From: the human T2T-CHM13v2.0 reference genome, Homo sapiens
Length of the DNA: 64,000 nucleotides
Strand: one strand, 5' to 3'
Assembly: GCF_009914755.1 (NCBI RefSeq)
Contig: NC_060928.1
Positions 1 to 64,000 of the stretch are shown piece by piece; the first letter of the stretch is position 1, and each line of letters begins with the position of its first letter. A program made the position numbers and the translations under genes. The notes beneath the pieces were generated by a model. It had not been told where the DNA came from. It worked only from the letters and a program-made list of their open reading frames with translations, and made no database searches.

Positions 1-332
1 TTTCGATATATTGTTCATATTTACTGTTTCCTTCTGAGGAACATTTAGATTGTTTCAGATTTTTAATTAAAATCACTACAATAAATAACCTGTGGCATAT
101 GTATACGTTGTGTTTGTATATACACACACACTCCTTTAACAGTATATATGTAGGCTAAAGTCCGTAAGGAAAATGCTAATTGCAGACTTGAACTTTTCAA
201 GAACAGTACCAAATTATCTGCTTAAAAGGCTGTATCATTTCATTCTTGCCAACAGTAGTACTTGGTTCAAAGAAGGGTTCATTGCTGTAAGAACACAATA
301 CATTGAATTGCCAGGGAGAGGAATGAGCTTAC

Positions 333-922
<590 letters not shown>

Positions 923-1108
923 CTTGAGATAATCATACAATAAGTTAGGATTATCAGTAGATATAAAAAGATCAATGATAGTTTCTAAATTGAGTAGGCA
1001 AGTAAGTCTTCACTTGCCTTCAATTTTAGGGTAATTCATATCTTGTTTCATTACACAAAAAGTTTGATTCAAACTCTCAGTAACTGAGATAACTTAAAAA
1101 TAAAATAC

Positions 1109-1267
1109 CTGTGCTTTTAAGGCATCATTTGAGTGTTCTAAGTCCTTTTGCATATTTGATATTTCATTTGTTTTCTCTGAAACAATCCCTCTTAGTTTAT
1201 CAATAGTTTCTTGGTGCTCCTTCAGATGCATGTGAACAATTTTTAGCTCCTCTTGTTTTTCTAGGTC
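1109..1267 (-). CDS. CENPE: CENPE exon 34 (159 nt; S7)
   Basis: [25 protein letters not shown]...DALKAQ; aag| and |gtattt. Confidence 0.94.
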
Positions 1268-1576
1268 CTTTATCAATAGAAAAATAAAAATAATACATTG
1301 AGAGTAGTACCATCCACATGCTATAGAAAGGTATAGGGCAGGAGGTAAAAATCTTCCACCCTCTTCTGAGGCCTCCTAGTTCTCACCCTCTAAGCTACTT
1401 TTAGATGTCAATACATTCTAGATACACTATTCCTGAACTTACCCTGTTCCCTAACAGGACACTTCACCCTTCAAATCAGCACTATAGCTCTACCACATTT
1501 TTTATTTGTGGCATAGAATTCCATGACGTGAATGTGCTGCACTTATTTAACCAGTCCCTTACCAATGGATGGTTAG

Positions 1577-2096
<520 letters not shown>

Positions 2097-2191
2097 TGGA
2101 CCAATTTTATACTCCCACCAACCCTATGGCAGATTTTTCTCTTAGGACTCAATGTCATAGTTACTAGAGGTGTAGAGAGATGGTAACTCAC

Positions 2192-2479
2192 TCTAGTTAT
2201 AGTTTCTCTAAGGTTTTCCTTGAGCTGGTCTCTCTCTACTTTGAGAGTCTCCTCCACACTCCTAAGGTCATCTCTTTCTTTTGTTACAGATCTCATTTCT
2301 TCAAGGTTTTCATGTAGTATCTGAGTCAACCTTATATTCTCCGTTTCTATGTTTTCCAGGTTTAACTTCTGGGTCTCAAATTGCTCCTTCAAGTGTTCTA
2401 TTTCACACATTTTCTCCTGAGTCTCATTGACAGCTGTCATCTTAAGAAACTGATATTCTTTTTCTTGAGATTCTTTCAT
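2192..2479 (-). CDS. CENPE: CENPE exon 33 (288 nt; L7)
   Basis: MKESQEKEYQFL...ERDQLKENLRETITR; cag| and |gtgagt. Confidence 0.94.
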
Positions 2480-2656
2480 CTGAGAAAATTATAAAGTAAG
2501 TTACAACATAGGCAGAATTTTTTTAGGAAAAGGAAGAACTGTTCCTAAAATAAGGCAATCATTTTTACATTGTAATCTAATGTATGTAGTACTTTCTTTC
2601 ATAAGGGATATGAGTAACAATAATTAGATGTCATTTTCCAATTTAACAAGTCCCAC

Positions 2657-2805
2657 TTTTTCCTGTAATTCACCATCAGAATTTCCTAAATCCCAATGAA
2701 TATTTGCTACTTGAGCTGTCTTCTCTGAAATATTCTGTCTACTAACAGTTTACTGGTACTCAGTTGAATATAAGCAGTTTTTGATTCCTCTTTTATTTCC
2801 GGTCC
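2657..2805 (-). pseudogene. Fossil short-type CENPE stalk exon (between exons 32 and 33)
   Basis: GPEIKEESKTAYIQL/EYQ*TV/SEKTAQVANIHWDLGNSDGELQEK; acceptor ttcctctaatcataaag nearly identical to exon 31's; donor gtggga; stop and indels. Confidence 0.85.
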
Positions 2806-2910
2806 CTTTATGATTAGAGGAAAATTAATAAAACTTAACATGAACACCGTCATTATCACCTTAACACTATTTCTGTATCCAAAAAAAAAAAAAATAAGAT
2901 GGGAACTTAC

Positions 2911-3195
2911 TTTAGCTACAATTTCTTTAGTGTTTTCTTTCAGTTGGTCTCTCTCTATCTGAAGGGCCTCCTGTACTCTTTTCATTTCCTCTTTTTCCTT
3001 AATCATAATTTGTATTTCTTCTTGACTTTCTTGAAGTCTGTTGGTCAACTCGAGCATCTTACTTTCTATACTTTGTAGTGCTGAATCCTTGGCTTTGCGA
3101 TGCTCCTTGAATTGTTTCAGTTCATTCACTTTTTCCTGAACCTCACTAATTTGTTTTATATTAAATTGTTCCTCTTTCTCATAAATCTCTTGGAT
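2911..3195 (-). CDS. CENPE: CENPE exon 32 (285 nt; L6)
   Basis: IQEIYEKEEQF...ERDQLKENTKEIVAK; aag| and |gtaagt. Confidence 0.94.
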
Positions 3196-3383
3196 CTTAA
3201 ACATAATTATAAAATAAGTTAATAGTCATAAAAATATGTAAACACACACACACACATACACAACTTAAGAGGAAAAGGTTGCTTCCCAAAACAATTAAGC
3301 ATGCCAAATAGTAGTCTTCATAATTCAGTTAGCTACTCCAAACCCACCCATTTCCTCCCACTGTTTCTTCATCCCCAATTTAC

Positions 3384-3542
3384 CTTGTTCTGTAATTTAT
3401 CATTGATTGCTTCTAACTGCTTTTGAATGGTTGATATTTCAGTTTCCTTCTCTGAAAGATTCACTCTTAACTCATTAATAGTTTCCTCTTGTTCTTTCAG
3501 GCAACAATGAGCAACTTTAAGTTCCTCTTCAGTTTCCAGGTG
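3384..3542 (-). CDS. CENPE: CENPE exon 31 (159 nt; S5)
   Basis: HLETEEELKVAHCCLKEQEETINEL...DKLQNK; aag| and |gtaaat. Confidence 0.94.
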
Positions 3543-3689
3543 CTTTATTATTAGAGGAAATTCCAATAAATTTATAGAAACATTATAACTATTTTGTTGT
3601 AATTAACTCCCCTTTCCAAATATTTAGGGTTTATAATAATATTTGGTTACAAAATATTTTTTAAAAACATGGTGAAAGATGAAACCTAC

Positions 3690-3968
3690 TTTAGCTACAA
3701 TTTCTTTTATGTTTTCTTTGAGCTGGTCACTTTCAGATTGAAGAACTTCTTGCAGCCTCTGTAGGTCATCTTTCTCCTTAGCTACAGATTTCATTTCATC
3801 ATGACTTTCTTGAAGTCTTTTGGACAATCCGAGCATTTCTATTTCTATCCTTAGTAGTGCTGAATCTTTGGGTTTGAATTGCTCCATCTCACTCACGATT
3901 TTGGTAGTTTCATTGTCTTTTTCTTTCATATTTAAGGACTGTTCTTGTTTGCTTTGAGACTCCTGGAT
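3690..3968 (-). CDS. CENPE: CENPE exon 30 (279 nt; L5)
   Basis: IQESQSKQEQSL...DQLKENIKEIVAK; aag| and |gtaggt. Confidence 0.94.
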
Positions 3969-4944
3969 CTTAAGAGAATCATAAAACAGTACAGTTGATA
4001 TCCAGAGATATTGTGTTTTAGGGGAAAATAAATCAGGATGCTTTCTAAAACAATTAAGGCAGGATTCAGTGCCTCATTTACAGAGCAATCTCTCCATTCT
4101 CCCACTCTTCCATTATTCAGGCATTTAATGCTTTTTAAAAATTGAGGTCTCACTGTGTTGTCAGCATCTTATTCGAGGCTGGAGACAAAATGATGAGACT
4201 TACAGGATCTCTCTCTTTTTGAGACTTATACTTCAAGGACAAAGATAGATATGATGTTGAATCTTACCAAATAGAGATGCTGGCTTCTCCTACGGCCCAA
4301 GTGTCAAATATAATCTATTGTGAATGATAGGAAGGGATTCCTAGAGGAGAAAGCTTTAACTGAGATCTGAAGGATAAGAGCATTAGTTAGGCAAAAAGGA
4401 GTATGGAGGTACTGCAGGTAGAGAGACCTGAGAATCTGAAAGCCATGAGCTGCGGAAGAGAGTTGCTGGAGAACAAAGAATAGGAAGAAGAATGAATTGA
4501 AATAAGACCGGCAAGATCTGCACCTAGGGCCTCATAGGCCACATAAAGGATCCTGGTCTTTATTTAAAAAGTAGCAATAAGATATTAAAAGAATGTAAGA
4601 AAGGATAACTTAGGCTTAGTATAGAAACTGGATTAGAGAAGTCTAAGAATGAGTGTGGGAAGACCAGTTAGGAGACTACTGCAGATAGCCAGGGAAAGAA
4701 ATGATGTTGACTTGGATTAGGGTGGTGGCAGTGTGGAGAGAAAAGCAGGATGACTTTTAAAATACACACTCAAATCAATAAGATTTGGTGACTGGATTAC
4801 AGAATAAGCAGAGAAGGAGGCATATTAGTAGGGATAGCTCCCAGATTTCTGACTAAAACAATGAGAAAGCACAGTAGTGCTTTATGAAACATTAAAGGAA
4901 CAGGTTTAAAAAAGAAAATAAAACAATCTCATATTTGGTTTCAC

Positions 4945-5086
4945 CCTTTCTTGTAATTTAGAATTATTTTTTCTAAATTATTTTTTGAATATTTAAGAAA
5001 ACAGTTCTTTTCTCTGAAACATCTTCTCTCTGTTTCAATACCTTCTTGGTATTCAAGAGCAATTTTTAATTGTTCTGTTTCTAGTC
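4945..5086 (-). pseudogene. Fossil short-type CENPE stalk exon (between exons 29 and 30)
   Basis: ETEQLKIALEYQEGIE/REDVSEKRTVFLNIQK/LEKNNSKLQER|gtgaaa; acceptor AG reads AT; several frameshifts. Confidence 0.8.
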
Positions 5087-5216
5087 ATTTCATGATTAAG
5101 AGACATTAAAAAAACTGGTAACATAATTATAATACAAACATTATAACTATAACACAAACACAAGCCTTGATTCTTATAAGACACTTGTTAAAATGGGAGG
5201 AAAATACGAAACTTAC

Positions 5217-5873
<657 letters not shown>

Positions 5874-6704
5874 TAAAGGGAAAAGATCAGGATACTTTTC
5901 ACAGCAAGGAAAGTCATCTTGAACCCTCAGGCCTACCTTGGATCACAAACTGCTCATTATTCATTTTCCCTCAATTCCTGCTAAAGCTATTCATGACTTT
6001 TCTGGGTCACATTCTGTCATACTTTTCTTTCTTTGTAGCTTAGACCCAAAGTGAACCAATTATACTTTGCTAGCAGTCTGTTTCATACTTATTTCTCCAC
6101 TAGTTTCCAAGCTATAAGAGAAAAACCATAGCTGAGCAAACTATATCCCAATAAATGTATGATCTCCATTTTCAGATGGGCTCCAATGCTATGTCTCAAT
6201 TTTTCTATGTGTATAGATTGATTTCTCTTTCCATGATAAATTAGTGGTACCATGTAATTTTGCGTATTTCTGCATTTACCATATTGGAATTAAGGGATTT
6301 TCTTTCTAGTTTATAATGGGGGGAAAGAACAATGTCTTATTTATATCTACAGTCTCAATGTCTGGCATGGAGTAGGCTTTTAATACAGGTTGGCCCAGTA
6401 ATCCCAATGTTTCACTTTCTCCATAGCATTTACCACTATTTAATGTTTTCTTGTTCATTTGATTGCTTATTTATCAGCTACTTTCTTTCACTACAAATGG
6501 ATCAGAGGGATTTTAGGGGTTTTGTCCACCTTGTTCTCATTGCATTTCTATAACCTAGGAGTGTGCCTGCCACATTAAACACTCGACAAATACTTACCCA
6601 GTCAATTAATGAACCACATCCTAGCTACTTCTTACTGCTTATCTTTCCTTCAAAGGAGAAAGGAAGGAAGAAGTGACAAAGGATGAAAGGAATAAAAGAC
6701 ATAC

Positions 6705-6860
6705 CTCTTCTTGTAATTTGGTATGGGATTTTTCTAAGTCCTGAGTATTTATTATTTGAGCTGTCTTCTCAGATACGCTTCTTCTTAGTTCATCAATAGT
6801 TTCTTGGTGTTCTTTTAGGTGAATATGAGCAATTTTTAGTTCTTCTTTGGTTTGTAGGCC
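6705..6860 (-). CDS. CENPE: CENPE exon 28 (156 nt; S3)
   Basis: [25 protein letters not shown]...TKLQEE; aag| and |gtatgt. Confidence 0.94.
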
Positions 6861-6978
6861 CTTGGCGAGTGAAATTTAAAGAATATTGTAATATTCTTCC
6901 AACATTGCTCCCCTCTTTCCAAGTGGCTCAGATTTTAAAAGAAACACTTAATAGATGAAGGAAAAGGGTATAACTTAC

Positions 6979-7269
6979 TGTAGCTTCAATTTCTCTTATA
7001 TATCCTCTAAGGTGGTCTCTCTCTGTTTCAAATGACTTCTGTAATTCCTTTAGAACTTTTCTTTCTTTGGTTATAGATTTCACTTCCTCATAATTTTCAT
7101 TAAGTTTCTGAGCCAACTCAAGCCTCTCTGTTTCCATATGTTCCAATGTCAATTCTTTGTTCTTTAATTCATTCTTTAAATTCTCTATTTCATTAATCTT
7201 TTTCTGCATCTCACTCATCTCTTCTTGTACATTAAGAAGTTGTTGCTGTTTTTCTTGGAGTTGCTGGCT
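6979..7269 (-). CDS. CENPE: CENPE exon 27 (291 nt; L3)
   Basis: [12 protein letters not shown]...[15 protein letters not shown]; aag| and |gtaagt. Confidence 0.94.
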
Positions 7270-7412
7270 CTTAAAATGCACAATTTTTATAATTACCATT
7301 TTACTTATATTCTCAAAATTCTTACACAAAATCATTAACAGCCTTGCCTCCTATCAGCATATAAATAGGTAAGTAGCATTAAAAGTAAATGAAACTCACA
7401 GGCATAAATGTC

Positions 7413-7833
7413 TGCAGTGGTTTGAATATTGTCCCACCCAAAATTCATGTCTCCCAGGAACCTCAGAATGTGAACTTATTTGGAAATAGAGTCTTTGCAG
7501 ATGTAATTGGATTAGGATTGAGACGTGATCCTACTGGAGTAGGTCTTCATTCCAATGAGTGTATTTATAAGAGACATAAAAGCACATAGAGAGGCACAGA
7601 GAAGGAGGTCATGTGAAGCAGTTACAAGCCAAGGAATGCGAAGGGTAGCTGGGAGACACTGGAAGCTAGGAAGAAGTAAGGAATGATTCTTCCTTAGAGC
7701 CTTCAGAGGGAATATGGTATTGCTGACACTTAAATTTGGACTTCTAGGACTCAGAACTGTGACAGAATATGTCTCTATTGTAAGCCATCAAGTTTACAGC
7801 AATTTGCTATGGCAGCCCTAGGAAACTGATACA
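7413..7833 (+). mobile_element. MaLR solo LTR (MLT1B/C-like)
   Basis: tgcagtggtttgaat...gaacctcagaatgtga...gcagccctaggaaactgataca. Confidence 0.8.
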
Positions 7834-8160
7834 GGCTGATTAAGGAGATAAACTGATTAAGGAGATAAGGGGAAGATGAGATAAAGTAAAAAAGCAAAGA
7901 GACTAATTAAATATACAAATACAGCTACCAAATAACTATAATTCCTCATCCTCTTAAAAAACTTTTGGAGAATTTATTTTCACTTCCAATAAGATGCTTA
8001 TGGGTGGCTCCCCCAAATACTGAGACATTAACCTTCACAGGCTATTGATTTTACCTTTTTTATAGGAGTATGAAATAGACATAAGGTTTTAGTAAACTCA
8101 ATTAGGTGAGATAGTGAAAGGGATCAGAATTAAAAGAAAACACATATTAAGAAAAAAACA

Positions 8161-8456
8161 GGCTGGGCATGATGGCTCACACCTGTAATCCTAGCACTTT
8201 GGAAGGCTGAGGCAGGAAGACTGCTTGAGCCCAGGAGTTTGAGACCAGCCTGGGCAACACAGTGAGACCTCGTTTCTACCAAAAATACAACAATTAGCTG
8301 GGTGTTGTGGCACAGCTAATTTAGTCTCAGCTACTCGGGAGGCTGAAGTGGGAGGACAGCCTGAACCCAGGGGGGGTTGAGGCTACAGTGAGCTGTGATC
8401 ATGCCACTGCACTCCAGCCTGGGTGACAGAGTGAGACCCTGTCTCAAAAAAAAAAG
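8161..8456 (+). mobile_element. Alu (AluJ-like)
   Basis: ggctgggcatgatggctcac...gagaccctgtctcaaaa. Confidence 0.92.
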
Positions 8457-9079
8457 GAGGAAAGAAAAAAGAAAAAATATTCCACAGAATAATAACAGAA
8501 CCGTACTATATTATCTATTATGCAAGTGGCACTGCCCTTAGCTTATATAGAAAGATCTCTATGGGTGCATTTTAGAATCTCTTGGGAACTACAGCTGTTA
8601 CAGGGGTCTTAGCTCTTACACAAATATCCCAATAACACCTAATTTCTATATAAGAAATGATTCAGGAAACTGCAAACATCTAAGAGATGGTAATAGTGAT
8701 AAATCTTACATTTCAAAATGACTAATGCATCTCTGCAAGGAAAGAATCTTTGTTTTGTTGACTAATATATCTCAAGTGCCCAAAACAGTGCGTGGCCCAT
8801 GACAGTGCTCAATAAATATTTGATGAATGAATACATCATATGATTTGTTTAAATGATACAAAGCCCTCTCTCACCTAAAGACTCTGGAATAATATAATCC
8901 TCATAAGGTATGTTAGTTTAGATCTCAGTGTAAGTTAAAATTGTCCAAAATACTAGCATTGAAATATGTTCATTTGGGAGGTATGTGCTATTTCTGGATT
9001 TAGGTCTACAGAAATAAAAATTACCAAAAAAAAAGTTTAGTTAGAAAAAATGGCCAGGGAAATAACTTTAAAAATTCAC

Positions 9080-9238
9080 CTTTTCCTTTAGTTTTTCTTC
9101 AACTTCTGCCAGTCTGTCACAGGTCCTAGAAAGCTCTCCTTCTTTCTTTATGGCATGGTTCTTTTCTTGTGCAACTATCTCTTGTTGCTTTTTAAGTTCA
9201 TCCCCAAGAAGTCTTAATTCTTCCTGGTTTTCAATGGT
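9080..9238 (-). CDS. CENPE: CENPE exon 26 (159 nt; short repeat S2)
   Basis: [20 protein letters not shown]...EKLKEK; tag| and |gtgaat. Confidence 0.94.
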
Positions 9239-9979
9239 CTAGAAAGAAAAAAAAAGTTGAGATTAAAGTAAATATTAGCTAACATTTATGAAATCAGGTA
9301 AAACATCAGCATTTCTCTCAGTCTGCAAATGAAGAAATCAGGGAAAACTATATAGGAAAAGACAAATTTCAAAAAAGAAAGTCCTTATTTTAATAATATA
9401 AGATGCCAAGAATCTGCTTTTTATACTGTTTCTTTACTGCTCAATTTACATTCCTACCATGAGAATTAGAATTGCATTTAACATTCTATCATGAGAGCTT
9501 AGCTTATTTCTACCTTTAAGTCAAAAGAGACTTTTTCTGAGCTATCACTGAGTAATAATGAGACTACAGCTATAGTTTTTTCAAACACTGGGATGGCTTT
9601 GGTTTTAGCACAGATCACTGCCAGCGAGCTCAAAATGGCAGCCACCCTCTGCTAGCATGACTTGGGCTGATCCTGGTTATTAGGCTCACACAGTGACATT
9701 CTCACGTATCAAGACCACAAAAACATAACAAGCCAGAGACTGAGAAGAAAATACCATTGTTTGTTTGTGTGCTTATTTACATTCTGCTCTTTTGATGAAG
9801 GAGACAATCCCCAAAACTTATAAAATTAAAACAATACAAATGGTCGCATTCTACTATGATCCACAGTGAACTTCTCCAAATATTTATTTAAACTTATACA
9901 CATTGTATCACCCCTAAACATAGAAAACCTAAGTGTGAAAATATTGGCAGACATCAACAACAAACAATTAAAAATAAAA

Positions 9980-10852
9980 TTTAAAAATTATGACAGCAAA
10001 AAAAAAGAGAAACATTTAGGAACAAATTTAATAAAATATTAAAAGACCTATACACTGAAAATCTACAACATACCTCTTTGAGAACAGACAAATTACAGAA
10101 GAAGATATACAATGGTCTAGAAGCATAAGAAAAAATGTTCAACATCTTAGTCATTAGGGAAAGGCAAATTAAAACAACAGTCTGCACACCCATTAGAATG
10201 GCTAAAATTAAAAGCACCAATAAATATGAAGTGTTGGTGAAGAAGGATGTTTGAGCCACCAGAATTCTCTTAATTTGCTAATGGGAATGTAAAATGATAT
10301 AATTACTTTGGAAATCAGTCTAGCAAATTCTCATCAAGTTAAACATATTCTTCCCTGTGACACAGCAATTCCATTTAGATATTTACCTTAAGTAAATAAA
10401 GCTATGTAAATAAAAAGAGTTGTACGAGAATGTTTACAGCAGTTTTATTCAAAATAGCCAAATACTGAACGGAACCCAAATTTCCATCAATAGGAAAAAG
10501 AATTAAAAAATTATGGCGTATTAATACAATGAACTATTCCTTGGCAGTAAAAGGGAGTGTAGAAAGTCAAACATAAGAGACTACATACTGTATGATTCTA
10601 TTTGTATAAAGCTCTAGAAGAGACAAATGATTTAAGGTGAACATATCAGGACTGATAATCTGGCGGGGAGGAGGTGATGAGGGTCTGTGATAGAGGTGTG
10701 AGGAAACTTTCTGGGGGTGATGGAAACATCTTCTATCTTGACTGGGGTGAAGAGGAAATGGGTAGAGACATTTGTTAAAAGTCGTCAGACCATACACTTC
10801 CACCAGATACATTTATTGTATATAAATTATACCTCAATAAAGTTGATAAAAA
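9980..10852 (+). mobile_element. Old L1M 3' fragment
   Basis: Decayed ORF2-end and 3'UTR motifs ending in acctcaataaagtt; boundaries approximate. Confidence 0.7.
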
Positions 10853-10907
10853 TCTGAAACAAATGAAGACAAAAAGGTAATGCCAAGTATACAGTGCTAA
10901 ATCCTAC

Positions 10908-11111
10908 CATTTCAATATTTTCCTTTAGGTCAGTCTTCAATTGTTCCTTTTCTGCTATAACACTCTCTAACATTTGTTGGAGTTCATTTTTCTCCTGTAT
11001 TAAAGAAAATATCTTCCTTTGTTGCTCAATTATCTCATTATCCTTAACATCTGCAGTTAGTGTTTGGGTATTTTTAGCTTCCAAATCCTGTTTTTTATCT
11101 ATGCCAACCAT
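10908..11111 (-). CDS. CENPE: CENPE exon 25 (204 nt; long repeat L2)
   Basis: [10 protein letters not shown]...[15 protein letters not shown]; tag| and |gtagga. Confidence 0.94.
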
Positions 11112-11189
11112 CTAAAACATAAACACATTACAGAAGAATTTCTTAAGTAGTTAACAACAACTTTAAAAAATAATAAAAATAGCCAACAC

Positions 11190-11390
11190 ATCTATTATGT
11201 GCCAGGTACTATTCTCATATCTTAACACATTTAATCTTGACAGTAACTTTATGAGGTAGGTATTACCATAATCTTCATTTGACAGATGAGGAAACTGAAC
11301 TGGAGAGAGGTAAAGTCACTTGCCCAAGGTCACTCAGAGGTTTAGCTAGGTTTTGAATCCAAGTGATCTGGCTCCAAAGTTTGTGCTCTT
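11190..11390 (-). mobile_element. MIR
   Basis: Core acagatgaggaaactga...aaagtcacttgcccaaggtcac. Confidence 0.75.
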
Positions 11391-13172
11391 ACGTCTGTTC
11401 ACTAATCAGAACAATATGGACAACTACAAATATTAATAATTGTCTTCACGTATGATAGGTTAACATGATTCTGCATGTTTACTTATTTCAATGACATTAA
11501 TACATTAATTAAAGGATATCTGCCTTTAGTTTGTACACATCTTCCATAAATATTTTCCAAGTTTCATTCTAGTAGTAGTTTGTTTATTTACTACTAAACG
11601 AGTAAGCAATCTTGAACTCTATCACTTTATCTATTTCCTCCTAAAAGCTGGGAATCATTCCCTGTCTCCCACTCCCTGCAAATCTTTATTTTCAGAGGCA
11701 GTCCTACTTACAAAAGGCTGGAGTTTTATTATATGTAGGGGGATAAATAATTTTGATAAAGATCTATTTCATAAGGGTGAAATTCATCTTTTCTTAATAT
11801 ATGTATATTTTATATACTGCTTAAGAAAAATGTTATATAAATTCATTTATTCATAAATAAGTCACGACCAAATGTAACCTAATACGTGAACTTATTGGTA
11901 AAGGGAGACAGAGACTGAAATTACTATTGCTGGTACAAATTTAGGGTATTATTGTATGACATTACACTAGTTCAGCAAACAGCTCCATATTGCCTACACA
12001 GGTATTTAAAAGTTTTTATAATAATCTATAATCACATTAGAAAACAATAGAAAAATAAAGGATAAAAATCATCCACTGTCACCAACTTCACACAACAAAC
12101 TATTAGAATTCTGGTAAATTTACTTCTGGAGTTTTTTCCATTAAAGGTTTTTTTTTTGTTTTTTTGTTTTTTAAACATAGCTATTATAATGAATTTATAT
12201 GTGTGATTCTTTTTAGTTTTTATCTTTTCCACTTAGATCATATGTATTTTCACATGTTGTTATGTAACCTACAAATAATTTTTAGTAGCTGCTTGATTCT
12301 CTAGAGTAGATATAAACTGTACTTTATTTAGCAACCCCCTTATTGTTGGCAATATGCATGAGCTTCTAGAAGATAACAGTGATCACAGAGCTAACTACAT
12401 GAGAAATTAAGGTAGGGAACACGTAGTCTTTTGGGACTAGTCTGTTAGATATTATAATTCAGAATCTCATATCTTTCAAATACAAAGCAGATTGAGACAA
12501 AATTTTCTGTAATGATAGCCAAGGTTTATTTCAAATCTGAACTCAGCCTAGAAGGTACTTCAACTACCACAGTTATGAATAAAATCTAATAGATCTAATT
12601 ATTAAATAAAAAATTATTAGAACCTGTGAAAAAGGAAAAAAATTGTCCTTTATATAAGAATAAGCTTACTAATCATAAAATATTTTTGTTGAGATACATT
12701 AAAAATACTGCATTTCCAGAAACAGACACATCAAGTAGGACTAAAAATGAGCATTCCAAGGAGATTCATGATAGACCTGCTAGTGCAGCTCTCTGGTGCC
12801 TAGATGAACAGGGGAGCACCTGGAAATCCCCATTTCCACTCTTTTATTCCCATGGCAGATTCCAGCATGAGCATGATACAAGACCAAATTGATCTCAGCC
12901 TTCCATCCCAGACTTTAGGATCCCTGGTGAACAGAATGGCCTCAGAAAAGCCCCAGCTACATCCTTTTATCAACATGGATAAATGACTCCAGCATATACT
13001 TGGTAACATAGGATCTTAGCTGTTCCCAGTGAGTATAACTCTACTCTTCCCTTCATCTTCTATTGTCTCTATAACTGCATTTTGGATTTGTTTAAAACAG
13101 TTATTGATTGCCATATATTATTGTCAAAAGTCTACTAAAAAAACTTTCCCATCATAAAAGTGGAAGTTATTA

Positions 13173-13466
13173 TTTCTTTCTTTTTTTTTAGACAGGGTCT
13201 CACTCTGTCGCCCAAGCTGGAGTGCTGCAGCATGATCTGGGCTCACTGCAGCCTCAACCTTCCTGGGCTCAGGTGATCCTCCTACCTCAGCCTCCTGAGT
13301 GGCTGAGACTACAGGTGCATTGCTACCATGCCTGGCTAATTTTTGTATTTTTTTGTAGAGACGGGGTTTCACCATGTTGCCCAGGCCGGTCTTGAACTCC
13401 TGGACTCAAGCAATCTGCCCACCTTGGCCTCTGAAAGTACTAGGATTACAGGCATAAGCCATTGTG
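13173..13466 (-). mobile_element. Alu (AluJ-like)
   Basis: Reverse Alu dimer. Confidence 0.9.
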
Positions 13467-13774
13467 TTGAGGGTAAATTTCAAATTGAGGTCAAATGCCT
13501 TTGGCCTATGGTTATTCCAAATTATAAATAAGCTGAGAACATAAGATACAGAAAAAGTGAGAGAGAAGAACTAAAGCATAAGGAGATGGAAATAAAAAAA
13601 AAGTTCCATTTTCCAAGGCAGTATTTTGCCCCGGAGTAAATGGGGGAAAATGCAGCTCATTTTATAGAAGTAATATATAAATGTACAGATATTTATTTAT
13701 ATCAATTGGATCTTACTGAATTACTTTGAAATGTGTATTTGCTTTTATTTAATAATGTATTCTGTTAAAAATGC

Positions 13775-15617
13775 ATGACTGTACAAACATCAGTAGCATT
13801 TCTGTACACTAACAATGAACGATCCAAAGAAGAAATTAAGACAATTTTATGTATAATAGCATCAAAAAAGAACAAAATACTAAGAATAAACTTAACCAAG
13901 GAGGTGAAAGACATCTGCTGAAAACTGTAAATGTTGCTGAGAAGAAATTAAAGAAGACACAAATGGTAAGACATCCCATGTTCATGGATTAGAAGACAAT
14001 ATTTTTAAGACATCAATACTACCGAACAATCTACCATTTAATGTAATCCCTATCAAAATCCCAATGGTGTCTTTTGCAGAATTAGAAAAATCTATCCTAA
14101 GATTAATATAGAACCTTAAAGGGCCCCAAATAGGGAAACGAATCTTGAAAAAGAAGAACGAAGTTGGAGGTCTTGTACTTCCTGATTTCAAAACTTATAA
14201 AGCTACAGTAATCAAAACAATGTGGTGCTAGCATAAAGACAGACATATAAACCATTGGAACAGAATAGAAAGACCAGAAATTAATGCTTGTGTATATGGT
14301 CACAGTATCTTCAACAAGGATGCCAAGACTACTCAATGGGGACAGGATGATCTTTTCAAAAAATGGTGTTGGGAAAACAATAGCCACACACAAAAGAACG
14401 AAGTTGTACCCTGACCTTACACTATATATACAAATAAATGCAAAATGGATTACAGGCCTAAACGTAAGAGTGAAAATTACAAAACTCTTAGAAGAAAACA
14501 TAGGGGAACAGATTCATGATAAGGGTCTTGGCAATGATTTCTTGGATATGACACCAAAACACAGGCAACAAGAGTAAAAATAAATAAACTTGACTACATT
14601 GAAATTAAAAACTTCTGTGTATCAAAGGATACAATCAACAGAGTAAAAAGACAGCCGATGGAATGGGAGGAAATTTTTGCAATATTGCATATAACTGATA
14701 AAGGGGTAATATTCAGAAGTATAAAGAACTCCTACAACTCAATGACAAAAATCAAACAACCCAGTATAAAAATGGGAAAAGACTTAAATAGACATTTCTG
14801 CAAGGAAGATAAACAAATGGCCAAAAAGCACACGAAGATTCAACATCACTAATCATTAGGAAAATGCAACTCAAAACCACGATGAGATACTGCCTCACAT
14901 CCATTAGGATGGCTACTATCAAAAAAAAAAAAAAAAAAAAACAGAAAATAGTGTGTTGGCAAAGGTGCATATAAACCAGAACACTTCTGTCCTGTTGGTG
15001 GGAAGTAAAATGGTGCAGCTGTTATGGAAAACATTATGGTGCTTTCTCAAAAAATTAAAAATAGAATTACCATATAACCTAGCAATTCCACTTCTGGATA
15101 TATATATCCAAAATAACTGAAAGCAGGGTTTTGAAGAGATATTTGTTCACTCACATTCATAGGAGCTTTATTCACAACAGCCAATAATGGGTAGAAGCAA
15201 CGCAAGTGTCCATGATGGATGCATAGATAAGCAAACTGTGGCATATACATATAATGGAAATTTACTCATAAAAAGGAAGGAAATTCTAACACATGCTACA
15301 ACATGGATGAAGACATTATGCAAAATGAGACAGGTCAGTCACAAAAGATAAATACTGCATGATTCCACTTATATGAGGTACTCAGAGTAGTCAAATTCAT
15401 AAAGACAGAAAAATAAATGGTGGTAGCCAGGGTCTGTGGGAAGGAAAACTGGGGAGCTGTTGCTCAATGGGTATAGTTTTGGTTTTGCAAGATGAAAAGA
15501 ATTCTGGAAATTGGTTGTATCACAATGTGAATGAATTTTACACTAGTGAAGTATATACTTAAAATGGTTAAGGTGGTAAATTTTATGTTATGTGTATTTT
15601 ACTACCAATTTAAAAAA
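13775..15617 (+). mobile_element. L1MB-like 3' portion
   Basis: Decayed ORF2 C-terminal region and 3'UTR ending aaattttatgttatgtgtattttactac. Confidence 0.85.
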
Positions 15618-16160
15618 TATATACTACTATATACTATTCCAAGCTATATATTTACAAAAGATTATTTCACCAGTCTCCTATTGAATATTTTAAAATTCTA
15701 GCAGTAAATACTCTGGATAAAATAATATGAACTATAATAAAAATGAGACATGTTATTACAAAATTACTGTTACCAATATATCTTAGAGGTGTTGTGGGAA
15801 AGTAGAAAAGAATACTGTTAATAAATGAAACCCTGGTATAACGTTATAAGGCAATCCCCTCTGCAATGGACTGAATTTTAAACTCTAAGCAAGTTTAGTA
15901 TAGTAAATTTGACATAAAATAAGTATCAGCTATGCAAAATTTGGACTAATACATTTTTGGGCCCTTTCCCTTTCTAATTGATTATAAACATATTCTATCA
16001 TAAGTTATTTCAAAGGCATTAGGGATAAGCTTGTAAAATTATTGTTAGTTATTACCATTGTGAGTAACAAATGAAATTGAGAATACTATGCATTTAAGTA
16101 TTTGAGGTTAAAGAGTATATATACAAGCATATGAAAACTCTGAAAATAAACACCCTTTAC

Positions 16161-16319
16161 CTTTTGCTGAAATTCATCTTTAGTTTCTCCTGTATTTTCC
16201 TCCATATGCAAATTCCTGGAAACTTCCTCAGAAATTTTCGATTTTAGTGTATTAATTGTTTCTTGATGTTGTTTCAGAGACTCAAGAGCATTTCGTAATT
16301 GTTCTTGAGTATCTATATT
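16161..16319 (-). CDS. CENPE: CENPE exon 24 (159 nt; short repeat S1)
   Basis: [25 protein letters not shown]...EFQQK; aag| and |gtaaag. Confidence 0.94.
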
Positions 16320-16474
16320 CTTTGTTAGAAAAATATAAAAACAATTTCCATTAGAATATGAAACAAAATTATTTTGTAGCTACTACATAACATAATCATA
16401 AATAATAAATGATGGCCTCTGCAATGTTTTTAAGAGTCTCCAATTTTTCAAAGTTTAATCAATCAAAACCTTAC

Positions 16475-16747
16475 CATGTTAACAGTATCGTGAATATCAC
16501 TTTTGAGTTGGTCCCTCTCAATTTGCAAGCTTTCTTGGAGTTGTTTTAGATCATCTTTTTCTTGAGTTAAAGTTTTTACTTCTTCTAAAGTTTGCTGCAG
16601 TTTCTCAGTAATCAGTGTTTTCTCCCTTTCTACAGTTTGCAGCGTAGAATCTCTATTTTCTAATTGTTCCTTCAGCTGTTCCATCTCATTTAGTCTTTCT
16701 TGAACCTCACGTGTTTTCTCCTGAAGTTCTTGGGTCTTGTAAGAAAG
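16475..16747 (-). CDS. CENPE: CENPE exon 23 (273 nt; long repeat L1)
   Basis: [11 protein letters not shown]...[15 protein letters not shown]; aag| and |gtaagg. Confidence 0.94.
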
Positions 16748-16870
16748 CTTTAAAAAAGAAAAAGTAAATGTCACACAGTAAAAGCAGAGCAGTCTGAGGC
16801 ATACATATATACAGAAACCAAAACCCCAGAAGACTAAGGAGCATTTCTCAAAATAGCATCTTGTACCAAC

Positions 16871-17185
16871 CTCGGTCTTCAAAGCACCCAAACTCGAATC
16901 AAATTTTTGGGCTTCTTTAGAGAGATTAACTATTTCCTGATTCATTCTCTCATTCTCCTCAAGGACCATCTTATACTTTTGCTCAAAGTCCATATGAAGG
17001 GTTTTGAAATTTTGGAATTCTTGATCAGTGCTTTTATAATTCGACTGTGTAGTTGCTAGGTCATCTTTTGTTTTCCCAATTTCTTCAAGTAAACCTTGAA
17101 CTCTACTCTCCTTATGAACTACTTCAGAAAACAATTTATCTTTTTCTGATGTTATTATATGGAGCTCTTCAGATTTGTCTTGTAT
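16871..17185 (-). CDS. CENPE: CENPE exon 22 (315 nt)
   Basis: [11 protein letters not shown]...SLGALKTE; tag| and |gttggt. Confidence 0.94.
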
Positions 17186-18485
17186 CTATGGAAAAGAAAT
17201 AAAATTTAGGGATGTTAGCAACATATGATTCACTGAAGCAATTTTTAGGAAAAAAAGCTTTCTCTGCAAAAAGAGAAGTTATTTACATTCAGCAAAAATT
17301 TGACTGTGGAAAGGCAATATAGTAGTACTCTTATTGTCACTTTTCCCTAACTCAGCTTGTTTAACTCTACCTTTGATGTTTTATTTTCTAATCTCTTTGT
17401 ATTCTAGAAAGTAAGGTCTGCATGGAAAATAGTAAAGGCACATAATCAGATTGTCTTTATTTCCTTACCTATCATTTTAAAGTGTTTTCTAACTTTATCA
17501 TGTGGCAGGCATTTCTCAGAATTTGACATTTTTTTCCCTAAAGGCTTTGAATGCCTCTCAGGTTTCCAAAAACTTAATCAATGAATAATTTAAGTAATGT
17601 TTAATCATTTAAAATTGTTATTTAAGAAGTATCTTAAGTGGTATGGTCCATGAAAAAAATAAAAATAAAAGTACCACTTAAGTAATATTTAAATAATTAC
17701 ATAATTTAAATAACCCATATCTTGTATATTAACAGTTTAATCACTGTGAAAGATAAGGGCAGAGAGAGATGAGAAAAAAAGAAGAGATAAAGGAGGGACA
17801 AAGTAAAGACGGGCAATACAGCGTGTAGCTACAATCACGGGTTTAGGAGGCAGATTTATGTGGCTCAATTATGAGTTTGATAATGGGTTATTGGGACTAA
17901 AAAACTACCTATTTTTGAAGAGTTTATAAGACGAGTAAATGAAATAATGTTTTTGAAGTTCTTTAGCATGATGTTTGCCATACAGTAAGTACTCAAATTT
18001 TTGCCATTTTTCTTTTAGACAAGTAGAAAGAAAAACTGGCAGGCCATGGATTTACAGAAACATTCACCAGCCTGCAAGGTTTGCATTAACCTCTAAAACT
18101 TTATCAGTGCAACCTCTTTTCCCTCATTACTGTCTTTTATTCAACATAATGATACTACTACTACCAAAAAAAATGGTAAAGACTAAGGGTGGGCCGTAAT
18201 ACTGTATAAATGCAACATTTGAGGACTACAGAAATGGCTGCTACATGGATTATATTACTAAGTATTCTGTTAAATACACCTTGAAAAAATATATTTTTTA
18301 ATCTAGTAGCATAAGAACAAATTAGAAGATGAACTATATTCATTTCTATTTCTAACTAGTCAAAACGTTTACAGTATCTCTCTTGTCTGCTAGTTTAAAA
18401 TAAACTATACCAAAATATTTAAGGCACTATTATCGCAAAGGTTTTTATTTCAAAATAAGGGATAAGTGCTTATAAATGTGTTTAC

Positions 18486-18640
18486 CTCTTTCCTCAGCCT
18501 TTCTACTTCAGAAGGTAAAGATTTCAATTCTGAAAGCAAAATGACTTCTTCCCGCAAAGCTTCATTTTCTTCAACTTCTTTATTTAGTTCTTTCTGAAGA
18601 TCAGTAATCTTTCCTTCCAATTCCAAATTACAGAGCAAAT
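18486..18640 (-). CDS. CENPE: CENPE exon 21 (155 nt)
   Basis: [17 protein letters not shown]...ERLRKE; tag| and |gtaaac. Confidence 0.95.
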
Positions 18641-18946
18641 CTAGAAAGTTTTGGTAAATTGTATAAAGATCCAATGTTGCCAAACAGGTAATTTAATTTT
18701 TAATTGTCCTTGAATCACCTTTTTCAGGATCAGGTAAAGTTTATTTGAAAAATAATCCCTTATGATTTGAAACCCATGGAAATCTTTATAAATATTAATA
18801 CCAAATGAAACTAAAACGTAATATTGAGTTTTTAAAAAGTCAGAGTATAATGAATTTTTAATCATTGAAATATGCTTGTCAAATTGTTTAGGTACATTTC
18901 TAGAAGAAGTCAGATTTGAAAAAAGATGTTTAAAATTACAAAATAC

Positions 18947-19112
18947 CTTTTGGAACTTTGCCATCTATAAGGGAGGTGAGTTTTGTTATCTCATTAAAAG
19001 CAGATTGTAATTCTTTCTCCAGATCAACTTGCATTTTCTTTTTTGCCTCCAACTGGCTTTGATATAACTGAATATCATTTTCCATTTGCTTGTATGTAGT
19101 TGCAAGTTCTTT
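18947..19112 (-). CDS. CENPE: CENPE exon 20 (166 nt)
   Basis: [15 protein letters not shown]...IDGKVPK; tag| and |gtattt. Confidence 0.95.
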
Positions 19113-19195
19113 CTATTGAGAAAAACATTGCAAATGCACAAAAATACACTGATCATTACAACTACTTTATTATAAATATTACAAAAAATACTTAC

Positions 19196-19318
19196 CATTT
19201 TCTCCTTCAGCTCCAGATTTTCACTTCTAAGAAAGGCTGATTCTCTCTTGGCATCAAGGGCTACAGTTTCAGCATCAAACAGAGTCTGCTTCATTTGTTT
19301 TGGGTCTTCAATGCTTTC
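19196..19318 (-). CDS. CENPE: CENPE exon 19 (123 nt)
   Basis: [19 protein letters not shown]...LKEKM; tag| and |gtaagt. Confidence 0.95.
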
Positions 19319-20424
19319 CTAGACAGATGACAAAAGGGGTTCACTGAAATCTAATTTTCACAGAGTTGGAAAATTCTTAAGAGAACATGTATATAAATGT
19401 TAACTCTAGCTAATCAAAAAGCGTACAAATATGCTAGTTACCAAATATATAAAAAGAAATAATGTTTTCCTAATAAAAATAATTTTTAAAAATTCTGGTC
19501 ATATTTTTCAAATTATATAAGCAATATATCAAATTATATAAGCAATGTATCATAATTTAGATCTGTTTTGTTTAAAGGTTAAAACAACTGTTGTTCGGCA
19601 AGGCTGATGAAGTTTTCTATGTATTTTTATTTTGAGTTATTCTCTTCAGCACATGATAGGTAAGTGGCTAACAGTTAAATTAAAGATATTAACCCACAAA
19701 TTGAAAAGGAAAAAGACAAATGATCTAATAGAAAAATAGAGAAATGATATGAACAAGAAACTTACAGATGAGAAAATGCAAATGAAAAATACATGAAAAA
19801 AATCTACAACCTCATTTCTAAAGAGAAGTGGCATTTTAATATGACTTTAGCTTATATGAAATCAATGATATGTCCTTGGAAAAAAATTAATAAATTAATA
19901 CATGAATGAATAAGGAAAAAGAAATAGTAATTTTTAAAAAGTGGGCAGTTCTGCTTGCCACGCTATGAACAGACACTCCAGAATACATAAAAGTGCCTTC
20001 CTATCCAGGGCCTCAGAATAGGATGATATGAAATGGTATGAACCCCTTTGAAAAGAATCATTTGTCACAAATAAAAGGCAACAAAAGAATAGAAGGTAAC
20101 AAAAACTAAAAAACTCAACTGAAAACAGAAGAACAGAAACTAGTCTTTTAAAAGTTCCAGCTAGAAACTGTTATCATAAAAAAAAAAGTATTAAAAACTG
20201 GAACCAAACATATATAAGTAATCAGGTATACTGAAAGCAAACTGAAGCGATTAAATGACATCATCATCAGATTCAATGTTAGTTAATGCCAAGATCTTAT
20301 ATCAACTAAAATCATCTAGAGCTATAAAATTGTGAAAAAATATCCCAGTTTAATATTTAAGATCTTGACTATATACTACTGCATGCATTTGTATAAAACT
20401 ACTGAAAAAAATTCGGAATTTTAA

Positions 20425-20736
<312 letters not shown>

Positions 20737-20997
20737 TAATGGGAGCCTGTCCTTAACTTCCTTATATTTACTCAAAGGATGACATGATCAACTTTCCACA
20801 AATGTGACTTTATCTCTAAAATGGCAAATATACTAACAGTCCCTATCTCATAGGGTTATTGACAGATTTAATGAAATATATATAAATTTATTACAACAAT
20901 ACACAGCACAAAGTAGGTCCAGTATAAGCATTTGCTAAGATGATGGTATGCTATATATATTTATGTGATTACACAACAAAATACGCCTGATTTTTAC

Positions 20998-21117
20998 CAA
21001 TGAGTATGACAAGTCCATTTTTATATTTTCTAGCTTTTGAGAGTCTATGTATTCCTGTAGCTTCTTAATCTGGTCTTCCTTTTCTCTAAGCAGCTCTACT
21101 TTTGAACTGAGTTCATT
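20998..21117 (-). CDS. CENPE: CENPE exon 18 (120 nt)
   Basis: [16 protein letters not shown]...MDLSYSL; tag| and |gtaaaa. Confidence 0.95.
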
Positions 21118-21339
21118 CTAAAAGAATCAAAGGAGAGAGTAACAATTTAGAATCTGATTTGAAGTCTAAGGGATTAAAACAGAACTTATATATATTAGTT
21201 TAAATTCATAGTAAAATTCAAAGTCACTAATATTTTAAAAACATAATTCCCTTATTTCTGACATCATGTTCAGTTACATATGTTGCATGTTTTATAGTTC
21301 TAATTGCTTATCAATAGAAATACCAACATGAATGCTCAC

Positions 21340-21414
21340 CTCAAGATCTTGATTATATACTTCTGCATGCTTAACTAAATTCTTTAAGTTCGAAATTTCA
21401 TGAATTAGTTGCAT
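21340..21414 (-). CDS. CENPE: CENPE exon 17 (75 nt, phase 0-0)
   Basis: MQLIHEISNLKNLVKHAEVYNQDLE; cag| and |gtgagc. Confidence 0.94.
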
Positions 21415-22351
21415 CTGTAAGAGCATGTGAACAGGTAACAGAGCAAACCAATAGTTAATAAAGCAAAGCAAAAAAAAAAAAAAAAAGAAAAAGAAAAAAA
21501 AGGGCACTGGTTCACTGCTTCAGAATCACCCAACAGTTAGAAAGGACTGAGATCAATTGTTCAAGCTATCGCAACAAAGCACCTCATTATTTAAAAATAC
21601 TAGAAATATCACCCAAAACATATCAAACAAATAAAAAAAAAACCCTCAGCATGACCCCACCAAGTAGCTATATCATCTGTTAATAAAGCTACAATAATGT
21701 CAATAGCAAATTAGTATGCACTACTTGGAGGAGAGATTTAAAAAGTGGTAATCAAACCTTGAAAAATACACGTTTAGTAGATTTTTGTTTTCAGTCAGTT
21801 AAGTACAGAAATGTATTAATTCTTATAAAGTTTTTTCTTCCCATAAAGTATCCATCAGCTCTACATTAGTGTACTTTTTAATAAGTTCTGATTTGGAATC
21901 TAGGTTTGGATTAGGGTTGTTTCATGCAGTGCCTTTACAATATTATTACTTTTCACCAGTGCTACACAGGTATGGAATGATCAACTATGACCTTGATTTA
22001 TTCCAGAGGAAATATTGCACTCCATTATATTGTTCAACCATGTAAAAGTATAAAGGTAGAAGTATTTCTATTGAGGTGTCCTTTCTACCAAAATATCTGT
22101 AGCATTAAATATCTGAGTACCAAAAAGTTTGTTGAAAACAAGTAAACCACACATAACCAAGATAAACATTTTCCCTTAGAATTATTTAATCTTCATAATC
22201 AGATGAGCACTTACAGAGTAAAAGCAAATTCTAATAGTATGTAAGGGGCTTGAAAATAGTATCTTATTTAAATATTTTCTGGATGTTTAACTGAGTCCTG
22301 ACTAGTTTTAAATTTCAGACTAGTGCAAGTGTTGACATTACTATTTTAGGT

Positions 22352-22663
22352 CAGTGCTATCCAAGAGAAACATAATGTCAGACACATATGTAATTTAAAA
22401 TTTCCTAGTAGGCACATTAAACCTAAAAAGAAAAAGGCAGAATTAACTTTGAGAACATATTTTATTCAACCTAATATATCAAAAATATTTCTTCCAAAAT
22501 GTTTCTTCAGGTAATCTATCCAACATGTTTCTTTAGGTAATCAATATAAAAAAAATGAACAATTTTACATTCTTTTTTATATACTATGTCAATTCAGTCT
22601 GGTCCCATTTCAAGTGCTTAATTGCCACATATGGTTAGTGGCTACCCCACTGTAGAACACAGT
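22352..22663. mobile_element. MER33-like hAT-Charlie DNA transposon
   Basis: cagtgctatccaa...gtaatttaaaatttcctagtag...catttcaagtgct...gtggctacc. Confidence 0.8.
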
Positions 22664-22805
22664 CTTAGACATTTGTACTGCTTTTAATTTAAATTGGCTC
22701 CTTCTTTCACCTTTTCTTCCTTATTTTTAACTTCTGTGAAAGAAAATCACATTTACCAATAAGAAAGAATCAAAAATCAATCTTAACTTTTAAAAATACT
22801 TAGAA

Positions 22806-22840
22806 GAGATCGGGTGCATTCAGGGTAGTATGGCCATAGA
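22806..22840 (-). pseudogene. 5S rRNA 5' fragment (3'-truncated retrocopy)
   Basis: Reverse strand tctatggccatactaccctgaatgcacccgatctc vs 5S TCTACGGCCATACCACCCTGAACGCGCCCGATCTC; 4 transitions. Confidence 0.88.
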
Positions 22841-23561
22841 TAATGAAAACATTTAAAGAATACTAATTTAGAAAAGAAAATTTTCCTACTTCTTATTTGA
22901 AATAGCACTTTATCTTAGTACTGGTTCTTATGCATAGAAAATAATTAGCTTTTATAAAAATAAAAGTGTAATCTCCCAATGACATGTTTAAGATGCAGAG
23001 CATGAAGTGAAAGTGTGTGAAAAGGAAAAATGATTTAAACATATGATCTGATCTACAGTTAATCCATTGCTACCATTTAAATTGCAGATTTAAATGGTAA
23101 TTGTCATTAGGTGAAATGAAATATTTAACTTACATCTCCAAGTAGTAAAAATTATAAAATTAAATACACCAAGTTAAAATAGGTAGACGGTAAAGATTTT
23201 TCTCATTCCTCGAGTATGGTGATACTTGACATTTTCCATTCTCCCTCTAAAACATACTATTTAAGCATCTCATGTTACTATATTCCCACTAGAAAATTAT
23301 CTACAACTTGGGTGATTTTTGACAAAAGCTTTAGGAAAACCAGGGAAATGGCTCCATGTCCTAAGGCCAATTTGACTTTTATTCCCTTTTAGCTAAACCT
23401 TTCCCCAAAATGTAGGTTTTGGAACATATTTTGCTACATACACATAGACTTATATTTTTAGTTTAACATGGACTAGATACTGCAAAACTGGTTTTGAACA
23501 GGATGTTTTTATTACATAATCTTTTAAGTAACCTTAAATTTTGTGTCGAATTAAAAGTAAA

Positions 23562-23690
23562 GGGCCTAGAGCAGTGGCTCACACCTGTAATCCTAGCACT
23601 TTGGGAGGCCGAGGCGAGCAGATCACTTGAGCCCAGGAATGTGAGACTAGCCTGGCCAACATGGCAAGACCCCCGTCTCTATAAAGAAAA
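23562..23690 (+). mobile_element. Alu left monomer / FLAM
   Basis: gcagtggctcacacctgtaatcc...ccccgtctctata; no right arm. Confidence 0.85.
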
Positions 23691-26600
23691 AGTTTTTTAA
23701 TTATATGTCTTTTAGATTAGAAAGCTGAGCTTTGTGTTTTAAAAAAAAAAAAAAGAAAAAAAAGAAAAAGAAATTTAAAAAGAACGGAGTAGGATTCTTC
23801 CTCCTCAACTGTGGTTAAAATGGGAGAAAAACTGCAGTGTGATACATGTCATATATTCTGTGGTATTTTTGTAATCTTTCTCTGTGTTGACTCAATTCAA
23901 TAAGCTTCAATTTTTCTTATTAATATATTAATGATGTGAGAAAAATATTAGAGAAATTATTACCACTTATCCCAAACGTTAGTTTTATGTCATGTTATTA
24001 TCACATATAAAAAACATACAAAAATTAGATGAAATTTTAAAGTCAGAAGGGACCTTGGTGAGCATCTGGTCTCTACTTCAAGGGTGGAGAAATACAGGAA
24101 GCCCTGAGATTCAGTGACTTGCCCAAGGCCTTGGCAACAATTCATAATAGGATTGGATCTGCGGTAAGTTTATAAGTGGCAAAACTGCGGCTTAAATCCA
24201 GGCAATTTCACTCTAGAGACCATGTTCTTAATCATGACACTAGGCCAGTCCCTTCCATAAAACCTAGTTTTATTGATTAAAGTCCAATGGTTTTGTCATG
24301 CATGACATTTTGCACTTCATTAACATGCATTTTAAAACAAGCTAAATGAAACCCTGTGGAGAACTTATAGACTTTTACCTCTTTGAATATAGTACCTATG
24401 AAATAAAGCAATAATTTTAATTTGTAGGTAGAATGGAAATAATAGCTTTGGCATAGAATTCTTTTTTCCTTTAAAAATGAAAAGAGGTTGAGAAACTGAA
24501 CAATGATATCGAGGAAAAAGGGTCATGGCCTTTTGGGCTAGCCACATAGAAGTCTGAAGAGTAGCTGCAAATTAATTCATCTTTTAACTACATAAAACAC
24601 TGGGTCTTATTTTTTTTTGAAGGGGGGATGTTCACGAATCACTTTGCAAGTCTGATAACAACTACAGATTCTTGTTCCAGAAAAATGAATATGCATTGAA
24701 AAATTCTGCAAAATAATTTCACAGCATCTGTGGCCTCTAGGTTAAGGACACTTTACACTAATAACTCCCTTTAATCTTTTGGACAATTTCTGAGTCCCTA
24801 AAGTCTGATGGTTTCTGGATTAAGTTCTCTTAACGTGTAGCCTAATATTTTATACTTAGAAAATGAGTGATCTGTTTCTATAAATTCCATTATAACTATT
24901 TAGTATTAGTTATACTAATTTTCACATAACTCTCTTAGATGGAGAAGGAAAAACAAAACGTACAAAATTAGCTTCTCCAGCTATTCTAATGTTTTAATTA
25001 TTTAGAAACATACTTTCTAAAGAAAAAGAAATCCATTAATATGTAGCATCCATATATAAAATAGTCATCTAGATATTAAAATTCATACTGATCTCAGTAG
25101 GAAACTGCTGTGCTCTAGGTAGCATTTATATATGCTCAATAAAATGTAATATACAAACTATAAGGAAACAATTTCAAGACAAATCCATCAAGAGGTAGAT
25201 ACACCAACCCTTCCCATAGATGCTTTTAATTCCTTTTTCTCTTGCATAAGCACCAGGGAAAGAAACATGATTTAACTATTTTTAAAATATAAATGAAGAA
25301 AATATTTCTTAAATTTTCTAAATTGTATATACATATGAAAAATGGTTAGATCTTCAACATCTCAATCTTAGAAAAAAAAATCTTTAAGACAATACTTCTG
25401 AGTGATGTCAAGAAGATGACAGAATAGGAGGTCACCTGCTCACATCCCCCCAAAACAACAAGAATTCTGTACCTATTACAGACAAGTCTTTTTGTGGGAG
25501 CCTTTGGATTCAGGTAGGAGGTTGTAAAACCCCAGTAGAACTCAAGACCTGGAAGTGTTGTTTTTGAGAGTGCATACCAACACCCAGGTGGGAGTCCTGC
25601 CAATTGTGCTCCCAGGTTCATATGCAGAAATGGTCCCATTCCTTGAAGGACTTAGCTACAGCCCTGTTTGGCCTAGAGTCTGCAACCAAAACTATCTGTC
25701 AAGGGGTCCAGGAGAAATCACACACTCTAGGGTCTCGGCAGATGGGCTCTTCTGCCTGTCGACATTGGTCTTGGCAGTGGACCCAAAAGTTAGCCTATAA
25801 CTTGGCTCCTGCCCTCCTCAAGCTGTAGTCCTAGCTTAGTACTGCTTGCACAAGGACCCAGAAGGGAACATGCCCATCTGAGCCACCAGGACAGGCTTGC
25901 CGGCCTCTGTCTCATAGCAGATTCCGACGGGGACATGTACTGGCTCCAGCCCTCCCCTGCTGCAGCCTCCCTGCTCTCACCCACACAGAGAACTGCCAAG
26001 AGATGAACCTGTCTGAGCCACTGGGTCAGGCTTGCAGTCCTCCATCCCACAATAGACTGAAGGGGCCCTGTCTCAGCTTCAATGCCTCTTTGCTGCAGTC
26101 AGGAAGCTATCTCGACTGTATTGGGAACTGCTGGGTGAAGCACCTGCCCCAGCCACCAGGACAGGTTTCATGCATCTTTCCCATAATAGATCCTAAAGCA
26201 GTCTTGTCTTGACTGCAGCCCCTCTCTACTGCAGCCTGGCAGTTATCCTGCCTGTGTAGGACAGGCCTGCTGGCTTCCATCACATAGCAGTTCTGGAAAG
26301 AACCTTGAATGTCACAGCTACAGAATGCAAGCAATCCTCCCTGCATAAGGAACTGCTGGGAGTCTTGACTGCTGGTGCCACCAGGTTAAGCTTACCAACA
26401 TTGGTTCCATAGCACATTCTGAATTAACTCTGAAGCTTGGTTTCAGTTTCTCCTAGCGATAGTCTGAGAATGGTTTTACCCAGCCGGGGTCCTACCGGGA
26501 GACAGGCGTATCCAAGTCCCTGTGGCAGGTTTTGCAACCCTTGTCCATCAGCAGATTCTCAAATGGCCCTGGATCTTGATACTGACCCCTCTCATCTGTG

Positions 26601-27476
26601 GAATAAGAACAGCTCTGCCCACCTGGGGACCTAAAGAGAAAGGTGTCCAGTAGTGCCTCTGCAGGATAACATGGTGACCTCAGTCATACTATAGATCTTG
26701 AAAAGACCTTATAAAGATGGTGAAGACTAAAACAAATAGCTACATTCATCTTCAATGTGCAGACACTGCTGCATGACCACAAGCATCATGATCAGGGAAA
26801 CATGATGTCACCAAAAGCACAAAGTAAGATACTGGTGACTGATCCTAAAAGATGGAGATGTATTATCTGCCAAAGAATTCAAAATAGCTATTTTAAGCGA
26901 GCTCAGCAAACCTCAAGAAAACATAGAGAAACAATCCAGAAATTTATCAAGGAGACTGAAATAATAAAAAAACCAAACAGAAATCCTAGAGCAAGAAAAT
27001 ACAATGAACAAAATGAAAAATGCAACAAAGAACATCAATAGAAGAATGGATCATGCAGAAGAATTTGTGAGCTTGAGACAGGCTATTTTAAAATATAGAG
27101 TCAGGAGGCAAAAAAAAAAAAGGATGAAAAGGAATGAAGTTTATGGGACAACATCAAAAAAGCAAATATTTGGGTCACTGCAGTTCAAGTAGAGAAAAAT
27201 AAAGGGACAGAAAGCTTATTTAAAGAAATAATAGCAGAAAATTCCCAAACCTGAAGAAAGCAATACATATCCACATATAGGAAGGTCAAAGGTTACCAAT
27301 CAAATTCAATCTAAATGACCCTGCCCTAAGATATATTATATTCAAACTCAAAAGTCAAAGACAAGGAGAAAATCCTAAAAGCAGCAAAGCAGCAAGAGTA
27401 AAGAGGCAAATAACATAGAAGGGAGTTCCATTATGGTTAGCAGTAGACTTCTAAGCAGAAATCTCACAGGCCAGGA

Positions 27477-28171
27477 TCATTAAAAAGTCAGGAAACAGAT
27501 GCTGGAGAGGATGTGGAGAAATAGGAATGCTTTTACACTGTTGGTAGGAGTGTAAATTAGTTCAACATTGTGGAAGACAGTGTGGCAATTCCTCAAGGAT
27601 CTAGAACTAGAAATAACATTTGACTCAGCAAGCCCATTACTGAGTATATACCCAAAGGATTATAAATCATTCTACTATAAAGACACATGCACACGTATAC
27701 TTATTGCAGCATTGTTTACAACAGCAAAGACTTGGAACCAACCCAAATGCCCCTCAATGATAGACTGGATAAAGGAAATGTGGCACATATACACCATGGA
27801 ATACTACGCAGCCATAAAAAAGGATGAGTTCATGTCCTTTGCAGGGACATGGATGAAGCTAGAAACCATCATTCTCAGCAAACTAACACAAGAACAGAAA
27901 ACCAAACACCACATGTTCTCACTTATAAGTGGGAGTTGAACAATGAGAACTCATGGACACAGGGAGGGGAACATCACACACTGGGGCCTGTTGGGGATTG
28001 GGGGCCTAGGGGAGGGATGGCATTAGGAGAAATACCTAATGTTAAATGACGAGTTAATGGGTGCAGCACACCAACATGGCACATGTATACCTATGTAACA
28101 AATCTGTATGTTATGCACATGTACCCCAGAACTTAAAGTATAATTAAACAACAACAACAACAACAAAGAGG
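27477..28171 (+). mobile_element. 5'-truncated L1PA (approx. PA7) nested in ORF1 of the older L1
   Basis: L1PA 3' end with (aac)n tail; 17-bp TSD aatctcacaggccagga at 27460-27476 and 28172-28188. Confidence 0.92.
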
Positions 28172-31100
28172 AATCTCACAGGCCAGGAGGGAGTGCAATG
28201 ATATAGTAAAAGTACTGAAGGAAAACAGTTGTAACATCAAAAGTTAGAAAATCAAATATTCAGAAAGTGGGAGGAGATAAAGTGTGGAGTTTGTTTGTTT
28301 GTTTAGTAATCAATGATAATCTGTTATCAGTTTAAAATAACCTGCATAACTGTAAGACTTTTTCTTGTAAGCCTGATGGTAACCACGAAGGAAAAAAACC
28401 TATAATAAATACACTAAAAATAGAAAGGTATCAAAACATACTATCAGAGAAAATAATTTATCCAATAAGGAAGACAGTGAGATAAGATAAAAGGACCTAA
28501 AAAACAAATAAGAAAATAATTAGCAAAATGGAAGTAGTAATTTCCTACCTATCAGTAGTTCCTACCTATCAATGTAAATGGACTGATTCTCCAATTATAA
28601 GATAGAGTGGTTGAATGGATTAAAAAATCCAAATATATGCTGCCTGAAAGAGATTAACTTCACCTGTAAGGATACAAATAGATGGAAAGGAAGGGGTGGA
28701 AAAAGATATTCCATGCAAACTGAAATTGTAAGAGAGCAGGAGAAGCTATACTTATATCAGCTAAAATAGACTTTACATCAAAAACTGTGAAAAGAGACAA
28801 GGTCATTACATAATGATAAAGGGGTCAACTCAGCAAGAGGTTGTAACAATTGTAAATATATATGCACACTGAACATGGCAGAATATATATAAAGCAAATA
28901 TTAATCTGAAGGAAGAGAGACTGCAACACAATAATAATAGAGGATTTTGAAACTACACTTTCAGCAATGGACAGATTATTCAGACAGAAAATCAACAAAG
29001 AAATAGCAGATTTAAACTGCAGTCTAGACCAAAGAGACCTAACAGATGTTTACAGAACATTCCATTCAACAGCTGCAGAAAACACATTCTTATCAACTGC
29101 ACATGGAACATTCTCTAAGACAGATCATATTAGGCCACAAAAACAGTCTTAAAAAATTTAAAATCAAAATTATATCAAGTATCTTTTCTGACCACAATGA
29201 CATAAAACTAGAAATTAATAATAGCAGAAATTCTGGAAATATTACAAATACATAAAAATTAAACACGCTCCTGAACAACCACTGGGTTAATGAATTAAAA
29301 GAGTAATTTTAAAAAGCTAAGACAAATGAAAATGGAAACACAATATACCAAAATGTATAGGATGCAGCAAAAGCAGTTCTAAAAGAGAAGTTTATAGTAA
29401 TAAACATCTACATCAAAAAAGAGGAAAGAAATCAAACTACCTAAACTATTACCTCGAAGAATTAGAAAAACAAGAACAAACTAAACCCCAAATTAGCAAA
29501 TGGAAAGAATAAAGATCAGAGCAGAAATAAACAAAATAGGGACTTTAAAAAAATCCACAAAATAAAGAGTTTTTTTTTTTTGAAAGAAACAAAATCAACA
29601 AACCTTTAGCTAGACTAGGTAAAAAAGACAGTCGACTCAAATAAATAAAATCAGAAATAAAAAAGGAGACATTACAATTGATACCACAGAAATACAAAGA
29701 ACAATTATATGCCAATAAATTGAAAAACCTAGAAGAAATGAATTCCTCTACCACATTACCTACCAGGACTGAATTATGAATAAATAGAAAACCTGAACAG
29801 GCCAGTAATGAGAAAGGAGACTTGAATCAGTAATAAAAAGTCTCCTATCAAAGAAAGGCCCAGGACCTGATGGCATCACTGCTGAATTCTACCAACAGTT
29901 ACAGAAGAACTAATAGCAATTCTTCTCAAAGTATTCCAAAAAATTGAAGAGGAAGGAATTTTTCCTAACTTATTCTACAAGGCCAGCATTACACTGATAC
30001 CAAAAATAGACAAAAAAGGAAAACTATAGGCCAATATCCCTGAAGAACAGACAGAAAAACCCTGAACAAAATACTATAAAACTGAATTTAACAGCACATT
30101 TAAAAGATAATTCACCATGAACAAGTGGGATTTATCCCAGGAATATAAGAATGGTTCATCATAAACAAATCAATAAACATGACATACCGCATTAACAAAA
30201 CAATGAAAAAAAGTCATACAATCACTTCAACAGATGCAGAAAAATCATGACAGAGTTCAATACCTCTTCATGATAAAAACTCTTAATTAGGTATAGAAGT
30301 GATATGCCTCAACACAATAAAGGCCACATACAACAAACCCACTGCTAATGTAATACCAAATGGGGAAAAGCTGAAAGCCTTTTACTCTAAGATCTAGAAC
30401 AGGATAAGGATGTTCCCTTTTGCCACTTTTATTCAACATAGTACAGGAAGTTCTAGCTAGAGCTATTAGGCAAAAGAGAAAAATAAAACATAATAGGAAA
30501 GGAGGAAGTTAAATTGTCTCTATTTGTAGATGATATGATCCTATATACAGAAAACCCTAAGGACTCCATCCAAAACTGTTACAACTAATAAAAAACTCAG
30601 TAAAGTTGCAGGATACAAAATCAACATAAAAAAAAGTAGTATCTCTATATGTTAATGGCAAACTATCCAAGGAGGTGTCAGATCTCTCAAATGAAAACTA
30701 TAAAACGTTAATGAAAGAATTTGAAGAAGACACAAATGGGAAGATATGCATGTTCATGGATTGGAAGAATATTGTTATAATGTCCATATTGCCCAAAGTG
30801 ATCCACAGATGTAATGCGATATCTATCAAAACACCAAAGACATTCTTCACAAAAGTAGATTAAAAACAATCCTCACATTCGTATGGAACCCCAAAAGACC
30901 CTGTATAGCCAAAGCAATCTTGAGCAAAAAGAGCAAATCTGGAGGCATCATACCATCTGCCTCCAAAATATATTACAAAACTATAGTAACCAAAATAACA
31001 TGCTACTGGCATAGAAACAGACAACAGGCCAATAGAACAGAGAACGCGGAAATAAATCCATGCATATACAGTCAACTGATTTTTGACAAAAGTGCCAAGA

Positions 31101-31411
31101 ACATATGTTGGGGAAAGGATAGTCTTTCTTCAATAGTGGTGCTGGGAAAACTGAATGAATATCTATATGTTGAAGAAAAACTAGATCTCCTGTCTCTCAT
31201 CATATACAAGAATCAATTCAGAATGAGTTAAGGACTTAAATTCTAAGACTTGAAACTATGAAACTACTAGAAAACAAGATAGTGGAAATGCTTCATAACA
31301 TTGGTCAGGACAAGGAATTTTTGAATAAGACCTTAAAAGCACAACCAAAAAGACCAAAAACAAATAAACGGAATTACAACTAAAGGCAAAGGAAATCATC
31401 AATAAAGAGAC

Positions 31412-31491
31412 AATATTTGCAAAATATTTGCAATATTTGCAGAAATATTTGCAAAATATTTGCAATATTTGCAGAAATATTTGCAAAATAT
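31412..31491. repeat. Short tandem array of (a)atatttgc with a 32-nt higher-order unit
   Basis: Seven atatttgc copies; 31421-31452 equals 31453-31484. Confidence 0.9.
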
Positions 31492-32596
31492 ACATCTGAC
31501 ACATGGTTAATATCCAAAATATATAAGAAACTAAAACAACTCAATAGCAAAAAAACCCCCAAACAACCCAATTAAAATATAGGCAGAAGACCTGAACAGA
31601 CGTTTCTCAAAAGAAGACATACACATAATATGTTCAATATTACTAATAATCAAGGAAATGCAAATCAAAACCACAGTGAGGTATTGCCTCATCCCAATTA
31701 GAATGGCTTATCAAGAAGGCAGAAGAGAACTTGTTGGCAAGGATGTGGACAAAAGAGAATCCTTTTATACTGTTGGTAGGAATATATAGAAAACAGTATG
31801 ACGGTTCCTCAACAAAGCAAAAATAGAACTACCATAAGATCCAGCAGTCCTACTACTGGGCATGTACCCAAAGGAACTTAAATGAGTATGTTCAAGAAAT
31901 ATCTGCATTCCCATATTTACTGCAGCACTTTCCACAACAGCCAAGATATGGAACCAACCTAAGAGTCTACCAACAGAAGAATGGATAAAGAAAATTTGGT
32001 ATAAAGTCACAATGGAATATTCTTCAGCTATTTAAAAAAAAAAAAAGAAATCCTACCATTTGCAACAATATGGATGAACCCAAAGGACATTATAAACCAG
32101 GAACAGAAAGACAAATACTGCATGATCTCACTCACATGCAGAATCTTAAAAAGCTGATCTCTTAGAAGTACAAAGTATAATGGTGGTTATTGGAGGCTGG
32201 GGTGTTTTTCAGGGAGAAGAAAATGGGGAAATCTTGGTCAGATGACATAATGACAGTTAGATAGCAGGAATAAATTTCAACAGCTCTATTGTACAGCAAG
32301 GTGACTATAGTTAATGACAATTTATTGTATTCTTAAAAAACATAAAATTTGTGGATACTATGTGCTATCACCACAAAAACAATAACTATGTGAGGTAGTA
32401 CATTTGTTAGCTAGATTTAACCATTCCACAATGTATATATACTTCAAAACATCATACATCATGTTGTATACAATAAACACATAAAATGTTATCTGTACAT
32501 TTAAAAAAAATTAAAAAAGCTTACATTATAGAAAAAAGAGAATACTTCTTTTAAAAGTATGCTTTTAGTTTAGTTTTACATTTCTGTCTCTCTTAC

Positions 32597-32764
32597 CTCT
32601 TGATCTTTTTTAGTTTTTCTTTCTAGAGCCTCAAATTCATCCAAATCATTCTTTTCTTTTAATTTCAATTCCATTTCTTCTTTTTCTGTTCGTAGTTGTT
32701 CATAGTCTAATACCAGATTATCATAGTCAGCACGAAGTGAGTTCAACTCACTTTCTATATTCTC
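32597..32764 (-). CDS. CENPE: CENPE exon 16 (168 nt)
   Basis: [17 protein letters not shown]...KTKKDQE; tag| and |gtaaga. Confidence 0.95.
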
Positions 32765-33820
32765 CTATTATAAACAAGAACAGATTTTCCAATCAGAAAA
32801 TTCAAATATTTTTTGTTTCCTTAATAAAATTTGAATTATTTAAATAACTACTTTAACTTTGATTTGATATCTTTCTAAAGTTCTACATTTTGGCAAACTA
32901 GCTAACTTAGAATAGATTATTTTGAAAGAAGGAGAATTTTAAAAATATATCAATAAAGTGTATGTTTGCCTGTGCCTGACAGGGAATTTTGACCATAAGT
33001 CCTCAAGCTCCTCAGTAATAAAACTGATAATTGAATTCCCCAATCTAACTAACTCTTATTTTATGTCTCAGATGGTTCTGAATTCAAGAATGGAAACAGA
33101 GATATTATTTATTGACTTCTAAAGCTAATGACAACTGTGTTTTACTATAAAGAGGCCTATTTCTATTTTCTATATTATTATAAGAGAAGAGATAAACCAT
33201 GAGTTAAAAAAATACTTTTTTACACCAGAGATTGTAAAAAAAACCCAAGAAACTTCTAATGTATGTATTAGGAACAAAAAAACACTTTATCAATAATACT
33301 TTATAGGAATTAACTAACAATAATAAGTAGTAATGCAATTATATTCTAAAATTCAAATGAAAATGTCTATTACTTTATACAACTATACATCTTTAAACAC
33401 GAGCAATCTACAAAGTAAACACGGAATCTAAACTTACTGATGTATTCACCAAAATTACCTCTCCCTGATATATTATTCTATACATTATAAATGCCTGAGA
33501 ATTGACACTTTTAAAATCAGTCTTGTTACCCTAATGAAGTTTACCAAGGCAAAACAGAAACTTTACAAACATTGTGAATACTAAGATCTGCTAGTAAAGA
33601 GCTAGAGGCAAAGGTTTACCTACTAGCACATGTCTGCCTTATGAAATTTTTAGCCTTCCTCTAGGTGCCTGATGGTTATAGAGTAGAAATGTAAAGAGAA
33701 AAGCCTTCATTAGAGCCAAAATCATTACTGAAATTAAATGAGAACAAGTAACAAAACCTAATAACAAAAGAATTTTAAAAAGAGTAAAAGCATTATATGC
33801 TGTAAAATACATTAAGTTAC

Positions 33821-33909
33821 CTGATTTAGTAGCTTTGTTGCTGGATTCCATTCTATCTCACTTAATGTATCAAGAGTGTTACTGAAAACATCAGACTCTG
33901 AACAGACAG
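33821..33909 (-). CDS. CENPE: CENPE exon 15 (89 nt)
   Basis: VCSESDVFSNTLDTLSEIEWNPATKLLNQ; tag| and |gtaact. Confidence 0.95.
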
Positions 33910-34406
33910 CTATAATTAGAGAAAAAAAAAATTTGTCCATGAACATGTTTACCAAATTTCCTAAGTCAAATTAAAGATTACTAAAAAAATTCTTATCAGA
34001 GATACTAAGAACTTCAAATTAACTACTATGTGCTCAGAGTATGAATACCAAAAGTACATTAATAGATATGGTCATTTATGTTATTGTATGAATTAAGATG
34101 ATCACTGGTTGGAATTAGTGACACAATACAGGATCCTTAATGAAATATAGGTTAAAAGGACAAATTCTGAATTTGAGATTTGATCATTATAAGTAGATTT
34201 AAAATTCCCCCCCAACAGACTGTACTATTGAAGAAATAATTTTGAAACAGATTCCTATGTCAATGCCACTCTTTTAAGATTAGCAAAGGCAGATGCCATA
34301 TAACTAACAATTTAATTGAATAATAATTAGAAAATAAAAACACCTGTCTCATGTGTGTTTCAACTAGTGCATCATTCTTAGGAGATTCAGAATAAAGAAC
34401 TTATGA

Positions 34407-34604
<198 letters not shown>

Positions 34605-34759
34605 AATTACTTATTTTAAATCATAGTCTCCATTGTAATCACATATGAAATACACAGTATTTAAACATGTTTATCACATTAACTGAGCTATAAACATAGT
34701 TTCTCTTTATAAGGATGCTTTTATAATTAAACATAGTTCCACTTGAAAAAAGCACTCAC

Positions 34760-34907
34760 ATTCATCAATTTCTCGTAATAAATTTATAGAAAGCTTATGT
34801 GTTTTTGTTGTTATATTTGTTGGTATATTAAATTGATCTGCATAGTTTGAGTTCTTCATTTTGTTAATTTTGCCAAGGCACCAAGTAACTCTTCGTTTTC
34901 TTTTAGC
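34760..34907 (-). CDS. CENPE: CENPE exon 14 (148 nt), PP1-docking/Aurora motif
   Basis: [13 protein letters not shown]...; the T counts to residue 422, the known Aurora/PP1 switch site; tag| and |gtgagt. Confidence 0.95.
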
Positions 34908-35309
34908 CTAAAGAAGAAGAAATCAAAATTATGTCATATAGATCTGTATTCAAACATAATAAAACAAGGGAACTAGTTTCTATTTTTGAAAACCATTGAC
35001 TTGGTAGAATTCTTATTAAGCCTAGTTTAAAATTTTATTAGTCTAAGGATATTGCTTAAAAAAAAAATCAAACTCTTGACTCTTTACTTCACTCTAACTA
35101 CCATTTTCTTTTTTTCCTACTTTGTCCTCCTCATCATTTATCCACTCCTTCCTCAACACTTCAGGGACCCATCTCCTGGTTCTTACCTTACCCAGCTGCT
35201 GTCCTTACCACTCACTCTGCTTTGCTAGTTTCTCTTCCTGTGCCTGCCTCTTAAGTGTGTTTCTCCAGGTTTCATAGCCACCATTCTTCTCTTGACTCTT
35301 TACTGGGTG

Positions 35310-35422
35310 CAAGTATCATCTCATCTTATTTGACTCTCTCGGCAACCCTAGGGTTGTAATCACATCTGAAATACACAACCCTAAGGTTGTTGAGAGAATC
35401 AAATAAGATGAGATGATACTTG
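35310..35422. repeat. Inverted repeat, 48-bp arms, 17-nt loop (MIR-like sequence)
   Basis: 35310-35357 vs reverse complement of 35375-35422: 44/48 identical. Confidence 0.9.
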
Positions 35423-38171
35423 TATCGAGTATCAACCTTACTACATCTTTTTAACAGATGAGTTGGGTGCCCAACAAGTTTGGAGAAGTTGCATAAGGTT
35501 GTATAGCCAATTGGTGGCTGAGCCCATTGTCTATTACTTCAGAGCCTATCCATGCAACCATTCCGTCACATTGCCTCTTAAGATTACTTGTTGTCCACAG
35601 AATATACTGCATACTGTCATGCCTCTCTGAGTGCTGTCCTTCTGCTTGAAATGGCCAGCCCTTTCCACACCCTGCTCTGCAAAAGCCCCATCATATTCAA
35701 ATCCTCGACTCCAATAACCTTCAGTTTAATGCCAGTTGCTACCAAAGCCACACCTGGACCTTGTCATTATCTGAAAGTCATAAACTAGACCTCTTGCTCT
35801 CATTGCCGTTGCTGTCCTTCCAAATCATTAATTTAGTTAATCCCACTATAGCTATTTAGCTCATCAGGGGCTATTTAGCTCTGTTCCCTTGTTGCATGAC
35901 TTTTTTTTTTTTTTTTGCCATCTCCCTCTTGGTTCTCACCCTATCATCTTAGATTCCATAGATCACTGTAATCATGTTTGAAATTTGAGGTCAATGTTCT
36001 CAAATTATTTGACCCACTCTCTGTCCCTTACATGTACCCTACACGGCACACTCAAATGGCACTGTGTTCAAGACCTTTATCAGCCTCCTGAGCACTGCCA
36101 GAGCCACACAGCCAGAAGACCGGCTGACAAGATAAACTGGACCTTTAATGTTGCATGGCAATATTCCCTTCCCCCTTGTCAGCTTTCTTTTTCATTACCT
36201 ACAAAGGCTAGCCTATTTCAAACCCTTAGTATCTCTGCAAACTTATGACTCTACCATCACCTGCCATCTCAGCAGAAGAATTAAACCTATTTCACAAAGA
36301 AAGTATAAACCTAAACTCCTAAGAGTACTACCTGCACAGAAGCCTATCCTTTCCTCCATGTTTGCTCCAATTCAAGAGGTATTTCTCCTATGTTAGTCCA
36401 ATTCTTTCTACTATATTCAAGATTCCATCCATCTAGGCCACCTCAACACACTATAAGGTGGCTTTCATCCCCATCACTTAAATTACTTTTGCAAATGAGC
36501 TCTGTGTTTCTAAATGCAAATAATTTTTGTCCATCTTTATCTTATTTAACTTCTCAGCAGAATATGACACTGCTGACCACTACCTCCCTGAAATATTCTC
36601 TCCCCTTAGCTACCATATTCACTAGGTTTTATTCTTAACTGTACAGCTAAACCTGGGCTGCTTTATGGATTCTTCTTTCTCTGCCTTACCCAATTGGAGT
36701 TTTGCCTTCTGTCACTTTGCCTCCTGTTGCCTTCTCTCAACATGCAACCAGAACAAACTTTAATTTGGATCTGTAGTAGTTAATGCCCAAATTGATATTT
36801 ATATCTCAAATCTTCTACCTCATATTCACACATTTGCATTTTCAACAGCCTGACATCTCAAACAAAAGAAATCCCAAATAAAACACCCACCATTTCCACT
36901 GCTCTTTATTCAGTGTGCCTTAACTCAACCAATATTGTTACCAGCTACCCATGAAGCCAAGGAATTGCTTGCAAGTCATTCCGGACACCTCCTTCTCCCT
37001 TTCTCTGCCCTCAACATCCAAACAATCACAAAGTCCTGCTAAGTTTACCTTCCAAACATTTCTCCAATTTATCCAATTCACTCCAACTCCAGAGCCACAA
37101 TCTTTGCAGGCTCAAGCAATCTGATGTGCACAGTAGCTACATCTTTCTCAACTATAATTCTGATGTCACACACAAGGCTGTTCTTTGTTGTTAGCAAAAC
37201 ATCACATTCAAATCCCTCAAGGAGGTTTAAAACGCCCCTGCTACTAGAACATCTTAAGTGCAAGGAATGCATAATGTTTCTTCACAACTCCAAGCTTTTG
37301 TACATGTAGGTCTCTTTTGAAACATTCTTCTCTAGGTCTTTCATTGGGCTACTTCCTGCTCACCACTCAACCAATAGTTCTTGATTGTCTTCTATATACC
37401 TCTGTACATAATGCTTATTCACATTAACAATGTACATTAGTTGAGAATATGCTGTGTGGAAAGTGCTGTGTTGAGCTAATTCTACCTATTATCTCATTTA
37501 ATTCTCACACAACACTTATGAGGTGAGTATCAAGCTATTCCACACTGCTACTTCCACAGGAAAAAGCAGCAAAGTGAATTCAAGAAATTGTCCAAGGCCA
37601 AGAGTCAGGAAATGACAGATTCAAATCCAGGAAGTCTAGCTCCAGAGGTCATTCTCTTATCCATGACACCCTCACACCCCAAAAAGTCTACTGAATAAAT
37701 AAATTCCTACTCAATTAAAAACAAACAAAAAATCACACCAACAAAGTAAGAATTTTGTTCACTATGTTGTTTTTCTTTCACCAGAGTCTACATTGACACA
37801 ATTATGTTGTTTTATATTCTACACCAATTTTCCTGAGATTAATATTTCTGTTTAAGTAGAAAATAATATTTCCACATATTCTAGAAACCTATGGCTTCCA
37901 ATCACCCAGTTTCTCTAGAATTTATTAAGCAGAATATTGCAAATAAATTATTTAAATACATTCCAAACTTGTTGAATTAGAATCTCTACAAATAGGAATC
38001 AGAAATTGGCATTTTTAATGAATCTCTTAGGTACTATGAAACACAAAATCTTCTGGGTTTCTTGAATATACTGTATCAAAGGATAGAAAGTGCATACTAT
38101 ATAATAAACATATAGAAATACCAATTCTATTCTCTGTACATCAAGTTTAAGCTGTCATCTTTTAATTTTAC

Positions 38172-38330
38172 CTTTAATTCCTGTTGCAACGTGAGGGAAG
38201 AAGAGGTCACCAGCATCCGTGTTAAGTTTTCAATTTTCTCATTCTGTACTTTCTGAAGCAAATCTTTTTCTTCCAAAAGTTGGGCCAATTGGTCTTTTTC
38301 CATTGCCTGAGCCCGCGTCTCTAAAGAAAC
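38172..38330 (-). CDS. CENPE: CENPE exon 13 (159 nt)
   Basis: [15 protein letters not shown]...LQQELK; tag| and |gtaaaa. Confidence 0.95.
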
Positions 38331-39197
38331 CTATAGAATGCAATATTGGATTATGTTAATAATAAATGTGGCTAAGTTTTAAAACCTTAAAGTAGCATAA
38401 AAGAATAAAATATTAAATTTGTATATGAACTATAAGAATTTTAATTTCACTGAAATAAAATATACTCTAACTGTAGAACACCAAAATGCAGTTACCATAA
38501 TCAATAATTTCTCAGACTTACAATAAAATACACATTTCTTCTCATGTAACTATTCTATATACCATGTATAAGACACCAATGCTGTTAATATAACTCTATT
38601 AATTGCCTAAGAAGATATGAATAGTCAGAAGTCATAAAACAAAGACTTGAATTCTGATAGTAAAGATAGAGATGTTCTCATAAGATTACCATTTGATATT
38701 TTAGCTCATTTTAAAAAAGATCCTTAATGCGTGATTTTTTACAAAATATGGGACCATGATGGTTAAAACAAACTAAAATGATAAGTAATTATGCTATATT
38801 ATTAGATTGCTATCTAAGGGTTAGAAGAGGAATTCAGGATAACATGAAAACACAGAAGGTGGTTCTAAGTAACTCTGTAGTTTCTCTTTTTAATCGAATT
38901 CATATGTATTTGTGAAAAATTTTAAGAAATGTCTCTACTTGGCCCATTTGATAATCTCAGATTTTGCCCGTTGAAAATAAAAAACAAAATCTAAAATAAT
39001 TTCAAGAACCAAATCTTACAATTTATAGTAAATTAAACTAAAATTTTTATGAGTGGATTTCTTCTTCTTTAAAAGTGATTAAAAACCTAAGTTGTAGCAA
39101 CTCAGATATTCAGGAATGAAGAGTCTCTGAGCATTTGGGCAGGTCTCCATTCTAAATTGGTTCTTTCAATTTAATGAAATAAATGATTCATACATAC

Positions 39198-39317
39198 CTC
39201 CTCTAATTGTTTTTTAAGATCCATTATTTCTTTTCTATACCTTTTCAGGAGAGCTTCATCAGTTGATACCTCATTAACATAAGGAGTATTCTTCATATAT
39301 TTAGCAGTACTGGCAAA
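39198..39317 (-). CDS. CENPE: CENPE exon 12 (120 nt), end of motor and neck
   Basis: [40 protein letters not shown]; cag| and |gtatgt. Confidence 0.96.
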
Positions 39318-39948
39318 CTGGAAAAAAAATACGAAAGTGCTAAGTGTTCAACACTTAAAAAAATTCGAATTTAATTAATAATATTTAGCTTTCTTATATT
39401 CAAGATTAAAAAAATCAATACTCTTTCTAGTTGGCTTAATACTTTTGAACAAAGGGAACATTCTATGTCCTTATAACAACGCTCTGTAACTTATCCTGGG
39501 TGATAGTCTTCGGGAGAATAAAAAAGATATATTGAGAGAACTTAAAAACATCAGCTTATTGGAATCTCATTTACCCCTCAAGGTCCAGTGCTAACGCCTC
39601 CTCTACTCTGAAGTTTTGCTTCTAGCCAAAAATATCTCTCCTTCCTTTAAACTCTATACTAGTTATTAACCACTTAACTACTAATCAAAGGCAATTATGT
39701 TGCAAGACAAGTGTTATGTGCCTTGTCACAGAATTCATTAATTCTGTTAAGCCAGGGACTCTAGTTTCTCTTTGCACCTCTGACAGTACCTTGATCTGGT
39801 GCTCAACAGCTATTTAAAGCAATGTTTCTCAGAGTATAAGTACCATAAGTAACTTTAGGTGGGTACACCAAGGTGACCATTAGATAACATTGAATCCTTC
39901 ATTGAGAAAGCTACCCTACTGATATTTCTCATTTTTCCTTTCCTTTTT

Positions 39949-40167
<219 letters not shown>

Positions 40168-40622
40168 TTCCTTTCCTTTTTAAAATAGAAAATGTAGGCC
40201 TTAGGCTCAGAGAAAATGAAGGCAACAGTTAACTACCAGGAATTTCAGAATTATTTTGTTATACAGACAGACACACAATTTTTTTTGTTACCTTCTATTT
40301 GTGGCAAGTAATAATAGTTTCCCATTGATAGGACTAATATTAAAGTTTCCTTTTACAATAAATTAAGTACAAAAAGTGAGTTATTTTAAAAATATCAAGT
40401 CAATTTCAGTAAAATAGTGTTGGGTGTGGCAAAAATTATGAAGGTAAGATACAAATAATCGAAGTCTGGCAAAATTAAATTAAGAAATGCTATTTAGTAG
40501 ACAACATATCGATTATAACAGGCGAGTTAATTAAAAAAAACTATGCTTAATTTTAGTAGGTAATGTTTTCTTCTTCAAGCTGATCTTCCCCTATATTAAG
40601 CTGAGATAAAAATCAAACTCAC

Positions 40623-40752
40623 CTGGAGAGCAGTAAGTGTTTCATCAAAAGATACTGGAGTAATTGTGCAGATAATACGTGTCTTTGCATTTCCTCCCAA
40701 GGAATTCTGGAGAATTCGTGTTAACTTGCTATCTCGATAATTTATGAAACCA
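40623..40752 (-). CDS. CENPE: CENPE exon 11 (130 nt)
   Basis: [24 protein letters not shown]...ETLTALQ; aag| and |gtgagt. Confidence 0.96.
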
Positions 40753-41061
40753 CTTAGCAAGGAATAAGTTTACAGGAGAAAAAGATTGAGAACGTTTATA
40801 TAATAAAGTAGTTGGTTTTTAATGCAGAACTCTTAAATCAGCCAGAGTTTCAAAAATTAGTTTACAAGTTATATGAGGCAGATTAAAACTACTAAAAAAT
40901 ATTTAAAACAGAAAGTAAATTCAGTAGATTATAATCATATGTATAAGTTTTTGAATATATGGAAGAAATCAGTACATTTGAGTGTCATCGAAATGTTGCA
41001 ATGTTCAACCTAATGAAAAATATAAGAATCAGTAGGTAAGTGCACAACGGGATAAACTTAC

Positions 41062-41149
41062 CCAACTTGTCCATCACTAAGTTTCTTGATCACTTGTCCC
41101 AAAATAAATAAGCTTCGATTTATATTACAGCCTTCCTTGAGCCGCACAC
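41062..41149 (-). CDS. CENPE: CENPE exon 10 (88 nt)
   Basis: [28 protein letters not shown]; cag| and |gtaagt. Confidence 0.96.
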
Positions 41150-42765
41150 CTGAATTTATTAAACAAATATGAAAACTAAACTTGACTCCTTTTCTAGATG
41201 ATAAACTTATTTATCACTAAGTTAATGAGAGAAATTAGAGGGCAGATGCTAAAGTCTATGCTCTGGTTTAGACATGAGCCCATCTTTAATATCAGTGGTA
41301 GAAAGAGCTCTCTCCCTATTGGTCCCACTTCAAGTGAATCAGAAAGGTTATTACCTGAGAAAAATAGTAAAAAGAAAAAAATGAAGAGGGAGGGAAGAAT
41401 GCAGGGAAAAAAAACCTGTTTCCTGAAAGAGCTTCTCTAGCTCTTCAGTTCAAATCAATTTTTTTCCAACATCTAAATATAGGCAACTATGAACTTACAA
41501 CCAAATTAGCCTCTAATTTCTTATTTTTAAATTGTTAATATGCTCACACGGTTCAAAAAGTTTAAAAAAAAAGTACACTTTGAAAAAGCTCCCTTCCACT
41601 TTTATCCCCATTCAACCAGTTCCTATACCTCTACCAGGAAACCACTGTTATTAGTTTTTTTCTTTAGAGATTTTTAAAAATACAAGTTCGTATGTATTTA
41701 TTTCCTTCCTTCTTCACTGATATCAATAGTAACAGTCCATACATACTATTTTGCACTTTGCTTTTTCTCACTTGGCAACATATCTTGGAAAAATTTCCAT
41801 ATCGGTAAACACTGATCTTTTTCATTCTTTTTTAAAGTATAAAATTCCATTTTACGGCTGCATCAGACTTCATTCACCCACCCCATCCCCTGTTGAAGGA
41901 CATGTAGGTTTTCAGTCTACTGCCTATACAAAAAAAATTGTAAAAATAATTTTGAACAGATGTTATTTCACAGGTGCATTAATTAGCTATTGCTTTAACA
42001 TTACTACCTAACCAACCGGCTAAAACAAGCATTTATTTTTTGTTCACAGGTCTGAGGATGGACTGGTTTGGTGGATGTAGGCTAGGCTCAGTTGAGTGGC
42101 TCTACAATAGGTTGCAGAATGAGCTCAAGTCTGTTGAACAAACTTCTAATCTTCCTTGGATCAGCAGCTCTTCTAATGGCAAGAGTGCAGGTGCAAGCTA
42201 AACCATTTAAGCATTATGAACTATTCATTTATATCCTTTGCCCAGTTTTTTGTTGGTTTCTTTTAAGCTTTTAAGGCATCTGGACTTTGTATCAGTTACA
42301 AAAGGGTTTTCCCACTGTAAGTTGACTTCCAACAATTTTTAGTTTTTTTATATTGAAATTTTTGAGCTACTTATAATGCATTCCTTGGTGTATGATATAT
42401 GGATCCGACTTAATTTTTTTTCCCAAATGGCTATCAATTAATGAATAATCTATCTTTTCTTTACAAATTTGAAGGACCATCTTTATTGTATTCTAACTTC
42501 TGTATGTATTTGGGACTCTTGATGGATTTTCTATTCTATTTCACTGGGCTGACAATTCACACAGTTTTAATTACTATGGCATTATAATATGTTTTACTAT
42601 CTTATAGTAAGATAGTAAAATCTTAAATTCCACTTTCTGCTTTTTGGAATTTTCCTGGCTACTCTTGTCTGTTTTTATGTTTCCATACAAATTTTAAAAT
42701 CATCTTACCTAATTTAAACATGAAAATGTACTCTTGATAGTCTTATTAGGATTGTGTTAAATCTA

Positions 42766-43197
<432 letters not shown>

Positions 43198-43670
43198 TCA
43201 GTCTTGTACAAATCTTTGTTGAGTTTCTTCCTAGATATCACATCTTTTAGGTTATTATAAATGGAGTCTTTTTGTCTACTAAATATTTTAACTTGTTTTT
43301 ATTAATATTTTAACTTTTAAAAATTAATATCTGCATATTAATTTTGTACCACATTATCTTTCTTAATTTCCTTATTTTGAAAGTTTAAATGGTTTTTATG
43401 GAATTCTCATGGGCTTTCCTGCTGTACAATCCCATCAATTGTATAATTTTCATTTTTTAATTGATGCTATTGTAGACTAAAATAAAAATTAAGCAGATAC
43501 AGATGCTGATTTCTATGTTAAACTTTTATCAGAAAATCACAATTAATGATTCATTATTATTAATAATGAATATAATTACTTTATCAATTTCTAAAAATGC
43601 CTGGTAGTACTTTTTAAACCTGTAAAATAGGAAGACATTAAGACTAACATATTTCATGAGTTTTAATTAC

Positions 43671-43722
43671 CTGCAGCGCCTGTTTGAGCAGCTCTTTCAC
43701 TGCCTGCAAGATCAACCAAATT
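43671..43722 (-). CDS. CENPE: CENPE exon 9 (52 nt), switch II
   Basis: NLVDLAGSERAAQTGAA; cag| and |gtaatt. Confidence 0.96.
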
Positions 43723-44979
43723 CTGTAAGATAGATAAAAATAAATCCTTAGGGCAGATAATTTGAAATAATAAAATTCAAACTACTGAAAGAACATTTTT
43801 AATACATGGTATATCTGAATATTCGATCTGTATCCATGTCTCCCATGCTACTGTTTAGGCATTCCCTTTTTTCTCTGAGTCAAACTGTTCTCTATCTGTT
43901 CCTTTCTTTATATCTTCCATAATGCCACCAGTATAGGTTCTGTTTCCTATACAAGGTCCAAAAACTTACTATGGCAAATATAATTCTTTATAAGCTGGCA
44001 CTTGCACTGCTCCAACTTTGTATTTATCCATCCCTTATTCTTACCTCTAGCTGAACTACTCACTATTCCCCAAACACCCCATGTACTTCTACACCTCCAA
44101 GCACCAGCTTTTTGCTATTTCCTTTATTCAGTTAGTTCTAATGTTCTATTCTGTCCTTATTCTTTATTCAAGAACCAGGCACAAAGATTATCTCCTCAGC
44201 ATAGCTTTGCCTACTTTATCCTTCCTCCCCGCCAGATTTCAGATGAACTGCTCCTTGAACTGCATAACCAGAAATCTTTATAAACATGACTTATAGATAC
44301 GACTTACATTTATAGCACTTATTTTGTTGGGCTAGTCATGCATGCTAGCTGTACTATGCTGTAGCAATACCATGACTTTACTGTGGCATCTTTAAGAGCT
44401 GGACCTCTCTTTCATTTCACAAATATTACTGAAAAGAAGTGGCTGCTTATTATGCTCCAGGAAGTACATCAGGTGCTAGGGCTACAAATAAATAAGGTCT
44501 CTGCTCTCATGGAGCTTACATTCTACATAGAGGAGGAGGCTGGTAAGAAGAGATAAAAAGACAAATAAGAAACATGTTGTGATAAGTGTAACAGAGATTA
44601 TTTAAATAGAGCTGGAAAAGGGGCCAGTAGCTTTAGGTTCATAGGACTGGATAGCAGTGGAAGGCTTGTCATTAAGCTGCGATCTGAATGACCTGAGAAG
44701 AGGAAGCTGGTCCCAAAAAGATCAAGGGAAACAGTAGTCTAGACAAAAAGAATAGCCAAAACACTTAGTCACAAAGCAGAATGTGCTCAGTGTGTTCAAA
44801 AAAATAGAAAAGGCAGTGTGGCACAGTTGGTGAAGTGAAGACAGGAAAAGACAGAATAAGAGAAGTAGACAGGGGCCAGATTATGCAGGACTTTTTAAGT
44901 GAGATCTAAAACTCTGAAATGTTTATATTCAATGAGAAGCCATTGCAGGGCTTTATGCAAGGGAGTAATAGAACCCTGC

Positions 44980-49701
<4,722 letters not shown>

Positions 49702-52089
49702 AGAACCTTGCATAAAGCTCAGCAATGACTCTCACAATGGATCCACTATGACTACTGGGTGGAGGATGGATTGGGAAGGGGCAAGAGCAGCTGCAGGCAG
49801 CCCCATCAGGCAGCTGGGGCAGGAATCTCGGTGAGAGATAATACCAGCTTGGGTTAGGGAGGTGGCAGAGGAGACTGCTTGTAAGAGAAGCAGTGAAGGG
49901 GTGTCTTGTTTATTGTTTTTTTAATCTCAGAGCCCAACACCATGCTCAGAAGACAATAACAACTTAGTAAATATTGTGAGTGATTTGAAAGAAAGTCAAA
50001 GCTTTACGTTATTTCTCTCTGTGGAGATTTTTGAGACTAGGCAGGTAAATATGTATTACCAGTTAAGGAGGCTAATTTTTCTTGCACAGTGTCCACTACA
50101 GATGACACAGATACATAATAAAAGGGCAAAGTGGTAATGAAGGCAGCATGAGTGAAGGTTAAAGATGAGAACAAGCATTCATATTCAAAGATACTCAGAG
50201 GCCCAATCTATGAGGGAGGAGTTCATGTAGAGCAGAAGGAAATAAAGTTAGATTGGTTAAGAGTGGCCAAATCTTGCCCCAGGAAGTGATATACAAAAGC
50301 AATGGTTAGTATATTCGAAATCCTTATGATGACTTCAAGAAACAAAGACAAGGGTCATGGAGACAAGGTTCCAGGAGACTGACATAGTAATTCAAGAGAG
50401 ATGAGAAAGTAAATGAGTGTAGCACCCATGGAAATGTTTAAAGGTAGGATCAGTAAGAAATGGGACAAGTGGACAAAGAGAAAGGCAGAAAAAGATGAGT
50501 CAAAATTGACTTAGGTTTCCAGCTTAGGCAGCTAGGATAATGCTGGTTTTACTGGAAATAAGGAATATTCACTATGGTAGGAAGAAAATAGTTTCGTTTT
50601 AGACATATTAAAGTTTGAGATAATGATGGGACACAATTATAACCATCTTTAGGAAGACATGAATTAGAATTCAGAGACTATAGGTAAAATATTTGGCAGT
50701 CATCAACATGGAAATGATGACAGAACATTTGAGAGCAAGAACTTGAGTAAGAAACGTCACAGAATACCTCCAAGTTTTTTTTTTTTTAATTATTTTTTTA
50801 GGAGGGTAGGGAAAAAGAAGCCAGGGTAGAAAACAGAGGAGTACAGCTAAGAGAAACTGGATATTATCATCCCACCAAGGCCAGGAGATAATCAGAAAAG
50901 AGCCACCTCTAAAGAGACAGAGATGACTCTTTAGAGACTTCTTTCCAAGAAGATTCTTAGAGTAAGTGGGTAGGCTGGAGGGTTGGAACAGATGGAACAC
51001 AAATGACAGAGCATCACGTAACATGAGGAAAATCATCAAGTAGATCACTGAATATGCCAAGAGTATTAAAGCTAAATTATTAAAAGTTAAAATTATATGA
51101 AATATCACAGTCTTGGATGAGAAAACTAAAGAGGTTAGGGTTTGGTTTTTTATTGTTAAATTAAAACAAGATTAAAGTCTACTAAAATAAGTTATACAAT
51201 TTTATAGCAAAATAGCTAAGGTGAAATTAGGATTGAATATTAAGTAATTAATAATCTAATTTTATAAAATCTGAAAATGAATAAACATATTATAGATTGC
51301 TTTTTTCCCTGAAGTTTTCTAATCAAATAATCTTAAATCATATCCCACATCAAGCTAAAGAATTTAGGCCCTAAAAATGCAGAATAAAGCAATATGGTAA
51401 AAGATAGAAAAGGAGCAAGAAAGAAACAGCAATAATTTAGTGTGGAAAGAAGGAAGTGAAGGTTTACTAATGTGGAATATAGGAATGTTTGCATAATGCA
51501 TATATTCGCTTATTCAGCAAATCTATATTAGACATAAAATAGGTATAATGTGTTGGGGCTACCAGGATGAATGCAGTATCACTCCTCAATGGATTTACAG
51601 TCTAAAGTACTACGTTTACAATACAAAATATATTTTATTGTTGTACTTAAGTAAAACCTAAAGTAATGTGATTACTTTTTAACCATCCAACCTAGATTTT
51701 TGTTGATCACATAAGTCTAAATTACATTGGCTGAGATTTTACAAAAAGACCCTCAAATTCTAAGATGATCTAAAGTGTTAAATGTGTATAGAAAAAAATT
51801 CTACTGCATTAGTGGTTAGAAAAAACATCAATTCCTATAACCCTATAGCCCTGACATTTAAATTTTAGGAGATGGCAACCATGACATAACAGGAAGAAAG
51901 ATCCTCTGAATTTTTCCTACGACATTTTAGCTAGGAATTTGATGATACTGACAAGACTAAGCAGACAATTTGTAGATTTCCTCCCACATTTAGTTTAGTT
52001 AACAGTTCTTATTAAACCAAACATCCAGCAACTAAATTAAATTTTGTTTTGGCCCATACAGTACATTATTATGGTTCATTAATACTCAC

Positions 52090-52155
52090 CAAATGGGATA
52101 CCTTAACAGATCCTTCACAATTAGAAGGTTCACCCTTCTCTCTGCTTTCCAAAAT
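52090..52155 (-). CDS. CENPE: CENPE exon 8 (66 nt)
   Basis: ILESREKGEPSNCEGSVKVSHL; tag| and |gtgagt. Confidence 0.96.
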
Positions 52156-52234
52156 CTAGATAGAAAAGGCAAGCTGTAGAAAAATTAGTGCATTCTTACT
52201 TGGAAAGATCTAACAGATAGATAGAATTACCTAC

Positions 52235-52302
52235 CATCCTAAAGATGGTATGAGAACGACTGCTTCTTTGATTCATTTTTGTTTCTCCATAATGCCTGCT
52301 CT
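52235..52302 (-). CDS. CENPE: CENPE exon 7 (68 nt), switch I
   Basis: [22 protein letters not shown]; cag| and |gtaggt. Confidence 0.96.
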
Positions 52303-52463
52303 CTGTAAAAATGAGTTATATTTCAGCTGCATATATAATAAAATCCATAGAAACACAATAATTTTTATTTTAACTTAAAAAAGTATGATTTGAGGTCCAA
52401 ACGTGCTTGATTGAAAAGATAGTTTTTACAAGTGTTCTAAAGAAATACAGCATAAAGTCTTAC

Positions 52464-52545
52464 TTTCTCCCTTTGTAATCCATTTCAAAGCCATTTCTGA
52501 TGTATATACAACTTCTTCTGTGAGATCAGCAACATACACATTCCT
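52464..52545 (-). CDS. CENPE: CENPE exon 6 (82 nt)
   Basis: [27 protein letters not shown]; cag| and |gtaaga. Confidence 0.96.
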
Positions 52546-52974
52546 CTGAAACAAGTTTAATTATGGAAAGATTAGAGAAATAGAAGTCACAAGTTTGCTT
52601 TTCAAAAGAAGGTGCAAACTATTATAGAATTCATTTGTGAAAGTTAAAAGTGGCAAATGGAACCATAATTCTGTAGGAATGTAACAAATAATTCTATGAA
52701 TACCCACAATTTATTTCACATACCAAAGCACAACAAATTCTAACCTGATACTTCCAACTTGCTATTTTTACACTTAAACCAAAATATTAGAGCTGTCAGT
52801 ATTTTAAAACTATTCATATTGTTTAAAAGATGAATATAAATACTTCAAAAAAACCCTCACATACTATAGAAATAGGAGACACTTTAAAAACTATAGAAAT
52901 TAAAGGTAAACATTCAAGAACAATAATCTCAATAAGTCAGTCAATTTTAAAGCTCCCTTAAGTCTGCTACTCAC

Positions 52975-53094
52975 ATTGACATCTTCTCGAATAATTAAAG
53001 GTTTCATTTTTTGAGTGCCACAGAGTAAATCTGTAATGGTTTCATTGTATATTTCCATGTAAGATACACGTAAGAGAAATTCCCTATCAGGAAA
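52975..53094 (-). CDS. CENPE: CENPE exon 5 (120 nt)
   Basis: [24 protein letters not shown]...REDVN; tag| and |gtgagt. Confidence 0.96.
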
Positions 53095-53780
53095 CTAGAA
53101 GAAAAAAAATTATATAAAAACACCAGGAAGCATCCAATTGTGAAAACCTAATGCTAAATGCTCATGTGCTTAAAGAGGTAAAATGTATGTAAAACAAACT
53201 AAGAAACCCCTTGGTTCTACTGTTGACAAAATAATGAACACAAAAATATAAAAGCATCGTTACAGAAATAATGAAAAGTGAAGTACCATAAAGCTGGGAG
53301 AACACCAACTCTAGGCTCAAACTCTAGGCTCAAAATAAAACCCTCTCAAAAGATGTTCTTATTTTAATAAAAATGCTAATTTGAAACCAACTAACTCGGT
53401 TGCCTATTCTGGCTTTCTGCTTCCCTTCTTTTTTTACCTACATCCACTTTCTACTGTTCCTTTATAATCACTGATAGTTAAATGGTTAGGTGGAGCTAAC
53501 CATTCTGATAACATTTTCTTGTTCCTTAATGCCTACTTTTTGTTGAGAGTATTATTGTTGCAGAATTCAAGAGAAAGAATAAAAGAACTTTAAGCTTTAT
53601 AAAGTAAGTTGTGGAGATAAAAGTGAATCTATGCTATGCCTTTCTTCTTTCCCCATGGATAATCAAACAATAACTGTAAATCTACTTCCTTTCATCTTTA
53701 CAAGAGAAATACACTAAGACTGGTACCCAGTTTTTACTAGTTTTACCTGTACGTACTAGAAATCCAGTTAAGTTACTTAC

Positions 53781-53899
53781 CTTCTTAATTTTTTGGAAAA
53801 TGTCATGAATTGCCCTGGGTATAACTCCCAAATGATCTTCTGAACCCATCATGGTATATGTTTTTCCTGAAGCAGTCTGTCCATAGGCAAATATAGTAC
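53781..53899 (-). CDS. CENPE: CENPE exon 4 (119 nt), P-loop
   Basis: [19 protein letters not shown]...QKIKK; cag| and |gtaagt. Confidence 0.97.
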
Positions 53900-54023
53900 C
53901 TGCAAAAAACAAAACACACATACGCAAAGATTAAAAACAAACCTATAATGGGTAAAACTATGCATGCTTGTTGCACAGACGCCCAAGACTAAAATGTTTC
54001 TGCAGCATTGAGTGAATACAAAC

Positions 54024-54113
54024 CATTGTAGCCTTGTATGGCAGAATCGATGATTGGTGCTGCTATTTCTTCATACACATTTTTGGTAGTTTCATTACCA
54101 TGAAAGACACGAT
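54024..54113 (-). CDS. CENPE: CENPE exon 3 (90 nt)
   Basis: [29 protein letters not shown]; tag| and |gtttgt. Confidence 0.96.
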
Positions 54114-54116
54114 CTA

Positions 54117-54140
54117 AACAACAACAACAACAACAACAAC
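54117..54140. repeat. (AAC)8 microsatellite at the exon 3 acceptor
   Basis: Direct reading. Confidence 0.9.
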
Positions 54141-54619
54141 ACAGAAGTTAAATCAAATGAGTCCACTGTGTTTTCATTCCAAATTAGTAATTATTCCCAA
54201 AAGTAAAACTGTCAGAATGTAGGATGATCAACTATTTAAGACACAGTATTTTTTTCAACTTTTTGGTTCTCTGAAAATACCCTTCCCTAAGGTAAAATGA
54301 GTTCATTTTCACACACAAAAAATACACTACAAGTCAACTTTTCTATGTTCTTTCAAGAGGCAATAAGGTATAGTGTTTGCACATGGGGGTCTGGAATCTA
54401 CCTAGATGCAAATTAGATAACTGTGATTATAACTGTTTTAAATGCCAATTGGTTACCTTACTTAAATACATGATGGATAAACAATTTTGTTTCCAGTGAA
54501 GCAGTTTATAGAAGGCTTAGTCTAATCTTTAGTGACAAATCTAATATTATTGATAAGCCTTTTGTACTTTTAATAGCAAAAGGATAACAAGGTAACTTTT
54601 GATGCTATTATAAGCTTAC

Positions 54620-54711
54620 CAAAATTGAAGGATTTACTTCCATCAACTTGATAAATGACATTATTGTCAGTTTTCCAGTAAACTTGGGCAGTTTCTCCAA
54701 GTGATTCTTCT
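54620..54711 (-). CDS. CENPE: CENPE exon 2 (92 nt)
   Basis: EESLGETAQVYWKTDNNVIYQVDGSKSFNF; tag| and |gtaagc. Confidence 0.96.
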
Positions 54712-55989
54712 CTAAAAGAATAAAAACACCGCATTTTAACCAGTCATAAAAGTCATGTCATAGGAGGAATAATTGAAAAGATTTCACCTGCTAAAGAATA
54801 TTTTGAAAGATAGTAACATAAGAGAATGACAGAAAGTCCATCTTTGAGGATTCAACTCTTAAATGGAGCTTCAGTGACCTTCTGCCGCCTCAAAAGTGTT
54901 TTCTTGTGAAGGCTTTCATTCTCACCCTCTCCCCCAGTACTGGTAAACAAAGGGATGGATTCAAAATGCAACTCTGATTATGTCTGTCTTGCTTAAAATT
55001 CTTAAAACCTTTTGGAAACTTATGAAATCCTCAGCAGGGCACGAGTCCTAGATCATGTCATTTCTCTCTTCCATTTTCCTCTGAATTCCTAGATACATCC
55101 TAAGCTCTACCTGAAGGTCTTCCCCAAATGACAGATGTAACCTCTCTGTGCCTGGAATACTCTGACTTCCCTTTCCATTAAGTAACATAGGGATTATTTC
55201 ACTCATGAAAAGCGTCAAGACTTTTCTGACACCAGTTCACCCCACGGGAAGCTTTCGTCTCTGATGGGCTAATAACTCCTCTAGCAAACATTCTCTACCT
55301 GCCCATCATAACACTTGTCAAAAGGTATCCTAATGGTTTCTTTATGTAGCCGTTTAAGGCATTAGATAATGAGCTCCTCAAAAATAGGAAATTCCTGATC
55401 TTGGTATTTGCATTTATTAAACCCCGTGTTCAATAAAAATTTCTCACACACACAAAGTGTTAGCATTTCGGGTCGAGGGCCAGAAGCTAGTGAAGCAAAC
55501 CGATTTCATTTATTCCTCTTCCTGCTTTTTCTCCCTAGCACTTATTACCTACATATCACCACTTAACATCCTACATTTTCAACTTTACTTTCTGTCTCGT
55601 CCCATTAGAATGGAAGAGCCACTGGGCAATGACGGGAGTGTCTGTGTTGTACAAAGTCACTAAAAAAAAATTGATAAATATTTGTAGAATGATCTTGAGT
55701 GACGATTGAATGTAATGTGACAAGACAGACTAGCCCTTGTCTTCAGAGGGTCTGGAGACAGCAGTTAGGTGTAAAATGACTAACTGTGATGAGGGCCAGG
55801 AAGGCACGGTCCCATACGACTTCTCTAGGCGGGGAATGGGGCAGGGAGGAGCAGATGCCGCAAGGCAGAGCAGCACAGAAGGGAAGGTCTGTATGTCAGC
55901 GAGACTGAGTTAAATTTAAGTGAATCTCGCAGCTGGAAAGTATCTTCTAGATCTCCGATCCTCCCCTGTCACTTTACAGACCCTGAAAC

Positions 55990-56410
55990 GATGGCCAGCA
56001 GCCGAGTCACTAGACAGCAGAGCCGGGAAGCAGCGGCTCCTGGAAACATCGTAGGCCTCGCCCCTCCGGCTCAGGGCGGCGCCGCAGGCCCAGCGGGCAC
56101 CGGGCCGTGGTGTGGCCCCCCTACCTGCTGTTCAGCGGCCGCACTCGCACGCAGACGGCCACGGCTCCTTCCTCCGCCATCCTATCAGGCTGAACTGGTC
56201 CCAGGAAAATGGCCAGGACCCTCCGCGGCCGGCACTTCAGGGCTCACAGGCCGCCCCGCCTTTAAATTTAAAATTTCCCAAACGCCGCATCTGATTGAGC
56301 CGTGGCCTCGTGACGTCATGGGCCATTCCACGTGCGGAGCAGCGCGGGGGACGCAAGGCGGGCGGCGTGACCACTGCTAAACAGGAGAGGGGATTTAAAG
56401 GGCCCAGCAG
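55990..56410. promoter_or_regulatory. CENPE: CENPE CpG-island promoter with tandem CHR-like TTTAAA, GC box, CRE and E-box
   Basis: GC/CpG-rich around exon 1; ccgccccgcc 56251-56260; tttaaatttaaa 56261-56272; tgacgtca 56311-56318; cacgtg 56329-56334. Confidence 0.85.
56125..56180 (-). CDS. CENPE: CENPE exon 1 CDS (aa 1-19)
   Basis: ATG at 56180; MAEEGAVAVCVRVRPLNS; donor AG|gtagg. Confidence 0.97.
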
Positions 56411-56843
56411 AGAGTCGGAGGAGAGGGCCGAAGGGAGGGGCTCCCAGGAGTGGGCAGAGAGTGGTGGTCCTGGAATACCAGAATACTATTATCTGCCAAA
56501 AGCTAGCGAACGTCATCCTCCACCCCATCCTTAAAAAGTTTGGAACCTGTAGACGAAACTAGGTAGAGATACATGTATTTTTCACTACCCAAACAGAATT
56601 GCCGTCTTTTAAAGAAACTGCACCAACAGTTTAAAATAAACTTTCAACAGCAAGAGTTGAAATTCGCTGTCCAGTCCAGAAACGTGACAAGCCTGTTGTG
56701 CGCCTTAGAAAATCTGAGTTTAGGCTTTTCTCCTGTTTCTCTCTCTCTGTAACTCGTTTCCATTAGCTGTGGCTTCCTCAGAGGTTGAATTAGGGAAAAT
56801 AAATACCGAGGACTGAAAAACTCATTGAGTAATGGGTTGATAC

Positions 56844-57150
56844 TTTTTTTTTCTTCTTTTTTTTGGAAACGGAGTCTCGCTCTGTCACCCCAGGCTGGAG
56901 TGCAGTGGTGCTTATCTCTGCTCATTGCAGCCTCCACCTCCTGCATTCAAGTGATTCTCCTGCCTCAGCCTCCCCAGTAGCTGGGATTACAAGGTGCCCG
57001 CCACCACGCCCAGGTAATTTTTGTATTTTTAGTAGAGACGGGGCTTCGCCATGTTGGCAAGGCTGGTCTCAAAGTCCTGACCTCAGGTGATCCACTTGCC
57101 TCGGTCTCCAAAAGTGCTGGGATTAAAGGCGTGAGCCACCGCTCCTGGCC
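56844..57150 (-). mobile_element. Alu (AluSx-like)
   Basis: Full reverse dimer. Confidence 0.92.
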
Positions 57151-57247
57151 TGGTTTGTTACTTTTATTAACTAAGAGGGAAAGCTATTCTAAATACAGTG
57201 ATTTTTTCCCAAAAATAATGCTTATTTTCCCTTTCTTCTCTCTCTCT

Positions 57248-57582
57248 CTTTTTTTTTTTTTTTAAATAAACATGAGTTCTTGCTTTGTCACCTAGGCTAG
57301 AGTGCAGTAGGCTGAACACAGCTCACTGCAGGCTCAACTCCTGGCCTCAGCCCAAGTGGGGTTCCCACCTTAACCTCCTGAGTAGCTTGGATTACAGGCA
57401 CATCACAAGCCCAGATAATTTTTAAATTTTTTTGTAGAGACGGGGTGGTGGGGGGATTAGGGTAGGGAGTGGGGTCTCACAGTGTTGCCTAGGCAGGTCT
57501 TGAACTCCTAGGCTCAAGCAATCCTCCTTGCCTTGGCCTCCCAAAGTGCTGGGATTACAAGCATGAGCCATCGTGCCTGGCC
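57248..57582 (-). mobile_element. Alu (AluJ-like) with G-rich insert
   Basis: Reverse dimer; extra G-run block at 57442-57474. Confidence 0.88.
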
Positions 57583-58239
57583 TAGCTTTTTATGTGTACT
57601 TTAGAAAGCTATCCAAGATGTTTCATTTATTAAGAGAAATTCAAGGTGCACGGTTATGTACACAGAATATGTCTGGATATACATACATAATTTTTGGAAA
57701 GATACACAGAATATGCCTAATTTCCTTGCAGAGTGAGGACTGAGTTAGATGGTAGACTGAGTTAGATGAAAGTAGTTTCTTTCAATTTAAAGAAACTAGT
57801 TTATAGATAAGAACAGTAAAGAAAAATGAGTCTATTCATTCAAGATTTGTTTTGGTTAACTAGCTGTGAGGTAGTATAAACAACTCTTTTTTATTGCTAG
57901 ACTGTAAAGATACTTGGTTGTATCTAGTAAGAAAATACAGAGTTAAGGAAGGTATATTTTAACTGTTGTTTTTGTTTTAATTGTGGGCAAATATGAGACA
58001 GCTGAAGGCAAGGAACCTATGAAGAAGAAGGGAGATGTGATTAATCAAAATTTCTAATGAGACAAGAGGAGATTGGTTCACGAGTAAAGAGAAGTCATCA
58101 GCCTTTCATAGTTGTGCTTATGATCGTTGCTATGACTGTCTTTTTTTATCATCACAGCAGGTGACATTTATTGAAGATTTACTATATGCCAGGCTCTCTA
58201 TTATATGCTCTCTATCCAATTTTTTCATCTGACTTTCCA

Positions 58240-58393
58240 AATTGTTCATCAAGAAATATTCATTGAACAACTGTTATGTGCCAGATACGGTTCTAAGGTC
58301 AGGAAGCACAACAGTAAATAGAATAGACACAGTACCTGTTGTTGTAGAGTTGCTATTCTCTTAGAGGAGATGGGTAATACAGAAAAATCTCAG

Positions 58394-58449
<56 letters not shown>

Positions 58450-58920
58450 ATGTAATGATTAATAGGATCAGGAGACAGAGAGAGAGTGATAAGGTGGGTT
58501 AAGAGTGCTAGTTTCTTATGAAACACATTCTTGTGGGAAGCAGCAGACAATACATAACAAATATATAGTAAAATAATGTGTTGGGAGGAAGGTTTATTTT
58601 AGATGAGATGTTCAAGAAAGACCTGAGGAGGTGACCTTTGAAGTGAAACCTATGTGAGAAGAGTGAGCCAGACTTGGGAGGACAAGAGAAAGGGCGTACC
58701 AGACAGAGGAACAAGTAAGTCAAAGAAGCCAAGGCTTGATCGAGTTTGTCATCTGTCTGAGACACAAAGGGGAGGGCCCTGTGACTGAAGCATTTGTGGC
58801 AATGGAGAGAGGTAGGCAGGTCCAGGTCCAGGACCCATGGGGCCTTGTGGGCTGTGATAAAATGTTTGGATCTTATTCTCAAGGGTGAGGGGAAGCCTAT
58901 GGAGGGTTTTAAGCAAGGGG
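58240..58920 (-). mobile_element. L2 fragment
   Basis: cattgaacaactgttatgtgccag...gggaagcctatggagggttttaagcaaggg; boundaries approximate. Confidence 0.65.
58394..58447. repeat. Compound (CT)n(CA)n microsatellite
   Basis: Direct reading. Confidence 0.9.
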
Positions 58921-59199
58921 GTAAAAAGGGATTCATTAATTCCTTCAAACAAGACACTCTTTATTTCACTATGAAAATAGAAGCTTCCAGAAAAGACTTT
59001 GCCCTAATTCCTGTCAATCTGGCTACTCACTATGTGCATTTGTGCTTGCATACTCGCCTTCCAGACTGTAACTTTATAAACATCTGTGTGTTTTCCACTC
59101 TGGAAACTCTCCATGTGTGCACTGGATACAGTCCTCTCCTTCTCACTCTCTGTCCTGCTTGTCATTTTCTCCTGCTCTAGAAAACCAGTCTTAACAGCA

Positions 59200-60140
59200 A
59201 ACATATGCCTTAATTCCTCCCATATTGAGTGTCTAATATATATGGCAAACTTAAAATGTCTAATACCAAATTCATGCTCTTCCCCTCAAAATCTGCTCAA
59301 TCAGCAGTTTTCTGCTTCTCAGTTGTTGGCAAGTCCATCCTTCCAGTTATCCAGGTGCAGACTCTGGAGCCATGCTGCTCAGCTTCTCACCTGAAAATTC
59401 TGTCAGGGCCACCTTGAGAAAATTTCAGACTATGAAAAGTTTGTCACAACTTACGCTTCAGCTACCTGGTCCGAAATATCATCATCTGGCACTGAGCTAA
59501 TCTCAGTGTTTCCACCCTTGCCCACCCCCACTGCCAGTCTGTTCTCAACACAGCAATTTGAATGATTCTGTGAAAATGTGTCAGATCATGTCACTCCTCT
59601 CTCAAGACCCCCAGTGCCACACCTTCACCCCCACCCTCTGATTTCTCTCAGAACAAAACCCAACGTCTTTCAGTTGTCTCCCAAGCCTCACATGATCTTG
59701 CCCTTTGTTTGTGCTCTGGCCTTACCTCCTACCACTGTCCCTCCCCTTTGCTCTCCCCACTCCAGCCACACGGGCCATGGGCAGTTTCCTGAATCCCAGA
59801 CAAACCCCCTCTTGAGACCTTTGCACTGGCTGCTGTGTCTGGATGGAAGGCTTTCACTCCAGATATACATGTTTCCCTCCTTCCCATTGATTCCAGTGTT
59901 TACTCAAATGTCACCCTCTCATAGCTCTCTCTCTATAAAACACCAACTCCATTGTATGTTACTTCTATTTCTTAAATCTTCTTCTTAAATTAGTTACAAG
60001 ATTATTTGTAACTTTTAGACATAATATGTGTATGAGTATTAATTTATGTATATATGTCTCCTCCCACTAGAGTGACATAGTTTTTGTTTACTCCTTGTCC
60101 CCTGTGTGTACAAAGATGCTTGGCATAGAGTAAACGTTCA
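59200..60140 (+). mobile_element. L2 fragment
   Basis: gtcagatcatgtcactcctct...ccactccagccac...cttggcatag; boundaries approximate. Confidence 0.65.
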
Positions 60141-60477
60141 ATTAAAAATTACTTATTACTTAAGTATTACTCAAATACTTATTGGCATAATTTCTGGAAA
60201 GATACACAGAATACACCTAGCTTTCTTTGGAGGGAAAGGACTGAGTTGGAAAACAGATTCACCTTTCATTTTATATTATTTCATAACAATATTTTAACCA
60301 CATGAATATTAGTTTCTCTCAAGTTAAAGAAATTAGTTGACATAAATCAGTGTGTAAAATGGAGTCTACTCATTCAGATTTGTTTTGGTTATCTAGCTCT
60401 GAGCTCATAGAGATTATCCTTTTTCATGACTAAATTGTGAAGAGGCAGGGCTGCTTCTAATAAGATAATCCAGAGTA

Positions 60478-60842
60478 TTGTGGTGTATACATACTATGGA
60501 ATACTACTCAGCCATGAAAAGGAATGAAATAATGGGATTCACAGCAACCTGGATGGAATTGGAGACCATTATTCTAAGTGAAGTAACTCAGAAATGGAAA
60601 ACCAAACGTCATATGTTCTCACTTATAAGTGAGAGCTAAGCTATGAGGACTCAAAGGCATAAGAATGATACAATGAACTTTGGGGACTTGGGGGAAAGGG
60701 TGGGAGGGGGTGAGAGATGAAAGTCTACACATTGGGTACAGTGTACACTGCTTGGTTGATGGCTGCACCAAAATCTCAGAAATAACCACTAAAGAACTTA
60801 TTCATGAAATAAATAAATTAAAAATCAATAAATAAAATAAAA
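60478..60842 (+). mobile_element. L1PB-like 3' end
   Basis: gagctaagctatgaggactcaaaggcataagaatgatacaatg; A-rich tail. Confidence 0.82.
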
Positions 60843-60849
60843 GGATAAT

Positions 60850-61545
60850 AACCAACATGCATGGAACTGGAGGCCATTGTCCCAAGTGAAATGACTCAGA
60901 AACAGGAAGTCAAAAACTGCATGTTGTCACTTATAAGTGAGAGTTAATCAATGAGTACACATGAACATTGTAATAGTCTGTTCTCATGGTGCTATAAAGA
61001 AATACCCGAGACTGGGTGATTTATAGAGAGGTTTAATTGATTCACAGTTCTGCATGGCTAGGGAGCCTTCAGAAAACACAATCATGGTGGAAGGCGAAGC
61101 AGAAGCAGGCACCTTTTCCACAAGGAGGCAGGAGAGTGAGTGGGAGCAGGGGAAATGCCAGACACTTATAAAACCATCAGATCTCTTGAGAACTCACTCA
61201 GTAACAGAGAACAGCATGAGAGAAACCATCCCCATGATCCAGTCACTTCAGGTCCTTACCATGACACATGGGGATTATGGGGATTAAAATTCAAGATGAG
61301 ATGTGGTGGGGACACAGCCAAACCATATCAGACATATAGAGTGAATAATAGACACTGGCAACTCCAAAAGGTGGGAGAGTGTGAGGGGACTGAGGGATGC
61401 AATACTAACCATTTGGTACAATGTTCACTATTTGGGTTATGGGAACACTAAAAACCCAAATTTCATCACTACGCAATATATCCATGTAACACAACTGCAT
61501 GACATGCACAGATGTACCCCCTAAATCTAGAAAATATTTCAAAAA
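60850..61545 (+). mobile_element. L1PB/L1MA 3' end, interrupted by an MST LTR
   Basis: gcatggaactggaggccatt...ccatgtaacacaactgca...gtaccccctaaatcta. Confidence 0.75.
60969..61330 (-). mobile_element. MaLR solo LTR (MSTA/THE1-like)
   Basis: tgtaatagtctgttctca...gggacacagccaaaccatatca; 5-bp TSD aacat/gacat. Confidence 0.85.
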
Positions 61546-62371
61546 GAGAAAAAAGAAATAAACATGTTCTAATAAAAAAGAGATGGATCAAGTAAATCTG
61601 ACTAAAAAAAAGTTAAAAAATATAAAAATAAAAAGAAATTGAGTGGTAAGGGAAAGCATAAAGATTAAATAACCTATCTAAAGTTATGGAACTTCTGGCA
61701 AGAGAGGCTTAACATTTGGATGCCTACCATTTCTCTGATAGGCAATCAAAATTTTTTGTTAATTTTTTTTTTTACCTGAAAGATTAATACCTGCATATGG
61801 TCAAAAGATTCAAATGAACAGAAGATTCACAGTGAAAAACAAATCTTCCTACATTGACTCCTAAGGTGTCATTTCACCTCCCCAGAGGCAACTGTGCCAT
61901 TTCCTAAAGTGTTCTCATCAAAATAATTTACAGATAGGCACACATATACATCTTTTTCTATATTGCATATCTTTTACACAAAAAGGTACCTGTCATACAT
62001 GCTGTAGTGAACTGTGCTTAAATATGATCTTTATGTAAGTGTTTTCATTCAGTTTAGGAAGAAAAGTGAATTTCTGAGGCATATTAATTGCACACACTTT
62101 TATGTTGATGTTTCAATTACTGTTTTTTTCCCCAACTGTGTTATTTATGCTGAAGCTGCAGAGGGCACTGTAATCTTTCCCAAAACATGGCATAGCCTTG
62201 AATGGTATTTTGAAGAGTGTGAATATGGTGCAAACTGTAGGATTCGGAGAAGCTACTGATATTAAAAATATACATCAATTCAAATTACTCACCTGTTCTC
62301 TCTCATTTTAATGCATTTCATAGAAAATTAATAGTAATATACTTATTACATATAATCACCTTCAATGGGGT

Positions 62372-62667
62372 AATTTTTATTTCAAATTTTATTTTAGGTA
62401 CAGGAAGTACATGTGCAGATTTGTCACATGGGAATATTGTGTGATGCTGAAGTTTGGGGTATGGATATCATCCATAGTGAGCATAGTGCCTGATAGGTAG
62501 TTTTTCAACTCCCTCCTCCCTCCCTCTCTCTCCCTTCTAGTAGACCACAGTGTCTATTGTTCCCATATTTATGTCCATGTGTGGTAAATGTTTAGCTCTG
62601 CTTATAAGTAAGAACATGCAGTATTTTATTTTCTGTTCCTGCATTAAGTTGCTTAGGATTATGGCCT
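62372..62667 (-). mobile_element. Old L1PA 3' fragment
   Basis: tacatgtgcagatttgtcacatggg...gttgcttaggattatggcct. Confidence 0.8.
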
Positions 62668-64000
62668 AAATAGGAGTAATTTTTGTTTAACAGAGAGAAT
62701 GCCTAATTTTCAAAGCATCTATTTGAAAGACATCTATTTGGAGACATCTATTTGTAATGATCACAGACATAGTATTTCTCACCTTTTAATCACAGTAACA
62801 GGGGATTTGTATGGCATCATGGGAACTGCTCTGGCCTGGGTCAGTCCAAAGACTATTTCTAAGCTATGCCGCATTGGAAAATCATTTATCTCTGTGTGTC
62901 ACCATTTTCTCATCCATACAATGAGATAATTGGATGAGAAAATTTCTAAGGGTTTTTTTCAGCTTCAATAATTCTATAATGTCTTCATTAAGGAAAGAAA
63001 ATTGAATCGCTAAGAGAATAGATTTTAAGTTACTCACACAAAAATATGTGAGGTAATGCATATATTAATTAGCTTGATTTAGCCATTCCACAATATATAC
63101 ATACTATTAAACTCATATTGTACCCCATAAATATAAGTACTTTTTGTCAGTTAAAAAAAATAAAAAAATTTTTAAAGGAAACTTGTTCAAATTGAGTATG
63201 GATGAGTGTAAAATTGAATACAGATTTGTGAGGGAGTAGGAAAAGTGATCTGTGTTACCAAGAAAATCTAAGATAGTCACAATGTGGCAGAGGATGATGG
63301 CAGCCCACCAAAATCTATTCTCTTCTTTCTGGCCAGAAAGCAAGATTACATTCCCAGCCTGCCTTGCAGTTAAGGGCCACTTCTAGGCCTATATAGAATT
63401 CCAGGGGTGCACTTTTCCTGCCTCATCCTTGGTGAGCATCCTTTCTCCTTTTCTTCATTGATTCTTCCAAATCCTGACCACTTTCTTCAAGCCCAGGTTT
63501 CATCTTCATCTTTATTGAGAAATCAGGACCATCAGGCAAGATGTCTCAACTTCCAGGTTTCCCACCCTACCTCCTGCACTTCTACTGATTTATATCCTCA
63601 CCAACTCTTCCCTCTTTTCATGCACGTCCAGAGTGAAGTGTCTGTGGTGTCTGAGATGAGCCCTTCCATTTATGTCCTTGGCTCCTTTCTCTCCAGTGTC
63701 CTCTACATCCTTGCTCAGGCAGTTATTTTCTCTCTTATTTCAGAAAAATGCTAGAAAATAACAAAAAGAATCATCTGTAATTTCACCTTAAAAATTATCT
63801 AAATTGCCTAGTGAATGTTCCTTCTATTACCCAGTCATCAAATTTCATCTTCCCTAAGGTAATCTATGTTAATTAAATTTATATTTCTTGAATATATGCA
63901 ATAAATCTATGTGGATAACCAGATGTTTTCATATTTTCAAGAATAAGATTATTCTGTAATTGATCTAAAATTTGCTTTTTACACTAACAAATCAATATAT

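What the first reader, a model, noticed from the sequence alone, without database searches (positions are those of the whole stretch)
2657..2805. Fossil short exon between exons 32 and 33 with both splice sites retained
Seen: it starts 105 nt after the exon 32 donor. Acceptor ttcctctaatcataaag differs by one base from exon 31's ttcctctaataataaag. The sequence reads GPEIKEESKTAYIQL-, EYQ*TV, then SEKTAQVANIHWDLGNSDGELQEK|gtggga, matching ...[24 protein letters not shown] of exon 28. It is 149 nt rather than 159, so inclusion would frameshift: a candidate cryptic or poison exon, and a place where deep-intronic variants could matter.
Basis: partly seen in the sequence, partly recalled or inferred. 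Interest (0 to 1): 0.7.

Follow-up and report, generated by a model that had tools for sequence, protein, structure and literature searches.

The report
Dead CENPE exon, alive in whales
A 149-base stretch inside an intron of the human mitotic motor gene CENPE is the broken remnant of a coding exon that whales, camels and bats still use, so it is an ordinary but clean case of exon death that slightly shortened the human protein.

Summary
Window 2657-2805 (gene strand is minus) is a full-length relative of the CENPE short coiled-coil exons. It is 70-73% identical to exons 28, 31 and 34, which are 73-75% identical to each other (z 9-23 against shuffles; nhmmer E 4.9e-18).

It is the human orthologue of a 51-codon exon ("S32b") annotated between the exon-32 and exon-33 equivalents in cetaceans, camelids and bats, and partly in a jaguar. 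An ML tree groups the human copy with three live S32b exons (support 99/90).

Measured against the live 153-nt exon, the human copy has one 4-nt deletion and one in-frame TAA. The acceptor matches that of functional exon 31 except for one base. The donor AAA|GTGGGA is weaker by U1 pairing than all 34 real donors in the window.

Inclusion would give a TAG after 32 codons. None of the primate or rodent proteins examined contains the exon. Use as a poison exon is untested.

The same array holds two more fossils, one of them a long exon split by a SINE. This is a new member of a known kind, of moderate interest.

The parts
2911..3195 (-). CENPE exon 32, a long (L) repeat exon of 285 nt in phase 0. 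Its donor AAA|gtaagt lies 105 nt upstream of the fossil.
   Evidence: Annotation table
2806..2825 (-). Acceptor region of the fossil exon (attttcctctaatcataaag|). It differs by one base in 17 from the acceptor of functional exon 31.
   Evidence: PWM score is 6.36 against 4.92 for exon 31 scored with the same matrix. It is higher than the leave-one-out score of 15 of 33 real acceptors.
2657..2805 (-). Dead short exon (psi-S32b), 149 nt. It is the orthologue of the live 153-nt exon of cetaceans, camelids and bats.
2761..2805 (-). First 15 codons, still in the frame set by exon 32 (GPEIKEESKTAYIQL).
2759..2760 (-). The two bases AG left of codon 17. The 4-nt deletion (codon 16 plus the first base of codon 17) lies between 2760 and 2761. 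This is the frameshifting lesion.
   Evidence: comparison with live peptides ...LLKEYQET...
2750..2752 (-). TAA in the ancestral reading frame, where the live exons have E (YQETI becomes YQ*TV).
2707..2709 (-). TAG met in the frame delivered by exon 32 if the fossil were spliced in. This is the premature stop after 32 codons.
2651..2656 (-). Degraded donor gtggga, preceded by A at -1 (2657). It is the weakest U1 pairing among the donors in the window.
2668..2676 (-). Internal donor-like site ATG|GTGAAT (last exon base 2674). It scores better than the ancestral donor. With the 2805 acceptor it would give a 132-nt exon that still holds the TAG.
2192..2479 (-). CENPE exon 33, a long (L) repeat exon, 177 nt downstream of the fossil.
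   Evidence: Annotation table

Best explanation
Window 2657-2805 is a pseudogenised exon of CENPE.

The CENP-E stalk is encoded by a tandem array of exon pairs: a long exon of about 95 codons followed by a short exon of 51-53 codons. The short exon that belongs after exon 32 (S32b) is still a coding exon in Laurasiatherian mammals.

On the lineage to humans it was disabled by a 4-nt deletion, an E-to-stop change, and probably a G-to-A change at its last base that ruined the donor. The spliceosome now goes straight from exon 32 to exon 33, and the human protein lacks these 51 residues.

Shown here: the homology, the position, the live orthologues, the lesions, the weak donor, and the absence from the primate and rodent proteins examined.

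Inferred: that the exon was functional in the common ancestor of humans and Laurasiatheria, the order of the lesions, and that the relic is now skipped nearly always. If it were included it would give a premature stop and the mRNA would be expected to be degraded by NMD.
For: Homology:
- 70-73% nucleotide identity to exons 28, 31 and 34, z 9-23.
- nhmmer E 4.9e-18 over the whole exon length.

Position:
- It lies 105 nt after a long exon. The introns from a long exon to the next short exon in the other units are 118-155 nt (for their lengths).
- In the array L30 S31 L32 _ L33 S34 it fills the one empty short-exon slot.

Live orthologues:
- 47 of the 180 proteins then stored match a pattern for a 51-aa exon, giving 15 distinct peptides.
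- In the seven proteins read or mapped (blue whale, dolphin, camel, horseshoe bat and three further bats) it lies between the L32 and L33 equivalents.
- A jaguar protein has the last 35 residues.
- An unnamed genomic read-through ORF, P0258, has the full 51 codons open.

Orthology:
- The human conceptual peptide is 58-60% identical to S32b (28-29 of 48 positions), 45-56% to S28 and at most 48% to the other paralogues.
- ML tree of 37 short-exon peptides: human psi plus 3 S32b form a clade with support 99/90.
- The two-codon gap relative to the paralogues is shared.

Lesions and splice sites:
- One 4-nt deletion and one TAA; the frame is otherwise open.
- Donor: 4 of 9 consensus matches and U1 duplex -3.8 kcal/mol, against -4.2 to -11.9 for the 34 real donors.

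Absence:
- Only 3 of the 125 proteins have an S32b-specific domain (whale, dolphin, jaguar). 94 show exon 32 joined directly to exon 33.
Against: - No genomic DNA of other mammals could be read, so the lesions are not placed on a tree. Ancestral function rests on parsimony.
- The live exons come mostly from automatic gene models. I saw no RNA evidence for them.
- Live S32b was found only in Laurasiatheria. Rodents (Arvicanthis, rat, P0005) and the unnamed P0002 lack it.
- No Afrotherian, Xenarthran or named marsupial protein was examined.
- The word-based search scored only 73 candidates and can miss diverged copies.
- The human copy's branch (0.21) is no longer than those of some live exons, so the sequence alone does not show relaxed constraint.
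- The identity margin over S28 is small (60% against 56%).
Confidence: 0.88

Rival explanations
1. It is a working poison exon. Human cells splice it in at a regulated level, and the resulting premature stop sends part of the CENPE mRNA to NMD, tuning the dose of the motor.
For: - Inclusion gives a TAG after 32 codons, upstream of many later junctions.
- The acceptor is as good as exon 31's.
- The body is rich in GAA/GAG, as the live paralogues are.
- Both flanking introns (105 and 177 nt) are of workable size.
- An internal donor at 2674 scores 7.74.
- A preprint reports an SR-protein-sensitive CENPE cassette exon but does not say which one (PMC13228269, passages read).
Against: - The ancestral donor is weaker by U1 pairing than all 34 real donors. 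5.9% of 2909 intronic GT sites score as high on the PWM.
- No truncated human protein ending in the fossil's peptide appeared among proteins of 168-2000 aa that contain exon 32.
- 0 of 180 stored proteins carry its peptides.
- CENPE does not occur in the one held supplement of a catalogue of conserved cryptic poison exons (PMC11632617).
- No paper was found linking CENPE with a cryptic or poison exon of its own.
Confidence: 0.08
2. It is not an old exon. It is a recent partial copy or gene-conversion tract from exon 28 or exon 31 that landed in intron 32 and was never functional.
For: - Its closest human paralogue is exon 28, while its acceptor is nearly identical to exon 31's. That mixed signal could suggest conversion.
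Against: - It groups with the live S32b exons of whale, camel and bat, not with any human paralogue (support 99/90).
- It shares their two-codon gap.
- It is only 70-73% identical to the human paralogues, so it is not a recent copy.
Confidence: 0.02
3. A shortened in-frame part of the fossil is still a rare coding alternative exon in humans, as the 35-residue form in the jaguar model might suggest. An example would be the 78 nt that read NISEKTAQVANIHWDLGNSDGELQEK.
For: - The frame from 2749 to 2657 is open.
- The jaguar protein carries only the last 35 residues of the exon.
Against: - No acceptor candidate scoring above 4 lies inside the fossil.
- The donor is weak.
- 0 of 180 stored proteins, including the human isoforms listed, contain SEKTAQVANI, ANIHWDL or NSDGELQEK.
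Confidence: 0.02

Closest known systems
The live exon S32b of Laurasiatherian CENP-E (for example in blue whale, dolphin, camel and horseshoe bat proteins P0092, P0104, P0146, P0149)
   Same: - Same place between the exon-32 and exon-33 equivalents.
- Same 51-codon layout, with the two-codon gap relative to the other short exons.
- 58-60% identity, and one clade in the tree.
   Different: The human copy has a 4-nt deletion, a TAA and a degraded donor, and it is absent from every human and primate protein examined.
Human CENPE short repeat exons 28, 31 and 34 (156-159 nt)
   Same: - Same family of short coiled-coil exons, phase 0, following a long exon after a short intron.
- 70-73% nucleotide identity.
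- The acceptor is almost identical to exon 31's.
   Different: Those exons are 52-53 codons, open, with donors matching 7 of 9 consensus positions. The fossil is 149 nt, closed, and its donor matches 4 of 9.
Pseudoexons left by decay of tandemly duplicated exons, such as the duplicated Ig exons of B7-H3/CD276 that differ between human and mouse (PMC3172298; search listing and start of abstract only)
   Same: A duplicated exon module is kept in some mammalian lineages and not in others.
   Different: This is a different gene and protein type. I did not read that paper's text, so the likeness is a lead and not a test.
Poison exons and pathogenic deep-intronic pseudoexons (reviewed in PMC8819188 and PMC11632617; listings and abstracts seen, one supplement searched)
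   Same: Intronic, flanked by AG and GT, and would bring in a premature stop.
   Different: Those are defined by observed inclusion. Here none has been observed, and the origin is a former coding exon rather than random intron sequence or a repeat.

Membership tests
Dead (pseudogenised) exon with a live orthologue | Sequence homology to functional exons beyond chance | tested here: met
   z 9-23 against dinucleotide shuffles; nhmmer E 4.9e-18
Dead (pseudogenised) exon with a live orthologue | Same position in the gene as a coding exon of other species | tested here: met
   A 51-aa exon lies between the L32 and L33 equivalents in the whale, dolphin, camel and bat proteins read or mapped. Synteny was judged from protein order only, not from genomic DNA.
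Dead (pseudogenised) exon with a live orthologue | Groups with the orthologous exon rather than with paralogues | tested here: met
   Clade support 99/90 in a tree of 37 peptides over 53 columns. Best identities are to S32b.
Dead (pseudogenised) exon with a live orthologue | Disabling lesions in the reading frame | tested here: met
   A 4-nt deletion at 2760/2761 and a TAA at 2750-2752
Dead (pseudogenised) exon with a live orthologue | Not part of the mature mRNA in this species | tested here: inconclusive
   Not in NM_001813.3 (annotation table). 0 of 180 stored proteins carry its peptides. No RNA data were available.
Poison exon (AS-NMD cassette) | Inclusion introduces a premature stop upstream of later exon junctions | tested here: met
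   TAG at 2707-2709 in the frame from exon 32
Poison exon (AS-NMD cassette) | Usable splice sites on both sides | tested here: inconclusive
   The acceptor is comparable with exon 31's. The donor is the weakest by U1 pairing and matches 4 of 9 consensus positions. The PWM comes from only 34 sites, and no MaxEnt model was available.
Poison exon (AS-NMD cassette) | Observed inclusion that rises when NMD is blocked | not testable with these tools
   No junction or RNA-seq resource was available. Literature searches found nothing.
Poison exon (AS-NMD cassette) | Conservation above the neutral level | not testable with these tools
   No primate or other mammalian genomic DNA could be fetched.
CENP-E long/short exon-pair repeat array | A short exon of 51-53 codons follows a long exon of about 95 codons after a short intron | tested here: met
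   It lies 105 nt after exon 32. Array maps; profile hits.

The most novel reading that the evidence does not exclude
The CENP-E stalk changes length between mammals by the birth and death of single exons in one exon-pair array.

The human lineage lost about 145 residues in two separate events: this short exon by a 4-nt deletion, and the long exon after exon 34 by a SINE insertion. By my arithmetic, at about 0.15 nm per residue of coiled coil, that is roughly 20 nm of stalk.

The relic at 2657-2805 remains one base change away from a competent splice donor. It could therefore act as a latent poison exon, and a rare A>G at 2657 would reduce CENP-E output in carriers.
Probability: 0.3. Interest if true: 0.55.

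Novelty: new member of a known kind. Interest (0 to 1): 0.4.

Why it matters
CENP-E is an essential mitotic kinesin. Its long stalk affects motor activity and kinetochore attachment (PMC4116301, title and abstract seen in the listing).

This relic, together with the two other fossils in the window, suggests that stalk length is not fixed in mammals. In the proteins mapped here, whale, dolphin and camel CENP-E carry two exons that are dead in humans.

For human genetics, the relic marks a specific place in intron 32 where one substitution could create a strong donor and a nonsense-bearing exon. That is worth knowing when reading deep-intronic variants in unsolved CENPE-related microcephaly. The disease link is recalled, not checked here.

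For annotation, it explains a conserved-looking block in an intron without needing a new function.

Tried and rejected
- Earlier findings of this scan were not open.
- Rfam found nothing in window 1-6000.
- Searches for CENPE with pseudoexon, cryptic exon or poison exon gave no report on this element.
  - The four papers holding both CENPE and "cryptic exon" are prostate-cancer papers or an abstract book, to judge from titles and abstract starts; I did not read them.
  - PMC13228269 mentions only an unnamed CENPE cassette exon.
  - The one held supplement of PMC11632617 has no CENPE entry.
- A search for CENP-E with exon duplication, coiled-coil and tandem listed no paper whose title or abstract start describes the exon-pair array (listing only).
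- The 50%-identity representative library collapsed the mammals into a few unnamed proteins.
  - It added one full-length open S32b in a carnivore-like genomic read-through ORF (P0258) and one weak partial match (P0316).
  - It gave no named non-Laurasiatherian case.
- Dating the death from the sequence alone was considered and dropped. With only two lesions, and a branch no longer than those of some live exons, no date can be given.
- Chance similarity was rejected.
- A recent copy of exon 28 or 31 was rejected.
- Homology between the introns upstream of the short exons is limited to about 25 nt at the acceptor, so it gave no further dating signal.
- No structure prediction or complex prediction was run; neither would bear on the question.

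Full report
**What is there**

CENPE runs on the minus strand. Between exon 32 (2911-3195) and exon 33 (2192-2479) lies a 431-nt intron. Its middle, 2657-2805, begins after ...ttcctctaatcataaag and ends before gtggga.

The 34 annotated exons in the window give 5304 coding bases with no stop.

The block is 149 nt. It reads GPEIKEESKTAYIQL in the frame handed over by exon 32, then changes frame, passes a TAA, and reads TVSRQNISEKTAQVANIHWDLGNSDGELQEK up to the GT.

**Is it more than chance?**

Global alignment to the short exons 28, 31 and 34 gives 106/146, 104/146 and 104/148 identical bases. The scores are 23, 9 and 15 standard deviations above 300 dinucleotide shuffles. The more distant short exons 24 and 26, and the unrelated 159-nt exon 13, score at shuffle level.

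Exons 28, 31 and 34 are themselves only 73-75% identical to each other. The candidate is therefore about as close to them as they are to one another.

A nucleotide profile built from exons 28, 31 and 34 alone finds the candidate end to end (profile positions 4-156) at E = 4.9e-18. The alignment has two gaps, of 4 and 6 nt.

**The array it belongs to**

The same profile search, and one with a profile of the long exons, show that this part of CENPE is a tandem array of exon pairs. Each pair is a long exon (L, 273-291 nt) and a short exon (S, 156-159 nt).

In gene order the human array reads L23 S24 (25) S26 L27 S28 L29 L30 S31 L32 L33 S34 S35 L36 S37 L38. The candidate fills the empty short slot after L32.

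Two more relics turned up.
- A more decayed short exon lies at 4945-5087, after L29 (E = 1.1e-6). Its acceptor AG is now AA.
- A long exon lies at 333-922, after S34 (E = 1e-38). It is split by a repeat of about 300 nt.

**Relatives elsewhere**

A search with exon 32 returned rodent and unnamed proteins of up to 2000 residues, in which the exon-32 and exon-33 equivalents are joined directly.

A search for longer proteins returned 642 hits, of which the best 120 were listed. Most were primates, plus blue whale, dolphin and jaguar.
- In the whale and the dolphin, a 51-residue segment sits between the two long exons: GQKIKEELKATYILLK.YQETINTRNSSEKT.QGANIQRDLEISD.ELQAK.
- In the jaguar, only the last 35 residues are present.

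A search with that whale segment alone (57 hits from 73 candidates) found it in many cetaceans, in camels and vicuna, and in bats of several genera.

I checked camel, Rhinolophus, Phyllostomus, Myotis and Pteronotus by eye and by profile mapping. The segment lies between the L32 and L33 equivalents in each.

In all, 47 of the 180 stored proteins match the pattern for this exon, giving 15 distinct peptides, every one 51 residues long. I call this exon S32b.

**Orthology**

I read the human block with X at the frameshift and at the stop.
- It is 58-60% identical to the S32b of bat, whale and camel (28-29 of 48 positions).
- It is 45-56% identical to the S28 exons of five species.
- It is at most 48% identical to the other short exons.

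A maximum-likelihood tree of 37 short-exon peptides from human, whale, camel, bat and a rodent puts the human block with the three S32b exons (ultrafast bootstrap 99, SH-aLRT 90). That group joins S28 (96/91). The alignment has only 53 columns, so deeper forks are open, but this one is not.

tblastn of four live S32b peptides against the window finds the block in two frames: 35 residues at 57-60% identity, and, for two of the four peptides, a further 15-16 residues at 60-62%.

Only 4 nt have been lost in the human copy.

**The lesions**

Against the 51-codon live exon, the human copy keeps 15 codons. It then lacks codon 16 and the first base of codon 17, between 2761 and 2760. Two codons further on it has TAA where the live exons have E (2750-2752). 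After that it is open to the GT.

If it were spliced in, the frame from exon 32 would run into TAG at 2707-2709 after 32 codons. Many exon junctions follow that stop, so by the usual rule (general knowledge) the mRNA would be a target of NMD.

**Splice sites**

I built small position matrices from the 34 donors and 33 acceptors in this window. No MaxEnt model was available.

The acceptor scores 6.36. That is above the leave-one-out score of 15 of 33 real acceptors, and above exon 31 scored with the same matrix (4.92). 4.9% of 3160 intronic AG sites do as well.

The donor AAA|GTGGGA scores 5.86, above 6 of 34 real donors, and 5.9% of 2909 intronic GT sites do as well. It matches only 4 of 9 consensus positions, while every real donor matches at least 5. 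Its predicted duplex with the U1 5' end is -3.8 kcal/mol, weaker than all 34 real donors (-4.2 to -11.9).

The weak point is the A at -1. Changing it to G in silico gives -8.8 kcal/mol, stronger than 26 of 34 real donors, and a matrix score of 8.58.

The read-through ORF P0258, from an unnamed carnivore-like genome, continues after the exon with V-G-L, as the human sequence does. The intronic part of the donor may therefore be old, with the loss of the final G as a human-lineage lesion. This is inference; I could not see the DNA of any other species.

An internal GT at 2674 (ATG|GTGAAT, score 7.74, -5.4 kcal/mol) is a better donor than the ancestral one. It would give a 132-nt exon that still contains the TAG.

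**Who lacks it**

Of the 125 proteins, only the whale, the dolphin and the jaguar have an S32b-specific domain. 94 show the exon-32 end joined directly to the exon-33 start. 28 did not fit my junction pattern and were not resolved that way.

The human, Plecturocebus, Aotus, Arvicanthis, rat, P0005, P0002 and P0181 maps all show L32 next to L33.

No peptide of the human relic occurs in any of the 180 proteins then stored.

The representative library added no named case outside Laurasiatheria. One unnamed protein, 48% identical to human, has a perfectly alternating L-S array.

I examined no Afrotherian, Xenarthran or named marsupial protein. No cow, pig, horse or dog protein appeared among the hits, and that search is limited to proteins sharing 5-residue words with the query. 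The exon may therefore have been lost or skipped several times.

**Reading**

The simplest account is that S32b was a working exon in the common ancestor of humans and Laurasiatheria and died on the way to primates. Rodents lost it in the same event or in another one. The rival readings are set out above with their odds.

Regulated use as a poison exon cannot be excluded without RNA data. It has no support here, and the donor argues against more than trace use.

**What is in print**

I found no description of this relic, or of the exon-pair array, in the searches. A paper on the stalk (PMC4116301, listing and abstract start only) reports that shortening it impairs the motor's activity and attachment. 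That gives the length changes some functional interest.

**Verdict**

This is a real, well-preserved dead exon with live orthologues. It is a new example of a known phenomenon. It is of moderate interest for the evolution of the CENP-E stalk and as a marked spot for deep-intronic variant reading.

Noticed in passing
window 333-922, minus strand (intron 34 of CENPE): A dead long repeat exon. The acceptor ctcaag|ATCCAAG, the donor GCTAAA|gtaagc and all 94 codons are intact (IQELQEKEHQLL / [12 protein letters not shown]...REIEAK). The exon is split by an antisense SINE of about 300 nt, masked at 596-899, with a target-site duplication TCAACTTCTT. I take it for an Alu from its sequence; that is recalled, not from a tool. 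The exon is live at this position in whale, dolphin, camel, jaguar, bats, rodents and P0002, and is absent from every primate protein mapped.
   Followed up: partly
window 4945-5087, minus strand (intron 29 of CENPE): A second, more decayed short-exon fossil after long exon 29 (nhmmer E 1.1e-6). It has several indels, and the acceptor AG has changed to AA. None of the proteins mapped has a short exon at this place.
   Followed up: partly
proteins P0097, P0098, P0107 (human and orang-utan predicted isoforms): These isoforms skip exon 34 (window 1109-1267), joining exon 33 directly to exon 35. A live short exon of the same array is therefore predicted to be optional.
   Followed up: no
proteins P0003, P0004 (Arvicanthis, rat): The rodent proteins lack the equivalent of human long exon 30 (window 3690-3968) and go from the exon-29 equivalent straight to the exon-31 equivalent. 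This is another lineage difference in the array.
   Followed up: no
window 2860-2872, minus strand: A strong acceptor-like site (T12 GGATACAG|, score 10.4) lies 13 nt before a donor-like AAG|GTGATA (score 6.43), inside the 105-nt intron upstream of the fossil. It probably means nothing, but it is the best acceptor candidate in intron 32.
   Followed up: no
protein P0182 (unnamed representative, 48% identical to human CENP-E): It has seven uninterrupted long-short pairs followed by a final long exon, which may be the ancestral layout of the stalk.
   Followed up: no
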